DNA of 64,000 bases from the IMG/VR virus record IMGVR_UViG_3300024999_000035, positions 1 to 64,000 of that record. The stretch is one strand, 5' to 3'. The notes under the pieces are model-generated. The model had not been told where the DNA came from. It ran no database searches and saw only the letters and a list, made by a program, of their open reading frames with translations. Below are positions 1 to 64,000 of this stretch, in pieces. Numbering within the stretch: position 1 is the stretch's first letter; the number at the start of each line of letters is the position of its first letter. This DNA comes from a virus. Its lineage: Duplodnaviria > Heunggongvirae > Uroviricota > Caudoviricetes. The position numbers were made by a program, and so were the translations under genes.

Positions 1-183
1 TATTCTTTAATTTGAAGGCTATTTCAAATCCTGTTCCAATTAAACAGTCAAAATACATAGGACAATAATCATAAATTAATAATTTGTCTCCTAAATCATT
101 TTCTCCACTTCTCCATTTTAGAAAGTCTGATTCTTTATCATTCGCAAGGACATATTCCCATAGTTTTATTTCAATCACCATTC
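1..183 (-). CDS. hypothetical protein, N-terminal part (gene continues beyond window start)
   Basis: Reverse-complement of 1..183 reads MVIEIKLWEYVLANDKESDF... in an open frame from an ATG at 183..181 to the window edge. It is immediately downstream of the stop of the 188..700 ORF. Confidence 0.4.
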
Positions 184-187
184 TTTC

Positions 188-700
188 CTACAATAAAATT
201 CCAACTTTAAAATCAGCATAATAAGTAGTAGTTCCTTGTTTATTTTCCTCACACCATTTATCCAATAATACTTGAAGACATTTTTCATCTTGTACTGAAA
301 TATTATCCATAGCATCTTCATGTAAATCACTACAAGCATCTTCAATAATATTAGAAGCATCCATTGATAATTCCATTGATTGTGTACCATAAATTCTTAA
401 TTCTTCACGACATATTGATTGGTCTGCTTCATTTTCTTTGTCTTCTATCCATTCCTCTAATTCTTCAATCATGAGATATTTATCATGATTATCAATATAA
501 ATCATGATAAAATCTTTTGTTGCTTGTTCATAAGATATTTTCTTTGCTTTATTCCAAGTTTCTAAATCTTTATCTTGTCTTTCTTTTAAGCGTTCTTGAT
601 TGTATTTTTCACAACTACATTTAGATGTAGATGTACTTTTATCAAGAATTTTATCACAATGCAAACATTTACTTTGAACTGCTACTAAAAACATAGACAA
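188..700 (-). CDS. hypothetical acidic protein
   Basis: 170-aa ORF from the track, Cys-containing N-terminus and acidic C-terminal half. It abuts the IS607-like right end. Confidence 0.5.
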   Translation of the reverse strand: MSMFLVAVQSKCLHCDKILDKSTSTSKCSCEKYNQERLKERQDKDLETWNKAKKISYEQATKDFIMIYIDNHDKYLMIEELEEWIEDKENEADQSICREELRIYGTQSMELSMDASNIIEDACSDLHEDAMDNISVQDEKCLQVLLDKWCEENKQGTTTYYADFKVGILL

Positions 701-837
701 ATGTGTACGTCATATCCATATCTAGATAATTGCTGATTCATCGTGTCTGTTTTTGTATTATTTCTAATCCTACTCACATTTGATGTAACACTCCACAGCC
801 GTAAATTTCCGACTAGCCATCGGTATTTGAAAATATT
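701..837 (-). ncRNA. candidate omega-RNA (reRNA) scaffold of the IS607 TnpB
   Basis: Non-coding 137 nt directly 3' of the tnpB stop. The minus-strand sequence GGCTGTGGAGTGTTACATCAAATGTGAGTAGGATTAG resembles the GCCTGTGGAGATGGAGGTTACGAAGTCAATGAAGCAGGAAC block found 3' of the other two tnpB copies. Confidence 0.35.
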
Positions 838-2016
838 TTAAGTAACATTAAATATTTTTGCGTTCTTTAGATTAATACTAGCATTCTTATCACGATCAAG
901 AATAATTCCACATTCAACACAAATATATGTCCTATCTGATAGATTTAAATCACTTTTAATACTTCCACACTCAGAACACATTTTGCTTGATGGAAACCAT
1001 CTATCTACCACTCTTAGTTCAATATTATTCCAATTACATTTATAAGTTAACTGTCTTCTAAACTCATGGAAACTTTGTTCGGCAATCGCTTTTGATAAAT
1101 GTCTATTCTTCATCATGCCTTTTACATTTAAATCCTCAATGGTTATATACTCAGGTTTGGATTTTACCAAAGTATTTGTAATTTGATGAGCATAATTTAA
1201 ACGAATATTAGATAGTTTTTGATAAATAGTTCTAATCTGAGCTTCTAGTTTAATAATGTTTTTAGTTTTGATGAATTTTTTACCATCTTTGTTCATTTCA
1301 TATTTTCTAGAAACTTGACGTTGTAATCTTTTTAACTTTCTTTTAAGTTTTCTCACAACAGGAGTCTTGTTAATATTCTTGAATGGTTCATCAATATTAC
1401 TAACTGTTGCTAAATCCTTAATTCCTAAATCAATGCCAATTGGTTCATTATTAGCATCGGAATAATCATTATAGTCAGCAATATCACACAATACTGAAAC
1501 ATAATATCTCCCTGCTTTCATTGAAACAGTCCCACTCACAACTTTTACATTGGTTGGTATATATCCTTTTTCCTTTAATTCAACAAATCCTAGAGTTGGT
1601 ATCTGAATTTTGTGACGTTCCACAGACCAATCACCTTTTCCATTCTTAGGAAAATAAATCTTAACATCTTGATTCTTTTTCTTTTTAAATCTAGGGAATT
1701 TAGACTGTCCTTTAAAGAATCGTTTATAAGCCATTTCAGCATTTACAATAGATTTCTTTCTTGCTTTAGAACCGCAATTGTCAATCCATTTGAATTCATC
1801 TAATATCTTAACTTCATTGTTGATGTATTTATCAAAATCATTAGCACTCATAAACGCTTGTTTCTTGTCTATCTCACCATTTTTAAATAGTTCATATAAC
1901 TCTTTATTTTTAGCTAGATAAGAATTATATAAGAAACGGCATATACCAATAGATTGATGGATTTTGGTAATATGCATTTTTGTTACTCTGAGTTCAGTTT
2001 TAAATCCTTTGAGCAT
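838..2016 (-). CDS. tnpB: TnpB (OrfB) RNA-guided-nuclease-family transposon protein, IS607-associated
   Basis: 392 aa with RuvC-like motifs (IGIDLG ... ITIEDL ... DRDKNASINL) and a C-terminal CxxC...CxxC zinc finger. It overlaps the upstream tnpA. Confidence 0.9.
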   Translation of the reverse strand: MLKGFKTELRVTKMHITKIHQSIGICRFLYNSYLAKNKELYELFKNGEIDKKQAFMSANDFDKYINNEVKILDEFKWIDNCGSKARKKSIVNAEMAYKRFFKGQSKFPRFKKKKNQDVKIYFPKNGKGDWSVERHKIQIPTLGFVELKEKGYIPTNVKVVSGTVSMKAGRYYVSVLCDIADYNDYSDANNEPIGIDLGIKDLATVSNIDEPFKNINKTPVVRKLKRKLKRLQRQVSRKYEMNKDGKKFIKTKNIIKLEAQIRTIYQKLSNIRLNYAHQITNTLVKSKPEYITIEDLNVKGMMKNRHLSKAIAEQSFHEFRRQLTYKCNWNNIELRVVDRWFPSSKMCSECGSIKSDLNLSDRTYICVECGIILDRDKNASINLKNAKIFNVT

Positions 2017-2618
2017 ATTTCCACATCCTCTATAATTTTCTTTTTATATTTTCTTAAACCGTAAATTTTACAACTAAAAACATGGATTATTGAAATTAAA
2101 TCTTGAATCATTTCTTCTTGTGGTGACATTGATTCATTATTCACGATGATCAGTTCAACGCCATTAGACTTCAGGAATCGTTCAAACCAATCAAAACCAA
2201 ATCTTATAAATCTGTCTTTATGAGAAATAATGATTATTTTTATTAATCCTAAGATACAATCCTCTAATAATTTATTCCATTTCTTGCGATTATAATTAAG
2301 TCCTGAACTAATATCCTCGAATACTTCATCTACAATAATTCCTTTGGCATTAGCATATTGTTTAAGAAAATCTACTTGATTTTTTAAGTCGTCTTTTTGA
2401 TTGCTACTTGAAACTCTTGTATAGATAATTGTTTTTCTAGTATCTTTGTCTGAGATTGTTTTTCCAATGTATTCCATGTATTGTTGATTGGTATAATACC
2501 TTCTATTAGATGGTGTTCTGAATGCTTTTAAAATATCCTCATTGTCCCATCTTTGAAGCGTTTTTACTGAAACGCCAACCATTGTTGCAAACTCATTAGG
2601 TTTATATGTATTAATCAA
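1983..2618 (-). CDS. tnpA: IS607-type TnpA, serine recombinase with N-terminal MerR-like HTH
   Basis: 211 aa. N-terminal HTH (ATMVGVSVKTLQRWDNE) followed by a resolvase catalytic core (IIYTRVSSSNQKDDLKNQ). TTG start sits 8 nt after AAGGAG. Confidence 0.85.
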   Translation of the reverse strand: MINTYKPNEFATMVGVSVKTLQRWDNEDILKAFRTPSNRRYYTNQQYMEYIGKTISDKDTRKTIIYTRVSSSNQKDDLKNQVDFLKQYANAKGIIVDEVFEDISSGLNYNRKKWNKLLEDCILGLIKIIIISHKDRFIRFGFDWFERFLKSNGVELIIVNNESMSPQEEMIQDLISIIHVFSCKIYGLRKYKKKIIEDVEICSKDLKLNSE

Positions 2619-2638
2619 AATATCAACTCCTTATATAC

Positions 2639-2667
2639 ATAATACCATATATGTACACACTTGTCAA
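2639..2667 (-). promoter_or_regulatory. sigma70-type promoter driving tnpA (-35 TTGACA, 17-nt spacer, -10 TATTAT)
   Basis: Minus-strand read TTGACAagtgtgtacatatatggTATTAT, about 25 nt upstream of the tnpA RBS. Confidence 0.55.
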
Positions 2668-2675
2668 TGTTTTAA

Positions 2676-2900
2676 TTAACAGTAAACGACTCCATTATAA
2701 CAATGTCTGCATCCAACAATAGTTTGTTGTTTATATGGGAAATTAATTTTTTTACTATTTTCACCTTTGATTCCAAAAGAATTATTATCTACTTGAAGTC
2801 CTGTGCCACCGCAATGAGAGCAGATAATTTCATGTTCTTGGAGGTCTTTTTGAAGTTTAAGGTTGAATGATACATCAATTTGTTCGGTTCTTATTGGCAT
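2676..2900 (-). CDS. small zinc-ribbon protein (CxxC...CxxC)
   Basis: 74-aa ORF with CSHCGGTG ... CRHCYNG. Confidence 0.45.
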   Translation of the reverse strand: MPIRTEQIDVSFNLKLQKDLQEHEIICSHCGGTGLQVDNNSFGIKGENSKKINFPYKQQTIVGCRHCYNGVVYC

Positions 2901-2922
2901 TTATTTAATTCTCCTTTTTCAT

Positions 2923-3261
2923 TTAATACCATTCATAATAATCTTTAAAATTTCTATCATGATTATAATAATCTTTATTACCATACTCAGGGATAAATTT
3001 ACAAAAAACAACATGATCAAGTGACATTTTACTTATATTTTTATCGATATATGCGTACTGCCATCTATACCCTCTGGCATTATCACTAACTCTAATTGCT
3101 TGATAATAATCTCCATTATTTAATTCAACAGTATATATTCCAGTATTAGGAGACGTTTTTATAACTTTTCTAATATCTTTTGGATTCATATTGTCAAGTA
3201 ATTCCTGTAATTTATTGAATGCTCTTTCTACTGTTGATCCATATACGATTATGTTTTTCAT
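2923..3261 (-). CDS. hypothetical protein
   Basis: 112-aa ORF with an upstream RBS and consistent minus-strand packing. Confidence 0.45.
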   Translation of the reverse strand: MKNIIVYGSTVERAFNKLQELLDNMNPKDIRKVIKTSPNTGIYTVELNNGDYYQAIRVSDNARGYRWQYAYIDKNISKMSLDHVVFCKFIPEYGNKDYYNHDRNFKDYYEWY

Positions 3262-3864
3262 TTTTCACATCCTAATAAAATCTCATTTCTTGGTATTTAA
3301 TTTTTCGCTTTCAATTCTTTTAATAGCATCCAAAGTTTCTAATAAAGCTTTCTTGTACCCTTTTGACCATGCATATGTACTTTCATTATAGTAATCTATA
3401 TTGATAGAATTTATTTCATTGATTAACCATTCCTTTAATTCTTTCATTGTGAACTATTCTCCTTTCTTCTTTATTCACCTCCCTTCTGTCTGTTTTATTT
3501 TATGATTATTCAAGTGAAATGGTGAGTATTATATTTCGTCTCTGATGAAGGTTATGTACTCTGAAATCATACAAAAATCGCAAGGATGGTCAAAATGGAT
3601 GCCTCCATAATCTAATCCATTTTTGTTTGGACAATACCATTTGCAGAATTGTTCTTTTAATTCTAACAATTTATTTTCCATTAAAATTCCTCATCCAGTG
3701 CTAATTTCCAACATTCAGAACATTTATCCTCTCCTTCGCCACATTTATTGTGCTGATTTTCATTTAAATTTATATGACTTGGGCATACACCAATTAATTT
3801 ATATAATTGAGAATTAGGTTCTAATTGTAAATATTCTATTAATTTATCTTTGCCTGTCATTTAA

Positions 3865-4350
3865 TCAATCCTCCTTAATAAATTCAATAATATCCATCAT
3901 TGCATATGTTCTTAGAGCATCTTTTTCTACATCAAATACATCAATTAACCATTGCTCTGTTTTGTGATAATCTGTTTTTCCATAATGTACTTTTAAAGGA
4001 ATGATAGTTCTAATACCAATCTCGCCTTTCCAATTCTTATATTTTACTTTGAGTGGAATTTCTACTGGTTGAGTTTGCATTCTATTTACTTTTGTTTCTA
4101 CTTTGGTTTCAATTAATTCTAACATCTCGTTTGACCATGAAAAGAGATTATCGTCAATATCTAAACCATACTGCCAATCACTATATACTATTTCAACAAT
4201 AATTGCTTCTTTACCTAAATATTTAACCATTTCTTCAACAAAATCAACATTATTATAATCTTCTCCAGATTTTAAATCTGATTTGATTATTACTTTATCT
4301 CCAATTTTCATTGTTGCATCCTTCTTTCTAAAATTAATTATAAGATTCAT
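3865..4350 (-). CDS. hypothetical protein
   Basis: 161-aa ORF ending at a TGA stop. Confidence 0.45.
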   Translation of the reverse strand: MNLIINFRKKDATMKIGDKVIIKSDLKSGEDYNNVDFVEEMVKYLGKEAIIVEIVYSDWQYGLDIDDNLFSWSNEMLELIETKVETKVNRMQTQPVEIPLKVKYKNWKGEIGIRTIIPLKVHYGKTDYHKTEQWLIDVFDVEKDALRTYAMMDIIEFIKED

Positions 4351-4358
4351 TTTAAGTT

Positions 4359-4769
4359 TTATTTCATTTGTGCAATAATTTTTTGAATTATAATATTAAG
4401 TCTTATTAAATCTGATTTATTAAGTATAAGATCAGGATTATCATCAAAAATATTTGTAAATAACTTTACCTTTTCATCTGAAATAGAGAAATTTAGTGTA
4501 TTCTTATTAAGAAATTCCAAACTTATTGATGAAAATTCTTTTCCTGCATTTTTGTAAATATGATTAATTTCATCAGCAATACACCATGAGAAATATTTTT
4601 CACTATATCTATTCTTATCAATAATATCCGTGATCAATTTCATCTTATTAACTGGATTATAATTGATTTTAATAGAACTAGATTCTTCTTTGGGATACCC
4701 TTCAGAAAGAGCTTGTAGAAGACTATCTATTTCTTCTTTGGTTAATAGTTCTGAGTTATGTTTATTCAT
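4359..4769 (-). CDS. hypothetical protein
   Basis: 136-aa ORF packed directly after the 3865..4350 ORF. Confidence 0.45.
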   Translation of the reverse strand: MNKHNSELLTKEEIDSLLQALSEGYPKEESSSIKINYNPVNKMKLITDIIDKNRYSEKYFSWCIADEINHIYKNAGKEFSSISLEFLNKNTLNFSISDEKVKLFTNIFDDNPDLILNKSDLIRLNIIIQKIIAQMK

Positions 4770-4804
4770 TTTGTTTTACCTCCTGTTAGAATGGTTTGAA
4801 ATGT

Positions 4805-5338
4805 TTATTTCGAGAAATTATTCAAATTTATTTCAATTTTAGTATCACTAATTAATTGTCTATATTTTACTCCTGCCATATCTAAGATAAATCTAGAAGC
4901 AATTGTTTGTTCTGTGTCTTTATATTTATCACTTAGATATACTACTTCAGATATGCCTGATTGAACAATTGTTTTGGAACATTCATTGCAAGGAAATAAT
5001 GTTGAATAAAGAATACATCCATTTAAATCATTTTTAGCATAAAGTATGGCATTAAGCTCTGCATGTACTACATATAAATATTTTCCTTCTAATCCTTCTT
5101 TTGATTCCCAAGGCATTTCTGAATCATTGAAATTGTTGGGCATACCATTGTATCCAGTTGATATGATTCGATGATTTTTATCTACTATACATGACCCTAC
5201 TTGTGTTCTTGGATCTTTGCTACGCAATGATGATATGTATGCTACGGACATGAAGTAGTCATCCCAATTTATTATTTGCATTTTGTTTTTGGTGCTCCTT
5301 TCTGTGAGAGTGGGAGAGATATATTTCAATCTCTCCAT
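4805..5338 (-). CDS. dCMP deaminase (CMP/dCMP deaminase zinc-binding family)
   Basis: Contains HAELNAI ... PCNECSK (the HxE / PCxxC zinc motif). Confidence 0.85.
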   Translation of the reverse strand: MERLKYISPTLTERSTKNKMQIINWDDYFMSVAYISSLRSKDPRTQVGSCIVDKNHRIISTGYNGMPNNFNDSEMPWESKEGLEGKYLYVVHAELNAILYAKNDLNGCILYSTLFPCNECSKTIVQSGISEVVYLSDKYKDTEQTIASRFILDMAGVKYRQLISDTKIEINLNNFSK

Positions 5339-5350
5339 ATATTTTATAAA

Positions 5351-5737
5351 TTACTTCATTTGTTTTTTAATTTCTGCTTCAATTTGAGGTTCTGGTGCTT
5401 CCCATCCCTCTGGTTTGGAAACTTTACCATCTGATTCTCTATAATGAGGTTTGCCATCTGCCCATAATTTTGCCATATTTGCATTTTGTACAATGTCAAA
5501 TACAGGTTCTAAATCCACTCCAATTTCTACAGCCGTTCCAAGTATAAAGTAAAGGCAATCAACTAAAGCATCTGCTTGTGAAATTACATCTGTTGCTTCT
5601 AAAAATTCATTTACTTCTTCTACTACCCAACTCATTCTTGCTTCTGCTCTTTTTTTATCCATGAATGTAGGTGTATTTGCAATAGGATGATTAAAGGCAA
5701 TTTGAAATTCTTTTACTTGTTCTTGTTGTTTCATCAT
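5351..5737 (-). CDS. MazG-like all-alpha NTP pyrophosphohydrolase
   Basis: 128 aa with an EVNEFLEA ... ALVDCLYF EExxE/D-type motif. Typical phage nucleotide-metabolism context. Confidence 0.65.
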   Translation of the reverse strand: MMKQQEQVKEFQIAFNHPIANTPTFMDKKRAEARMSWVVEEVNEFLEATDVISQADALVDCLYFILGTAVEIGVDLEPVFDIVQNANMAKLWADGKPHYRESDGKVSKPEGWEAPEPQIEAEIKKQMK

Positions 5738-5777
5738 TTTAATTTTCCTCTTTTCATTTATTTATTTTTTGTATTTA

Positions 5778-8000
5778 TTAATTGCAACGTTGATATGTGC
5801 ATTTAGTGCATTGAACACATCCGTCATATTTGGTTAAAGTATATTCTCCGCAATCTGGACATTGAAGCTTACCATCTCTTTTTTGAGGTTCTTGAGATTC
5901 AGATATTTTAGTAATTGGAGTTAGATTAATAAATGATCTTGTATTTGGTTTTAATTCTCCATTAATGAATTTAATCATTTGTGTTGCTATTGAATCAGCA
6001 CAACTTTTACCAATTGTTTTATCTTTCTTTCTCGCTTCTTTACTTACATCACAACTTACACTTTGAAGTTGTTCAATTATTTCTAATGGATTTACATTAG
6101 CTCTAAGCAATAAAGATACTGATCTACTTAGTCCTTCTGTCATTCCTCGACATCCTCCGGTTGAACCTGATTGAGAGAATATTTCACATAGATTATTATC
6201 ATCATCATAAACAAGAGTTAACCACATTGAACCACAACCAGTTTTGATTTTTAATCTTACAGCAGGAGCAACATCTAATGCAGATTTTACTAAAGCATAT
6301 GTATTCTCTTCTGTAGGTAATTCTGCACTCAATACTTGATTTTCCCTTGAATTTTGAACGTAAACTGTAGTACCTTTACATCCCAATTCCCATGCCATCA
6401 TAAATGCATTATATACATCTTCAACAGTAGAATTTTGTGACATATTAATAGTTTTTGATAATGCATTTGTAGTGACTGATTGCAATTCTGCTTGCATTTT
6501 AATATGATCTTCCCATGATACTTCAAGAGATGTTTTAAATAGTTTTTGCCATTTTTCAGGCACCCCCTTGATTCCTTGACAACTTCCACTATTATTGAGT
6601 ATTTCTTTAATTATATTATCATTTAACCAACCCTCAGAATTTCCAATATCCCTAAACAAAGAATTTACCATTATGTATTCTTTTTCTCTCATTAAACGTC
6701 TAAATACAATAGCAAAATAAGTTTCAACCCCTGAACTTGCACATTCTTCATCTAGAAGTAATTGTGTAGCACCTGTCGGTTGACCAGAAGTAACTGATAA
6801 ATTTCTAATTCTAATTCCCTGTTCTTCAAATGTGCTACCGTACCATGCTTCAGGTAATTCTCTGCCTTCCTCAATTAATTGACAACTGTATTTTTGAGCA
6901 GTATCAGTAATTCTCTTCATAACCGATTTAGCAAAAATTCTACCTTCTTTAGAATCATATGATAATCCTTTTTTAGTTAACATAGGATTTAAACCCATGA
7001 CTCCAATACCTAATTTGCGTGTTAATAATACGGCTTTTTTAATAGTATCATCTGGTAAATTATTTATATCAATACTATTATCTAAGAATCTAACAATAGT
7101 TTCTGTAACATAATCTAATTTTTCAAAATCAAATTTGCCTTTTTTATCAATATATCTTTGTAAATTATGTGCAGATAAGTTACATGCTTCATTTTCATAA
7201 AGAGGTATTTCTCCACATGCGTTTACTGAATCAATTTCTCCTAGAACTTTTAAACATGGATTATCTTTATTTACTGCCGAGCGAAAAATAATTCCTGGTT
7301 CTGAATGATATCTAGCATTAGTGACTATTTTATCAAATAAATCTTTAGCATTAATTACTTTTGTCACATATCCGAGTGGACTTTTTAATTCTACGTTTTT
7401 ATTATCTTTTACTGCTTGCATAAAATTATCATCAACGAGAACTGAAATATTAAAGTTTTTAATTTCATTGTGGTCTGATTTTACTGTAATAAACGATTCA
7501 ATATCTGAATGATAAATATCCATTACAATAATACCTGCACCTCTACGTCTTGCTTGCATAACTACGTCTAATGTTGTATTAAAAACCTTCATAAAGGAAA
7601 TTGGGCCTGTGCTTTTACCTTTTGTTGATACTATTTTAGCATCTTTTTCACGTAATTTAGAAATATTTAAACCAATACCACCACCCATTTTAGTGATAAT
7701 TGCTGATCTTTCGTTTGTATAAAAAATTGAATGTAAATCATCATTTAAACCACCAACAACAAAACACGAGGATAACATATTGTTTACACCAGCATTCATT
7801 AAGAATGGAGTAGCTGGCATCCAATATCCTTCTACTATTGTATCATAGAATCTATTTGTCCAATATTGGATTAATTCTTCTGTTTTCTCTACACTAGCAA
7901 TTTTCTTAGATACTCTCATAAACATTTGTTCTGGATTTTCATTTTCTAGTAAGTAATCTGATTCCAATATGTATTGAGCAACCTCATTAAATTTGTACAT
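5778..8000 (-). CDS. ribonucleotide reductase, large catalytic subunit (class II NrdJ-like, with C-terminal zinc ribbon)
   Basis: 740 aa. RNR ten-stranded barrel motifs (MPATPFLMNAGV, NPCLKV) and a C-terminal CPDCGE...CVQCTKC. No NrdB-like gene in the window. Confidence 0.75.
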   Translation of the reverse strand: MYKFNEVAQYILESDYLLENENPEQMFMRVSKKIASVEKTEELIQYWTNRFYDTIVEGYWMPATPFLMNAGVNNMLSSCFVVGGLNDDLHSIFYTNERSAIITKMGGGIGLNISKLREKDAKIVSTKGKSTGPISFMKVFNTTLDVVMQARRRGAGIIVMDIYHSDIESFITVKSDHNEIKNFNISVLVDDNFMQAVKDNKNVELKSPLGYVTKVINAKDLFDKIVTNARYHSEPGIIFRSAVNKDNPCLKVLGEIDSVNACGEIPLYENEACNLSAHNLQRYIDKKGKFDFEKLDYVTETIVRFLDNSIDINNLPDDTIKKAVLLTRKLGIGVMGLNPMLTKKGLSYDSKEGRIFAKSVMKRITDTAQKYSCQLIEEGRELPEAWYGSTFEEQGIRIRNLSVTSGQPTGATQLLLDEECASSGVETYFAIVFRRLMREKEYIMVNSLFRDIGNSEGWLNDNIIKEILNNSGSCQGIKGVPEKWQKLFKTSLEVSWEDHIKMQAELQSVTTNALSKTINMSQNSTVEDVYNAFMMAWELGCKGTTVYVQNSRENQVLSAELPTEENTYALVKSALDVAPAVRLKIKTGCGSMWLTLVYDDDNNLCEIFSQSGSTGGCRGMTEGLSRSVSLLLRANVNPLEIIEQLQSVSCDVSKEARKKDKTIGKSCADSIATQMIKFINGELKPNTRSFINLTPITKISESQEPQKRDGKLQCPDCGEYTLTKYDGCVQCTKCTYQRCN

Positions 8001-8059
8001 GTATTATCTCCTTTATGTAAATTATTTTATTTTAATATTTATAAGTTAAAAAGATTATT

Positions 8060-8356
8060 CTATAGGACTTGATCTTCAACAATTTCATATGTCTTTTCAA
8101 ATATATAAATTTTACAAGGATAAATTTCACCACTTACTCCAGTTATTAACATATCTTCTGGTGTAAAATACATAAATCCTTCTAGTGTAGGAATTATATA
8201 ACACTCATCATTTTCATGAGTAATCGGATGATCATTGTAATTAAACGACCAAGGCATATCGTTTACTATATTTGCTCCATTATTTCTTCCGTATTCCAAG
8301 AACTCGTCAAATGTAATTGCCTCAATTGCTACTGGTTTTTTACGATATTTTGCCAT
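8060..8356 (-). CDS. hypothetical protein
   Basis: 98-aa ORF beginning MAKYRKKP. Confidence 0.45.
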   Translation of the reverse strand: MAKYRKKPVAIEAITFDEFLEYGRNNGANIVNDMPWSFNYNDHPITHENDECYIIPTLEGFMYFTPEDMLITGVSGEIYPCKIYIFEKTYEIVEDQVL

Positions 8357-8567
8357 TTATTTTTACCTTCTTTCTTATAAATTATACGATAGAAATCTTC
8401 TTTTAATTGCTCCAACTTTCTATAATATGTTCTATTTCTGAAATTAATAAATACGATAATCCTTTTAACCATTTAATTCATCTTTTGTAAGATTAGGATA
8501 TTTATTTAATAAAACCTTATATTCTTCTTTTACTTTATCAAAATCCATCTTATATCACCTCCCTTCA

Positions 8568-8771
8568 TTACAAATCCCAATGCCTATTCTTCTTCATAAT
8601 CTCAATAACTTCTCCTACGTAATCTTCATCAACATTAATAACAAGATATTTATTACTAGTATTCTTATTGAATTTATATCTACTGATTCTAATATTTTTA
8701 AGTATTCTGGCTAAATCTATCCTATCTTGTTCTGATGTATGTTTATACAAATCATCTTGTTTTATGACCAC
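8568..8771 (-). CDS. hypothetical small protein
   Basis: 67-aa ORF with a GTG start. Confidence 0.3.
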   Translation of the reverse strand: MVIKQDDLYKHTSEQDRIDLARILKNIRISRYKFNKNTSNKYLVINVDEDYVGEVIEIMKKNRHWDL

Positions 8772-8827
8772 ATATTTATTAAAATCTATTCCATGTAAAG
8801 AAATATTATTTAAATTATTTATATAAA

Positions 8828-9016
8828 TTATGTATCACCTTCTTTCTTAACTATAAAATGATCTGGTGCTTGCCAGTACCATTGATATTGATTAAATTCA
8901 CCACAAATATTTTTAAATTTCATGTAAACTTGTTCTGCATCAGGTGGTGCTAATATTCTCAAACAACTAGAAGATTTTTCACATTCAATAAATTGACACA
9001 TCGATATATTTGCCAA
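8828..9016 (-). CDS. hypothetical small Cys-containing protein
   Basis: 62-aa ORF. Confidence 0.3.
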   Translation of the reverse strand: MANISMCQFIECEKSSSCLRILAPPDAEQVYMKFKNICGEFNQYQWYWQAPDHFIVKKEGDT

Positions 9017-9019
9017 ACT

Positions 9020-9217
9020 CTAATCTTCCATCCTTTCATTTTTAATTTCTGATTGATTATTACAGAATTCTAATACTTCTAAATTATCCATTACTTCCTT
9101 GCGATAATAACTTATTTTACCTGTGTCTTGCTCGAAACAATGCACATAATTAATTTTATCATGATAATTTGATTCATATTCTTCTTTGAGGATTTCTATC
9201 CACTTTGATCCATTCAT
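9020..9217 (-). CDS. hypothetical small protein
   Basis: 65-aa ORF. Confidence 0.3.
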   Translation of the reverse strand: MNGSKWIEILKEEYESNYHDKINYVHCFEQDTGKISYYRKEVMDNLEVLEFCNNQSEIKNERMED

Positions 9218-9346
9218 TGCGTCTGTTAGAATTTTTATTATGTATCACCTCTTTTGATTTAGCAAGAATTTGATTAGTAGTTCTAATAAGATATTGCTAA
9301 TATTATGAGAATTATTTTATGATTTGTGTTTGTGAATTATGATTAT

Positions 9347-9493
9347 TTAACCAATCTTTTTGTAATATGTAGTAGTGTTGGTTAGATCACTTTTGCTGAA
9401 CATGAAGTTTGCTTTGTCTTGAGAATTGTATTCTTGAGAAGAGCAGGTAGTCCACTGACCATCGATGCGATTGATGATTTTTGTTGGATTCAT
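9347..9493 (-). CDS. hypothetical small protein (48 aa)
   Basis: MNPTKIINRIDGQWTTCSSQEY..., preceded by a perfect AAAGGAGGTGAAACA RBS and by promoter 9566..9594. Below the ORF-track length cutoff. Confidence 0.4.
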   Translation of the reverse strand: MNPTKIINRIDGQWTTCSSQEYNSQDKANFMFSKSDLTNTTTYYKKIG

Positions 9494-9565
9494 TTTTGTT
9501 TCACCTCCTTTGATTAGTATAGTTTATTTTTTTAAATTAAGATAATTGTTTTACCTCCTGTGAAT

Positions 9566-9594
9566 ATTATAGCATGTTGGGAATGTAATGTCAA
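9566..9594 (-). promoter_or_regulatory. sigma70-type promoter (-35 TTGACA, 17 nt, -10 TATAAT) with upstream AAATAAAAT
   Basis: Minus-strand read caataaataaaatttcTTGACAttacattcccaacatgcTATAAT. Confidence 0.6.
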
Positions 9595-9624
9595 GAAATT
9601 TTATTTATTGATTTATTAATTAGT

Positions 9625-11730
9625 TTATGAAATGAGCAATTCCTTAAGATATGTTTTTCTATTAAAATCTGCTTTTTTCTTTATTGCCCGATTCACCGTT
9701 TCATTCTCTCCAAAATGAAATACCTTTTGTTTTGCCCTTGTTTGAGCCACATATATAAGATTACTATTCAGCATGAATGTATGTGCTTTTGGAGTAATCA
9801 TAATAACTATTTTTGCCTGACCGCCTTGCGCTTTAAATGTCGATATTGAATATGCAAGCTTAACATTCAATAAATCATTCTTAGTATAAACAACCAATTC
9901 ATCAAACATTATAATTACTTTACCATATTCAATTTTAATTATTTTTCCAATTTCTCCATTAGCAACAAATGTTTTATCATCTTCATCTATCCAACCATCT
10001 TTATATCTTATTGCTTTATAATTATTCACTGTTTGGATAACTAGATCATCTACATAAAACTTTGTTTCACCAATTTGAACATTAAATCCTTTTAGTGTGA
10101 CATTAGGATTAGCAATAGGTTGTAAATGTTTATTTATTACTATAGTACCATAATCTCCTACATTATATGAAGATAAAATCATAATATCTTCTATAGAATT
10201 TCCTGATGCCAATAGTTTTTTGTATAAACCTACTACATTTTTCATTACATTTTCTTGTTGCATTGGAACAAACATATATCCTTTATCATTTCCGAATATC
10301 TGTGGTTTTTGAGAATCTTCTAGAAACTTTTCACAATTTCTAGTTTTAGTTGCTACAGTTAATACTCCTCCTTCTCCATACCTAAATATTTGCGTCAGTG
10401 AAACTATGGGTATTAGTTTTGAATTAATTAAATCATAGAAAGCATTTCCAGCTCCTACTGATGGAATTTGACTTGAATCTCCAGTCATTAATAATTTAGT
10501 TTTCCTAAAGTCAATTGCTTCTAAAAGATGTTTCATTAAGAATACATCGCACATCCCGAATTCATCCACACACACTACGTCATATGGTAATTTATGTTCT
10601 TCATTATAACCCCACTCAGGAGGCATATAAGCCAAACCTCTATGAATTGTAGAAGCGTTTTCTTTTGTAAATTCAGAGAGAACCTTTGCTGCTCTGCCAG
10701 TAGGAGCAAATAAGCAGAATGATTTATTATTGTCTTTAAGCATATCAATTACCGATTTAGTAGTTGCTGACTTTCCACTTCCTGAAAAACCATTGAGAAT
10801 ACAAACATTAGAATTGCATACCATAGGTAATACTTTGTATTGTTGATCAACAAGAACAATATCACCATTATCTCTGTATTTTTCTGTATCAATTTCCCAC
10901 TTATTTTCTATCTTTAAACCTTCTAAAATTCTATTAGCAATATATAATTCTGTTTGATATGTTTCCTCTAGGGAAACGGTTTTATTTGCTTTATCAAAAT
11001 GAATATCTTTATCGTTCTTAATAATATCAACAAAATGTTCAATACATTTCTTCGCTAAAGATTCAGATTGTTTTCTTAGGACTTTAATATCAATTTTAGT
11101 ATTTCCATCATTCTCATTCTCTTCTAGTAGAAACATAATTGCTGATTTTTGTCTTTGACTAGAAGTTTGTAAATCAAATGTGAAATTAATAGGTGGTTTT
11201 TCTCCTTTTGCTTTTGTTGCAATACAGTCCTTATTAAATTCAAGAAGTATTTTATCGGCTGTTTTGAAGGCTATACGTGAGAGACCGCAGAGACTTTTGT
11301 ACGGATCGTCTTGCAGTTTTTCTTTAATCTTATCGACAGATCCATATTTATCATATAACGCTTTTAAAACTTTAAACTCAATAAATCCTTTAAATTCTGT
11401 AACCAGTTCTCCTAATACAAAATTTTCAATAATCTTTCTTTTTATTACCTCAAATCTAACTTCTCCAATATTGTATAGTTTCTTTAAGTTAATATCTTCT
11501 AAACGATTGTTAATAACTCTATCAATAATATCTGGATATTCACGCATCACTTCATCAACCTGACTATTACTATCTAATATGCTTTGTAAAAACAATCTAG
11601 TTGATGTCTCTGTTTTAGGCATATCCCTTCCTATGTTAATTACTTTATACGATATACCATTTTTACTTTCTTTTTCTTCTGCTTTTATAGAGTATTCTAT
11701 ACCTGTCTCAAGGTCAGGTATATTGCCCAA
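9625..11730 (-). CDS. RecD-like ATP-dependent DNA helicase (AAA_30 / UvrD_C_2 type) with N-terminal HhH region
   Basis: Walker A GFSGSGKSATTK, then LFAPTGRAAKVL and TIHRGL. 701 aa. Confidence 0.75.
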   Translation of the reverse strand: MGNIPDLETGIEYSIKAEEKESKNGISYKVINIGRDMPKTETSTRLFLQSILDSNSQVDEVMREYPDIIDRVINNRLEDINLKKLYNIGEVRFEVIKRKIIENFVLGELVTEFKGFIEFKVLKALYDKYGSVDKIKEKLQDDPYKSLCGLSRIAFKTADKILLEFNKDCIATKAKGEKPPINFTFDLQTSSQRQKSAIMFLLEENENDGNTKIDIKVLRKQSESLAKKCIEHFVDIIKNDKDIHFDKANKTVSLEETYQTELYIANRILEGLKIENKWEIDTEKYRDNGDIVLVDQQYKVLPMVCNSNVCILNGFSGSGKSATTKSVIDMLKDNNKSFCLFAPTGRAAKVLSEFTKENASTIHRGLAYMPPEWGYNEEHKLPYDVVCVDEFGMCDVFLMKHLLEAIDFRKTKLLMTGDSSQIPSVGAGNAFYDLINSKLIPIVSLTQIFRYGEGGVLTVATKTRNCEKFLEDSQKPQIFGNDKGYMFVPMQQENVMKNVVGLYKKLLASGNSIEDIMILSSYNVGDYGTIVINKHLQPIANPNVTLKGFNVQIGETKFYVDDLVIQTVNNYKAIRYKDGWIDEDDKTFVANGEIGKIIKIEYGKVIIMFDELVVYTKNDLLNVKLAYSISTFKAQGGQAKIVIMITPKAHTFMLNSNLIYVAQTRAKQKVFHFGENETVNRAIKKKADFNRKTYLKELLIS

Positions 11731-11880
11731 AATACTGACATTGTGATAAGAGTTTTTCGTTATATGTGGGTATTTAATATCATCAACTTATAATGCATAT
11801 ATTTTATAATCGTCTGTATTATAGGGGTTTGCGACTACGACTCCTTTGAATTCATAAATTATTTTATTTTTACTTGCCAA

Positions 11881-14301
11881 TTAATACACCTCATAGTCAA
11901 ATAATATTTTTTCAGTTTCACTTGATTTTCCCCATTTACCATCAATCATTATACTTTTCTTTTGATGGTTAAATTCTCTCACTTTCAAAACAGAGAATAA
12001 TTTAAAAGGATTTTCAATATAAATAGTAGCTTCTTTAATTTTTGTTCGTACTTCTTCTCCTGAATTGATTTGTCTCAGAATTACATGCGGTTTAAATTTA
12101 TCAGTATTTTTTAAATCAATTACAATATAGAAGTTATCTCCAGCTTGTTCATAAGTGGTGAAAATCGTATCAGCATATTCCAATTCATTCTTAATTTGTT
12201 CTTTGATAGACAATGCCTTATCTTCAAATTCCACGCTCACTTCTTTTATATATCCAGTCATATCTAATTTACGATATTGGTTTTCAGTTTTATCTTGAGA
12301 ATATTTTATTAATATATTCTCCTTTATTTCTAGTTTTTCAAGATCCTTTATTTTTAATTGTTTACGTTTGCCATGTTTATTATATAGATCAAGAATTTGC
12401 ATAAGTTTTTTATTTTTTCCATAATTAATAAAATAGTTCAATATAATAAGAATATTTATTTGTCTAGCACTAACTTTTACATTTTCAAAGATAATATTTA
12501 ATAAATCAATAAAATTAATATTCGGATTTTCATCAATAATATTACAGATAGAATCTCTAATTGCATTAGTTATAAATTTAATATCACTTGGTAATTTTTG
12601 TTTCTTTACTTTTGGGTCTAAGAAGTCATGTAATCTTTTATTTGCCATATCCAAATAATATTGTTTATTCAATTCTTTTGGAATACTTTCATGTAAAACT
12701 TCTTCATTGTAAATAAAACAATGTTCTGGAGTATTACCTATTTTCTCAATTTTATCTTCTCCTTTTACTTTGAATACTCCTGGGGATGATTCCTCCATAC
12801 TAGCAAAAACTCTTAATACTCTTTCGTTTATTTTTACATCTCCATACAAAGCGTGTTGGTATAATCTTGATACTTTAACAATCTTCTGATATTTGATAAG
12901 ATCATTACATTCATTAATAGTATCTTCAATTTGTTTACCATTTACAAAATAATTTATTAAAGCATCGTTAATAATTGGTAAATCATAATCAATTGCATTT
13001 AGTTTTTTTACATATGCCCCTTTGGATTTATACTTTCCTTTAGCATCAATAATAATATAGTTATTAACGTCTTTTTGAAAAATCTTATCAAATATTTCCC
13101 ATTCTAAATCTAATCTTGTTCTTATTTCCCATTCTTTTGCTACGTTTTTTATCTTTTCAATATCTTCAATGTTATTAATTTTAAGGAATAAACCATCTGT
13201 ATTCGATTGTATTAATTCGCAGAATGGCTCAATTTTATCTATTAAGTCTAGTAATAATAATTGTCCAGCAATGCACACATTATTAGCCATTAAAGGATCA
13301 TATAAATTATTATATTCATCTTTCATAGCACCATACGTTGCATTAAGAACAATTTTATAAGGTAATTGCATGGGGTTTTTCGCTGCTTTAAGTTTCAAAC
13401 GAGTGTCCCTTATTTCTTTATACTTACTAGAGTCACTTACATTTCTACTTACAAATCCATATTCTATCATTAATGCAGGATAAAGAGAAGCAACATCACA
13501 ACAAAGTATAATTCCTTCATATGAATAATTGGGGATTGCTCCATGAATTCCTCCCCAAGCAAATACATGTTGAACCCCTGCCACATCTGTGATTAAACTT
13601 TTTTTATAATTCATATTCTCTTTAACTTTATACCAATCCACGATATACTTGTATTTATCAGATATCATCAATGTATCCGGAATAGTTAATTCAAATTCAT
13701 CATTTCTTTCAGTTTTTTGTGAATCTAAAATAATAGCTGAAAGTTGTGCTTTTGTTTTTGTAAACATAGTCATTGGCATATTAAAAGCTTGAATTAAAGA
13801 TAATTGACTGTCAAATTCTTCTTTTCTATGATTGAATACTTCAATTGTTTGTTCAACGTCATGGGTACAATATTCTAATACTTCATCTAATTCTTCAGGT
13901 GTTAGTTTTCTATTTATAGTAAATGGTACTGATGATTCCTTTATTTTCGATCCAAGGAATCCTTCTAATTGTTTCAAGCTATGAAAACCAGTAGAAATAT
14001 CAAAATTATTTAATGGAAAGTTGTTTGATTTTTTTACAACTTGATTGCCTTTTTTATCATTAATAATAATTTCATTGTTTATTTTGTATGGATTCATTCC
14101 TAACAAAATTCCCTTGAGTATGTATTGGTCATAATTACGGCTATTATATCCAATCCAGATATCTTCTTTATGCTCTTCATAAAACTCACGTAATTCATCA
14201 GAATTGTTTACAATTTGTGTTTTTTCTTTTGTATCTTGATCAATACATACTACCATCCAATCTAGTTTGAACACCTCGAAGTCAAAAAAGATATTTTTCA
14301 T
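11881..14301 (-). CDS. DNA polymerase, family B (3'-5' exonuclease + polymerase)
   Basis: Exo I FFDFEV, Exo II YNSRNYDQYIL, Exo III YCTHD. Polymerase motif A DVASLYPALM, motif B KIVLNATYGAM, motif C SNTDG. 806 aa. Confidence 0.8.
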   Translation of the reverse strand: MKNIFFDFEVFKLDWMVVCIDQDTKEKTQIVNNSDELREFYEEHKEDIWIGYNSRNYDQYILKGILLGMNPYKINNEIIINDKKGNQVVKKSNNFPLNNFDISTGFHSLKQLEGFLGSKIKESSVPFTINRKLTPEELDEVLEYCTHDVEQTIEVFNHRKEEFDSQLSLIQAFNMPMTMFTKTKAQLSAIILDSQKTERNDEFELTIPDTLMISDKYKYIVDWYKVKENMNYKKSLITDVAGVQHVFAWGGIHGAIPNYSYEGIILCCDVASLYPALMIEYGFVSRNVSDSSKYKEIRDTRLKLKAAKNPMQLPYKIVLNATYGAMKDEYNNLYDPLMANNVCIAGQLLLLDLIDKIEPFCELIQSNTDGLFLKINNIEDIEKIKNVAKEWEIRTRLDLEWEIFDKIFQKDVNNYIIIDAKGKYKSKGAYVKKLNAIDYDLPIINDALINYFVNGKQIEDTINECNDLIKYQKIVKVSRLYQHALYGDVKINERVLRVFASMEESSPGVFKVKGEDKIEKIGNTPEHCFIYNEEVLHESIPKELNKQYYLDMANKRLHDFLDPKVKKQKLPSDIKFITNAIRDSICNIIDENPNINFIDLLNIIFENVKVSARQINILIILNYFINYGKNKKLMQILDLYNKHGKRKQLKIKDLEKLEIKENILIKYSQDKTENQYRKLDMTGYIKEVSVEFEDKALSIKEQIKNELEYADTIFTTYEQAGDNFYIVIDLKNTDKFKPHVILRQINSGEEVRTKIKEATIYIENPFKLFSVLKVREFNHQKKSIMIDGKWGKSSETEKILFDYEVY

Positions 14302-14317
14302 ATTATTTCCCTCCTAC

Positions 14318-15469
14318 CTAATCCATTAAATCCTTCATCCAAGATAAATCCTCTTCCTCAACCTTATTATTTTTATTCTTAAACATATCCAACGATTCTA
14401 AATACTCTCTATAAGGTTTATGAATTGCTGATGAATAACCATTCAAATTTGCTAAAAAATAACTTTCAGTATCCGTAACATCTTGCCACCATATTTTATT
14501 ATCCAGTGTTACTTTATAATCAGCTTGTTTTACCTTAATTTCCTCTACTGTCTTAACAATATCATCTAATAATTCTTGAATAGATTCATTATCTAAAGAT
14601 ATTTCAACATAGCAATCTTTAATTACGAATTTATTCTTAACATCATCTGGCAAACAATCTATGGAATTATCAATAGATATTTTATTAAGATAATCATCTA
14701 TTTCTTCTTCGCTGAATTTATTATCTGATTTCTTTAACCACATCTTAGCATTTGATGATAAACTACTTCCTATAGCATTTCTTTCAACGATTCTACTTTT
14801 TAATTTGCCATTAGCTTGCATACATTCTACTTCTACATATTTAAGGAACGCCCATCTAGCAATAATTTGATCCATTGGTATGTTTAACTTTTTGTGGACA
14901 CCATATGAATAAAGGATGAGTTGGCCTTTTTCTTTATCAATCTTTTTACCTTTGTATATACTAGATGTTTTAAAGTCAGTAATTACACATATATCTTTAT
15001 CATCTCTTTTTTCCATATGTATAGCATCAATATAAGCTTGAATTAATATATTATTTATTTTTATTGGAACAAACACTTCGCACTTTAATTTATGAGGTAT
15101 TCGTTGATGATTTTTAAAGAAGTGTCTCATACACGATTCATATTTATTTCCTATCTTTTTATTTTTGTCTTCATCGCTTCTATCATATTTTAGATTACCA
15201 ATAGTAAATTCAAATAGTTTTTCTTCAAATATTTCTATCATATCTGTGTATGATATTTCTTTATTATAATATTTCTCTAATATATCATGTGATGCGTTAC
15301 CAAATACTCCATATATTGAATCTTTCCTATCCTCTGGTATTTTAAGAATATATTTAAGGTAAAATGTGTATTTATCTCCTTTATATTGATTGTATTTAGA
15401 CCATGAGTATATCTCGTCACAATCTAATTTATTTGCTATTAATTTAATTTCTTCAAATTGTTTTCTCAA
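14318..15469 (-). CDS. PD-(D/E)xK nuclease superfamily protein (RecB/Cas4-like exonuclease)
   Basis: Contains ICVITDFKTS (D...D/ExK) and sits in the replication module. Confidence 0.45.
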   Translation of the reverse strand: MRKQFEEIKLIANKLDCDEIYSWSKYNQYKGDKYTFYLKYILKIPEDRKDSIYGVFGNASHDILEKYYNKEISYTDMIEIFEEKLFEFTIGNLKYDRSDEDKNKKIGNKYESCMRHFFKNHQRIPHKLKCEVFVPIKINNILIQAYIDAIHMEKRDDKDICVITDFKTSSIYKGKKIDKEKGQLILYSYGVHKKLNIPMDQIIARWAFLKYVEVECMQANGKLKSRIVERNAIGSSLSSNAKMWLKKSDNKFSEEEIDDYLNKISIDNSIDCLPDDVKNKFVIKDCYVEISLDNESIQELLDDIVKTVEEIKVKQADYKVTLDNKIWWQDVTDTESYFLANLNGYSSAIHKPYREYLESLDMFKNKNNKVEEEDLSWMKDLMD

Positions 15470-16538
15470 GTCTTTTGTCCCTCTCTTTAATATATTTTTT
15501 ATGTTCTGATTCGTCGTATATAATTCTATATTTTAGTAAGTATTTATAAACCTTATCTGGTTTATCTGCCGGACTTTCTTTATCTTCTAGTAATCCATAT
15601 TTATCGAACACATAACTTACGGTACGTATTCCATAGAATTTACTACACATGCTTCTAATATGTTGCAAAGAAACATCTTTATCCATGCAAATTACAACTT
15701 CTGTGTTTAATGAAATAAGTATTTTTACTTGCTCATCTGATATATCATGTGACCCTATTGATACACCTGTTCCATCTTTTCTACTATGTCTTTTTAAGGT
15801 TGACTTCTCCGATTCAAACGCAACAACTCTATTTTCTTCTTGAATAGTCTTATAGTTTTCTTGCAATCCATACAAATGCATTGATTTAGGAAACTTTTTT
15901 AAAGGAAAATATTTAGGAATATCGAGCATTTTATACTCAGGAATCGTAGTTCTTCCGATTACACCTACAAAATCATTTTCATCTCCACACCAATGTCGCC
16001 AAGGAATAACTATTCTCTTCTTTTCTGCACTATACCCTATTTTAAATAATTCACAGGTAAATGGCAGAATGCCGTCTTCCTTTATCCAATTTATATGGGG
16101 CAGGGATATATACTCCTTAATGATACCTTCGTCATACAACTCAATGTCGTCAATGTTTACAATGCATCTTTTTCTTTTAACCTTTTTGAATACATTTAAT
16201 GGATCTTTCTTATCAGGTTTATCTTGTTTATTAGTTTTAAATTTGTACTCTAAACCAAACAATTTATGTAAATATTTATTTGCTTTGGGAAATGATATAT
16301 TTTTTATTGTCATAACTAAAGTTAGCAGATCACCTCTAATTATTTCGCTATCTGATTGAAATATTTTAGTAGATAACGTTTCTTTATTTATAGCAATATT
16401 ATTATTCGATGTATGATTAGGTAATCCACATCTTAATTCTTTTGTATATTCCTTAATACCATGACAGTCTAGAGATTTTAGTATTTCTTGTAGTTTATCA
16501 TTGTCTAAGATATAAGTTTTTAATTCAATAGAGGTCAT
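15453..16538 (-). CDS. DNA primase, DnaG-like (zinc-binding N-terminus + TOPRIM)
   Basis: N-terminal CHG...C zinc motif. TOPRIM-like AFESEKS ... VVICMDKD. Confidence 0.65.
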   Translation of the reverse strand: MTSIELKTYILDNDKLQEILKSLDCHGIKEYTKELRCGLPNHTSNNNIAINKETLSTKIFQSDSEIIRGDLLTLVMTIKNISFPKANKYLHKLFGLEYKFKTNKQDKPDKKDPLNVFKKVKRKRCIVNIDDIELYDEGIIKEYISLPHINWIKEDGILPFTCELFKIGYSAEKKRIVIPWRHWCGDENDFVGVIGRTTIPEYKMLDIPKYFPLKKFPKSMHLYGLQENYKTIQEENRVVAFESEKSTLKRHSRKDGTGVSIGSHDISDEQVKILISLNTEVVICMDKDVSLQHIRSMCSKFYGIRTVSYVFDKYGLLEDKESPADKPDKVYKYLLKYRIIYDESEHKKYIKERDKRLEKTI

Positions 16539-16569
16539 TCAATTATTTTCACATCACTCTCTATTTATT

Positions 16570-17442
16570 TTATTTAATATCACTTTTTAAATTATAATTC
16601 AATATACTTTCATATTGTCTCCTTAATTTATCTCTACAGCCATTTTTAATTTTTATATGAAGAAAATTATATTCTTCTAAATACTTTTCCAATATTAATT
16701 TTTTATGCTTAAAATATTCCATGAACGCATCTAAAGGATCATTGAAATATCCTAAATGCTCCTGATTGCTATTATTTGAAATATAACAAGCATATTTTTC
16801 TTTTGTTTTATCATAAGACACTCCGGGATAACCACTAGTATTATGTTTCTGAATATTAGTAAAGAAGTTATTTATTTTTCCAGGTACGAACACACAATTT
16901 TCTAGATTATATATTTTTGCATCAGTTAAGACATCTTTATCGAGTTCGAATTTAATATTTTGATGATCTATCATATCTTGATAACCTAATATTTTAGGTA
17001 TGTCTTGAAGAAAATATTCAAAACACAACCATTTTTCATTTACAATACAATCTTTATATGTTTCTTCTTTAATATGAAATTTCTCATCATAACATCTTTG
17101 CAACATAGATACCCATTTATTTATATATGGATTGTGTTTAACATTTTTTACATATCCATAGTATCCTTTATTATAAATAATTGGTTTTAATGAGTCTTTT
17201 ATGTTTTTGTTTATAATTTGAATACCAGCAGAGATGGTTTGAAAACCAGTATTTTTAAATTCAACTACGTATCGTTTATTACCTGTTTTAGATCCGTTTG
17301 TATCATATACACCTAAAACTTTATATTCTCCAAATATTTTGCTTATAAAAATTTTTCCGATATATTTATTCCTATCGTTTTGATTTTCTATTTCTTTATT
17401 AATGCTATACTTTTTTATCAACAAATTATTCCCTCCTACCAA
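16570..17442 (-). CDS. homing endonuclease-like protein with C-terminal AP2 DNA-binding domain
   Basis: C-terminal SGYPGVSYDKTKEKYACYI...LGYF (AP2-like) plus a W..MLQRCY motif region typical of phage HNH/AP2 endonucleases. Confidence 0.6.
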   Translation of the reverse strand: MVGGNNLLIKKYSINKEIENQNDRNKYIGKIFISKIFGEYKVLGVYDTNGSKTGNKRYVVEFKNTGFQTISAGIQIINKNIKDSLKPIIYNKGYYGYVKNVKHNPYINKWVSMLQRCYDEKFHIKEETYKDCIVNEKWLCFEYFLQDIPKILGYQDMIDHQNIKFELDKDVLTDAKIYNLENCVFVPGKINNFFTNIQKHNTSGYPGVSYDKTKEKYACYISNNSNQEHLGYFNDPLDAFMEYFKHKKLILEKYLEEYNFLHIKIKNGCRDKLRRQYESILNYNLKSDIK

Positions 17443-18965
17443 TCTTGCGAAATATTACAAATTCCAAGTTCCTTATACATATTTAAAGATAAATCATACT
17501 CTGCAATGATTTGAAATTGATTAGTTTGCCCGAATCTATTTTTTGTAATAAATATTATAAGATATCGCTTATCTTTTTTTAACTTAAAAGGAATCTTGGT
17601 GAGATTTCTCTTCCCTTCTAGTTTGTATGGTTTTATTTCATGTTTTTCATTTTCATATTCATCTTCAAAAGGTTGTCTAATCATAATATTAACTGACATT
17701 ACATCCACAATCGATTTAGCCATACCAATTTCATTGTTTGTGTAATATCTTAGTTTAGTAGCAGTTTTACCTAATTGATATGTAACAAGTAGACTAACAT
17801 TTTTAGCAGTTGGTTTAATCACATCGTAAATTTTTACCATATCCCTTTGCATTTCCAACCATGTTTTATCAGAATTACTATCAGCATTTTCTTTAAGCGT
17901 ATCAATGCAAAAGTATTTTACATTTCCCAAAGCTGAATATTTCTTTATAATTTTAATGGCAATATCTGTAGTATATTTTTCTAGAGGTATAATTGTAATA
18001 TTTTTATTTTCCTTCTTATCTTCAATCCATTTTGCACATTTTCTTAATAATTCCATTGTTTTTTCATCAAAATTCCCATCCCTTAATATATATTTATGTA
18101 AGTTTTCTTTATAAACATTATTAGCTACCCATATAATCATTTCTTTTTGTATTTTGGTTTGATCTTCTTCGTTTATAATGAATACTACTTTTTCATCGTG
18201 TTTTAATACTGAGGGAAATAACCAATTGATTGCTGTAGTTGATTTTCCGGCTCCCGATAGTCCTCCCAATCCAACTATATTTCCTAAATTTAATCCTGAT
18301 ATTTCTTTATTTAATATAGTGCAATTATCAAGTGGTAGTCCTATATTGATTCCTTCATTTAATTTATCAATTAACTCATTTACGCCAGAGCAAGCATTGT
18401 AACTTTTAACATCACCTTCGACATTTACGAATATATGATTAAGATTAGTTTCATAATAAGCATATATTTCTTCTGTATTCATATCTGCGAATTGACTTAA
18501 TTTATCATGAACAGGGAATTTTGCTTTCATTAATTTAAGAACTGCATTCCATTTATGTAATTCGTTAATGTACCCGTCTAAATTTTCTTCTTTTACATAT
18601 TCTTTTGCTTTGTCAATGGTGTCATAACCACCATATTCATCATATTTAACTTTCAATTTATCATGTTTTTCAAGATATAATCCTACGGTAATTTCATCTA
18701 ATGATTGTTTCTTTTCTTTCTTGATAATATCATGAGCAATAACAAAATATATCTTCCATTCATTATTAGAGAAATCTTGTAAAGTCAAATTATCATATGA
18801 ATACATTAATTCTGGGTTCTTGTAAAATATAGATGTGGCGTTTGCTTCAGCAGATAATTTAAATTCTTTAACTTTTTTTACAGCATTAATTAATTCTTGT
18901 TCATAAGGACTTACTTCTTTTTTAGCAACAGTAGTTTTTGACTTTGTTTTTGTAACAACAGCCAT
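17436..18965 (-). CDS. replicative DNA helicase, DnaB-like
   Basis: Walker A GLGGLSGAGKST embedded in a DnaB C-terminal RecA-like domain. 509 aa. Confidence 0.7.
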   Translation of the reverse strand: MAVVTKTKSKTTVAKKEVSPYEQELINAVKKVKEFKLSAEANATSIFYKNPELMYSYDNLTLQDFSNNEWKIYFVIAHDIIKKEKKQSLDEITVGLYLEKHDKLKVKYDEYGGYDTIDKAKEYVKEENLDGYINELHKWNAVLKLMKAKFPVHDKLSQFADMNTEEIYAYYETNLNHIFVNVEGDVKSYNACSGVNELIDKLNEGINIGLPLDNCTILNKEISGLNLGNIVGLGGLSGAGKSTTAINWLFPSVLKHDEKVVFIINEEDQTKIQKEMIIWVANNVYKENLHKYILRDGNFDEKTMELLRKCAKWIEDKKENKNITIIPLEKYTTDIAIKIIKKYSALGNVKYFCIDTLKENADSNSDKTWLEMQRDMVKIYDVIKPTAKNVSLLVTYQLGKTATKLRYYTNNEIGMAKSIVDVMSVNIMIRQPFEDEYENEKHEIKPYKLEGKRNLTKIPFKLKKDKRYLIIFITKNRFGQTNQFQIIAEYDLSLNMYKELGICNISQDW

Positions 18966-19505
18966 TTACCATAATTCCTCCAATTCCTTATCGATCTTTT
19001 TATCTTTACTTTTTGCTTTATATTCAGCTCCTTCATGTATTTGATTTTCTAATTCTATATGTATGGTTTTTTCTTCTGCCTTCTTAGAATTTTTTAATCT
19101 TGATAAAACATTGTTTATTTCATTTTCAACAAAACTCATTATTGTATTTATTAAATGACGTTCATCTTTAATCTTCTCTCTACTTGGGCCTAAATATTGA
19201 AGAATACTATATTTACAAAATTTACAAGTCAATAATATAATTTTATAATCATAATTTGCTTGTGGTTTCTGTTTTTTATTTGCCATAAATGTTCCTTTAT
19301 GTAAACCTTTAAGTCTCAATGCTAAGTATCTTGGGAATTTTACACCCGTTTCATACTGTAAAATTTCTTTAAAAACATAGTTTGCTAATTCTAACCAATC
19401 CTCTTGTTCTTGTTTCTTGGTAATTTTCTCTTCCATTAAATCACCTCTATTAGTTTTATTAGAACTAGGGATTATTGACAAATCAATAATCCCTATTAAA
19501 TTCAT
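18966..19505 (-). CDS. hypothetical protein
   Basis: 179-aa ORF lying between the helicase and the AAA_24 gene. Confidence 0.45.
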   Translation of the reverse strand: MNLIGIIDLSIIPSSNKTNRGDLMEEKITKKQEQEDWLELANYVFKEILQYETGVKFPRYLALRLKGLHKGTFMANKKQKPQANYDYKIILLTCKFCKYSILQYLGPSREKIKDERHLINTIMSFVENEINNVLSRLKNSKKAEEKTIHIELENQIHEGAEYKAKSKDKKIDKELEELW

Positions 19506-19523
19506 AGATATGTGTATATTTAT

Positions 19524-20504
19524 TTACAGCATTTCAGCGAATTCTAACACCTGATTCAATTTTTCAATATCATTATTAACTAAATCTTTGATGTTGATTT
19601 CTAAATCTCTGATTTTCTTTCCAATCTTCTTTTGATTTTCCTCAGAACTAGTTTTTAGTAATGCTTTAATTTGGTTAGCAATATCTTCTGCTTGTTCATC
19701 TTCTGCTTCCATAAATTCAGTGTCTTTACTTACCCCTACTGATAAGTCTAATGCTTTTTTAACTCCAAATTTCTTTGTGCTTTCCCATTTTGCTCTCCAA
19801 ATTTCAAAAGAAGGATTTTCAATGATCTCTCCTTTTTTGGTTACTCCAGTTCTATCTTTATAAATTTTACCAAAGTAAGTTACATTGCCATCTTTGTCTT
19901 CTTTAGTAAACATTTGAAGTACAATATCAAAATCATGTTCTGCCTTCTTAGCTAAATCTGGTGCTTCTCCAATTTTCTTTTTATTAAGAGAAGATGGATC
20001 ATCGAAAATATCTTTTTGATGAGCAATTTCAACTACCCACTTACCCATCGAAGAAAATATGATATAAGCAGTTTTTAGAGCTTGATTCCATCTTTTAATA
20101 TGACCCCAATCACGAGTCGCGAGGCCCAAATCTGACATATCCACTTCTTTGCCTTTTCTCATTTGTTTTCTTGATCTTTTTTCAACAACTTCGTATGCTG
20201 CTGCTTGCATGTTCTCATATAATTTTGTTCCACTATCAATTGCAATAGTATCAAAATCTTTTAATGCTTCCTCATCATTTAATTCATCTAGTGTTTCTTG
20301 AACTTCAGAGGCAGATGTGGTACGCATGACTCCAATGATATTAGGATTGCTTTCAAGATAATATGTATTACCATCTTCACTATCTACTAAATTAATATTA
20401 GGAAATGTACCTGCAAACGTTGATTTTCCTGATCCGGTCGCCCCAAATGCTAATACTTTACCACCAACATATGCTAAAATTTCTTCTTTTTTCTGAAAAC
20501 CCAT
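19524..20504 (-). CDS. AAA_24-family ATPase (Sak4-like recombination/annealing ATPase)
   Basis: N-terminal Walker A AFGATGSGKSTFA and Sak4-like phage-recombinase length (326 aa). Confidence 0.65.
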   Translation of the reverse strand: MGFQKKEEILAYVGGKVLAFGATGSGKSTFAGTFPNINLVDSEDGNTYYLESNPNIIGVMRTTSASEVQETLDELNDEEALKDFDTIAIDSGTKLYENMQAAAYEVVEKRSRKQMRKGKEVDMSDLGLATRDWGHIKRWNQALKTAYIIFSSMGKWVVEIAHQKDIFDDPSSLNKKKIGEAPDLAKKAEHDFDIVLQMFTKEDKDGNVTYFGKIYKDRTGVTKKGEIIENPSFEIWRAKWESTKKFGVKKALDLSVGVSKDTEFMEAEDEQAEDIANQIKALLKTSSEENQKKIGKKIRDLEINIKDLVNNDIEKLNQVLEFAEML

Positions 20505-20556
20505 TTATTTAATCCCCTTTATTATTTATTTTATTATTTAAATGATTATTGTGTTT

Positions 20557-20581
20557 ATCAGGAGGAATTTAACCTCCTGAT
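20557..20581. promoter_or_regulatory. perfect 9-bp hairpin ATCAGGAGG-aatttaa-CCTCCTGAT in the 5' UTR of the AAA_24 gene
   Basis: Palindrome read directly. It contains an AGGAGG motif and its complement, with no U-tract on the minus strand. Confidence 0.4.
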
Positions 20582-20615
20582 TTATCCTGTGAAAATATTA
20601 ATATATAACTATTAA

Positions 20616-21860
20616 TTATACATCTAACAATTTCATCCATGCTTCATCATCAACTGCTTCTTCTTCGTCCTCCTCAGTATCGTCATCTTCTTTTTTATCT
20701 AGTGTTTTTTCAAATTTCGCAACACTTTCTTCTAAATCTTCTGTTTCTTCCTCCTTCTCTTCTTCAACTTCAATAAATTGAGAAAGGAAAACTAAATCGC
20801 TTTCTTTATATTTATCTTTATTGATTGCCAAAATTGGAACTTTTGTTTCTCCTTCGCCTTCAAATGTAATTAAAGGTCTTTTTATAAGCATTCTTTTTTC
20901 TTTATTTCCACCAATTGCACATTTACTAAGAGCTTCTTCCTCTGTGATAACATTAAGTTCAATAAGTTCTCTAATATCTTCAGGAAGATCATCTAGTGTA
21001 ATACTTACTACACTTGCCCCTTCAAGCATTTCTCCTTCTACAGTGACTTCTACGAGTGTTCCTTTTTTAGCAGGAGCAAAACATTTAGTAATGAGTTTTT
21101 TAGTATTTTCTGGTTTCACCTTATCAACTTCTAACTCAAATGTCTTTGTAAATGCTACTGTTTTCTTGATTTCTTTACCATCATATTTACCAACATAATC
21201 AACTACATATCCTGTAATTGGGAATGACGCTTTTTCCTTATCTACTTTACCTACTGCATTTGCGTCACAAAGTATTGTTTGTGTAAATACTGCTTTGTAT
21301 TCTTCTGGTTTAGCTTTTGATAAGAATACAGAATTAACTTCTTTTTTAATGGATACACTATCATTATAAGCTTGATATTTTAATTTACCTTTTACATTAA
21401 TAAGCATTCCATTTTCAAGATGTTGTTGTATGTATTGAATTGCGTCATATGCAGATAAAAATTTATTTTTGAACGTCTTATCTTTTGTATCTTTTTCTAA
21501 ACCAACTTTGATGAAACAAGAGTCTGCTACAGATTCAAGAATTGTTTCATCAAATCTATCGTCCCAATCAATAGTGAATTTATTATCAAAATCTTCTTGT
21601 TTTTTACCATCTACTTCTTTTATACCATGAACATATACGACATTATCTCTTTCTGATCCGTAACCACCCATCATATCTGAATAGATGACATTACCATTTC
21701 CACAATCTACACCAAGATTCATTTGATTCCAAACCCAATCTGATTTTGTAGTATCTTTATCCATTGTAAAAGTATAATCATTTACTTTTGCTTCTCCGAT
21801 AAGTAAGAATTGTGCTTTACCTTTTTTCAAACCTAATTGTTCTTCTTTAACTTTTGCCAT
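20616..21860 (-). CDS. putative ssDNA-binding protein with acidic C-terminal tail
   Basis: Extremely acidic C-terminus (EEEKEEETEDLEE...DDEAWMKLLDV), adjacent to the Sak4-like ATPase. Likely true start is the ATG at 21860 (MAKVKEE) rather than the TTG at 21881. Confidence 0.35.
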   Translation of the reverse strand: MAKVKEEQLGLKKGKAQFLLIGEAKVNDYTFTMDKDTTKSDWVWNQMNLGVDCGNGNVIYSDMMGGYGSERDNVVYVHGIKEVDGKKQEDFDNKFTIDWDDRFDETILESVADSCFIKVGLEKDTKDKTFKNKFLSAYDAIQYIQQHLENGMLINVKGKLKYQAYNDSVSIKKEVNSVFLSKAKPEEYKAVFTQTILCDANAVGKVDKEKASFPITGYVVDYVGKYDGKEIKKTVAFTKTFELEVDKVKPENTKKLITKCFAPAKKGTLVEVTVEGEMLEGASVVSITLDDLPEDIRELIELNVITEEEALSKCAIGGNKEKRMLIKRPLITFEGEGETKVPILAINKDKYKESDLVFLSQFIEVEEEKEEETEDLEESVAKFEKTLDKKEDDDTEEDEEEAVDDEAWMKLLDV

Positions 21861-21869
21861 ATTATGTAT

Positions 21870-21938
21870 TCCTTCTTTCAATAATTTTATTTTACTATTT
21901 AATGCACATGATCTTATAAAAATATATTGAAAGAAGGA
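21870..21938 (-). promoter_or_regulatory. SD-sequestering stem-loop: 14-bp perfect inverted repeat (21870..21883 / 21925..21938)
   Basis: On the mRNA, UCCUUCUUUCAAUA pairs with UAUUGAAAGAAGGA, which contains the GAAAGAAGGA Shine-Dalgarno 9 nt before the ATG of the SSB-like gene. Confidence 0.5.
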
Positions 21939-22099
21939 GGTGAATTACTTCTACAGATAGGAACTTGACCCCATGCTTTTGTTTTAATAAACATCTTTCC
22001 TTTCTATTATTATTTTATCTTACAACCTTAACATTAAAATTGAATTCTAAACATTTTCTACTGGCTAAATAATCACACCAATGTACAAAATGTTGTATT

Positions 22100-22708
22100 T
22101 TACTTTTTGGGGTAGTTAACAGGAGCAAATTCACCAAAATATTTTAATTCTGCTTCTTTACGGACTTTAACTGCTTCATCGAAATCATTAAAACTTCCTA
22201 AATATATTTGCTTTTTATCTACTGTAATTCTTACTCTCCAACTATTATTAAGAGATTGCCAACCAACTCCTGTCGCACCAGATGTATTATTACTTTTGAT
22301 TGATATGTTCATTGCATTTTGAGTATTTGAAGCTATTCTTAAATTATTTCTTCGATTATCATACTTATGTCTATTTTTATGATCAATTTTTCCATTGTAG
22401 CCAATCAAAAATTTATGTAATTTAATTCCCTTTCCATTTATTCTAGCAACCACATATCCATCTTTATCGAAATACCACGAATGTAATTCAACTGCATCCG
22501 AATCAGATATGTCATAATAAAACTCACGATTTGTATCAGTGTAACCAACTTTATGATCTTCTTTTAATTCGAATATATTCGGAGGAACATCATGTCTTAT
22601 TCTTTCTTTATATAAACATCCACAACTTTGAATTCTATTAGATTTTAAATGAGTACCCCTAACTACTTTGACATTTTTATTAATGCATTGACACTCACAC
22701 AGCCACAT
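22100..22708 (-). CDS. HNH homing endonuclease (HNH_3) with AP2 domain
   Basis: KIDHKNRHKYDNRRNNLR plus SGATGVGWQ...WRVRI...YLGSF. Confidence 0.8.
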   Translation of the reverse strand: MWLCECQCINKNVKVVRGTHLKSNRIQSCGCLYKERIRHDVPPNIFELKEDHKVGYTDTNREFYYDISDSDAVELHSWYFDKDGYVVARINGKGIKLHKFLIGYNGKIDHKNRHKYDNRRNNLRIASNTQNAMNISIKSNNTSGATGVGWQSLNNSWRVRITVDKKQIYLGSFNDFDEAVKVRKEAELKYFGEFAPVNYPKK

Positions 22709-22790
22709 TGTATGACCACTTTTATTTTCTGCTCTTTCAATAACTAATAATTTACCAAATGTTTTTCCAGTTAAATCATTTAATATAATA

Positions 22791-23375
22791 CTATCTCCTT
22801 TCTACTTTAACATCGAAATCAAAGTCTTTGATATATCTCCGAGAACCCAAAATATCACATATATGAACAAAATTTTGTAATTTACCATGTGGTTTTGGTA
22901 ATATTTCTTTTTTAGTTTTATAATCTTTATTAAACTCTCCCATGTGTGTTTCGATACATCCTAAAATCTTATCCAATATTTCTTTATCCAAAATATTACA
23001 TAGTTCATTATTATTTTTAATGAACACTGACATAATTATTGGATGGTCTGTTACGCTATATTTTAAATTATTTAACCCATGTTTTATTCCATCGTGTAAA
23101 ATTAGAGATGATATAATGATATCTTTTTCATCATCTGTATATTTATTCATCATTTCAAGATTAAGTAATTCTACTGCGAATATTACATTCATTTTAGTAT
23201 GTCTGACTAAACCTCCTTCTCCTAAACACACCAAACTATGATATTTGCCAGATGAACTAGCAGGTATTGAGAAGAAATACTCTGGTAAGTTATTTAATGC
23301 CTTTTCTGTAAATTCTTTGATCTTAGGATTTTTTATGTATGATAGTTCTATTTCGAAAATATTTAATCTATCCAC
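22791..23375 (-). CDS. HD-domain phosphohydrolase (YfbR-like 5'-deoxynucleotidase-like)
   Basis: GKYHSLVCLGEGG ... LILHDGIKHG (H...HD...D). Confidence 0.6.
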   Translation of the reverse strand: MDRLNIFEIELSYIKNPKIKEFTEKALNNLPEYFFSIPASSSGKYHSLVCLGEGGLVRHTKMNVIFAVELLNLEMMNKYTDDEKDIIISSLILHDGIKHGLNNLKYSVTDHPIIMSVFIKNNNELCNILDKEILDKILGCIETHMGEFNKDYKTKKEILPKPHGKLQNFVHICDILGSRRYIKDFDFDVKVERR

Positions 23376-23406
23376 TCGCTACTCCTTTCAATAACTCCAC
23401 TTAATA

Positions 23407-23436
23407 ATTATACCATATTACCATCCAACATGTCAA
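23407..23436 (-). promoter_or_regulatory. sigma70-type promoter (-35 TTGACA, 18 nt, -10 TATAAT) with AAATAAAAT UP element
   Basis: Minus-strand read gaagtaaaaaataaaataTTGACAtgttggatggtaatatggTATAAT, upstream of the HD gene. Confidence 0.6.
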
Positions 23437-23643
23437 TATTTTATTTTTTACTTCTAGCAAAACCAAATCATTTAAAATTCCACTTTCAAATGATAGGATA
23501 TATAACATAATTATTTATGCCTATTTAACGACCACAAACCCTTATGTAGCAACGATTACAGGGCTATTTTAGTGATTTTATTGAAAATTTGAGTTTATGG
23601 TCATTTTAGTCATAATCCTATAAAATGAAAATTTCTTGAGGAT

Positions 23644-24249
23644 CTAATAATTGCTGATATTTTTGATTTTTGAAGATAATTCTCTCATTAAATTATTAAT
23701 ATCCATTTTTGAATCAATGGTAATATTAATTGTAATATTTTGAACAGTGTTTTCTGGCACTACTTTTTCGACTGGTTTAACCATTCGTTCTTGAGTATAC
23801 ACGATTTGACCAATATCTTTTGCTTTTAAAATCATGGTATTAAATTGATCTTTATCTGTTGATGGTAATTTTAATTCTGTATGTAATATTTCAAAATCCC
23901 TACCTGTCAATTCTACTCCATAGGAATGACGAAAATCTCCATTCTCAATTGTCAGGGAATAACTACCATCAACCACTTGAACTAGATCACCTTTATTATA
24001 ATTGCTCATTTTAACACTCTCGCTTTCCTCTATGTATGGTTCAAAATCTTCTGGCAAAAAATAATCACCACCATTTGACCCTTCTATGGAATCCAAAACA
24101 ATATAAGCAGGATAAATACTTGATACAAATAAATATGGTTGATTTATCATTATAGCATGGTTCCAATTAACACTACTTTCTAAATTTCCACAATAGCTTT
24201 TTGAATGAGGTATAACCTTTATTCCCACACTAATGAATTCTCTTTCCAC
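23644..24249 (-). CDS. hypothetical protein
   Basis: 201-aa ORF. Confidence 0.45.
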   Translation of the reverse strand: MEREFISVGIKVIPHSKSYCGNLESSVNWNHAIMINQPYLFVSSIYPAYIVLDSIEGSNGGDYFLPEDFEPYIEESESVKMSNYNKGDLVQVVDGSYSLTIENGDFRHSYGVELTGRDFEILHTELKLPSTDKDQFNTMILKAKDIGQIVYTQERMVKPVEKVVPENTVQNITINITIDSKMDINNLMRELSSKIKNISNY

Positions 24250-24258
24250 TTTTAATAT

Positions 24259-24459
24259 CTAACTCCTCTCTACTACTTGAAACAAAACACCATTATCTGC
24301 CTTATGCAACCAATACAATTCATCACTATCCAAATTAACTTGAATACGATAATGTAATGCAGTTTCTTCCATAATAACTCTATAAGTATCTTTTTTAAAA
24401 GAATTAAAATCTTTAAGGAATCTTACTTTTCTTATGATTCTCACCTCCTTTAATACCAT
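24259..24459 (-). CDS. hypothetical small protein
   Basis: 66-aa ORF. Confidence 0.35.
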   Translation of the reverse strand: MVLKEVRIIRKVRFLKDFNSFKKDTYRVIMEETALHYRIQVNLDSDELYWLHKADNGVLFQVVERS

Positions 24460-24469
24460 AACTACTTAT

Positions 24470-24814
24470 TTAAATTATCTTATGCGTTTCACACTCTTTA
24501 ATAATCTCATTTAACCTATCAATTCTCATTTGAATTAATCCATTATAGACTTCAACACATTCCTCATATGTATTTGCATAGTGTCTAGAATACACATCCA
24601 CAACTTTGCTTTTAATCATTTCACCTTTTTTATTAATTGGAGCGAATACCCAACTACTATACTTTGGTTTATCAATTTCTGCCTTATACTTATCTAAAAC
24701 CATTCCTTGTATCGGCAATTGTTTTAAATGTGAATAATCATAATTATTATCCTCATTATATGCACAACCCCAAACTATAGTTTTATGTTTTAAAGTTTTT
24801 ATATCTAGTTCCAC
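24470..24814 (-). CDS. hypothetical protein
   Basis: 114-aa ORF. Confidence 0.4.
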   Translation of the reverse strand: MELDIKTLKHKTIVWGCAYNEDNNYDYSHLKQLPIQGMVLDKYKAEIDKPKYSSWVFAPINKKGEMIKSKVVDVYSRHYANTYEECVEVYNGLIQMRIDRLNEIIKECETHKII

Positions 24815-24826
24815 AGTTTACCTCCT

Positions 24827-25129
24827 TTACAGCATTAATTCAAATTCAATATCTTCAAAATTATTACTATACGTGAAACCAATAATCTTAATTCCTTTTG
24901 CGTGATTATGATTCAAATTCTCATCATAAGCGTCAAGGTAATATTTAAACTTCTTATCAAAATTTAAAAGTGGATTAATAATTACCTCTGGTCTATCAAA
25001 ACCTTCCATCTCAATAAGAACTGCCACATAATTCATACTTTTTGCTTTTGCCATTTCAAAACAATTGATTAAATTCTCTCTTGTTAAACTCATTTGTTTG
25101 TTCCTCCAATTATTTTTATATCCTAGCAA
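24827..25129 (-). CDS. hypothetical protein
   Basis: 100-aa ORF. Confidence 0.4.
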   Translation of the reverse strand: MLGYKNNWRNKQMSLTRENLINCFEMAKAKSMNYVAVLIEMEGFDRPEVIINPLLNFDKKFKYYLDAYDENLNHNHAKGIKIIGFTYSNNFEDIEFELML

Positions 25130-25147
25130 ACTAAACTTTCAATTGAT

Positions 25148-25444
25148 TTATAATTTAAAGAATTTACTTTCAAAGTCTTTAACTTGATCTTTTAACTTAT
25201 TTATAATTAAATCTAACAAGTCAGCATTACCTATGTATCTACTTAAATCAGCACTTATTCCAGAACCATCACTTTCTTCGCAAATAGTTAAAGAATATTG
25301 ACCATCACGTAAATTTTCTAAAGTTATTTTTCTCTTGTTTTTTAACCCTTCTAAATTTTTAATTCCTTTATTTGTAATTTCAATTAGTTTTTGTAATTCT
25401 TGTCCCTCTTTTAATTGATCTATAAACATAATTAACTCCTCCAA
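25148..25444 (-). CDS. hypothetical protein
   Basis: 98-aa ORF. Confidence 0.4.
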   Translation of the reverse strand: MEELIMFIDQLKEGQELQKLIEITNKGIKNLEGLKNKRKITLENLRDGQYSLTICEESDGSGISADLSRYIGNADLLDLIINKLKDQVKDFESKFFKL

Positions 25445-25449
25445 TTATT

Positions 25450-25725
25450 TTATTTTCTACTTCTACTTATATGCTTCTTCTGATTTGAATCTTGAATCAA
25501 TTCGATTCCTTTCATATCATAATGAAATTTCCTTGGTGCTATTCTAACCTTTTTAATTCCGACACAATCAATGATTTCTTTTCTCTTTTTGCCAATATCT
25601 AAGTCCCACATGCCACCTACCTCAGTAGCTAACATTTTGTAACCCCATCCAAAGAGTATGTATTTAGATATTTCTTTTAATAGAAAGTGTGTTTCAGTCT
25701 CGTTCTTTGGTCTATTGAAATTCAA
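25450..25725 (-). CDS. hypothetical basic protein (possible small nuclease-fold protein, very tentative)
   Basis: 91-aa ORF containing ATEVGGMWDLDIGKK. Confidence 0.35.
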   Translation of the reverse strand: MNFNRPKNETETHFLLKEISKYILFGWGYKMLATEVGGMWDLDIGKKRKEIIDCVGIKKVRIAPRKFHYDMKGIELIQDSNQKKHISRSRK

Positions 25726-25741
25726 TTAAAATTAATCACCT

Positions 25742-25975
25742 CTATTCTTCTACAATTTCAATATCGTCCTCATACATCCATAACCACTCACCCTTGCTAT
25801 TTTGAACAAATACATCAAGATCATTCCATAATGTCTGTGATTCTTCTTCGCCAGTTAAAACATTCGCCCAGTTTACCTTTTCTTCTGATGACATATCTTT
25901 GAAGTATTTTGCTTCAATTATAGTTCCTACAGAAATATCTGTGATAAAATCATTATTAAGTATTCTGATTTTCAT
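25742..25975 (-). CDS. hypothetical small protein
   Basis: 77-aa ORF directly downstream of promoter 26021..26049. Confidence 0.4.
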   Translation of the reverse strand: MKIRILNNDFITDISVGTIIEAKYFKDMSSEEKVNWANVLTGEEESQTLWNDLDVFVQNSKGEWLWMYEDDIEIVEE

Positions 25976-26020
25976 TTTCTCACCTCGTTTCTACGTAATA
26001 TGTAACTTCTCTACTTAATA

Positions 26021-26049
26021 AGTATAACATTTTCACTAACCGATGTCAA
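26021..26049 (-). promoter_or_regulatory. sigma70-type promoter (-35 TTGACA, 17 nt, -10 TATACT) with AAATAAAAT UP element
   Basis: Minus-strand read ataaaataaaattgcTTGACAtcggttagtgaaaatgtTATACT. Confidence 0.55.
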
Positions 26050-26066
26050 GCAATTTTATTTTATAT

Positions 26067-26651
26067 TTATAAAATCTCTTCAAAAGTAATTTTCCTTACA
26101 TATTCTTTAATAATTTTAACACTGATTTCAACTTTATGAATTACAAAATCTTCAGGTGAATCCATATGTCTAAATTCATCAATCGCCTCTTCTTTAGTAT
26201 TATATACCTCAGCTTCCTTAAAATCATTTACCTCATATTGACTATTGTCTATGTATTTTTTACTAGACTTATTGAACACGGCATATCCCTCTTGTGTGTT
26301 AATCATATTCAAATTCTCCTTTGCATTTTCTTTACTTGTTATTTCACTCAAATTGTTTTCTCCAATAATCTCAACTGTTGCATTTTCCATCTCTACAGCT
26401 ACTATATTTTCTTTAACAAGCGATTCCGCTATTTTTTCTCTAAATATACTCTTTTCTAACTCAAGACAATCATTGTATTCACAAGCATATTGATTGTCTT
26501 GAATTTTATACCAAATTTCTATATACCATTTATTATCAAATCCATCTTGTTGATAATTTCTGAAAGTAAATTTTAATTTATTTCCTTCTTCTATTAATTT
26601 AAAATAGTCCATTATTATTCTCCTTTGTTTAAAATCACTATTTAATTCCAT
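26067..26651 (-). CDS. hypothetical protein
   Basis: 194-aa ORF. Confidence 0.45.
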   Translation of the reverse strand: MELNSDFKQRRIIMDYFKLIEEGNKLKFTFRNYQQDGFDNKWYIEIWYKIQDNQYACEYNDCLELEKSIFREKIAESLVKENIVAVEMENATVEIIGENNLSEITSKENAKENLNMINTQEGYAVFNKSSKKYIDNSQYEVNDFKEAEVYNTKEEAIDEFRHMDSPEDFVIHKVEISVKIIKEYVRKITFEEIL

Positions 26652-26829
26652 ACGCCAATAATATATCTTCTAAATCCTGAATTTTATTAAACATAGCAAG
26701 AACTAAATTATCTCCTGTTAAGTTCCTCCATTTTTCACCATATCGTAAAGCATAGAAATTAAATTTACCATCTGTTTGGTCTAAAACAACTTCATATTTG
26801 CCACTGTCTAATTTTATTAATTCTTTCAT
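26638..26829 (-). CDS. hypothetical small protein
   Basis: 63-aa ORF. Confidence 0.35.
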   Translation of the reverse strand: MKELIKLDSGKYEVVLDQTDGKFNFYALRYGEKWRNLTGDNLVLAMFNKIQDLEDILLAYGIK

Positions 26830-26831
26830 AG

Positions 26832-27125
26832 TTATTCGCCTTCTTTCTTAATCAATATATCTAAGAAACCTTTCATTTCTATATCTTCTTTTGACTGTTT
26901 AACAATTGCATCAATATAATCCTTATCATCATTGCAAATATATTGATATATGTGATTCTTAAACATTGCCAACATTTGCGCTTGACCTAGTTTAAAAATA
27001 CGATATAGTTTTTTATAAGGATATACATCGTTCATTAATCTGTTCATTTCAATATTAAATGGATCTATGTTATGTTTATAGTCCTTATATTTTTCAAGTT
27101 TTTCTATGGTTTTATTTATGTCCAT
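26832..27125 (-). CDS. hypothetical protein
   Basis: 97-aa ORF with RBS AAAGGAGAG. Confidence 0.4.
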   Translation of the reverse strand: MDINKTIEKLEKYKDYKHNIDPFNIEMNRLMNDVYPYKKLYRIFKLGQAQMLAMFKNHIYQYICNDDKDYIDAIVKQSKEDIEMKGFLDILIKKEGE

Positions 27126-27154
27126 TATTTACACTCTCCTTTTTGTTTATTTAC

Positions 27155-27180
27155 AAGGGGAGAATAAACTCCCCTATATA
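27155..27180 (-). promoter_or_regulatory. GC-rich hairpin GGGGAG-tttatt-CTCCCC between two genes (possible attenuator/partial terminator)
   Basis: Stem read directly, followed on the minus strand by UUGUAAAU. Confidence 0.3.
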
Positions 27181-27188
27181 TCCCATTA

Positions 27189-27497
27189 TTATTTCTTAGA
27201 TTTAACACCAGAAGATAATTTATTTAACCTATCTTCTAATTTTTTCGCATCATTCAATACTAAACTCATAGATTGCTCTGAAGTAAATCCTACATTGACA
27301 TAAGCATCAAATTGATTCTTTTTAGCAATTGCAGTAGTGCTAAAATATTCAGTATTATTCGCATAATCTTTATAGATATTAAATAATTCTTCTGCAACTC
27401 CATATAATAGTGGTTTGTATTGATCGACTAATTCACTCACCATTGGTTTAGCTAATTTAGGATTTGACATTACCATCTCGATTAATTTATTAAACAT
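27189..27497 (-). CDS. hypothetical protein
   Basis: 102-aa ORF. Confidence 0.4.
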   Translation of the reverse strand: MFNKLIEMVMSNPKLAKPMVSELVDQYKPLLYGVAEELFNIYKDYANNTEYFSTTAIAKKNQFDAYVNVGFTSEQSMSLVLNDAKKLEDRLNKLSSGVKSKK

Positions 27498-27529
27498 TAT
27501 TAATTACCTCTTTCTTTTTTAAATTATTT

Positions 27530-28441
27530 TTATTTTCCTGCATCTGCCATTGGCAAACTAATAATTTGATTTCCACCAACAACTTGTGGATATACCCCAT
27601 TCCATTTCAATACAGATTGATATTTAACAAGTGTATCGGTTAAAGATGCTTGTAATAGATTATTAGCTTCTGCTTCACCTTTTGCCTTAATAACTGCTGC
27701 ATCCGCGATCCCTTGAGCATCTACTCTTGCTTTATTTGCTGTAACTGTAGATTGGGATAATTCAATTTCCATTTGTTGAAGTTTTTGCTGTGCATCTACT
27801 TTTGCTTGAATTGCTTTCATAGTATCAGCATCAGGACGAATTTCTCCAAAACTAAATGTTTCAACTTCTAATCCAAATGGAGTTAATTCTTTGATTAATA
27901 TGTCATGAATTTTATTTTGAATTTCTGAGCGTTTATTGCCATATAAATCAAGAACACTATAACTAGATGTAACAGATTGTGATGCTGTTTTTACTTGTTG
28001 TTTAAGATAGCCTGATTGGATGGATTCGATATCAGCACCTTTAAAACGATTAAAAATAGCAGGTAATTTTTCTACATTTACGTGATATGTAAAGTAAGCA
28101 TCAACATTAACTGGTTTACCTTCCATTGTAGAAGTATTATATGAATCATCATTAGGTGAACCCTCAGTTGCACCTTTAGTCAACCATACTGTTTCTGTAG
28201 AAATTGGATATTCTCTAATGCTTTTCCAAGGAGCTACAATATGCCATCATTGGCTTAATGTAATATCTTCTAGGCCACCAGATACATTATAAACAATTCC
28301 TGCATGTCCAGGATTAATTTTTGTAGTAGATGCCCCAAAACCTGCAAGCAAAACAACTGCCGATACTCCAACCGTAATTAAACCTTTGGTGAATTTATTC
28401 ATTTTAAAATTACTCATATCAATATTAATATTATTTCTCAT
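27530..28441 (-). pseudogene. SPFH/band-7 (flotillin/HflK-like) membrane protein gene interrupted by a single in-frame TGA at 28247..28249
   Basis: N-terminal ORF 28247..28441 (TM helix, then GHAGIVYNVSGGLEDITLSQ*). The same frame continues after the TGA as WHIVAPWKSIREYPISTETVWLTKGATEG... into ORF 27530..28183, which is SPFH-like with a coiled-coil tail. Confidence 0.55.
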
Positions 28442-28565
28442 TATTTTTAATCTCCTCTTTAATTTTATTTTCTACTTCTTCAATTTTCTGACCTATTTTT
28501 GAGTATAAGGGTATTGCTAAGAACAATAATATTATAACTAATGCAATAATAGAAATTACAAGCAT
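28431..28565 (-). CDS. small hydrophobic membrane protein (about 44 aa) overlapping the SPFH gene start
   Basis: MLVISIIALVIILLFLAIPLYSKIGQKIEEVENKIKEEIKNNEK after AAGGAGGTG. Its stop overlaps the SPFH ATG. Confidence 0.4.
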   Translation of the reverse strand: MLVISIIALVIILLFLAIPLYSKIGQKIEEVENKIKEEIKNNEK

Positions 28566-28751
28566 GTATATCATCACCTCCTTTATTCATATATTATTTT
28601 ATAATGAATTTATTGAGTAAATTGACTTAATTTTTCTCTTAATTCTAAATGTGCATTAATTTTTAATTCGGCATCTTCTTTTATTTGTTTTGTATTTAAC
28701 AATTCTTGTTCCAATGAATCAATTTTAACTTGACTCTGATCTTTAGATTCT

Positions 28752-28960
28752 TTCAATATTTCATTCGCCTTTTGAACCTCACACGAATAAATTCGCGTGA
28801 TTCTAACCTCACGATTAGAGGTTCCTGCTTCATTGACTTCGTAACCTCCATCTCCACAGGCTTAAAATCCGATAGTCCCTACCGTACTGATATTAAATTA
28901 AGCACTTAATAATCTCATACCTTCATTCCTAATATTGATTGCTGCATTCACATCTCTATT
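28752..28960 (-). ncRNA. candidate TnpB omega-RNA (scaffold about 28772..28960 overlapping the tnpB 3' end, then about 20-nt flank-derived guide 28752..28771)
   Basis: The 3' flank of tnpB copy A shares GCCTGTGGAGATGGAGGTTACGAAGTCAATGAAGCAGGAAC...TTTATTCGTGTGAGGTTCAA with copy B (...TTTATTTGTGTGAAGTTCA). Similarity stops abruptly at 28772. Confidence 0.5.
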
Positions 28961-30050
28961 ATGATATGAATTACACTCTGGACAATCCCATTCTCTAATA
29001 GATAAATCTTTTACTTCAATGTTTTTATAACCACAAACATTACATAATTGAGAAGAAGGAAAAAATCTATCTACTTTCTGAACAATCCTATCATGCCATA
29101 ATGATTTATATTGTATTATTCTAACAAACTCACTCCAAGATACATCATTAATTGCTTTTGCCAATTTATGATTCTTAACCATATTTTTAACAGACAAATC
29201 TTCTAAGCAAATTATTTGGTTTTCTTTAATAAGCCTAGTTGATAATTTTTGTAAAAAGTCATTTCTTTGATTAGTAATCTTTTCATGAACTATGTTGAGT
29301 TTAATTCTCGCTTTATTCCGATTTTTGCTACCTTTTTTCTTCTTAGAAAGTTTTCTTTGTGTCTTTTTTAATTTATCTTCAAGTTTAGATAAATATTTTG
29401 GATTGTCAATAATTTCACCTTCTGACGTAATCGCAAATTCTTTTAATCCTAAATCTATTCCCACAATGTTTTTATTGTTCTCGAATTCTACAACATCTAC
29501 TTCAGTACAACATATAGATACAAAATATTTACCAGAACAAGTCTTAGTAATAGTGCAATTCAATATTCTCCCTTGTATTTCTCTTGATTTAGCAAATTTA
29601 ACCAATCCAAGCTTAGGCAATTTAATTAAATTACCTTCAATTCTAATATTGTTGTTAGTTAAGGTAGTTCTATAACTACACTCATGATTATGTTTAGATT
29701 TAAACTTAGGAAATCCCTGATCTTTATTACCATTCTTAATTTCTCTAAAGAAATTTTGATATGCTCTGTCTAAATCTTTTAAAGAATTCTGTAAAGCAAA
29801 TTTATCTATTTCCTTTAACCATTCTTTTTCTTTTTTAAGAATAGTTAAATCCGCAGAACAAGCATTATAATTCATAGATTTTTGTTCTGTTTTATATAGT
29901 TCAATTCTTTTAGCTAAATAGTTATTATAAACAAATCTGCAAGATCCAAATGTTTTTGCTAATTGTATTTTCTGATTTTCATCAGGACATAATCTAAACT
30001 TAAATGCTTTTTCTGTCATAAATAAATTCATCTACCTTTCTTTTTGAGTA
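28772..30050 (-). mobile_element. compact TnpB-only IS200/605-type element, copy A (left end approximate)
   Basis: Right-end boundary defined by loss of similarity to copy B. Left end shares GAATTwATTyATG with copy B. Confidence 0.55.
28898..30031 (-). CDS. tnpB: TnpB (IS200/IS605-family OrfB, IS1341-like), intact
   Basis: RuvC-I IVGIDLG, RuvC-II ICLEDL, RuvC-III NRDVNAAINI, and zinc finger CNVCG...CPECN. A second in-frame ATG at 30019 aligns with the copy B start. Confidence 0.9.
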   Translation of the reverse strand: MNLFMTEKAFKFRLCPDENQKIQLAKTFGSCRFVYNNYLAKRIELYKTEQKSMNYNACSADLTILKKEKEWLKEIDKFALQNSLKDLDRAYQNFFREIKNGNKDQGFPKFKSKHNHECSYRTTLTNNNIRIEGNLIKLPKLGLVKFAKSREIQGRILNCTITKTCSGKYFVSICCTEVDVVEFENNKNIVGIDLGLKEFAITSEGEIIDNPKYLSKLEDKLKKTQRKLSKKKKGSKNRNKARIKLNIVHEKITNQRNDFLQKLSTRLIKENQIICLEDLSVKNMVKNHKLAKAINDVSWSEFVRIIQYKSLWHDRIVQKVDRFFPSSQLCNVCGYKNIEVKDLSIREWDCPECNSYHNRDVNAAINIRNEGMRLLSA

Positions 30051-30578
30051 TTGATATAGCTCTCAATTTGTTATTCTTCTTTAATTCAGGATGATGCTGA
30101 AACATTCTTATCAATTTCCATAACTGCAAGATTAAACATAGATACTGCGTTTTCTACAACCCCTATTGCCTTTTGAATCATCATAGAAGGTGTTAATTGC
30201 TTTTTCTTAAACATATCAATCTCCCCTTTTAATTTTATATTTAATTTAATAATATAACTTATGTATTTTTATATCTAATAATTAACTCATTAATTTCTTG
30301 TTCCTCAGATTCACTTAATTTTTCACAGCATAAAACACATGACTTTAAAAATGCTAGTGCTTGAATAACTTCATTTTTCATTTTATCACCACCTTTCAAT
30401 TTAATCATTCAATTACCTATATATTTTCTAGCTTCTCTAATTGTTTCACTTTCTTTTTCAAAAGAATAATTTGAACCAGTTTGTTCGCTTTTGATATCCA
30501 TTAATAATTTAAGACAATGGATTAAAAGTTTAACGATTAACTTATTTGTATTCATAACAATTCTCCTTCAATCAAGAA

Positions 30579-30812
30579 TTAATATAATTTATCAGACAAC
30601 ACTTTCACAATATTATAAATGTCATCAATTTCACTTAGTCCTTTAATACTTTCTAATCCTTCTTTAATAATATTTACACCATTTTCTATTGAATCAAGCA
30701 TATTATCAACGTCATCTTTTGAAACGAACAATTCTTTAAGAGTAAAACCAAAATCATTATCTTTTAATTCTTCTAAGGTATATGTATTAAATTCTTTTCT
30801 TAATGAACTCAA
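30579..30812 (-). CDS. hypothetical small acidic protein
   Basis: 77-aa ORF. Confidence 0.4.
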   Translation of the reverse strand: MSSLRKEFNTYTLEELKDNDFGFTLKELFVSKDDVDNMLDSIENGVNIIKEGLESIKGLSEIDDIYNIVKVLSDKLY

Positions 30813-30844
30813 TTTATTTACCTCCTTTCTTAGAACAATTAAAT

Positions 30845-31243
30845 TTACTTTACTGCATTTTTAACAGCGTTTGACAAATCTTGTAAAGCGTAATATTGAG
30901 GATTGATCAAATGTTTTATTCCATTTGTTAGTTCTGACATTCCGAATATTAAAAATATAATAATACTAACTACTATGACCGCAATACTAATTACCATAGC
31001 AATAATATATTCTTCTTCATCGTAATCATCTTTTTCTTTTAGTTTCTTTGCATATTTTAAGATTTTAAAACTAACTATTCCACATCCTACAATAAATATA
31101 AGGAATAACACTGATGCCCAAATTAATGATGATATTCCATCTACATAAGATTGTTGCATATAAATTTTAAATACCTCTTGTCCCGTAGAACTTACTTGTT
31201 CATCCAATTTACTAAGAAAATCTAATATCAATTTTGTATCCAT
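30845..31243 (-). CDS. membrane protein (2 predicted TM helices)
   Basis: Hydrophobic stretches LIWASVLFLIFIVGCGIVSF and IIAMVISIAVIVVSIIIFLIF. Confidence 0.5.
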   Translation of the reverse strand: MDTKLILDFLSKLDEQVSSTGQEVFKIYMQQSYVDGISSLIWASVLFLIFIVGCGIVSFKILKYAKKLKEKDDYDEEEYIIAMVISIAVIVVSIIIFLIFGMSELTNGIKHLINPQYYALQDLSNAVKNAVK

Positions 31244-31301
31244 TTTATTTCTCTCCTTTTATATTCTATTCATTATCCATTAAAAACTACATTTTAAATA
31301 C

Positions 31302-31730
31302 TCAATTTATATCTATTTGTTCAAATTCTTTCTGTAACTCTTCAATTTTCTTTGATAGCTCAATTATTAATGCATTATGGATTATATCTTTATAAAAATC
31401 TCTTTCATTAACTCCTAAGCTATCAAAAATTTCTTTAGAAGTAATATTTAAGGAATTGTAACCGTACTCTTCTTTATAGTCATAACTTGGGCATCCATCC
31501 TGTTGTTGAGATAATTTAAAACCAAAATCTTTTACATCATAATTATTTTTAGTATAAACATATTGGTCACTATCTTCTCCAAAGTCTTTAAATGGATTAT
31601 CTCTCCTATATTCGCAATTAGACATATACTCCAATTTATTAACAAACTCTTGCAATTCCTTTATTCTTTTATTTAATTCTAGCAACCTATGTAACTTCCA
31701 TTCATTTTTAGTGAATAATTCTCTATCCAT
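31302..31730 (-). CDS. hypothetical protein
   Basis: 142-aa ORF. Confidence 0.45.
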   Translation of the reverse strand: MDRELFTKNEWKLHRLLELNKRIKELQEFVNKLEYMSNCEYRRDNPFKDFGEDSDQYVYTKNNYDVKDFGFKLSQQQDGCPSYDYKEEYGYNSLNITSKEIFDSLGVNERDFYKDIIHNALIIELSKKIEELQKEFEQIDIN

Positions 31731-32125
31731 TAATCACATCCTCCACAATCACAGCTCCCTGAGTCATAACTACCACCAGAATCATATGAACTATGAGAAT
31801 CATGTGAACTGCTATGAGAATTACTTCCATAGTCATGATATACAGGATAAAAATCATCATCATATGTATTGTGACTATGAATAGCGTTTGAAGTTTTTGA
31901 AGGTATTTTTGTTTTCTTTGTAGTTGATGAAGTAATTGGTGTAGTTTTAACATCTGTATTAACTTTAGCAAACTTAATTCTTTCATGCGCTGGTCTGGTA
32001 TATGGAATGATAATCTCATTTTCTGATTTCTTACTTTTAGTATTTTTGGAGTTAATTATATAATATCCTATTCCTAAACCACCTAGAGCAACAAAACCAG
32101 TAATTACACCTATAGACATTGACAT
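31730..32125 (-). CDS. membrane-anchored His/Ser/Asp-rich protein with C-terminal Cys cluster (putative metal-binding)
   Basis: N-terminal TM helix GVITGFVALGGLGIGYYII. C-terminal SNSHSSSHDSHSSYDSGGSYDSGSCDCGGCD. Confidence 0.5.
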   Translation of the reverse strand: MSMSIGVITGFVALGGLGIGYYIINSKNTKSKKSENEIIIPYTRPAHERIKFAKVNTDVKTTPITSSTTKKTKIPSKTSNAIHSHNTYDDDFYPVYHDYGSNSHSSSHDSHSSYDSGGSYDSGSCDCGGCD

Positions 32126-32143
32126 AAATTTTACACTCCTTTT

Positions 32144-32380
32144 TTATTCAATCTCTTTTAATACTTCTTTAGCATTACAATATGGACATAATTCTGTAGG
32201 ATCATCAAAATACATATTCTTGCACTGACAAGCATTATCAACTAATTGAATGTACATATCTAACAAATATTCTAACGCATCTTTTAAATTGTCTTTATCA
32301 ATAATTAGTTTGCCTAATTTCTTTGTAGTTTCATTTCTTAGACTATCCAATTCATCACACATAGTTTTGCTCCTTTTCAC
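32144..32380 (-). CDS. hypothetical small Cys-containing protein
   Basis: 78-aa ORF with CQC ... CPYC. Confidence 0.4.
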   Translation of the reverse strand: MKRSKTMCDELDSLRNETTKKLGKLIIDKDNLKDALEYLLDMYIQLVDNACQCKNMYFDDPTELCPYCNAKEVLKEIE

Positions 32381-32388
32381 TTAAATTC

Positions 32389-32727
32389 TTAATTTGAAGC
32401 TAAAATATTCCACTTATTTAAAGCATTTATTAATATCATCATTTGTCCACGAATTAAATTTTCTAAATGTTCTTCACTGTAAACTTCATCCATCTCACTA
32501 TTAAATATAGTGTGTTCTAAAAACCCAATCCAATCAACATATCCAGTTGAACTATATGTAAAACATATTCCTTCATTTTCAAATAGTTTATCGGATTCCA
32601 ACATCTCTTCGTTTAGTTTTTCTATTACTCTTAAATAGTTTTCTGGTTTAAGCAATAATTTCCCTCCTTTCCAATTTGTATAGATATTACAAATCCTTCG
32701 CCTTAACATTGTCCCTAATAATATCAA
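32389..32727 (-). CDS. hypothetical protein
   Basis: 112-aa ORF. Confidence 0.4.
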   Translation of the reverse strand: MILLGTMLRRRICNIYTNWKGGKLLLKPENYLRVIEKLNEEMLESDKLFENEGICFTYSSTGYVDWIGFLEHTIFNSEMDEVYSEEHLENLIRGQMMILINALNKWNILASN

Positions 32728-32941
32728 TCATCTCAAACATAAGTTCTTTTAATTTCTTCTGCACTTCCTTGTCTAATGTCTGGATGCAAGGATGAGTCTT
32801 AAATGTACATGAGTCCTTTAGTAGTCCCTGCTCAATCATTGTTTTATTGATTGTTACCATAATTAAAGGAATATGTTTGTTGAAGTTTATGATTTTACTA
32901 ATAAATTTCTTTAGCATTTTATCTCCTTTCTTAATAATCAT
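32687..32941 (-). CDS. hypothetical protein
   Basis: 84-aa ORF overlapping the next gene. Confidence 0.35.
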   Translation of the reverse strand: MIIKKGDKMLKKFISKIINFNKHIPLIMVTINKTMIEQGLLKDSCTFKTHPCIQTLDKEVQKKLKELMFEMIDIIRDNVKAKDL

Positions 32942-33136
32942 TTAATTGCTAATGTGGTCTAAAATTATATGATCCTATGTATTCCCAACCTTTTTCCTCT
33001 GTCCGTATCAAAAAATATATTTCTGATCCAGAAGACAATACATCAAACACTTGATAGAATGGTTTTGAGTAATAAGTATCTGGTAGCCCTTCAACATTAA
33101 ACATTTAAAATTTCACCTCCCTATAGAAGAGTAACT

Positions 33137-33331
33137 TCATTCTGTAACTGGACACCATTCTGGAACATTGCATTCTTTTCTAATATTATAAGGTCTGCAT
33201 GCACAAGTAATTATTTTATTATTTATATTACACACAACTTTCATGTCATCATCACAAAACCAGTCATGAGGATCTGGGTCTGGTAAAACTCTATGAGCCA
33301 AACAATCAATGCAATTTTTAATATTTTTCAT
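33137..33331 (-). CDS. small Cys-rich protein
   Basis: 64 aa containing 9 Cys. Confidence 0.4.
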   Translation of the reverse strand: MKNIKNCIDCLAHRVLPDPDPHDWFCDDDMKVVCNINNKIITCACRPYNIRKECNVPEWCPVTE

Positions 33332-33386
33332 TATTTATCTCCTTTCGATACCATAAAAGAAATATTTTAAAGCATATAATTTATAT

Positions 33387-33680
33387 TTAACTCTTCTTTT
33401 TAGTTGTAGCAGTCTTGGATTTAACAGTAGGTGATTTTGTACCAACAGGTGGTTTTATCACGTTAGAACTGCCTGTAGATGTCTTAGGTTTGACTTTCTT
33501 GTGTTTGCTTTCACCCAAATCATCAAGATCCAAAACCTCATCTTCGAACCAACTCATTTCTTCATCATCGTCATCTTGTTGTGATTGCTGTATTTGAGGT
33601 TGTTGAACTTTATTAGATTTTGCCCCACAACCTGATAATATAAGGATTGGAATGATTGATGTGATAAGTAGTTTTTTCAC
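33387..33680 (-). CDS. lipoprotein (signal peptide + lipobox LSGC)
   Basis: MKKLLITSIIPILILSGCG, followed by an acidic and Lys/Thr-rich low-complexity region. Directly downstream of promoter 33728..33756. Confidence 0.55.
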   Translation of the reverse strand: MKKLLITSIIPILILSGCGAKSNKVQQPQIQQSQQDDDDEEMSWFEDEVLDLDDLGESKHKKVKPKTSTGSSNVIKPPVGTKSPTVKSKTATTKKKS

Positions 33681-33727
33681 TTATGCATCTCTCCTTTGTT
33701 TTTATTTTCGTTTTGTCCTATGTATAG

Positions 33728-33756
33728 ATTATACATTATTTGATTATATATGTCAA
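33728..33756 (-). promoter_or_regulatory. consensus sigma70 promoter (-35 TTGACA, 17 nt, -10 TATAAT) with AAATAAAAT UP element
   Basis: Minus-strand read aagtaagaaataaaataTTGACAtatataatcaaataatgTATAAT. Confidence 0.65.
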
Positions 33757-33767
33757 TATTTTATTTC

Positions 33768-35048
33768 TTACTTTACACTTATTCCTTCAATAGTTTTACT
33801 TAATATTTCTTCAATTCTATCAAATTCATAATACCAAATCTCAAGAAAATTATACTCTTTTTCTAAAGCGTATTCTTTCTTTCGTCTGTCATGTTCGACT
33901 TGTTTTTCAAAGTCTTTAATTGATTTATGTATTCCTTTTACAAATCTTTCATGCATTTCACCTTGATATTCTATAAGTAAATTATATTGAGATAAATAAA
34001 AATCATAAGATAATAAACATCCACCTAGACCAATTAGTCCTTCAAATGTTTTTTGTGGTATGTAATTTATTTCTTTGTCGAATAATTTCTTGCCAACTTC
34101 AATTTCACCTATTGAACATTGACATTCTGGACATCTAAAATCACGCGAATTAGAACCATCAATGTTTCTCTTATAGTCTTTATGTTTACCGTCTTTACAT
34201 TTCCACCAAACTTCTTTACCACTACGAGGAGCATATTCGTATGGAGATTTTTTATTTTTATTAGACCATAAATTTAAAACTTCAGGATGTATAATACCTA
34301 AACTATCTAATTTATGCAGTATATGATTATTATTACAGTATGAACATCTTCTATCATTATAAAAATTACATGGTGACACATCATAACTCCCATGGTGTTC
34401 TTTATCTTGGCATTTAATCCATACTTTATTTCTTGCACATTTATCAATCTTCCAAGGATTAACAGTGTTTTTATCATGATCCCAATACTTTTCTAAAAAA
34501 TCTTCTCCTAGATTATCTACTCCCCATTGTGCAAACGAATTACATTGTTTGCATTTTATAGATCCTTCCTGTCCACCAGTAAAAGCATTAATATTCTTTA
34601 ATTCACTATTATGTAAACTTCTTGGGCATTTAAAATAATGTTTTTTATTTGTAGCAAAACCTATTTCATTTGGGTTCTTTTTATTTAACTCATAGTCCCA
34701 TCTGTCAAGAATGTCTTGTCGATTATTTTCAATACACCATTGTTCAAAAGATTTGCCATTCTTTAATTTTGATATTCTAAATCTTTCCTGACCGCATTTT
34801 AGACAATAATATTTTCCATCTTCCTTCATTATTCTTTTATAACTATGCCATATTACAGGTTTGGTAATTGGAGTAGTACATTCTTTGCAATCACATTTGA
34901 CGTTTACTTCCACAGGACTACCATCTGTCAAATCTTCCACTTTAACTTCAAATTCGTCACCCATCTTAGTATAAACATAACCCTTACTTTTATACCACTT
35001 TATATTGTTTGAATTCCACCTAATAATAACATTTTTAGTTAATAACAT
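33768..35048 (-). CDS. zinc-ribbon-repeat protein with C-terminal Vsr/DUF559-like PD-(D/E)xK endonuclease domain (homing-endonuclease-like)
   Basis: Three W-D-x-x-x-N...P...WWKC-type zinc-ribbon repeats (WDYELNKKNP, WDHDKNTVNP...VWIKC, LWSNKNKKSP...VWWKCKDGKH). C-terminal LIEYQGEMHERF. N-terminal paralogue of the 62027..63523 gene. Confidence 0.5.
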   Translation of the reverse strand: MLLTKNVIIRWNSNNIKWYKSKGYVYTKMGDEFEVKVEDLTDGSPVEVNVKCDCKECTTPITKPVIWHSYKRIMKEDGKYYCLKCGQERFRISKLKNGKSFEQWCIENNRQDILDRWDYELNKKNPNEIGFATNKKHYFKCPRSLHNSELKNINAFTGGQEGSIKCKQCNSFAQWGVDNLGEDFLEKYWDHDKNTVNPWKIDKCARNKVWIKCQDKEHHGSYDVSPCNFYNDRRCSYCNNNHILHKLDSLGIIHPEVLNLWSNKNKKSPYEYAPRSGKEVWWKCKDGKHKDYKRNIDGSNSRDFRCPECQCSIGEIEVGKKLFDKEINYIPQKTFEGLIGLGGCLLSYDFYLSQYNLLIEYQGEMHERFVKGIHKSIKDFEKQVEHDRRKKEYALEKEYNFLEIWYYEFDRIEEILSKTIEGISVK

Positions 35049-35077
35049 TACATCACTCCTTTTCTGTGCAGTATAAA

Positions 35078-37648
35078 TTATTTAATCATACTATCGTTAA
35101 TTTTATTTCCCAATTTACTAGCAGTTCTGATACTATCATCATCTTCCAAATTAACATCAAACTGTCCGACAATTGCTTTACTTTCTGCCATTTTACGCTG
35201 ATAACGCTTGATAATCCCATTCTCACATGAATTGTCGTAATAGAAATGAAAAATTCTGTTTTCTTCTGTGCTATTAGCCCTATAACCTCTTCTATTTGAC
35301 TGACTAACAACATTTACATGATAACTGGGCATATAATTCAAAAACGTCTGCAAAAATACAAGATTTAATCCTACTTGAACTAACATAGGGTTAGTTATCA
35401 ATACTTGAAAATCATTTTTCTTTTTCTCAAGTAATTCCTTTCTTTCGTATGTAGGAATAGAAGGCTTCAGAGTAAAAAACTTAATATTATTTTTTGATAA
35501 TAAAGATTCAATTCTTTTAGCAATAGTATCTCCCATCATATATTCCCCACCACCATTGAAATCAACATATATACAGCATTTTCTTCCTTCAAAAATTTCT
35601 AGCAAAACTCTATCTAATATTGCTTGTTCTTTTGGTAAAATACAATTAGTAATACATTTTGGTTGAACTTCAGTATAACTTTCTTCTCCTCTATTAATAG
35701 GAATACTACTCCAATTAAATGGATTGTTAACATAGTGTTTTAATATACTATCTTCGTACATTTTTGCATTAAAGGCATTAGCCGATTTAATATCACTCCA
35801 CAGATTGCGTTCTAAGCGTTCCATTTCGTCACTTTGACATATTGGTATGTAATACTCATTTAAGTCTGGCAAATCCTTTCCTAGATCGTCCAGAGTAGCA
35901 AATATGTAATTCTCTACTAAATATTTACTGAACACAATAGGGTTTATCCCTTCGATTTCTTTGAACTCGCTATCCTTTATTTCACTTCTACCAGAACGAT
36001 AGTATTCTCCATCTTTCTTTTTGCTTACCGCCATTAATGTCCCATACGTCTTAATAAATTTCTCTATTTCCATTACATCATTTTCCTTTAGTTTATTAGG
36101 TAACAATCCTAATAATAAATTAAATAAACTCGAACTATAACCATTATTACTGGTTCCTGAGTTTAATATTATTTTCTTAGCATAATTAAACAATGTCCTA
36201 GTAGCATTCCCAATAATTGTCTGTCCGTTGCTCTCGTGAATTTCATCGCAAATCACACTGTCAAAATGAATATTCTTAGTTTTAATAAATCTAATTAAAC
36301 TACTTTTCTTTGTCTTATCGTATGTACTCTGCCATAATACAGCATCACAATTCGAACATTTATAATTTGATTTCTTAGGATTACCTTCAAAATCTTTCTG
36401 GGTGAAAAATACATCTTCCTTTTTTCTTAATTCATTTTGTAAAGGTCTTCCACAGTCTGGACAACAAGCGATAGTTATTTTCTCTTTAACATCTTTAATT
36501 TGTGAATAACTATAGTATCCACCACTCTGTACTTCTTTTTTATGTTTAATTTCCATTGTTCTAATGTTTACACCAGATATTCGTTTTGCATCAAGTTTAA
36601 ATGTTTCTTTACCAACTAGAAAATAAGTTGGCTTATTAAATTTTAACCCAGTCATATTATATATTTGAATGAATTCTGATGTTTTCTTAATTATATGGAT
36701 ATCAATTTTATCTCCTACACTATTTTTTATTTCATCTTTCCATTGAGTTAATGTAATTGCTGGAGCCATAATTAATGTAACATAGTTTTGTTTATTAGGA
36801 TATAAATGGCAATGATTAATTTTTGTTGCATTCATTGTTTTTCCAAAACCTTGACTTAAAGCCAAATACACAAATCTGCTTCTTTTTAGGACTTCTAAAG
36901 CAGATTGAATAATAGGAACTTGACCATCAAATGGTTTCATCTTTCCTTCAAACATTTTTTGATTAATATTCTTAGGATCAAATAAAATTCTAACATTTTG
37001 TTTCAATCTATCTTTAATAGGATTTAAAAATGCAAGTATATAGTCCTGAATATCGTCAATTTTGCTCCAATCAAAATCTTCCTCATATCCTTCTAATGTC
37101 AAAGCATTTAAACTCTGTTTAAAATAAGTCACATTAATCTTATATACCTTTAAATCAGTATATAAATGATTATTGGTGTAAACTATACATTCGCTAACAC
37201 AACCATAATTAGAAGATTTATATTTAGAATTATTAATTTCATCTTTATCCAAAATCATTTTAACAATCTCAGCAGTAACAGGTAAGTAATGAATATTTCT
37301 CAAATATTTTGTAAGAATCTTATTCTTATCTTCATTATTCCAATTAATACAATAATCATTTATTTTAGTATTATAAATAATTGTATGAGTTAAATCATTA
37401 TCCATTCTGTCCGACTTATAACGATAACGATTTTCTCTACCATACAATGTTTGTTCAAAGAAGATATCTTCTCTATCTCGTAAAGTAATATGATAAGAAT
37501 GAGAGATTAAATCGGAACATATTTTTCTATTCTTGATGTGTAGGTCGCATAGACTGATTAATATTGGATCTCCATTATCCAGTATAATTAAATCAGCATT
37601 ACAATTGATAGTATTTTTATCTGTTGTTCGCAAGTAAGGAATCAACAA
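35078..37648 (-). CDS. SNF2/DExH-family helicase with internal zinc ribbon
   Basis: Walker A LSQGFGKTM, DExH box ICDEIHES, zinc ribbon CCPDCG...CSNCD. TTG start overlaps the stop of the upstream methyltransferase (TAATTG). Confidence 0.75.
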   Translation of the reverse strand: MLIPYLRTTDKNTINCNADLIILDNGDPILISLCDLHIKNRKICSDLISHSYHITLRDREDIFFEQTLYGRENRYRYKSDRMDNDLTHTIIYNTKINDYCINWNNEDKNKILTKYLRNIHYLPVTAEIVKMILDKDEINNSKYKSSNYGCVSECIVYTNNHLYTDLKVYKINVTYFKQSLNALTLEGYEEDFDWSKIDDIQDYILAFLNPIKDRLKQNVRILFDPKNINQKMFEGKMKPFDGQVPIIQSALEVLKRSRFVYLALSQGFGKTMNATKINHCHLYPNKQNYVTLIMAPAITLTQWKDEIKNSVGDKIDIHIIKKTSEFIQIYNMTGLKFNKPTYFLVGKETFKLDAKRISGVNIRTMEIKHKKEVQSGGYYSYSQIKDVKEKITIACCPDCGRPLQNELRKKEDVFFTQKDFEGNPKKSNYKCSNCDAVLWQSTYDKTKKSSLIRFIKTKNIHFDSVICDEIHESNGQTIIGNATRTLFNYAKKIILNSGTSNNGYSSSLFNLLLGLLPNKLKENDVMEIEKFIKTYGTLMAVSKKKDGEYYRSGRSEIKDSEFKEIEGINPIVFSKYLVENYIFATLDDLGKDLPDLNEYYIPICQSDEMERLERNLWSDIKSANAFNAKMYEDSILKHYVNNPFNWSSIPINRGEESYTEVQPKCITNCILPKEQAILDRVLLEIFEGRKCCIYVDFNGGGEYMMGDTIAKRIESLLSKNNIKFFTLKPSIPTYERKELLEKKKNDFQVLITNPMLVQVGLNLVFLQTFLNYMPSYHVNVVSQSNRRGYRANSTEENRIFHFYYDNSCENGIIKRYQRKMAESKAIVGQFDVNLEDDDSIRTASKLGNKINDSMIK

Positions 37649-38977
37649 TTATTCACCTCCTAATTCCTTGATTACTAACTTACCATTATCTGAGCACAAA
37701 ATATTCAAATAGGGTAAACTCATCTTAATAATCTTAGTTTCCGTATAACTTTCCCCACTATCATCTTTATATTTACTTACTTCTTTTTTCTCAATACTCT
37801 TAGTTCCACCAATAGCAACATGTTTACCAGTACCATCTTCTAATGATATTTCTCCATTTATCATTCCAGATGCTAAGAGATTACTAATTTCTCCTAATTT
37901 TAATGGTTTAGGGACTACTAATTTTTCTTCTCCTAAATCTTTTAATTCTGTAATGCCTTTAACCCATTTCCATATTGAATCATTTTTACTGATATGAGAA
38001 GTTGGAGATTCGATATATTTATTATTTTCTTTTGCTGTATTGTAGTCAATGTATGGATAATTCATTGATTGATATGTGTTGTATTGTGATAATTTAAATT
38101 CTGGTTCAGAGAGAATTATTTCTTTAACTTCATTGTATTGTTTAGTGAAATCCATTGCTTGCATAGTGTTAGAGAGGTCATAAGGAAATCGCTTTAGGTG
38201 AGCTACGAAGACATATTGCTTAAATTTAGCGTATTCTTCTGGATTTGTTTTATAGATTGAATTTTTGAGAATGTCAAAGTTTTTGGATAGAATGTCTAGA
38301 GAATCTAAGAAATCATCTTTTCGAATTATGCAGACGATGTAACCTGTTTTGTAATCTTTTGATGTTGTTGGGTTAAAAATAAGTTGACGGTCAAGTATCA
38401 TTTGGAGATACATTTTTACATTACGTGTATTATTTGTCGAACCATAAGGAGGATTATAAAGCATTAAACTCACTATATTTTTCCCTATATTTAATTCTTC
38501 AAATGACTTATTGTACGAATCATAAATGTTTGGGTTTGATTCAATTTCTTTATGCCGATTTTCTTCGATTTCATTAGCAACAAGAATATAATTATTACTT
38601 GAATTTTTTCTAGGTAAAAATGAAGCAAAAGCGTCTAAAAATAATCCTTCACCAGCAAACAAATCAGCAACCACAATATCATGATTATTATTACTTCCTA
38701 ATCCATATTCACAATTATTTTTTATCATATCATAATCTTTATTATTTAACCACATGTCGTAGTACACATAATCTATTGGGACTTGGTTATCCAAGGCTTT
38801 TACAGCTAATTCTTGATATATTCCTTCTTTTGTATAATATTCTTTAAGATAGTTTTTCTTCAACCAGTCAATTTCTACTCTGCCAAGAAGTCCTAATAAT
38901 CTATGTGCTTCTCCTAAATCTGTAGGATAGTACATGAGTTTTCCTTCAGCAGCTAAACTATTTCCCATATGTATCAA
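37649..38977 (-). CDS. gamma-class N6-adenine DNA methyltransferase
   Basis: Motif I VADLFAGEGLF precedes motif IV NPPYG. C-terminal region presumably the target-recognition domain. Confidence 0.75.
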   Translation of the reverse strand: MIHMGNSLAAEGKLMYYPTDLGEAHRLLGLLGRVEIDWLKKNYLKEYYTKEGIYQELAVKALDNQVPIDYVYYDMWLNNKDYDMIKNNCEYGLGSNNNHDIVVADLFAGEGLFLDAFASFLPRKNSSNNYILVANEIEENRHKEIESNPNIYDSYNKSFEELNIGKNIVSLMLYNPPYGSTNNTRNVKMYLQMILDRQLIFNPTTSKDYKTGYIVCIIRKDDFLDSLDILSKNFDILKNSIYKTNPEEYAKFKQYVFVAHLKRFPYDLSNTMQAMDFTKQYNEVKEIILSEPEFKLSQYNTYQSMNYPYIDYNTAKENNKYIESPTSHISKNDSIWKWVKGITELKDLGEEKLVVPKPLKLGEISNLLASGMINGEISLEDGTGKHVAIGGTKSIEKKEVSKYKDDSGESYTETKIIKMSLPYLNILCSDNGKLVIKELGGE

Positions 38978-39038
38978 CTCGTTTCTTATTTTGTAATTCT
39001 ACAATAATTATATCTTATTGTTTAATAAAAGTCAAATA

Positions 39039-39275
39039 TTATTTTTGTATTTGAGTTTGAATGTAATATTCTAATGACCGACTCATATCCTCTTGAATAT
39101 AATCCAAATATTTCTTTAAATCTTTTACCTCTTTAATTTCTTCATATTTGATATATCTGCAATGATGGTGGTTTAAGTGTTGGATTCTTTTCTCGTATGC
39201 TTTGCTCCACTTTGATTTTGTAAAACCATATGATTTGAGTAGTGATAGTTTTGACTTTATTTCTGAAAATGTCAT
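39039..39275 (-). CDS. hypothetical protein
   Basis: 78-aa ORF. Confidence 0.4.
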   Translation of the reverse strand: MTFSEIKSKLSLLKSYGFTKSKWSKAYEKRIQHLNHHHCRYIKYEEIKEVKDLKKYLDYIQEDMSRSLEYYIQTQIQK

Positions 39276-39310
39276 AATGTTTTGGCCTCCTTAAAAAATT
39301 GACGATAGTA

Positions 39311-39496
39311 TTAGCATTTTTCTTTTTTAGTAGGTTTAGAATAAGTTCCAAATAATAAAATTAACGCTATTGCCAAACGCACAATACCTGAACTAAATGC
39401 AGTAGGAGTAAGATATCCTAAAAATATTATAATTGCATCTATAACATAAAATATTCCTAATGTTCTCATCCCGATATTAACTATTTTTTCAAACAT
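39311..39496 (-). CDS. small membrane protein (2 TM, charged C-terminus; holin-like topology)
   Basis: MFEKIVNIGMRTLGIFYVIDAIIIFLGYL...LAIALILLFGTYSKPTKKEKC. Confidence 0.4.
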   Translation of the reverse strand: MFEKIVNIGMRTLGIFYVIDAIIIFLGYLTPTAFSSGIVRLAIALILLFGTYSKPTKKEKC

Positions 39497-39542
39497 ATTA
39501 TTATCTCCTTTTTGATACTTTAAAAATTGTGATTCATGTTAA

Positions 39543-39731
39543 TTAACCTAAATCTATAATTGTATCCTTAACTTCAATATAAATATCGCTTATGTCAAAT
39601 TTTACTTCCGTTTTACTACCAAAACAATCTCTTGTACGGATACAAACTTCTGCATCACCATTTATAACATTTTGTTCAACTAACCAATATATTAATTCAC
39701 TTCTTAACATTTCTTTCTCCTTCCAAATCAA
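39543..39731 (-). CDS. hypothetical small protein
   Basis: 62-aa ORF. Confidence 0.3.
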   Translation of the reverse strand: MIWKEKEMLRSELIYWLVEQNVINGDAEVCIRTRDCFGSKTEVKFDISDIYIEVKDTIIDLG

Positions 39732-39739
39732 ATAGCATT

Positions 39740-40015
39740 TTATAGAATTACTTCTTCTATCTCTTCAATAGTAATCTTAACCTTTATAATTTTAATGCTC
39801 AAATAATAGTTATTTCTAACCCACCTAAGACCAGATTTAACAGATTTAATATCTTTATATTCGCCTAAAATTCTATTGCCATTAGTTACTTTTATATCCT
39901 TTCCAATTGTTTCATCATAATCCCATTTAAAATCTTCTCCTATAATTATGTATCGTTCTACACTTTCGTTTGTTGATTTGAATTGAGATTGATTTCCTTG
40001 TGGCATATTTATCAT
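39740..40015 (-). CDS. hypothetical protein
   Basis: 91-aa ORF. Confidence 0.4.
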   Translation of the reverse strand: MINMPQGNQSQFKSTNESVERYIIIGEDFKWDYDETIGKDIKVTNGNRILGEYKDIKSVKSGLRWVRNNYYLSIKIIKVKITIEEIEEVIL

Positions 40016-40230
40016 TACTCCTTTCTATCCTTGGGAACAGTGGTTTGAAACTATTTACTCAATAATTGTTAGATTTATATCCCACTTTATTCCTTTGATT
40101 TTATACTTGTAAGTACCAGTAGTTAAACATAATGGACATTGTGAATTTTTATTTTTACAAATATCACATATTGTTGTAGACAAATTATTCCCTCCTCTCT
40201 TCTTAACCAATCAAATATGAGGTTCTAGTA

Positions 40231-40431
40231 TTAAGTAAACATCCAAACCTTTGCATCGCAACTATTACAAGTTATCCAAATTTGATCATGTTCACCAAGA
40301 ATATCAAAACTTCCTAAATTATCTTCTGAGACATACCAACCATCACTTTCGCTATATGAACGCTCTTCTTTGTCTACTGGCCTAATTAGATTTACTTCAT
40401 TTCCGCATGTACTACAAATTATTTTAAACAT
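40231..40431 (-). CDS. small zinc-ribbon protein
   Basis: CSTCG ... CNSCD. Confidence 0.4.
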   Translation of the reverse strand: MFKIICSTCGNEVNLIRPVDKEERSYSESDGWYVSEDNLGSFDILGEHDQIWITCNSCDAKVWMFT

Positions 40432-40459
40432 CTAATCAATCTCCTCTATCATTGGATTA

Positions 40460-40693
40460 TTATTTAATTAATCTTGCTATTTCTAACGACATCTTCATAT
40501 ATTCTTCATCTGCGAACTCACAATTAATTACTGAACCTAAAATATTCATTAAGTATTCTACTTGACTTGGTGTTAATTTAAGGATAGTAAGATAATCTTG
40601 GCAATCAGAATATTTATCAATAATAGGTGAGTGCATACTACAAAACTCTTTAATGCATGGTTTGCCAAACCGTTTACATAAGTTATCAACCAT
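40460..40693 (-). CDS. hypothetical small Cys-containing protein
   Basis: 77-aa ORF. Confidence 0.35.
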   Translation of the reverse strand: MVDNLCKRFGKPCIKEFCSMHSPIIDKYSDCQDYLTILKLTPSQVEYLMNILGSVINCEFADEEYMKMSLEIARLIK

Positions 40694-40749
40694 AATATCA
40701 TTTACTCCTTATTTATCACTTGAAATTCTTTATTCGTTTGACTTATGTA

Positions 40750-41313
40750 TTAAGTGCCTCCTGCAAATTCACCATAGTATTTCTGTCTCATTTCCTCTGC
40801 ATACGCTCCAGCTTCTTCTAATTGATTTTTCTTGAATCTTTTTAAAGTTGTATTTTTACCTTCTACTTGTAACTGTACTGACCAACCACTTCCATCCCAA
40901 CTTACGTTTCTGAACCCCGATTTGTTGTTAGAATTTTTGCTTTTTCGATATACTGAATTTTCCTGATTAGTAATTATCCTTAAATTTTCTTTTCTATTAT
41001 TAAAAGTATCATGGTCAATATGATCCACAATAACCCTAATCTTTTTACTCCCTGTCCTTGTTCCTACTAGAAAAGTTTGTAAACTTATAGTTGAATTTTT
41101 ATATTTATTTCCTTTACCCTTAACCAAGTTAATATTTGCATGAATGTAATATTTTTTATTTGAATAATTAAAATGTGGAAACCAAGTCATATCAAATTCT
41201 ATTAATCTTTGCAAATCTTCTGTGTCAATAACGCAAAACCCTAGTTCTTTCTTTTTCTGAAAATATATTTCAGTAATTTCTCCTTTAATTATGTATTTAT
41301 TAAGAAATGACAA
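40750..41313 (-). CDS. HNH homing endonuclease (HNH_3) with AP2 domain
   Basis: VDHIDHDTFNNRKENLRIITNQEN plus SGFRNVSWDGSGWSVQ...YAEEMRQKYYGEFA. Confidence 0.8.
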   Translation of the reverse strand: MSFLNKYIIKGEITEIYFQKKKELGFCVIDTEDLQRLIEFDMTWFPHFNYSNKKYYIHANINLVKGKGNKYKNSTISLQTFLVGTRTGSKKIRVIVDHIDHDTFNNRKENLRIITNQENSVYRKSKNSNNKSGFRNVSWDGSGWSVQLQVEGKNTTLKRFKKNQLEEAGAYAEEMRQKYYGEFAGGT

Positions 41314-41427
41314 TTAATTATTTTCCTCCTATCTTACTTCCTATAATTGATTCGCGTTATCCTATATCGTGCTTTCTAAAAGTGGTTTATAGCAACGTTT
41401 TCTAGAAAGCACAATACTATATTTTAC

Positions 41428-42144
41428 TTAAAATTTCCTTAACTCTTCTAATTTTCTTTTCTTCAACTTCATAACTTTTTCATCAGCCCTAATATCTGCT
41501 TTCATAAATGCAATATCATATCCTCTTTGAGCATCATATTTATCTTGTGGTAAACACTTAGAAGCACCACGACTACCATCAGGAAGCTCTACAAGCGTCA
41601 ATAATCCTTTTCTAGTAGTCTTGATACCATCAATGATTTCAATTGTCATAAACTCAATTTCTTCTTTGATTACTGGTTTGACAGGTTCAAAGTATGTAAA
41701 GAAATCATTTTCAGATAAACCAAATCCCATCATTCCATTTTTACACATTACAATCGAATCAACAATTTCAGTTACCTCAAATTCTGTACCGATATAATTA
41801 AACCGTGGCAATTCCTTAATTTGTTTAACCTTCATACCAACTTCAATTTTATTTGTATTAATATTTATTTTATTTCCTTCTTTCTCTTCTTTAATTTCTT
41901 GTTTATCATTGATATAAAATTCTAGATTCTCAATCCTAAAAAGTAAATTACCATTTTCATTATCTGTTTCTTGAAAATTTAAGTCATTGTATTGTAAACT
42001 GAATCTATTCCCACTTCCCCAATCAGTTTTTATCATTCCTGTTTTACCTATGTAATTTTCAATACAATTATATTCATTTTTATTCACCCAATTATCAAAA
42101 TTTATTACTTTAACTTTACTTCCAATGTAAGATGAATCTAACAT
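41428..42144 (-). CDS. hypothetical protein
   Basis: 238-aa ORF whose start overlaps the stop of the upstream PcfJ-like gene. Confidence 0.45.
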   Translation of the reverse strand: MLDSSYIGSKVKVINFDNWVNKNEYNCIENYIGKTGMIKTDWGSGNRFSLQYNDLNFQETDNENGNLLFRIENLEFYINDKQEIKEEKEGNKININTNKIEVGMKVKQIKELPRFNYIGTEFEVTEIVDSIVMCKNGMMGFGLSENDFFTYFEPVKPVIKEEIEFMTIEIIDGIKTTRKGLLTLVELPDGSRGASKCLPQDKYDAQRGYDIAFMKADIRADEKVMKLKKRKLEELRKF

Positions 42145-43292
42145 GCTATTTCCTCTTTTCTTTTATTATAAATTTTATTTAGTCTTTCATTGTACTTGTT
42201 GATAACACTTTGTTCTTCTTTGGTTACATCCCTGTTAAATTTTCCTCTAGCTTGAACTACTTTATAATTTTTAATTTCTAATGTAACTAAACTCCTTTCA
42301 ATATTTTCTTTATCCCTTAAGAACAAGATATGCGTTTTGCCATCAATGACATTTTGAATATAACTAGCTACACAATGATTTTGCTGAACAGCTTCATCTT
42401 TAATATCTTGTGTAGTCTTAGGATAAACAATTTTAAACTTATCATATATATGCTCTAGTTTTAGATCAATAACTTTTTTGAAATCTTCTTCTATAAACTG
42501 TTGTTTTAAACGATTATAATTTCGTGTAGCAATCTTATGAGTTGTTAAAAAATTCTTAGGATATTTCTCATACTTTGGACTTATTTTAATCATCATATTG
42601 CAATAATCTAATAATTCACTGACTACAGAATGAAAGTTATCTAAAGCTTCAAATGTCATTAGGTTGTCTATATACTGTAATAACGATGTTGGTTTATAAT
42701 TGTGTATTTTTATTAATTGATCGAATTTGTTTTTACCATATTCATTTGAATACAATATATCTTGGATGTTCATTTTACTTACAGTTGTAAATTCATAATT
42801 TAGTAAATTGGAGAATAAATCTGGATTTTGTTTATAAGAATCAACTAAATCATTATTTAACTCAATATCATGTGTTTTACATATTTTAATCAGATTTTTA
42901 GGTATTTCAGTTAGTTTATATCTTATTTTAGGTTCAATATTTTTTAACCCACAAGCAAAATATTGTTCTAGATATTTATAATTCTCAATTTTGGATAAGA
43001 AACTTCCTACATTTGTAATACGGTCTACCCTGCCACTATTATAATAATATTTTTCCGCATGTGATTTATTAATAAAGTTTCTATCTAGAAAATTTAAGAA
43101 ATTACTGTAATTTTGATCTTGAAATGACTTTATAACTTGCAATAAATCATAACCCCTAAGTTGTGTGCAAATATCTTTTACTGGTTTACCAAGTTTACCA
43201 ATAGTTTCTCCTGTTGATAGATTATATTTCACATTTTTACCATCATCAAAATAAAATACAAGGTATTGATTTTCTTTACATGAAGTTAACAT
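42138..43292 (-). CDS. PcfJ-like domain protein
   Basis: C-terminal QQNHCVASYIQNVIDGKTHILFLRDKEN...LVTLEIKNYKVVQARGKFN matches the PcfJ-like signature as recalled from memory. Confidence 0.45.
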   Translation of the reverse strand: MLTSCKENQYLVFYFDDGKNVKYNLSTGETIGKLGKPVKDICTQLRGYDLLQVIKSFQDQNYSNFLNFLDRNFINKSHAEKYYYNSGRVDRITNVGSFLSKIENYKYLEQYFACGLKNIEPKIRYKLTEIPKNLIKICKTHDIELNNDLVDSYKQNPDLFSNLLNYEFTTVSKMNIQDILYSNEYGKNKFDQLIKIHNYKPTSLLQYIDNLMTFEALDNFHSVVSELLDYCNMMIKISPKYEKYPKNFLTTHKIATRNYNRLKQQFIEEDFKKVIDLKLEHIYDKFKIVYPKTTQDIKDEAVQQNHCVASYIQNVIDGKTHILFLRDKENIERSLVTLEIKNYKVVQARGKFNRDVTKEEQSVINKYNERLNKIYNKRKEEIAC

Positions 43293-43347
43293 ATTTTCCT
43301 CCTATTCTATTAAATTATTTTTATTTTACGTTGAAAGGTAATTTTCA

Positions 43348-43791
43348 TTAGTTTGATAATCTATGATATTCTTCTTGTATGCCTTTCCAAGTTAACCTAT
43401 TTACATCTCTTCTCGCATCATTAAAATCTTTAAAATCAAATATCCCCAACTCCTTTGCTCTCATCCAAACTTTATCTCTAAGATAATTTGCATTTTGATT
43501 AATCGCTCTTAATTCATGAGTATTTGCTGGCTTAGTAAACCCCTGACTATCTAACCCTCCATGACAAATACCTCTATCAAAGAGTTCGCAATTGTACTCA
43601 TAGTCAATCCATAATTCATATGCTCCTGAATAACATTCTGATGATTCATATAGTTTTCCTAAATATTCTTGCTTGAACGAGTCTTTTTTATTTTGGTCTT
43701 CTAATATATGAAAACAAGTATTACAAGTTAATCCATATTCTTTTGAAGAACAATTATTTATATCATAATCTACAGGACATTTAAACTTCAT
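43348..43791 (-). CDS. hypothetical Cys-containing protein
   Basis: 147-aa ORF. Confidence 0.45.
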   Translation of the reverse strand: MKFKCPVDYDINNCSSKEYGLTCNTCFHILEDQNKKDSFKQEYLGKLYESSECYSGAYELWIDYEYNCELFDRGICHGGLDSQGFTKPANTHELRAINQNANYLRDKVWMRAKELGIFDFKDFNDARRDVNRLTWKGIQEEYHRLSN

Positions 43792-43821
43792 ATTTTTCTC
43801 CCTTCTATAATCCTTGGAAAG

Positions 43822-44096
43822 TCAGATTTGATCGTACTTACTTAAATTATCATGCATTATCTTCATAGTTTTTAAATATCCGATAGCTTGCTCTCGACAT
43901 GTGATACATACTTCTTCTAAATCTGTTATCTTGTCATCTTCTTCATAAAATACAATCATATTAATAAAACTTATAATATCTTCTCCGTCCCCATATTCAT
44001 AGCAAAAAGGATTCCCAGTAAAAGTGTGTGAGAATAAATATCATTAAAATTAAATTCCGTATTGAGTTTGTCAATCACAGATTGATATATTGACAT
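43822..44096 (-). pseudogene. small gene split by an apparent -1 frameshift at a CACACAC tract (about 91 codons if fused)
   Basis: Frame A reads MSIYQSVIDKLNTEFNFNDIYSHT... Frame -1 continues ...SHTFTGNPFCYEYGDGEDIISFINMIVFYEEDDKITDLEEVCITCREQAIGYLKTMKIMHDNLSKYDQI*. Both frames read SHT across tctcacacac. Confidence 0.3.
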
Positions 44097-44131
44097 ATTC
44101 TTTGCTCCTTTCTAAAATACAATTAAAATAT

Positions 44132-44431
44132 TCATTTTGTCGGTTTATTTATAAAAGCTTTTAGGACTTCATTAATAGCTATAGTATTATACTCAAAATC
44201 ATCATAGTATAAGTTTAATTTACTTCTCTGTCCTCTAATTGCAAATTCAGGGCAATCTTCATATGTCTCTGATTCTTTTGGTTGTGGTCGCATACTGCAA
44301 ATATCTCCTATGCATTCACGTTTATCTCTTTTACACCAATTCATATTATCTCCTTCCTTAAATACCCTGTCTTTCTTCACATTTATCTTCAAATGCACAA
44401 CCATTACATAACCATGTTTTACATTTATCAC
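44132..44431 (-). CDS. hypothetical protein
   Basis: 99-aa ORF. Confidence 0.4.
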   Translation of the reverse strand: MINVKHGYVMVVHLKINVKKDRVFKEGDNMNWCKRDKRECIGDICSMRPQPKESETYEDCPEFAIRGQRSKLNLYYDDFEYNTIAINEVLKAFINKPTK

Positions 44432-44500
44432 AAAAACAAGATTCTGATGTTAAAGTATTACCACAAATATCACATTGAAAATTGTTTGTATCCCTCATTG

Positions 44501-44761
44501 TTAATCTCCTTTAATTTCCTCTAATTCTCTGATATTAATAAGATTCGATTGTCCTTTGTTATTCATATAATATGCGTTTCCGATTGCACAGGCACTTGGC
44601 TTATCACAATTCCAAAAGAATTCTATTTCTTCATTGTCTTGAAAATCATTTGAGAAATAAATTCTTGTAGTAGGTTGTCTCTTATATTTAGCTTTCGGTG
44701 GGAAATCATATCCATAAACTTTATATAAGTCAATCATTTCTTGTTTTGTTCTTGATTTCAT
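44501..44761 (-). CDS. hypothetical protein
   Basis: 86-aa ORF. Confidence 0.4.
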   Translation of the reverse strand: MKSRTKQEMIDLYKVYGYDFPPKAKYKRQPTTRIYFSNDFQDNEEIEFFWNCDKPSACAIGNAYYMNNKGQSNLINIRELEEIKGD

Positions 44762-44806
44762 TTATAATTACTTCCTTTCATAAGATAAAATGTATCATTT
44801 AACGTA

Positions 44807-45094
44807 CTACCACTCTACCCAAAATTCCATATCATCTTCTTTAAATTCATCATAAATTAATTGTAGTATCTCTCTTTGCCAATCATCTTCATCTAATTTA
44901 TCCAACCAATATTTTACACTAAGATTAACATGGGAACCGTTGTGTACGTTTTCAAATTCTTCGTCTAGCAACCAATGCCAAAAATCTAAATACGGTGGTT
45001 CTGGATTATCTTTTAACCATTCTCCATATCTTTTTCCCTGTTCATGTATCTCTTTAAATCTAGCATCGTAATCTTCTTTTGTTATTTCTATCAT
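44807..45094 (-). CDS. hypothetical acidic Trp-rich protein
   Basis: 95-aa ORF. Confidence 0.4.
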   Translation of the reverse strand: MIEITKEDYDARFKEIHEQGKRYGEWLKDNPEPPYLDFWHWLLDEEFENVHNGSHVNLSVKYWLDKLDEDDWQREILQLIYDEFKEDDMEFWVEW

Positions 45095-45730
45095 TTACCC
45101 ATCAATATTTGCTTTATAAATATTACCTGGACATATAGGATAATTAGGAGGTGACTCATTGACTAATTTTAACCATTTTGGGAAATGTTTACTAGAACTT
45201 GCATAATCTCTTATTTTAATATCATATTTCTTTTCTATGTAATCAATAACTTCATGATAATCATATATTGGTTTTCTAATAATTTTATTAAATTTATCTA
45301 CAGTTGAATCAATTTGCTTCTTAACTTCTACATCTTTTAACTTTTTATTTTCTTCGACCTTTTTATGATGTAAATCTATTTTTGATTTAAGATCATCTAG
45401 ATAATCAGTAATTAATTGCACCCAATTACCATCGTGTATCCAACCATAATATTCTGTCCATCCATTTTGACCACCTAAAACACCATATACTTCAAAACGA
45501 TTATTAGAATTAACTAATTCTTTATCGGTCAAACCATGTGTATGTTCAACCAAGAATATTCTAAAACATTTTCCTCTTGCATGGTCACTTAATGCATATA
45601 TGATATTACCATTAATATAACATTCCTTACCTAATCCCCATGCATCATCTCTATTTAATTCTCTCAAATATCCTATTTCTAATCTTTTAGCTTCTGAAAT
45701 AATTTTGTAGTATTCTCTTGCTCCATTCAT
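45095..45730 (-). CDS. hypothetical protein
   Basis: 211-aa ORF. Confidence 0.45.
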   Translation of the reverse strand: MNGAREYYKIISEAKRLEIGYLRELNRDDAWGLGKECYINGNIIYALSDHARGKCFRIFLVEHTHGLTDKELVNSNNRFEVYGVLGGQNGWTEYYGWIHDGNWVQLITDYLDDLKSKIDLHHKKVEENKKLKDVEVKKQIDSTVDKFNKIIRKPIYDYHEVIDYIEKKYDIKIRDYASSSKHFPKWLKLVNESPPNYPICPGNIYKANIDG

Positions 45731-45968
45731 AATTTTAATACTTCCTTTCTAATTTAGCTTCAAATGTTCTTTTCAAAGCATTTTAATTTCTTCTATAATC
45801 TGTGGTATAATTTCAGTTTGCAATAATTTGATTCTTTCTTTTGCACACTTTTTACAAGCATAATCACCTATTAGATAAAAACCAAAATCAATTAATTTAT
45901 CCCAAGATTTGAATTTACCACAATAAGAACAATGACATCCATCCATTTAATCAACTCCTTCTATCTAA

Positions 45969-46295
45969 TTAATACCAAATTATATCATTTGATCTAGCAT
46001 GTCTTATAAATTCAATCAATTTCCTATTTCCAATTTCTTCCTTAACAAATTCACTAATTTCATCTTTAGTATAATATTCTTCTGCTGTTTCAGGATTATC
46101 AACTTTAGCACACCATTTAGGATTTGTTAATGAATCTTCCATAGTAATACCTCTACCAAATATTCTTGCCCATTCATTGAAATCTGGATTGTTAGAATCC
46201 ATACAGTGACCACTTACATGATCTAGTTTATCTTGTGGAGACAATCCCGTTAAATCATCCTCTGAGTAAAATTCACACTCTATACAAATTGTCAT
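45969..46295 (-). CDS. hypothetical protein
   Basis: 108-aa ORF with RBS AGGAGG. Confidence 0.45.
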   Translation of the reverse strand: MTICIECEFYSEDDLTGLSPQDKLDHVSGHCMDSNNPDFNEWARIFGRGITMEDSLTNPKWCAKVDNPETAEEYYTKDEISEFVKEEIGNRKLIEFIRHARSNDIIWY

Positions 46296-46493
46296 TATTT
46301 ATCCTCCTTTATTTATTTTTTATCTTGTCAACCCATAATTTGAATTAATCTAAAATACAAACACTAAAGATTTGCACTGAGGACATTTGCATTCTTCACC
46401 TGACACAGCATAAAACAATGCTTCGCACTCAGCACATCTTGTTTGTACATATACCATATTTTAATTCACTCCTTTCTTGAAATACTAGAAAAG

Positions 46494-46715
46494 TTAAAGT
46501 TTAAATCCCATTTTGGTTTGTATAATAATCTTTTTTGCTTCAGAGATTGCCTTTTGATATCCATCATCATAACTTGGTAACTTTCTAATATCTTCTTTTA
46601 TGTATCCTAATGCGTCTAAAATACTAATTGGATCAATTGTTTCTCCTCTTCTAACTAAGTCTAAAACTTGTTTCATATAAAAGTCCACAGTTTCTAAAAC
46701 TTTATCTTTATCCAT
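46494..46715 (-). CDS. hypothetical small protein
   Basis: 73-aa ORF. Confidence 0.35.
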   Translation of the reverse strand: MDKDKVLETVDFYMKQVLDLVRRGETIDPISILDALGYIKEDIRKLPSYDDGYQKAISEAKKIIIQTKMGFKL

Positions 46716-46744
46716 TATTTACTCACCTTTCAACATCTTTTGAA

Positions 46745-46981
46745 TTATCCTCCAAATTGTGGATTTCTTAAATCATTTACATGAAACCAATCCACATCTG
46801 TAAAGAATCCTTTTTCATCCTTATCAAATCCTAAACATATAAATGATTTGAATGTTGTTGATTTGTAATCATGTCTAATTACTTCGCCTGTTTTAGAAAT
46901 ATATTTCTTATGATATTCATGGTTGAAGTTATGTTCGTTTTCTGATGTATTTTCTAGGTTGTCTATTATGTATTTTCGCAT
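46745..46981 (-). CDS. hypothetical small protein
   Basis: 78-aa ORF. Confidence 0.35.
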   Translation of the reverse strand: MRKYIIDNLENTSENEHNFNHEYHKKYISKTGEVIRHDYKSTTFKSFICLGFDKDEKGFFTDVDWFHVNDLRNPQFGG

Positions 46982-47015
46982 GGATTACTCCTTTCTGCCA
47001 AATAAAATAATCCTT

Positions 47016-47798
47016 TTAACCTAAATCTTCTATATCTAAATAATACTCCGTTTTTACTTCTTTTCTTTGAACAAGTTTAATAATATTGCCTAAATATTGA
47101 TCATTTATTGTAAAATATAAATCACCGTAATCTTCTTCAATAATAATTTCAAAATCATCTAACTCATAATCATTTGCTTGAATATTTAAAATAACAGATT
47201 CTTTTAAGTTCTCAAGAGTTATTCTCCTTTGTTCAATATCATAGTATTTTTCATCAATAATTTTACCTATAATATTTTTATATACTGTATTTTTAATATG
47301 TTTTATAACAGTAGAAATATTATTTAAACCAAATGGATGTTCATTTATGATAAAACATCTTCCTATTTTTTCATAAGCATCTGGTAAGATAAAAAGATTG
47401 GAGAGTTGTTGTAATAATAATTTTCTTTGAGTTAAAAATATTCTCATAGAGAATGTTCCAGAACCACCTCCATATTTGTACCCTGCATCACCTCCAAATG
47501 GTCTCATAGCACATAATCTATAATGAAAACTAACATCTTCCTCAAAATCATAGTGTTCTAAATCAGATTTAAATTCAAACAATTGTTCTCTTTCAATTGA
47601 TCTGAAATGATTATATATTTCACTAATAAAACTTATGTAATCCATATTTTTTATTTCTTCTGGAGCGTACAATTTATTATCTGGTAAATCTTTTAATTCA
47701 CTATTATAATCTAAAGATAATTCAAGTTCATATCCGTTATTTATAGATTCGTTAATAGTTTGGAGTATGTCACTTAATTCTACGTCTTTTTTATACAT
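47016..47798 (-). CDS. hypothetical protein
   Basis: 260-aa ORF. Confidence 0.45.
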   Translation of the reverse strand: MYKKDVELSDILQTINESINNGYELELSLDYNSELKDLPDNKLYAPEEIKNMDYISFISEIYNHFRSIEREQLFEFKSDLEHYDFEEDVSFHYRLCAMRPFGGDAGYKYGGGSGTFSMRIFLTQRKLLLQQLSNLFILPDAYEKIGRCFIINEHPFGLNNISTVIKHIKNTVYKNIIGKIIDEKYYDIEQRRITLENLKESVILNIQANDYELDDFEIIIEEDYGDLYFTINDQYLGNIIKLVQRKEVKTEYYLDIEDLG

Positions 47799-47818
47799 TT
47801 ATTTCTCTCCTTTTTAAC

Positions 47819-48058
47819 CTAATCCTCTAAATACTTTGTCACCTTACTCCTAAATTCTATAACCAACTTTTTCATATCTTCATTCATTTGCTTTTCCACT
47901 TTCCAAACATCTTCTTCTGGAGTTTCTTCTGTAACGCCATATATTTTCTTTAGTGCCTTTTGTAATAATTCTGTATCTTCGTCAGTTGAACCATACCCAT
48001 CAGCATACATATCACTTTCAAGTAATGCTCCATAAAGTAGAATTTCTGTTTTTGTCAT
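47819..48058 (-). CDS. hypothetical small acidic protein
   Basis: 79-aa ORF. Confidence 0.35.
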   Translation of the reverse strand: MTKTEILLYGALLESDMYADGYGSTDEDTELLQKALKKIYGVTEETPEEDVWKVEKQMNEDMKKLVIEFRSKVTKYLED

Positions 48059-48076
48059 TGTTTATACTTCCTTTCT

Positions 48077-48268
48077 TTATATGTTTTGATGCCATTCTCT
48101 CAAAGCATTTATAAATTCTTCTTCTTTCTCAGTTAAGTATATTTGGTCATCGAATAAACTAGAAATTAATTCTACTTTTAATTCGAAAGAAGCATTTAGA
48201 AAATTTTCAAATAATTTTTGTTTTTCTTCTTGTGATAATGTTGGTCTTAAATTCATTTTATAATTCAA
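48077..48268 (-). CDS. hypothetical small protein
   Basis: 63-aa ORF. Confidence 0.35.
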   Translation of the reverse strand: MNYKMNLRPTLSQEEKQKLFENFLNASFELKVELISSLFDDQIYLTEKEEEFINALREWHQNI

Positions 48269-48517
48269 CTCCTTTTCTAAGTACGATCACAAATTGATTT
48301 TGTTATTAATCTTTATGAACGCTTAATAAACCATTTTCACAATCATTGTATCTTGGGCAAGAATCTTCTGTACAAACTTCAGAAGCACATTTAACTTGAT
48401 TATCTTCTATCCATACCCTAACCACATAGAATTTAGATTCTGTACGTGTAAAACTCATTTTATTTCATTCCTTTCTATTTCTATAAGTTTGATATTATGA
48501 GGGATTTTATTTAATAA

Positions 48518-48596
48518 GGACTAACATTTACAAAAGTGAAACACTAAGCAAAAAGCCTTTTGTAGTTTTCGGTTGACCAAACCTAGTTAGTCCTTA
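48518..48596. repeat. 10-bp perfect inverted repeat AAGGACTAAC ... GTTAGTCCTT with nested ACAAAAG/CTTTTGT pairing, inside a 250-nt non-coding region
   Basis: Read directly. The surrounding 48461..48711 has no ORF and contains unusual G/C runs (ccccacgctc). Confidence 0.4.
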
Positions 48597-48711
48597 AAAT
48601 TAGCAAATATTAATTGAGCAAACACCCAGTTTTATTATTAATCACACTGTTTGGGATTCAGTTTTTAATGTGACTGGATCTGTTTTTCAACCCCACGCTC
48701 AATTATCATTA

Positions 48712-49164
48712 TTACTTATATCTATATAAAGCTACATCATAATCACTAAAAACTTCTTCAATTATTTTATAAACCACTTCCCAAGATCCTCCTGCCAAAC
48801 CGCACCCAATATTAAATGGAATAGCAACGGATTTATTATGATCTTTTGCACTTACTTTAAGTGAAAATAAAGCTTCTTCTAATGCTGTATAATCAGTATA
48901 TTGCTTATCTCTGCCATATTTATATTGACCAAATAAATTCGCTATATATTTATTTTCTTCTGCCTTTACTATTTGACATTTGCCTAATGCTTGAATTGAA
49001 AATTTAATATTGGTAAGATATGTTTGATAATCTTTGAAAACTTTAGGGTATTTATTTCTAATTTGTTTTGCTAATCCACTACCCATTACTCCCATACAGT
49101 TACAACTATGCCCTATTATATTTTCCTTAGCTTCTAATATGTTGCCATCAATAATTTTAATCAT
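48712..49164 (-). CDS. macro-domain protein (ADP-ribose binding / processing)
   Basis: IIDGNILEAKENIIGHSCNCMGVMGSGLAKQI, the classic macro N-terminal motif. Confidence 0.8.
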   Translation of the reverse strand: MIKIIDGNILEAKENIIGHSCNCMGVMGSGLAKQIRNKYPKVFKDYQTYLTNIKFSIQALGKCQIVKAEENKYIANLFGQYKYGRDKQYTDYTALEEALFSLKVSAKDHNKSVAIPFNIGCGLAGGSWEVVYKIIEEVFSDYDVALYRYK

Positions 49165-50131
49165 TTTGTACCTCCAACATTTCTTTGATTACTTTTTGAA
49201 TTGTAATTAGTCTTCTTTTATACTTTTTACTAATTTTTGTTCCAGATAAACAATTATTAAAGTCAATTAAAATATTATTTTTTTCTTCTATTGTAATTTC
49301 TCTTCTAATGTTAATTTGTTTATTATTTCTTTTCTTTATATTTAATAAGGTGCTTTTTGACAGTGTGGTAATATTGTGAACCTCTTCATATGTATTATTT
49401 TCTAACAATTTTAATATTTCTTCATCTGAAAACTTTACATTATATCTATTTCGCATTCTTTCAATGTTATTTCTTAATTCAACTCCATTTGCATTTAAAT
49501 AATCAGCGATTGAAGTTCTATTTGTATTAAACATTTCTGCAATTGAGACACAATCTTCTCCATTTTTATATAGGAGTGTGATTATATTAATTAATTCGTC
49601 AGTAAAAATTGTATTCTTTTCATAATGTACTTTCTTTGCCTCTTTAAAACTTCTAGAAATATTACTTAAACACACTATGTCTTTTATAGTTGCCTGTGGT
49701 ATTTTAAGTATTTTAGACACCTCGGGGATAGAGTATTTATTACTGTAAAGTGTTGCAATATTGTTAATTACACTTTGTTCATATTTTGAATAACCTCCAT
49801 TCCCACCTAATGTCTTATTATATCCATTATTAAAAGTATCTAATTTTTCTATCCAATAAGTTTCTTTTTCTGATAGTTCTTCACGATTGTAAGTTTGAAT
49901 AGTTTCAAATATAAAGTCATTTTCTTTAAATACATTCCAATCTTGTTGAAGTTCTTTATTGTAATGTTTATTATTTTTTAAAAAATATTTATGTGTTCTA
50001 AATCTTTTTAAAATATTGGTACTTTTACCAACATATATTTTTTGTTTCTTGAGATTTTCAATTTTATATATGCCACATTTAAGTATGTCTTCTGTAGTAT
50101 TTAAAATATCTCCATCAATAATATTGATCAT
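49157..50131 (-). CDS. GIY-YIG homing endonuclease
   Basis: CGIYKIENLKKQKIYVGKS ... ETYWIEKL ... GYNKTLGGNG. C-terminal HTH-like repeats. Overlaps the ligase stop (ATGA). Confidence 0.8.
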   Translation of the reverse strand: MINIIDGDILNTTEDILKCGIYKIENLKKQKIYVGKSTNILKRFRTHKYFLKNNKHYNKELQQDWNVFKENDFIFETIQTYNREELSEKETYWIEKLDTFNNGYNKTLGGNGGYSKYEQSVINNIATLYSNKYSIPEVSKILKIPQATIKDIVCLSNISRSFKEAKKVHYEKNTIFTDELINIITLLYKNGEDCVSIAEMFNTNRTSIADYLNANGVELRNNIERMRNRYNVKFSDEEILKLLENNTYEEVHNITTLSKSTLLNIKKRNNKQINIRREITIEEKNNILIDFNNCLSGTKISKKYKRRLITIQKVIKEMLEVQND

Positions 50132-52093
50132 TTATTTTCCTCCAATCATTGCTAAAAATTCATCTTCTTGCAATACTTTAATTCCTGCATCTAATGCTTT
50201 CTGAGTTTTGGAAGAACCTTTAAGTTTTCCTACTACTAAGAAATCCAATGATTTGTTAAAACCATTTGCAAATTCTCCACCTAAACTTTCAACAATGCTT
50301 TTAAGTTCTTCCTTCTTATGCGATTCAAACGTTCCGGTGCAGTAAAGTTTAAGACCATTCAGTACACTATCCACATTCAACACTTCTTTCTTTTCTTCTT
50401 TTTTAATACTCACAAATTCCAATAACTCTAAAAACATTTTCATATTCTCTTCATCTTGGAAATAATCACAAATTGAATTGGCAGTAATATCTCCAAAATC
50501 ATCAATATTAACAAAATTTCGATAAGATTTTGTTGCTTCTAAAAATGTACTAATATCATTATCAAAATGTTTTGTAAGTCTCTTCGATGAACCAAATCCG
50601 ACATTTTTAATTCCAAGAGATGAAATTAGCGATGTCATACTAATTTGTTTTGCATTTTCTAAAGCAACCATTAATTTATTGAAGGACTTACTTCCAAACC
50701 CATTCATCTTCACAATTTCTTTCTTGTATCTTTCTAACTTGAAAATGTCCATGTAATTCTCAATAAATCCATTATCAATAAATGCTTCTAAAGTTGCTTC
50801 TCCTAAATCAGAAATATTGAAACATTGCTTGCTCACAAAATATTTTAGTTTCTGAGTTAATTTTGCTTCACAACTAGGATTAATACAATACAAATTATTA
50901 GTTTTTGCTTCTAATCTTATTTCTACTTCACCTTTACATGTTGGACATTCTGTAGGTAATTGTTCTGTATTGCTTCTGGTGATATTATTTTCAATAGCAG
51001 GGATAATTTTATTGCGTTTCGAGATTTCAATGATATCATCTTTGCCTAATTTTAAATTTCTAAATATATCTAAATTATGAGTTGTCGCTCTTGCCACTTC
51101 AGAACCTTCGATATTTACAGGTTGAAAGATACCAGTTCCAATAATTCTTCCAAGTCTACTTGTATTCCATTCGGTATATAGATATTTCGTCTTAAACCAT
51201 GAATCCTCAAACTTAAAAGAAATTGAGTGATTAGGGTGGTGAGCAACTTCTCCTAAAGATAATCCATATTCAATATTATTAAATGACAAAACAAGGCCGT
51301 CAATCGGATAATCAAAAGTAGGAATATCTTCAATTATTTGAGCAATTATTTCTTCAAGATTATCTTTTGTAACCATCCAATATTGAACAATGTCAAATCC
51401 TTGAGATTTTAGCCATTCCAATTGCTCTTGCTTTGTTTTGAATTTATTTCCTTTAATGATATTAAATGCACAAAATTCTATATTGCGTTCTTTACATGCC
51501 TTACTGTCTAGCAAACCCACAGACCCGTTAGCTAAATTTCGCGGATTTGCATATTTATCATCTGGATTCTCAATTCTTGAATTAATTTCATTGAATGAAG
51601 AATATCTCATGAAGTTTTCACCAACAATTTGCAACTCATCAAGATCATTAATTAATAAAGGGATATTTTTTATACTTCCAATATTATGAGATATATCTTC
51701 TCCAATATTTGTTTCTGAATCGCCTCTTGTTGCTAATTGTTTACATGTTTGTTTGTATGTAGCCTTACCTGTGCCACCATCAATTTTAAGCATTAATATT
51801 CCTTCTTCGTTGCCTAACCACTTGACTAATTTTGGAACTTCTTTTATCTTTCCTAATGACAATAAGGGAATTTCATGTTTTACTTTTGGTAAATCTGATA
51901 CGATTTTATATCCGGCTCTTTGCGTTGGTGAGTCGCTTAGGATTACTCCTAATTGCTGTTCTAAAGACTCTAATTCTTCAAAGAGTAGATTATACTCACG
52001 ATTCTCCATGGTAGGTTTATTTAGGTTATGAAAGGCGTTACATGCGATATTTAGTTGGTTGGTTAACTCTTGTAGGCGATCTATGTTTCCCAT
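50132..52093 (-). CDS. ligA: NAD-dependent DNA ligase (LigA-like)
   Basis: Adenylation motif LMLKIDGGTG (KxDG), zinc finger CPTCKGE...C, and C-terminal BRCT-like LYCTGTFESHKKEELKSIVESLGGEFANG. 653 aa. Confidence 0.85.
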   Translation of the reverse strand: MGNIDRLQELTNQLNIACNAFHNLNKPTMENREYNLLFEELESLEQQLGVILSDSPTQRAGYKIVSDLPKVKHEIPLLSLGKIKEVPKLVKWLGNEEGILMLKIDGGTGKATYKQTCKQLATRGDSETNIGEDISHNIGSIKNIPLLINDLDELQIVGENFMRYSSFNEINSRIENPDDKYANPRNLANGSVGLLDSKACKERNIEFCAFNIIKGNKFKTKQEQLEWLKSQGFDIVQYWMVTKDNLEEIIAQIIEDIPTFDYPIDGLVLSFNNIEYGLSLGEVAHHPNHSISFKFEDSWFKTKYLYTEWNTSRLGRIIGTGIFQPVNIEGSEVARATTHNLDIFRNLKLGKDDIIEISKRNKIIPAIENNITRSNTEQLPTECPTCKGEVEIRLEAKTNNLYCINPSCEAKLTQKLKYFVSKQCFNISDLGEATLEAFIDNGFIENYMDIFKLERYKKEIVKMNGFGSKSFNKLMVALENAKQISMTSLISSLGIKNVGFGSSKRLTKHFDNDISTFLEATKSYRNFVNIDDFGDITANSICDYFQDEENMKMFLELLEFVSIKKEEKKEVLNVDSVLNGLKLYCTGTFESHKKEELKSIVESLGGEFANGFNKSLDFLVVGKLKGSSKTQKALDAGIKVLQEDEFLAMIGGK

Positions 52094-52146
52094 TTCTTAT
52101 TCCTTCTTTCTTAAATTCATATGGATTCATTTGCATCTCTATTAAC

Positions 52147-52176
52147 ATTATACACTAAATGATTCCATATTGTCAA
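52147..52176 (-). promoter_or_regulatory. sigma70-type promoter (-35 TTGACA, 18 nt, -10 TATAAT) upstream of the ligase
   Basis: Minus-strand read aaataaatatTTGACAatatggaatcatttagtgTATAAT. Confidence 0.6.
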
Positions 52177-52192
52177 ATATTTATTTTATAAT

Positions 52193-52648
52193 TTATACAG
52201 TATAACTAAAACCTATTTCTTTTACAACTCTCTTACTCAAACATTTTCTACCATCCCGATACCCCACCACAAATCCCAACTTCTTTAAACCGTATTCATA
52301 AACATCCCTACGCCTATTGTCTGTCCAATATACACTGATATAATCTCCATCTTTACAATAATCAGATTTCTCAAATTCAATTATCTGATTCTTACCCCAT
52401 AATAAACCTTCCAATCCACATTTACCAGTTTCATGATCAGTTAATATATCTTTTTCTCCTAATATCAATTGTCTAAGATGCTTTTTCTTATTAGCAATTG
52501 CTAATAATATTACATAATCATTAGATTTACTGAATTCATTTTTCCAGAAATATATTCCTATGGTTTGATTATTTTTAAGTTTGTGAGTTTTATAAAGACC
52601 ATAAATATGTTTGTCTCCATCGAATTTTATTCTTTCAAAGTCATTCAT
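52193..52648 (-). CDS. hypothetical protein
   Basis: 151-aa ORF. Confidence 0.45.
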   Translation of the reverse strand: MNDFERIKFDGDKHIYGLYKTHKLKNNQTIGIYFWKNEFSKSNDYVILLAIANKKKHLRQLILGEKDILTDHETGKCGLEGLLWGKNQIIEFEKSDYCKDGDYISVYWTDNRRRDVYEYGLKKLGFVVGYRDGRKCLSKRVVKEIGFSYTV

Positions 52649-52661
52649 ATAATCTCCTTTC

Positions 52662-52961
52662 TTATGGCAATTCCAATTCTACTAAATACCCATCACTATT
52701 TTTATACTTACTGTACACTAATTGCAAATCATCGTTGGCGTTCACAATATTATACAATTTCCAACTATCTAATTCTACTTCTAAATTTTCATATTTTACA
52801 GTTACATAATAATGAGTAGATTTAGTTCCTGTATTCCACCTGCTGTCTTTGCTTACAACTTGAGTCATTACCATCTTTTGCTCGATTACATCACCTTTAT
52901 AAGATCCGCATCCAGTCAGTAGAAAAACTGTAATTAATGAAGCACATATTAATTTTTTCAA
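52662..52961 (-). CDS. lipoprotein (lipobox LTGC)
   Basis: MKKLICASLITVFLLTGCGS. Confidence 0.55.
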   Translation of the reverse strand: MKKLICASLITVFLLTGCGSYKGDVIEQKMVMTQVVSKDSRWNTGTKSTHYYVTVKYENLEVELDSWKLYNIVNANDDLQLVYSKYKNSDGYLVELELP

Positions 52962-53069
52962 TTATTTTCCCCTTTCATCCTTCGAAATCACAATTTTATC
53001 CTATATTTGGCTTTGAAAAACGTAGTATATGGAAGTATACTGGAGCATGAGGTAGGTGTATTTTATGTA

Positions 53070-54008
53070 TTAATTTGCTTCTTGTAATTTTATGTATTCA
53101 TCGTAATACATCCATTTGAGAGATTCACCTGTTTCTGGATGTTTTCCTGCTGATTTTGCTTTGCCTTTTAAGTTAGCACATATATTTGTAGATGCAACTC
53201 CACACCAGTTACTTGCTAAAAATACGCTATTAAAAATTATATTAGTTGTAAGACAAATAATTTTTTTAGAATTTGTAATTTTTATATCTTTTTCAATTTC
53301 AAAGTTATTACTCTTATAGTCTTCAAAATACATCCATATCATTGGTTTTTTATTTACAGGATTTTTACCAGCATATTGATTTTTATTTCTACAACATCTT
53401 ATAATAGATGAAAGATCAATATTATATTTTGTACTTGCTAGTAAAGCATAATCAAAAATTTCACCTGTTGTAAGACAAATTATTTTTCTGCATGCATGAT
53501 TCTTTAAACCTTTAAATAAATATCCCTTTTTATATATAGGATTATTTTTTCCTAATAAAAGATATCCTTTGCCCCATTTAGGGTTTTTATCTCCATTATG
53601 TTTTCCTTTATTAGAATTACTAATTTTTGTCTTAATTTTAATCATTTCTTCCTTTGTTTTTCCAGCAAAGTTATTGCCACTGTCACCTCCTGAAGCAATA
53701 TTATAGTATTCTTCATTTTCTACAGCAATATTGTTTTTAATAAATTTAACTTCAAGTTTATTTAATTCTTCTTCGTCAAAAGCCATTGCAATAATTTCTC
53801 TTTTGAAATTTTCTCTGCCATATTTTTTAATTGCTCTTTTAAATAAAGTTCCACTCCCTAAATAGTATTTCCAATCTTTGCGAAACATTTTTTGACCGAT
53901 ATATTTTTTACCATTAATTAAACAAATTGTGATATACACAAACCCATAAGCTAATTTATCTAAACCATTCTCTAATATATATTCAACACTAAAAACATTC
54001 TCTTTCAT
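53070..54008 (-). CDS. GIY-YIG homing endonuclease with NUMOD3-like motifs and C-terminal repeated DNA-binding module
   Basis: YGFVYITICLINGKKYIGQ. NGDKNPKWGKG and GKNNPIYKKG (NUMOD3-like). Two C-terminal repeats IICLTTG...AGK...WMY(Y/F)(D/E)(E/D)Y. Confidence 0.85.
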   Translation of the reverse strand: MKENVFSVEYILENGLDKLAYGFVYITICLINGKKYIGQKMFRKDWKYYLGSGTLFKRAIKKYGRENFKREIIAMAFDEEELNKLEVKFIKNNIAVENEEYYNIASGGDSGNNFAGKTKEEMIKIKTKISNSNKGKHNGDKNPKWGKGYLLLGKNNPIYKKGYLFKGLKNHACRKIICLTTGEIFDYALLASTKYNIDLSSIIRCCRNKNQYAGKNPVNKKPMIWMYFEDYKSNNFEIEKDIKITNSKKIICLTTNIIFNSVFLASNWCGVASTNICANLKGKAKSAGKHPETGESLKWMYYDEYIKLQEAN

Positions 54009-54118
54009 TAACTATTCTCCCTCTTGATCAGAGAGGTAGCTACCTTTTTATACTTGCAAGTTCTCCAACTATTATTTATCAATCACACATTCCGATAAAA
54101 CTTCTCTTTGAAATGAAC

Positions 54119-54316
54119 TCAATATTTCTCGCATTCCATATCTTCATCAGAAATACATTTCACTTCAACTTCATAACCCAATATTTCTAACAACTTAATC
54201 CATGCCCCATTAGGAATTGAATGCCCTTCATGTTTAAAATCTTCTCCTAAATTCATTCTCAATACTTCCCAATCTCCAGATTCGGGGAATATTAATTCAA
54301 TTAGTGGTTTGCTCAT
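54119..54316 (-). CDS. hypothetical small protein
   Basis: 65-aa ORF. Confidence 0.35.
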   Translation of the reverse strand: MSKPLIELIFPESGDWEVLRMNLGEDFKHEGHSIPNGAWIKLLEILGYEVEVKCISDEDMECEKY

Positions 54317-54355
54317 TCTTTAACTTCCTTTCAAATTCTGATTTGCTAGGATACC

Positions 54356-54613
54356 TTAACATCCTCTACTATTATTATATTCCATCCAACATTCTGACCA
54401 GTATTCTTCTATTTGGTCAAAACAACATTCACAACAAGTACAATAATTAGATTCTTCATTTTCATACATTGTATTCATATGTCTTCTTTGTGGATAAAGA
54501 AAATACCTTTTACAATAATCACAATATCCAAATATTTTTCTAAATGGTCTTCGAATATCTAAGTATATTAAATATATCACACTACCTATATAATCTCTTT
54601 TTCTCATTCGCAT
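54356..54613 (-). CDS. small Cys-rich protein
   Basis: 85 aa containing CDYC ... CTCCECC. Confidence 0.4.
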   Translation of the reverse strand: MRMRKRDYIGSVIYLIYLDIRRPFRKIFGYCDYCKRYFLYPQRRHMNTMYENEESNYCTCCECCFDQIEEYWSECWMEYNNSRGC

Positions 54614-54650
54614 ATTGATTTAATTCCTTTAAATTAATTTTTCATTTCGG

Positions 54651-54845
54651 TTATTTACTAATCCTTAAATTGTACATAATATCAATGCTATTTTTAATTG
54701 TTATACCATATTTTTCTGCGTATTGTTTAATCTTATCTTCATTCTTTTCCATAAACTCAAAAACTTCAGGTTCATCCTCAAACCAATATAAATTATCGTA
54801 CCAATCGTTAGGATCTAATTCGATTCCTCTTTTACCTGCTCTCAT
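54651..54845 (-). CDS. hypothetical small protein
   Basis: 64-aa ORF. Confidence 0.35.
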   Translation of the reverse strand: MRAGKRGIELDPNDWYDNLYWFEDEPEVFEFMEKNEDKIKQYAEKYGITIKNSIDIMYNLRISK

Positions 54846-55067
54846 TTATTTTACTCCTTCTTTATTCTTAGCATGAAAAACAATTACTTTATCCATAATG
54901 CAATTATATTCTCTCAATTTACTCTCTAATTCTAAAATCTTATTAGGCAAAGGACATTCTGGATTTTCTCCAAAGATAAATGTTTCAAGTTCATGACAAA
55001 ATCCAGTATTTCCTGACATATATGGCATTCTACAATTTTCTCTAATGCGTTTCATTATTTGTTTCAC
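54846..55067 (-). CDS. hypothetical small Cys-containing protein
   Basis: 73-aa ORF. Confidence 0.35.
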   Translation of the reverse strand: MKQIMKRIRENCRMPYMSGNTGFCHELETFIFGENPECPLPNKILELESKLREYNCIMDKVIVFHAKNKEGVK

Positions 55068-55076
55068 TCCTTTATG

Positions 55077-55178
55077 TATAATTATTGATTGTTTGGATAT
55101 ACTACTATTTAACCAAATTTCATTACTTCGTCTTACGCACTTACCTCACTTGCTCTCCCTTGTGAGGTCTTTTTTGTT
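55077..55178 (+). ncRNA. candidate plus-strand small RNA: TATAAT box at 55077..55082 and canonical intrinsic terminator at 55144..55178
   Basis: Plus strand CCTCAC-ttgctctccctt-GTGAGG followed by TCTTTTTTGTT. This is the only clear plus-strand intrinsic terminator seen, in an all-minus-strand region, and there is no plus-strand ORF. Confidence 0.35.
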
Positions 55179-55504
55179 AACTTTCTGCACTAATTCTTCA
55201 TCACACCATTTACAATAAAAGGTATTGTATTTGCCATTCATTTGTAATAATTTAAAATTATGAATATTAAAGTAACATAATAATCTTAATGGATTAAACA
55301 TAAAATTTCTCCTTTTTAAACAATTTAAATTAATTTAAACAACAATACAATTGGTATTGCAAATAATGCTAATATCCCTCCTAAAATTATCGTATATATC
55401 AATCCAACTATAACCCATCCAAATAGTTTAATAAGTATTGATAATGCTTTAAACAACTTACTTTGTATGCTTAGTTTAAATAATTCCCATCTAATTTTCA
55501 TATT

Positions 55505-55768
55505 TTATTCTCCTGCCAATTTAAGTATATTTTCAATTGCTTTCTTGGTTGCAATCAATTTACCCTTATGATTGTCTAATATTTTATTTACTTCATTAGG
55601 AGTTTCAATTGAAAATGCACCATTGGAATTAAACCAAAATGCGTATCCACTTTCTAATAATATTAATGTCTTTTTATCATGTTGTAAAATTCCTTTAATG
55701 GTTTCATCTTTTAAATATTCTAATTCCTCTATTTTATTAGAACAATAACTTGTTTTATCTTTTAACAT
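55505..55768 (-). CDS. hypothetical protein
   Basis: 87-aa ORF. Confidence 0.4.
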   Translation of the reverse strand: MLKDKTSYCSNKIEELEYLKDETIKGILQHDKKTLILLESGYAFWFNSNGAFSIETPNEVNKILDNHKGKLIATKKAIENILKLAGE

Positions 55769-55769
55769 T

Positions 55770-56141
55770 TTAATCTTCCTTTCTTTTATATTGTTCGCAT
55801 TCTAAAGTAGGATTACATTCGTCTGCATGTCTGCCATATCCATTACCATTTTTACGACAACAATCAAATTTAGTTGTTTCATCCCATGCTGTGCTATGAT
55901 ATTGACAATTTATCATAATGTTTTTTATCTTAAAGAACATATCAGTTTCAAATTGAGTTTTACTTTTACAAGAATTAAACATGTTATCTTCAATTCTTTT
56001 ACATATTTGGCATAATATTTGTTTCTCGTTACATCTTCCATAGCAATCCATATGAATCATTTTATACACATCTCCCTCTTCTTTTATTACCCGTACACCC
56101 ATTTGGATTATTTTTAATCCAGCAATACGCAATAAATACAT
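55770..56141 (-). CDS. Cys-rich protein
   Basis: 123 aa with more than 12 Cys. Confidence 0.4.
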   Translation of the reverse strand: MYLLRIAGLKIIQMGVRVIKEEGDVYKMIHMDCYGRCNEKQILCQICKRIEDNMFNSCKSKTQFETDMFFKIKNIMINCQYHSTAWDETTKFDCCRKNGNGYGRHADECNPTLECEQYKRKED

Positions 56142-56187
56142 TTACAGATATAATAATTAATATAGCAAACATAATTTTCACCCTCCT

Positions 56188-56844
56188 TTAAATAATCTCA
56201 AACACCACTTGCCTATACCCAAGATTTTTAATTAATCCATCAATATTTTCTTGCAAATCAACCATAGCATCATCAAACAATTTATCATCTTTCCCGATTG
56301 CATTAACAACATTTTGCTGTGCTTGTGCTGATAATATCTGAGTGTCAGAAGGACTAAATTGATCGAATAGAAACATATTATCTTCATTTATAATTTTTGA
56401 GTTTTGAGTATTTTGTTCAATGTATAATAATTGGATTCTGTTCTTTGGGATTGATATGTATGCGACACCATTTTCAATTTTTAATACTTTTATGTATTCA
56501 AGACTATTAATTCCAATTCCATAGTTGTATTCGAAGTCTAAGGTTATTTCTCTCAATGTGAATTTGTCAAATATCTTATCTTTATTTGTTATTTTGGATA
56601 AATATTTATATTTACCTTCGAGAGAAACGATTTCACCTACTTTCCTTATTTCGTTTTGGATTAGAGTTGTGTCTTCTTGCATTTTCTTTAATTCTGCTGT
56701 TCTTTCAATGTCTTTTTGATAATCTCTTAGTTGCGATTGTTCAACTGGTATGGGTTTTGGTATAGATAGATTATGATATTTTAGATAAATATTTGTGGCA
56801 AATAAAGCCCCTAATATTGTTAAAGCAATAATTGGTTTTTTCAT
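56188..56844 (-). CDS. membrane-anchored/secreted protein (N-terminal TM or signal anchor)
   Basis: MKKPIIALTILGALFATNIYL. Confidence 0.5.
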   Translation of the reverse strand: MKKPIIALTILGALFATNIYLKYHNLSIPKPIPVEQSQLRDYQKDIERTAELKKMQEDTTLIQNEIRKVGEIVSLEGKYKYLSKITNKDKIFDKFTLREITLDFEYNYGIGINSLEYIKVLKIENGVAYISIPKNRIQLLYIEQNTQNSKIINEDNMFLFDQFSPSDTQILSAQAQQNVVNAIGKDDKLFDDAMVDLQENIDGLIKNLGYRQVVFEII

Positions 56845-56879
56845 TCAACTCACTTCCTAAATTTTATTTTATAATTTAA

Positions 56880-57203
56880 TTAATCATTGTTAGGCATAGG
56901 CCCACGATGTAATTTAACCCAATATGGTTTATATCTCTCTAATAACTTAAACATATTATCTCTTCCAACACCATTTGCTGTATGAAGAAATATTTGTTTA
57001 GGATAAATATTTTGATTATATTGCCCTGCTTCAATAAGCCATTTACATAAGTCATAACCTGTCTCAGTTTCATTTAAGTCATGGTCAAGTGATAGAATAT
57101 TGATATCATTTGCTAACAGCAATAAGCGACATTCTAGAGCATTCTTTGCTAGAGTAAATCGTTCAGGGCATGGTCTGATATCATCCATGAAAATATTAAT
57201 CAT
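56880..57203 (-). CDS. standalone receiver (CheY-like REC) domain-like protein, tentative
   Basis: Spacing of NIFMDDIR (DD), ILSLDHDL (D), IFLHTANG (T) and YKPY (K-P) mirrors the REC-domain hallmark residues. Confidence 0.3.
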   Translation of the reverse strand: MINIFMDDIRPCPERFTLAKNALECRLLLLANDINILSLDHDLNETETGYDLCKWLIEAGQYNQNIYPKQIFLHTANGVGRDNMFKLLERYKPYWVKLHRGPMPNND

Positions 57204-57218
57204 CTATTATTCTCCTTT

Positions 57219-57482
57219 CTATAATTTCCAATCAGAAATCTTATTCTTTACCATGTCTCTTAATTTTTCATAAACTATATAATTAACTGCCTCATCATCT
57301 AAAAGTTGATATCTAACACTTTCTGCAATTGCTTCTGGTAATAATTTTTCAATTTCCATCTCAATTATTTTCTGAATATTCTCATTTGACATTTTACTGC
57401 GAACAATATCTTTAATGATTTGAGTTAATCCTTTTTCTTGAATTATAGTTTCAATTTCATCTTTAATAATTTCTTCTAACAT
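57219..57482 (-). CDS. hypothetical protein
   Basis: 87-aa ORF. Confidence 0.4.
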   Translation of the reverse strand: MLEEIIKDEIETIIQEKGLTQIIKDIVRSKMSNENIQKIIEMEIEKLLPEAIAESVRYQLLDDEAVNYIVYEKLRDMVKNKISDWKL

Positions 57483-57524
57483 TTATTTTCCTTTTTTCTA
57501 ATTTTCTTTCTTATTTGTATTTTT

Positions 57525-57719
57525 CTAAACAATACTCAAATATTCATTAAACAATTTAAACAATTCTTCTTCACATTGTTTTTCAGAAAAATCTCTAAAA
57601 TATTCATCAAATGATTCAAGTTTGTCTCCCATCATTGTTTCTAATTTTTTTGGATTGTATTCAAATGCATCAACCAATGTTGCCATAACTGCACTTAAAA
57701 TTAATTTATCTTTATCCAT
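57525..57719 (-). CDS. hypothetical small protein
   Basis: 64-aa ORF. Confidence 0.35.
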   Translation of the reverse strand: MDKDKLILSAVMATLVDAFEYNPKKLETMMGDKLESFDEYFRDFSEKQCEEELFKLFNEYLSIV

Positions 57720-57738
57720 TATCTTACCAACTCCTTCT

Positions 57739-58062
57739 TTACAATTTCACTAGCAATTTTCCCATCATACATACCCCATAAGAATTTTTCAGTACAGACA
57801 TAACTTTGCCAATTTGAACTTCTGAATTAATATCTTTTAATGCTTCAATGATATCTCTAACAACATTTTCTAACTCCTCTCTGTTCATTTTCTGAGGCAA
57901 GTAATTACTTAGAGTTTTAATTTCATTCTCAATATGACTAACATCTTTATTATTTTTCAAAAGAATTGTTTGAATCTCATTTGCGTTCTTAACAAATTTC
58001 TCAATGACTTGCAATACTTCTTGATCTGTTGATTCACGATTTCCAAGATTCTTTCCGACCAT
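57739..58062 (-). CDS. hypothetical protein (possibly GatB/YqeY-like), start probably at ATG 58062
   Basis: The ORF-track start at 58089 lies inside the TnpB element right end. The in-frame ATG (MVGKNLGNRESTDQ) sits 14 nt beyond the element boundary. Confidence 0.4.
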   Translation of the reverse strand: MVGKNLGNRESTDQEVLQVIEKFVKNANEIQTILLKNNKDVSHIENEIKTLSNYLPQKMNREELENVVRDIIEALKDINSEVQIGKVMSVLKNSYGVCMMGKLLVKL

Positions 58063-58240
58063 AGATGCTTCAGATTGAACTTCACACAAATAAAATTTGC
58101 ATAATTCCTAATTCATTGACCAGACTAACGCCCAATCTCCAAAGACTATCCCTGTAGTTCCTACAGTTCTAAACATTTTTAACCTATTAATCTCATTCCT
58201 TCATTCCTAATATTAATTGCAGCATTTATATCTCTGTTAT
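58056..58240 (-). ncRNA. candidate TnpB omega-RNA of copy B (scaffold about 58076..58240, then flank-derived guide about 58056..58075)
   Basis: Homologous to the copy A scaffold (GGAGAT.GG.GTTA...GTCAATGAA..AGGAA...TTTATTTGTGTGAAGTTCA). Similarity ends at 58076. Confidence 0.5.
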
Positions 58241-59310
58241 GATGACTACCGCACTCTGGGCAAATCCATTCTCTAATAGATAAATCTTTTACCTCAACAT
58301 TTTTATATCCACAAATATTACACAATTGAGAAGAAGGGAAGTATCTATCTATTACTGAAATTTCTCTACCGTACCAAATTGCTTTGTAATTTAACATAGA
58401 AGTAAAATTATACCACGAAGCATCTGATATACTTTTTGCTAATTTATAATCCTTCTTCATTTCTTCAATATCTAAACTTTCTAGACAAATAATTTGGTTT
58501 TCATTAATAAGTCTAGTTGATAGTTTTTGAAGAAAATCTATTCTGGTATTAGTAATTTTCTCATAAAGCCTAACTACTTTAATTCTTGCTTTATTTCTAT
58601 TTTTACTACCTTTTTGCTTTTTAGAATGTTTTCTATGTAATTTAGTTAATTTATTTTCATATTTTTGATAATATTTAGGATTATCTATAATCTCTGCTTC
58701 GGATGTAATAGCAAAATCTTTAATCCCTAAATCTATTCCAATATTAATTTTTGATATAGGTAGTTTAATAGGTTCTGGAAATTCACAAAGTATAGATATA
58801 AAATACTTACCACTAGGGACTTGAGATACTGTTACATTTTTGATTACTCCAATTACTTCTCTTGATTTAGCAAATTTAATTAGACCAAGTTTAGGAAGTT
58901 TAATTTTATTGCCATCAATTCTAATATTATTATTCGATACATTGGTTCTATAAGATTTGCGGTTATCTTTTTTAGATTTAAACTTAGGAAAACCTTGTTT
59001 TTTATTCCCTTTCTTTATTTCTCTAAAGAAATTTTGATAAGCTCTATCTAAATTTCTGAGAGTTTGTTGAAGAGAAACACTATCAATTTCTTTTAGCCAT
59101 TCAAATTGCTTTTTAAGTTGAGGAAGATTGCTTGAGCATTGATTGTATGTTAATGACTTTTTATCATTTACATACATTTCAATTCGTTTATTAAGATAAT
59201 AATTATATATGAACCTATTTGATCCTAAAGTTTTATTAATTAATATTTCTTGTTCTTTATTGGGATATAATCTAAACTTAAATGCTTTAAACATGAATTA
59301 ATTCCCTATA
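58076..59310 (-). mobile_element. compact TnpB-only IS200/605-type element, copy B (left end approximate)
   Basis: Right-end boundary defined by loss of similarity to copy A. Left end shares GAATTwATTyATG with copy A. Confidence 0.55.
58179..59294 (-). CDS. tnpB: TnpB (IS200/IS605-family OrfB, IS1341-like), intact
   Basis: [26 protein letters not shown] and CNICG...CPECG. Aligns with copy A along its full length. Confidence 0.9.
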
Positions 59311-59355
59311 AAAATCAGATTTAATTTGATTGATTAACATTTTTATACCTTCTTT

Positions 59356-59730
59356 CTAACAATGTTTTTTAATATATTGTTCTATTTTACATTCTTTTAT
59401 AAATTCTATAATATTTTCATCGTCACCTTCCATGCTTTCTAATAGACTTATTACACAGCATCTCCATGTTTCTGAATCTATTTCATATTCACTAAGAATT
59501 TCTACATCAAAGACTTCACGCTCATCACCATTATTATTTCTAATTAAATACATTTCTTCATTATAATCAAAATCTTCACCTTTAGTAAAATCAGATTTCT
59601 CTTTTTCAGTAAGTGGTCTAACAACTTCAAATGTCTGCATCTCTGGGAAGTTAGATTCTGGATCACACCAATATTTTCTAAAGTCTTTCTTTGTATATGG
59701 CAGGTATTTATCTTCATTTTGTTTTTTCAT
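59356..59730 (-). CDS. hypothetical acidic protein
   Basis: 124-aa ORF. Confidence 0.45.
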   Translation of the reverse strand: MKKQNEDKYLPYTKKDFRKYWCDPESNFPEMQTFEVVRPLTEKEKSDFTKGEDFDYNEEMYLIRNNNGDEREVFDVEILSEYEIDSETWRCCVISLLESMEGDDENIIEFIKECKIEQYIKKHC

Positions 59731-59762
59731 TTAATTTTCTCCTTCCAATGTATTTTAATAGT

Positions 59763-61604
59763 TTATATTGAATTTCCTAAAATACTCAATATTGTATTCA
59801 TATAGTCATCTTTATTTTTATGCTCTAAGAGTCTAAGTTCTTCAACAATATTATAAAGATTGCCCAAAATAAATTTATAATCACTAATATCTAAATTAAC
59901 TTCTAAATCTTCCCTTAAATTAGTTTGATCTATAATTTTTCTATCTACATAAACTTTATTTGCTTCAATATTCCTAATTACAAATACATTGTCTTCAATA
60001 ATCTGAGTATTAATATCTAAACTTTCTACCTTTATATTCTTTGTAACGGATAAATTACCTATTACAAAAGCATTATAAGATAGTCCTACCATCCTACTAA
60101 TCATATCAAACAACATTAATGCTCTATGTTCTTTAATATTTAATGATGTATCTGATAACACTCCAGTTATTATTACATCTTCAATTAGTTCTGAAATATG
60201 TAATACATTATCAGAATCTTTCATGTTTTTAAGAATTTCTTCCTCAATTTTATTTCTTGCAATAATTATTTTTAAATTATAATGTTTTGCTACATTGAGC
60301 TTATATTCATATTTCTCAACTTCTGAAAATCCAATATAAAATACTGGTTGGTCATTGTTTATGATAATTTCTCCTTGTTTTACAGTTGTTTCATTATCAT
60401 TAATCTCTGGTTTTTCTACATATCCATCGGAATAAGAGCTACTACCTTGATGTACTATAATTCCTTTTGCTTTTGGAGGCTGAGTTTTAATTTTAGCATC
60501 AATAGTTACTTCTTCAAAATTAGATTCATTTTGTTGATTTGACTCTTTTCTTAAATGTAATTCATAATCTTTAAAATTATTAATTCCTTTATTTTTTCCT
60601 TTTGCTATAGCAACACCTCTTAAATATTCTAAATCCTTTTCATCACTACTTTTAAATGTAAGGAATTTAATCATATTTTTAATTTCTTTCTTGTTTACAT
60701 AATAACTAATTGCACTCGTAAATTCATTAATTTCATCTTCGTCACCTTCGAGCATTGTTTCCGCACATAGTCTTTCAGCATAAGTCTTAACTATATTTCT
60801 AAAATCATAAAATTTACTATCCTTAATAACATCTTTTCTATCTGGTGAAGTTAAATTTAATGCTTTATCACTAATATGTAAATCACCTTTTAGATAAGGT
60901 GTGCTTTCTAGTTTAGTTACTAATCTTCCTTTATAAAAGATATTTAAATTATCTCCCCATCCATAATTATTATTTAGTGCAATCCAACCTTTAAAATTTT
61001 CTGCGTCTTCTATAGGTAATTTATATATACTGTTATCACCTTGGGTTAAATCCTTCTTCTCTTGCAATGTGTCGTTATAATAAATATCTAACTCATGAAT
61101 ATATCTTCCCAATAATCTTACTCTTTCTTGAATATCAGATGAGGAAGCAGTATTAAAATCAAAATTATTTAACACCAATTTAAATCCTTCATAGTATTCT
61201 TCGACTTCTTCTACTTTAATTTCGGTGTCATTTGTTTGAATCATATTTTCCACATCAAATGTAATTAATTTATTACCTGTATATATTTGAATAAAATTAC
61301 TAACTGTAATATTACTAAAGAAACCCATACCAAAGGGATTTTCTGTAGATTTAACATCATCATCCCATTCGCTTTCAGCAATAGAAAATAGTGCTTGAGG
61401 TTTAGTTAAAATTTGTCCATTGTTTTCTATAATTACTGTTTTTTCGTAATAATCTACTGTTACTTTAACCTCTGTTGCCTTTGCTCTTTGAGCATTTTGA
61501 ATGTCCTCATCTAGAAAGCATAGGGTATCTTTGAATGTACTTTGACGAAGTAATTTTAGTTGATTTATTACATTGACCTGTAATTGAACTTTGTTTTCGC
61601 TCAT
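59763..61604 (-). CDS. GHKL-superfamily ATPase, Hsp90/MORC-like N-terminal domain, plus about 490-aa uncharacterised C-terminal region
   Basis: N-box LDEDIQNAQRA (ExxxNAxxA), G1 IIENNGQIL...ALF, G2 NPFGMGFFSNITVS (Hsp90-like FGvGFYS). Possible middle-domain-like LNLTSPDRKD. Confidence 0.5.
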   Translation of the reverse strand: MSENKVQLQVNVINQLKLLRQSTFKDTLCFLDEDIQNAQRAKATEVKVTVDYYEKTVIIENNGQILTKPQALFSIAESEWDDDVKSTENPFGMGFFSNITVSNFIQIYTGNKLITFDVENMIQTNDTEIKVEEVEEYYEGFKLVLNNFDFNTASSSDIQERVRLLGRYIHELDIYYNDTLQEKKDLTQGDNSIYKLPIEDAENFKGWIALNNNYGWGDNLNIFYKGRLVTKLESTPYLKGDLHISDKALNLTSPDRKDVIKDSKFYDFRNIVKTYAERLCAETMLEGDEDEINEFTSAISYYVNKKEIKNMIKFLTFKSSDEKDLEYLRGVAIAKGKNKGINNFKDYELHLRKESNQQNESNFEEVTIDAKIKTQPPKAKGIIVHQGSSSYSDGYVEKPEINDNETTVKQGEIIINNDQPVFYIGFSEVEKYEYKLNVAKHYNLKIIIARNKIEEEILKNMKDSDNVLHISELIEDVIITGVLSDTSLNIKEHRALMLFDMISRMVGLSYNAFVIGNLSVTKNIKVESLDINTQIIEDNVFVIRNIEANKVYVDRKIIDQTNLREDLEVNLDISDYKFILGNLYNIVEELRLLEHKNKDDYMNTILSILGNSI

Positions 61605-61661
61605 TTTTATTAATCTCCTTCATATTTTAAATTTTATTTATAATCACTTAAATCTCCAATT

Positions 61662-62006
61662 TTAACTCAGTAAATTTACTAATATTACCTTATGCTTTAA
61701 GATAAAATCTAATATGTCCTGATAATATACATCTTCTGGACAATTTTCACTAACAAATTTAAGTAATTCTTTATCAATATCTTCAATTATTTCATACTCT
61801 CCTTTATAAACTTTTGCAGATCCATTTGTATCACCAAAATCTACTCCAATAGAACCATCATCACAGACAATATTGTCTTCTGCATTAAATATTTGACCTA
61901 TATATTGAGTACGCAAATTGGTTTCTGCAAGATATTTTGCCATTTCAATAACAGTCATATTTTTAATTTTTTCATGATTTGTCACTAATAACTCTCCTCT
62001 CATCAA
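61662..62006 (-). CDS. hypothetical protein
   Basis: 114-aa ORF. Confidence 0.45.
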   Translation of the reverse strand: MMRGELLVTNHEKIKNMTVIEMAKYLAETNLRTQYIGQIFNAEDNIVCDDGSIGVDFGDTNGSAKVYKGEYEIIEDIDKELLKFVSENCPEDVYYQDILDFILKHKVILVNLLS

Positions 62007-62026
62007 TTTCTAAATTTAGTATCATA

Positions 62027-63523
62027 CTATTTTAAATATTCATCATAGTACATCCATTCCAGCGATTCACCTAAATATTTGCCAGCATGTTTATATTTAT
62101 GCTTACAACAATAGACTATACTACTAGAACTCTTTATATTATATTTATTAGACGCTTCTTTTAAAGTATCAAATGTCTTACCAGTAGTTAAACATATAAC
62201 CTTTTTACTTATATTTTTAATTAGTGATAATATATTATTTCTTTTCTCTTCTTCTGGATCATAATCACACCACCCCAACTCAACTCCTTGTTTGAGATAT
62301 CTTGCAATTGTGTCTCTATGTAATTTTAACTTTTCTCCTATTTTAGAAACATTATCCGTTCCGCAATTCCATAAATTACAAACAACCTTAACCAAACTAT
62401 TACAAGCCCATTCATGGCATTTCAACCAATTAATATCTGATTCTTTAAAATTTAATAACTTAGGAAGCCTACTTTTCATGATACTGTCCTTAATCCAATT
62501 TATATTAGATTTTCTACAATCGATAATTATGTAGTTTGCTATACTATTTCCCCTTGCAGTCCATTCTTTGGTGAAATCATTATCTTGAGTTTTTTGTAAT
62601 TCTGTCCAAAAAATCCCACTAGATTCTTCATAATGTTGAATTCCATGAGTTTCGATAATACAATTAATTTTATCTATGTAATTATCGTATCTATAATCTT
62701 TACACCATTTAAAGGTATTTTTGCTTAATTGGGTTTTAAATTCTTTATCTAACAATTGCTCCAAGACATTAAACATAAATTTTTCTGGATATGATTTTCC
62801 ATCTGAACATTTTGGACATGCAAATCCATTGTTTATCAAACTTAAAAGTTGCATTGATTTCTCATACCCACAATCAGGGCATTTCATAGGAATCTTTACA
62901 TCAGATCCGAATGAATATTTTAAAGCATCTTCTTTATTTACTAAATATATTTGTAATTCAGGATGAGTTATAGATATAGAATTACATTGATTGCAAATAA
63001 TACTACCTTCATGCCCACTTATAAAACTACTAATGTTCTTCTGTTCAGATTTATGCTCTGGATATTCTAAACATTTGAACCAGTAACCTTTCCTGTTAAT
63101 TCCTAGCGAACCATAACTGACTTCATTAGGGTGTATTTTATTTAACCCATAGTCCCAACGAGATAGTATCTTGTCTACTTCGTCTTTAAGTAAGTTATCA
63201 TAGCACCATTGTTCAAAGGATTTACCATTGATTATTTTTGTTTTTATGATTTTTTCTTTACTAAATAAGTTGTAAGCACATTTTCTACAATAATATTTAC
63301 CATCTTCTCTTACTCCCTTTGTATAACTACACCATTGAATATTAGTTAATATTTCTCCACAACCATCACATTGAACATTAACCAAAGCGTGGGAACTATT
63401 AGATAAATCTTTGACGCTAATTTCTAAATCATTACTAATTCCAGTATATAAATATCCTTTATTTTCATATCTTTTTTTATTACTTGCGTGCCATTTTACT
63501 ATCACTGTTTCAGATAACAACAA
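62027..63523 (-). CDS. zinc-ribbon / restriction-endonuclease-fold homing-endonuclease-like protein with C-terminal ICLTTG...WMYYDEY DNA-binding module
   Basis: N-terminus paralogous to the 33768..35048 protein (MLLSETVIVKWHASNKK.YENKGYLYT versus MLLTKNVIIRWNSNNIKWYKSKGYVYT). Internal YRYDNYIDKINCIIETHGIQHY (D...ExH/QH nuclease-like). C-terminal module shared with GIY-YIG 53070..54008. Confidence 0.5.
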   Translation of the reverse strand: MLLSETVIVKWHASNKKRYENKGYLYTGISNDLEISVKDLSNSSHALVNVQCDGCGEILTNIQWCSYTKGVREDGKYYCRKCAYNLFSKEKIIKTKIINGKSFEQWCYDNLLKDEVDKILSRWDYGLNKIHPNEVSYGSLGINRKGYWFKCLEYPEHKSEQKNISSFISGHEGSIICNQCNSISITHPELQIYLVNKEDALKYSFGSDVKIPMKCPDCGYEKSMQLLSLINNGFACPKCSDGKSYPEKFMFNVLEQLLDKEFKTQLSKNTFKWCKDYRYDNYIDKINCIIETHGIQHYEESSGIFWTELQKTQDNDFTKEWTARGNSIANYIIIDCRKSNINWIKDSIMKSRLPKLLNFKESDINWLKCHEWACNSLVKVVCNLWNCGTDNVSKIGEKLKLHRDTIARYLKQGVELGWCDYDPEEEKRNNILSLIKNISKKVICLTTGKTFDTLKEASNKYNIKSSSSIVYCCKHKYKHAGKYLGESLEWMYYDEYLK

Positions 63524-63566
63524 TCGTTTACTTTCCTCCTTTTTAAATCAATCTACAGAATTTATT

Positions 63567-64000
63567 CTACTTTACTAATTTAAAAGGATTAGTATGTAAA
63601 GGTTTGCGATCTTCTGTAGCATCATAAAACTCTTCATAGTTCTCTTCTTGTGAATCATCGTCATTATGATAATAATCTCTCCAAGGATCTTCATCACAAT
63701 TCCATATTCCAGTTCGTTGCCACTCCTCAAATAAAGACTGATGTAACTCATGATCTAAATCAAATGATGATGTAAAGTGAGGGCTACTCATAAAGCCAGT
63801 TGGAACTATAGCAAATGACTTTATAAATTCCAATGAACAGACATCACATATCTCTGACTTACAATTCCCATAATCCCCTAAAGAAGTATTAAATGGTTGA
63901 ATATTTTCATCATGTGGATTAAATGGTTTTCCACATTTATTGCATTGTTTGCCAATTATGATTTGCTCAGTTCTTACAACTTCTACGCTTTTAGTTATAA
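63567..64000 (-). CDS. hypothetical zinc-finger-containing acidic protein, probably 5'-truncated by the window edge
   Basis: The ORF-track TTG start at 63833 is internal. The same frame stays open upstream to the window end (ITKSVEVVRTEQIIIGKQCNKCGKPFNPHDENIQPFNTSLGDYGNCKSEICDVCSLEFIKSF...) with no alternative start. Confidence 0.4.
   Translation of the reverse strand, partial: ITKSVEVVRTEQIIIGKQCNKCGKPFNPHDENIQPFNTSLGDYGNCKSEICDVCSLEFIKSFAIVPTGFMSSPHFTSSFDLDHELHQSLFEEWQRTGIWNCDEDPWRDYYHNDDDSQEENYEEFYDATEDRKPLHTNPFKLVK

Follow-up and report, generated by a model that had tools for sequence, protein, structure and literature searches.

A window of 64,000 nt from a large AT-rich phage (28% GC) carries three insertions in its replication module. 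We read these as three ordinary selfish IS200/IS605 and IS607 insertions that split phage genes, two of which (copies B and C) would now be capable only of RNA-guided homing, and we give this statement as a whole a probability of roughly 0.55. Its anatomical part taken alone is close to certain. The homing activity of copies B and C, deduced from sequence, has at best a nearly even chance of being real. The three elements and the gene parts flanking them all lie on the minus strand.

The three full-length tnpB open reading frames are found at 838..2016 (copy A, 392 aa), 28898..30031 (copy B, 377 aa) and 58179..59294 (copy C, 371 aa). Pfam detected OrfB_IS605, Cas12f1-like_TNB and HTH domains in all three proteins, each of which has the RuvC D-E-D triad and a C-terminal zinc finger with its four cysteines. 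Hence, a sequence-only reading of this DNA was right to call three intact TnpB genes. The proteins of copies B and C are ISDra2-like and match PDB 8BF8 with E = 8e-111 and 6.5e-111, respectively; 8BF8 and 8EXA are structures of the ISDra2 TnpB. Residues D188/E272/D355 of copy C align with D191/E278/D361 of ISDra2, as do the zinc-finger residues, and the triad of copy B (D193/E277/D360) was placed by a gap-free alignment to copy C together with the 8BF8 match. Copy A encodes an ISFba1-like protein that matches PDB 8IAZ, the ISFba1 TnpB (PMC11061315), with E = 6.6e-112, and its D196/E294/D376 align with ISFba1 D194/E290/D371. As the RuvC triads are intact in all three copies, a reading of these proteins as TldR (nuclease-dead TnpB-like regulators) was ruled out. 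Intactness is not special to copies B and C, since 68 of 78 viral copies of tnpB are intact, and with tnpA carried by 16 of 80 loci, TnpB alone is the norm in this family. A dN/dS of about 0.15 reports constraint at the level of the family, not constraint after loss of the left end. In the comparison of copy C with locus L034, synonymous sites were saturated and the L034 tnpB is broken.

Megablast of positions 27000-32000 against GenBank phages gave no match, and relatives in IMG/VR were found via proteins. An IMG/VR protein-pattern scan with copy C retrieved only L012 and L081; closer copies came only from a metagenome scan. Among bacteria, the nearest tnpB relatives belong to MAGs of Clostridiaceae and other Bacillota. 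Occupied and empty alleles coexist among the sibling phages at all three sites, with the TAM-target sequence intact only in the empty allele. Empty sites and TAM-like motifs, which the sequence-only reading had proposed to look for in related phages, were obtained for all three elements.

Copy A (679..2689) is a complete IS607-type element having a serine-recombinase tnpA, a tnpB and a RAGATH-18 reRNA. Its coordinates were set against the empty sites of ten sibling loci (L109-L118), which are uninterrupted over 679..2689 and read ...CATTGTTATAATGGAG/TTCAAAGTAAATGTTT... (here and below the slash marks the junction). As a terminal AG is common to element and flank, the boundaries can be placed only to within 2 nt each. 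The order is left end with a promoter-like TTGACA-17-TATTAT, tnpA, tnpB, reRNA scaffold and right end. The tnpA gene (1983..2618) encodes a 211-aa serine recombinase with an N-terminal MerR-type HTH (Pfam Resolvase 6.6e-21, MerR 8e-9); it is upstream of tnpB and overlaps it by 34 nt. The RAGATH-18 core of the reRNA (730..799) matched Rfam RF03064 with 71 bits versus a gathering score of 44.9. The right end, which the sequence-only reading had left unplaced, is now put at about 679, 49-51 nt past the RAGATH-18 motif, and the scaffold extends that far. In the ISFba1 reRNA, RAGATH-18 spans -51 to -122 (PMC11061315), and the spacing in copy A therefore matches the ISFba1 layout.

The gene split by copy A encodes a CxxC-rich protein, the 5' half lying at 2690..2900 (an ORF call of 2676..2900 overruns 14 nt into the element) and the 3' half, delimited by the empty alleles of the siblings, at 188..678. 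The gene is an intact ORF in L111, where it encodes 230 aa and reads ...GCNHCYNG/VQSKCLHC...; the L118 copy encodes 205 aa.

Copy B (28772..30109) is a 5'-truncated IS605 derivative composed of a tnpA remnant, tnpB, an omega-RNA scaffold and a right end. Its empty site in L108 reads ...GGAAATTGAT/AAGGCAAATGAAATATTGAA, and the junctions in the window are TTGAT/AAGAATGTTTCAG... and ...GGTTCAA/AAGGCGAATG. A left end with a subterminal hairpin was sought at copy B and found absent; the ...TTGAT flank directly adjoins tnpA-internal sequence. The left endpoint of the deletion thereby falls exactly on the position of TAM/left-end cleavage. The remnant (30032..30109) is 78 nt from the 3' end of a Y1 (IS200-type) tnpA. 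Alignment to the full tnpA genes of L012, which has a complete 133-aa TnpA ORF, and L003 resolved it into blocks of 36 and 42 nt with a 64-nt internal deletion between them, and tnpA of copy B has thus undergone at least two separate deletions. Copy B interrupts an 88-aa coiled-coil gene, leaving a 5' part of 35 codons (30110..30214) and a 3' part (28610..28771) that is 97% identical in nucleotide sequence to L108 3106-3273. In L108 the protein is unbroken (MFKKKQLT...MEIDKANEILKESKDQ...). The TTG-started coiled-coil ORF that had been proposed downstream of copy B (28610..28756) is a piece of this gene, as TTG at 28756 is an internal Leu codon within ...ANEILKE.... Flank identity to L108 is 97% on the right and 86% on the left, the only hint of co-conversion and one that rests on very little data. 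The occupied B allele was found in no other contig, and hence there is no sign yet of its spread.

Copy C (58075..59314), delimited by the empty sites of L091, L083 and L095, is likewise a 5'-truncated IS605-type derivative, in which tnpB, the omega-RNA scaffold and the right end are preceded by a 20-nt leader remnant. Neither a left end nor tnpA was present when sought at copy C, where only those 20 nt separate the host gene from the tnpB ATG. The left-end hairpin of L034 (81% identical to copy C), L002 and L005 is absent from copy C. A functional Y1 tnpA was missing from all three element loci. The gene interrupted by copy C is YqeY-like. In the alignment to the same three empty sites, its first 26 nt (MLINQIKS...) are at 59315..59340, about 60 nt after these are deleted, and the 3' part lies at 57739..58074. 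This 3' part matches only Pfam YqeY profile positions 39-126, whereas the intact L091 protein matches positions 2-143. The ATG at 58062, taken earlier for the start of MVGKN, encodes an internal Met in the ...SEASM(I/V)GKN... stretch of the unbroken gene. The occupied C allele occurs again at 99.87% identity in an independent assembly and hence belongs to a replicating lineage. Loci L034-L037, close relatives of copy C (81% identical) at whose site the window is empty, were tried as a second TAM read-out and set aside, their flanks being too diverged to place the left junction.

These comparisons leave very little credence for the earlier view that copies B and C are complete, compact and mobile TnpB-only elements sitting between early genes and perhaps driving them. 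That view had the right-end boundary and guide positions correct, and the TnpB-only state agrees with the family norm. However, the empty sites of the siblings place all three insertions within genes, the proposed small ORFs 14 nt past the right ends are 3' halves of split genes whose "starts" are internal codons, and nothing suggests selection for insertion upstream of gene starts. Moreover, copies B and C have no left end, the left junctions being a tnpA remnant in copy B and a 20-nt leader with a 60-nt host deletion in copy C. The outward-reading transcripts that had been suggested also lack support, as promoter and terminator scans did no better than on shuffled sequence and promoter-like sites were not enriched; the sole "terminator" is a stem inside the copy B scaffold.

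The right-end scaffolds, in contrast to these features, bore out the first reading. Covariance model R1 has just three matches in the 64-kb window, at 28772-28901 with 117.6 bits, at 58075-58183 with 79.9 bits and, weakly, at 703-840 with 36.1 bits, which is the sequence that follows each tnpB stop. Of the two boundaries at which similarity had been said to stop, 28772 is exact and 58076 is off by one, the actual position being 58075. The matches to copies B and C are full-length. In copy B the scaffold (28772..28901) ends ...GUGUGAGGUUCAA, gives a single-sequence fold z of -2.8 and has an extra stem-loop (28799-28821) common to L012 and L001, and the scaffold of copy C (58075..58183) ends ...GUGUGAAGUUCAA with z = -1.8. 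The single-sequence fold of the IS607 scaffold (z = -0.4) is uninformative, and there the family-level RAGATH-18 match carries the weight. Across 48 viral loci, compensatory double-sided changes were seen at 21 of 24 base pairs and 95.2% of cells were paired versus about 40% in slid controls, figures that are somewhat inflated because the alignment was fitted to the model. The right-end sequence ...GAGGTTCAA/ is kept in most loci read, with variants GTCAA, GTTCAG and GTCCAA. Copies B and C both have a right-end hairpin and the conserved cleavage tetranucleotide, and the empty sites show no target duplication at either. As the conserved block is absent from the empty sibling alleles, it belongs to the element and not to the flanking genes, and the refutation that the sequence-only reading had envisaged from related genomes did not materialize. 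Covariation, together with the published RAGATH-18 reRNA core in the IS607 copy (PMC11061315), thus upholds the proposal of a right-end scaffold fused to a flank-derived guide. Searched against Rfam at a permissive threshold, copy B gave nothing; a copy C match to the Enterococcus sRNA Ref70 was sub-threshold (28 bits versus a gathering score of 115) and was not used.

An intact tnpB and omega-RNA without tnpA inside a gene also recalls the IStrons, in which a group I intron is combined with an IS605 TnpB (PMC10690162). This reading of copies B and C was ruled out. At gathering thresholds, Rfam found no group I intron anywhere in the window, and searches of 28600-29000 and 57950-58300 at E<=10 gave no such match either. 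The host ORFs have also suffered truncation or deletion; hence, the interrupted genes are not rescued by splicing.

Given the right ends, the guide of each element is predicted to be the adjoining 20 nt of flank. For copy A, this is TTCAAAGTAAATGTTTGCAT (659..678), with which the 3' half of the CxxC gene also begins; it is matched 20/20 in L111 after TGGAG and with 1-3 mismatches in nine other siblings, of which L109 differs at position 17. TGGAG is present in nine of the ten empty sites and differs from the ISFba1 TAM, AGGAG, only at position -5. In ISFba1 any single TAM substitution abolishes cleavage (PMC11061315). Residue N122 of ISFba1, which contacts -5, is Gly in copy A, and K80, K83 and N121 are conserved. 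Copy A resembles the ISFba1 IS607 (Cell Res 2024, PMC11061315) in its serine-recombinase TnpA and its TnpB match to 8IAZ, in a RAGATH-18 motif that lies wholly past the tnpB stop and is separated from the guide by about 50 nt of scaffold, and in an xGGAG motif at the TAM position. It differs in having TGGAG rather than AGGAG with the N122 to Gly change, and in its host, a phage with a split CxxC-protein gene.

The predicted guides of copies B (AAGGCGAATGAAATATTGAA, 28752..28771) and C (TCTGAAGCATCTATGGTCGG, 58055..58074) are those quoted in the sequence-only reading, and each occurs once in the window. The copy B target is matched 19/20 in L108 after TTGAT, the motif and target with its variable base reading TTGAT-AAGGC(A/G)AATGAAATATTGAA. 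TTGAT is the TAM that Karvelis et al. reportedly found for ISDra2 in 2021, in line with the ISDra2-like TnpB of copy B (E ~1e-110). For copy C, targets following TATAT were matched 18/20 in L095, 17/20 in L091 and 15/20 in L083, and from these three empty sites TATAT is the putative TAM. Between 1 and 5 mismatches thus separate the guides of copies B and C from the sibling alleles. With some of these in the TAM-proximal seed (position 6 for B in L108; position 9 for C in L095, which also differs at position 18), cleavage of these alleles is uncertain.

Copies B and C share much with ISDra2-type IS200/IS605 elements. Their TnpB proteins are homologous over the full length and share the RuvC triad and the zinc finger. 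The scaffold lies in the 3' UTR and the right end, with the right-end flank as guide, the right end closes with a hairpin and then ...TTCAA, and the copy B target is preceded by TTGAT. They differ in that the left end and a functional Y1 tnpA are missing, and so they cannot be excised or transposed; in that they lie inside coding sequences of a phage genome; and, for copy C, in the TATAT motif found in place of TTGAT. In origin, both are canonical IS605-type insertions placed 3' of a TAM, from which later deletions took the left end and tnpA, together with 60 nt of the host gene in copy C. What remains is an intact, RuvC-competent tnpB and a covarying omega-RNA scaffold fused to about 20 nt of flank.

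In the scheme that we favor, each insertion lies within, and splits, a dispensable phage gene. The omega-RNA would be made from read-through transcripts or from tnpB mRNA and would load TnpB with the flank-derived guide. Its own genome would be spared, as the element separates TAM from target and the complex could not cut the occupied site. The complex could, however, cut the uninterrupted allele of a sibling phage that infects the same cell or, with the IS607 element, the donor site once excision has occurred, and recombinational repair from the occupied genome would then copy in the cassette. As copies B and C have no left end, homing would be their only remaining route of spread, and since the guides match sibling alleles bearing TAM-like motifs it is the activity that seems likeliest for them.

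A competing view, which we consider unlikely, is that copies B and C are inert relics, that is, recently immobilised IS605 fragments that form no functional omega-RNP and have only knocked out two accessory genes. The loss of left end and tnpA fits such relics, as do the broken tnpB genes of their nearest relatives (L012 and L034-L037), the lack in copy C of the internal promoter region that L034 has in its left end, the single sighting of the occupied B allele and the tolerance of other gene decay in this genome (an in-frame TGA in an SPFH-like gene). With intact tnpB so common, copies B and C may simply be young. Against relics stand the full-length tnpB genes with every catalytic and zinc-finger residue and scaffolds that match the model in full. 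The at least two deletions in copy B tnpA beside an intact tnpB suggest unequal decay, read-through transcription is available to copies B and C because they have the same orientation as the split host gene, and the occupied C lineage was present in a second assembly.

Homing of this kind has a precedent in the "non-restorative homing", or TnpB gene drive, of transposons in plasmid populations, which is TnpA-independent (reviewed in PMC13565253) and largely theoretical. In that proposal, as for the free-standing homing endonucleases of T-even phages, the insertion itself distinguishes occupied from empty alleles, the nuclease targets the orthologous site of a co-resident replicon and no transposase is needed; the coexistence of occupied and empty alleles among sibling phages is a further likeness. 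The present case differs from non-restorative homing in that homing is deduced from natural polymorphism alone, and from the Seg, Mob and HNH endonucleases in that their recognition is protein-based, whereas here it would be RNA-guided. It is a tentative suggestion, somewhat less probable than not, that TnpB-omega-RNA cassettes lacking a left end and a transposase serve, when large sibling phages co-infect, as transposase-independent, RNA-guided gene drives or exclusion nucleases. If so, their spread would depend wholly on cleavage of the uninterrupted allele of a dispensable gene and on recombinational copying, and they would be a natural RNA-guided counterpart of the T-even enzymes.

By analogy with marker exclusion by free-standing homing endonucleases, the phage itself might keep the B and C modules as a weapon to exclude sibling competitors in co-infection, a form of domestication that we judge improbable. 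The guides match alleles of close relatives (83-98% aa identity in neighbouring genes), which were recovered from a handful of IMG metagenome datasets whose taxon IDs are numerically close. The window also contains two genes for free-standing HNH homing endonucleases, and sibling L120 has a further tnpA-less TnpB plus RAGATH-18 module in the same gene. Yet the modules destroy phage genes instead of lying next to them, their guides show no sign of diversifying or of being retargeted away from the insertion site of the element itself, and nothing separates phage benefit from selfish drive.

TnpB, the omega-RNA, the RAGATH-18 reRNA and TAM biochemistry are already known, phage-borne tnpB genes have been reported before, and the concept of TnpA-independent homing is published. 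New is a natural data set in which a single population of closely related large phages offers three sites, each with occupied and empty alleles and with its TAM and target made explicit. Two of the cassettes combine a nuclease and its guide but have no left end from which to transpose. With such defined substrates, non-restorative homing between co-infecting phages becomes directly testable, and three candidate TAM/guide pairs are supplied for compact nucleases of 371-392 aa. For annotation, the lesson is that a small ORF just past the right end of a TnpB element may represent the 3' half of a split gene.

Two minor observations concern other genes of the window. The two HNH homing endonuclease genes noted above are both free-standing. 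The SPFH-like gene is interrupted by its in-frame TGA, for which stop-codon recoding was rejected because TGA terminates 3 of 46 long ORFs.

All three tnpB genes of the window had been called intact from the sequence alone, and this was correct. They lie on the minus strand at 838..2016 (copy A, the IS607 element; 392 aa), 28898..30031 (copy B; 377 aa) and 58179..59294 (copy C; 371 aa). Each is a full-length ORF encoding the Pfam HTH_OrfB_IS605, OrfB_IS605 and Cas12f1-like_TNB domains and all four zinc-finger cysteines. The B protein is 65% identical to C and 30% identical to A; B and C are closely related to the ISDra2 TnpB of solved structure (8BF8/8EXA, E about 1e-110), and A to ISFba1 TnpB (8IAZ, E=7e-112). 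The RuvC triads are complete: D188/E272/D355 of copy C align with ISDra2 D191/E278/D361, the gap-free alignment of B to C puts D193/E277/D360 of copy B at the same positions, and D196/E294/D376 of copy A align with ISFba1 D194/E290/D371.

For comparison of the putative guide-RNA scaffolds, 80 IMG/VR loci encoding relatives of copy B were retrieved. In the loci read, a homologous block lies directly 3' of the tnpB stop codon and in most ends in ...GAGGTTCAA (variants GTCAA, GTTCAG and GTCCAA), beyond which the sequence differs in every locus. A seed alignment of ten sequences gave a consensus fold of 24 pairs, nine of them with double-sided compensatory changes, from which a covariance model (R1) was built. 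This was the check proposed by the sequence-only reading for the blocks behind B and C, and both were matched, with covarying pairs. R1 had exactly three matches in the 64-kb window, each immediately behind a tnpB: 28772-28901 for copy B (117.6 bits, 3.2e-22), 58075-58183 for copy C (79.9 bits, 2.3e-14) and 703-840 for copy A (36.1 bits, 3e-5). When 48 viral loci were aligned to R1, standard pairs filled 95.2% of cells versus 38-50% with the partners slid by 1-3 columns, and 21 of the 24 pairs showed both-sided changes, these being somewhat inflated figures from a model-fitted alignment. Covariation is also seen in the raw sequences (CGGTAG/CTATCG, CTGTAG/CTACAG, CCGTGG/CACACGG and GGGCGG/CACGCCC). 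Judged by this covariation, the block is a real structured guide-RNA scaffold. It ends in copy B at 28772, exactly where similarity had been seen to stop; the abrupt end in copy C is likewise real, but its earlier placement at 58076 was one base off, as the scaffold ends at 58075 and the guide begins at 58074.

Behind the IS607 tnpB, Rfam RAGATH-18 scored above its gathering threshold at 730..799; experiments have shown this motif to form the core of the guide RNA of IS607 TnpB (PMC11061315). Rfam gave no RAGATH-18 match on copies B and C even at E<=10. The proposal that the IS607 copy shares the scaffold thus holds for the 5' hairpin and the GGCTGTGGAG...GATGAA block, which are recognizably related, but the overall likeness is only weak. 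Locus L001 has a second, high-scoring scaffold (1259-1367, 113.5 bits) right behind a 323-aa ORF; lacking an upstream tnpB, it is a solo right end and scaffold, either a remnant or a tnpB-less element. Window 58088..58172 (minus strand) also has a sub-threshold likeness to Rfam Ref70, Enterococcus sRNA 70 (28 bits; gathering score 115), centered on the AGAACUGUAGGxACUACAGG hairpin, and Ref70 could itself represent a fragment of an IS605 omega-RNA.

An unoccupied allele of each of the three insertion sites was found in related phage contigs (siblings), and these alignments show that all three insertions are intragenic. Copies B and C had been placed between genes, with small ORFs about 14 nt beyond the right ends; instead every element splits a coding sequence, and the small ORFs are an artefact of ORF calling on the 3' fragments of the split genes.

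Copy A has the IS607 arrangement, in which a serine recombinase gene with a MerR-type HTH (1983..2618, minus strand) lies upstream of and overlaps tnpB. Ten siblings (L109-L118) read uninterrupted across its site, ...CATTGTTATAATGGAG|TTCAAAGTAAATGTTT..., which in L111 lies inside a single 230-aa CxxC-rich ORF (...GCNHCYNG|VQSKCLHC...). The element extends over 679..2689 with an AG dinucleotide common to the junction, and by comparison with L111 the window ORFs 2676..2900 and 188..700 (both minus strand) are halves of one CxxC-rich gene. The right end lies 49-51 nt past RAGATH-18, in agreement with the ISFba1 reRNA, where the motif occupies -51..-122 relative to the guide (PMC11061315). At 694..700 (minus strand) the right end contributes TTG and ATG codons in frame (...TTGTCTATGTTTTTAGTAGCAG|TTCAAAG…), which could serve as a translation restart for the 3' half of the split gene; no Shine-Dalgarno sequence is evident upstream of them. 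In another sibling most of this CxxC gene is replaced, with flanking gene sequence deleted, by a different tnpA-less TnpB (377 aa) with its own RAGATH-18 (52.7 bits; L120:2626-3874), possibly one more module of nuclease plus guide without a transposase at this hotspot.

Copy C interrupts a YqeY-like protein that three siblings (L091, L083 and L095) encode intact as MLINQIKSD..LEARKARQTNTATLLTTLY|SEASMIGKNAGNRESTD...; the intact protein spans positions 2-143 of the Pfam YqeY profile, the window fragment only 39-126. Since the right end adjoins |TCTGAAGCATC... (SEAS...), the ATG at 58062, formerly read as the start of an MVGKN ORF, encodes a Met within SEASM(I/V)GKN. At the opposite junction yqeY is reduced to its first 26 nt (59315..59340, minus strand), followed by a 20 nt leader and the tnpB ATG. 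About 60 nt of yqeY and the entire left end are missing; an element 81% identical to copy C (in L034) retains the missing part, a left end of about 100 nt with the hairpin CCGTGACTTCAGTCATGAG. This copy-C-like element (L034-L037:2475-4208, 81% at the aa level), with its left-end hairpin and a frameshifted tnpB, occurs in phage contigs that measure 42-230 kb, two being near 230 kb. It lies between homologues of window genes 2923..3261 and 3283..3447, where the window is unoccupied (3262..3295), so within this phage group insertion polymorphism runs both ways.

Copy B splits the gene of an 88-aa coiled-coil protein that is uninterrupted in L108 (...AVMEIDKANEILKESKDQ...). The empty site there reads ...GGAAATTGAT|AAGGCAAATGAAATATTGAA, and the window reads ...GGTTCAA|AAGGCGAATG at the right junction and ...GGAAATTGAT|AAGAATGTTTCAGCATCATCCTGAATTAAAGAAGAA at the left. 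The TTG at 28756, near the supposed start of a coiled-coil ORF, is an internal Leu codon (in ANEILKE) and no start. Alignment to complete IS605 copies in L012 and L003 puts the left-junction sequence in the interior of the Y1 transposase gene tnpA (...RRMFQHHPELKK...); a 64-nt internal deletion and the last 42 nt of tnpA follow, so copy B lacks a left end and retains only 78 nt of transposase gene. Its closest relative (L012:3001-4133, 85% aa identity) lies within a complete IS605 whose 133-aa Y1 TnpA is intact and which has a left-end palindrome, but with tnpB broken into at least two ORFs, the reverse of copy B, where tnpB is intact and tnpA destroyed. At the left junction (30107..30112) the deletion that removed the left end and most of tnpA has its first breakpoint precisely at the TAM|LE cleavage site (…TTGAT|) and its second within tnpA, at AAGAATG…, whereas that of copy C runs 60 nt into the host gene. 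This hints that in copy B the DNA was cut aberrantly by Y1 TnpA and rejoined at a pseudo-end, rather than deleted at random. Lacking both a left end and a TnpA, B and C are not complete IS200/IS605 transposons, nor are they compact TnpB-only elements bounded by two ends; on these alignments both are 5'-truncated IS605 derivatives, and the junctions refute the compact, intergenic, promoter-donating model.

The search for empty sites and TAMs in relatives lacking the insertions, also suggested earlier, found empty sites with TAM-like motifs for B and C. Each guide is unique in the window. Guide A (TTCAAAGTAAATGTTTGCAT) matches 20/20 in L111, 19/20 in L109 and L110 and 17-18/20 in the seven others, with TGGAG 5' of the target in nine of ten. 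Guide B (AAGGCGAATGAAATATTGAA) matches L108 at 19/20 (mismatch at position 6) behind TTGAT, and guide C (TCTGAAGCATCTATGGTCGG) matches L095, L091 and L083 at 18/20, 17/20 and 15/20, behind TATAT in all three. TTGAT is reportedly the ISDra2 TAM, which fits the close kinship of copy B to ISDra2 TnpB; TATAT, from three empty sites only, is a candidate TAM of copy C. Position -5 is the only one at which the copy A motif departs from the ISFba1 TAM (AGGAG). TAM-contacting residues of ISFba1 include K80, K83, N121 and N122, the last of which contacts dA(-5) (PMC11061315); in the alignment copy A conserves K80, K83 and N121 and has Gly in place of N122, a substitution that would agree with the altered base. 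Copy A has every defining feature tested of the published IS607/RAGATH-18 family except one TAM position, and B and C resemble ISDra2-type TnpB-omega-RNA systems in how they work, while being derived from IS605 elements.

We propose that tnpB and scaffold are co-transcribed, for B and C by read-through from the split host gene, given the loss of the left end and the common orientation of all genes. TnpB would trim the transcript to an omega-RNA with a 16-20 nt flank-derived guide; the resident genome would be spared because the element parts TAM from target, and the complex would cleave the uninterrupted allele. The complete IS607 could follow the published 'restorative' homing after excision. 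B and C, with no left end for a Y1 transposase, would have only one way to spread: cutting the empty allele of a sibling phage that infects the same cell, and being copied into it by recombination. A proposal of such 'non-restorative homing' or gene drive is already published, with support for plasmids (PMC13565253).

A serious, if rather unlikely, rival is that B and C are young inert relics. Intact tnpB genes are the usual state of the family (68 of 78 viral copies), so those of B and C are no sign of retention by selection, and dN/dS of about 0.15 between copy B and its nearest relatives reflects constraint at the family level only. The nearest relatives of B (L012) and C (L034-L037) already have frameshifted tnpB genes, the sibling alleles for both guides carry mismatches within the seed region, the occupied B allele was found in no other contig, and the single further occurrence of the occupied C allele, at 99.87% identity, belongs to the same lineage and does not represent an acquisition of its own. 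Together these points keep the relic reading in contention. Domestication of the TnpB modules as a weapon for excluding competitors seems improbable. The biology is as expected, but the locus is a clean natural setting in which RNA-guided homing between phages, independent of a transposase, could be put to the test. Phage-borne tnpB genes were noted earlier in cyanophage A-1(L) and the Thermus Lalka phages; we saw neither mapped empty sites nor guide-target pairs in those two reports.

The close relatives of the window are IMG/VR contigs, the longest reaching 230 kb, and come from a small number of IMG metagenome datasets whose taxon IDs lie near one another; neighboring genes are 83-98% identical at the aa level. 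The window (28% GC, no tRNA genes) belongs to a large phage and is its replication and nucleotide-metabolism module, with RNR, an ExoV/Dda-like helicase, DNA polymerase, a DnaB-like helicase and an NAD-dependent ligase. The nearest bacterial homologues of TnpB B, in Clostridiaceae and other Bacillota MAGs (<=71% identity), hint at a host phylum and at no particular host. Comparison of 28584..31730 with L098, L099, L102, L106 and L108 shows the copy B neighborhood to be a hypervariable block of small genes, where entire runs of genes (e.g. 28584..30578, or 27536..28603 in L108) occur in some siblings and are missing from others that are otherwise 87-98% identical. Nearby, an SPFH/band-7-like gene (27530..28441, minus strand) has an in-frame TGA (…TLSQ*WHIVAPW…) where sibling L101 has GGA (Gly); as TGA terminates three of 46 long ORFs, stop-codon recoding was rejected and this looks like a nonsense mutation in a pseudogene. 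Two paralogous free-standing HNH-type homing endonuclease genes (33768..35048 and 62027..63523, minus strand; PHROGs 559, 9084, 12131 and 4538) lie in this replication module and have segments resembling part of L021; together with the L120 module they fit the picture of a genome crowded with selfish nucleases.
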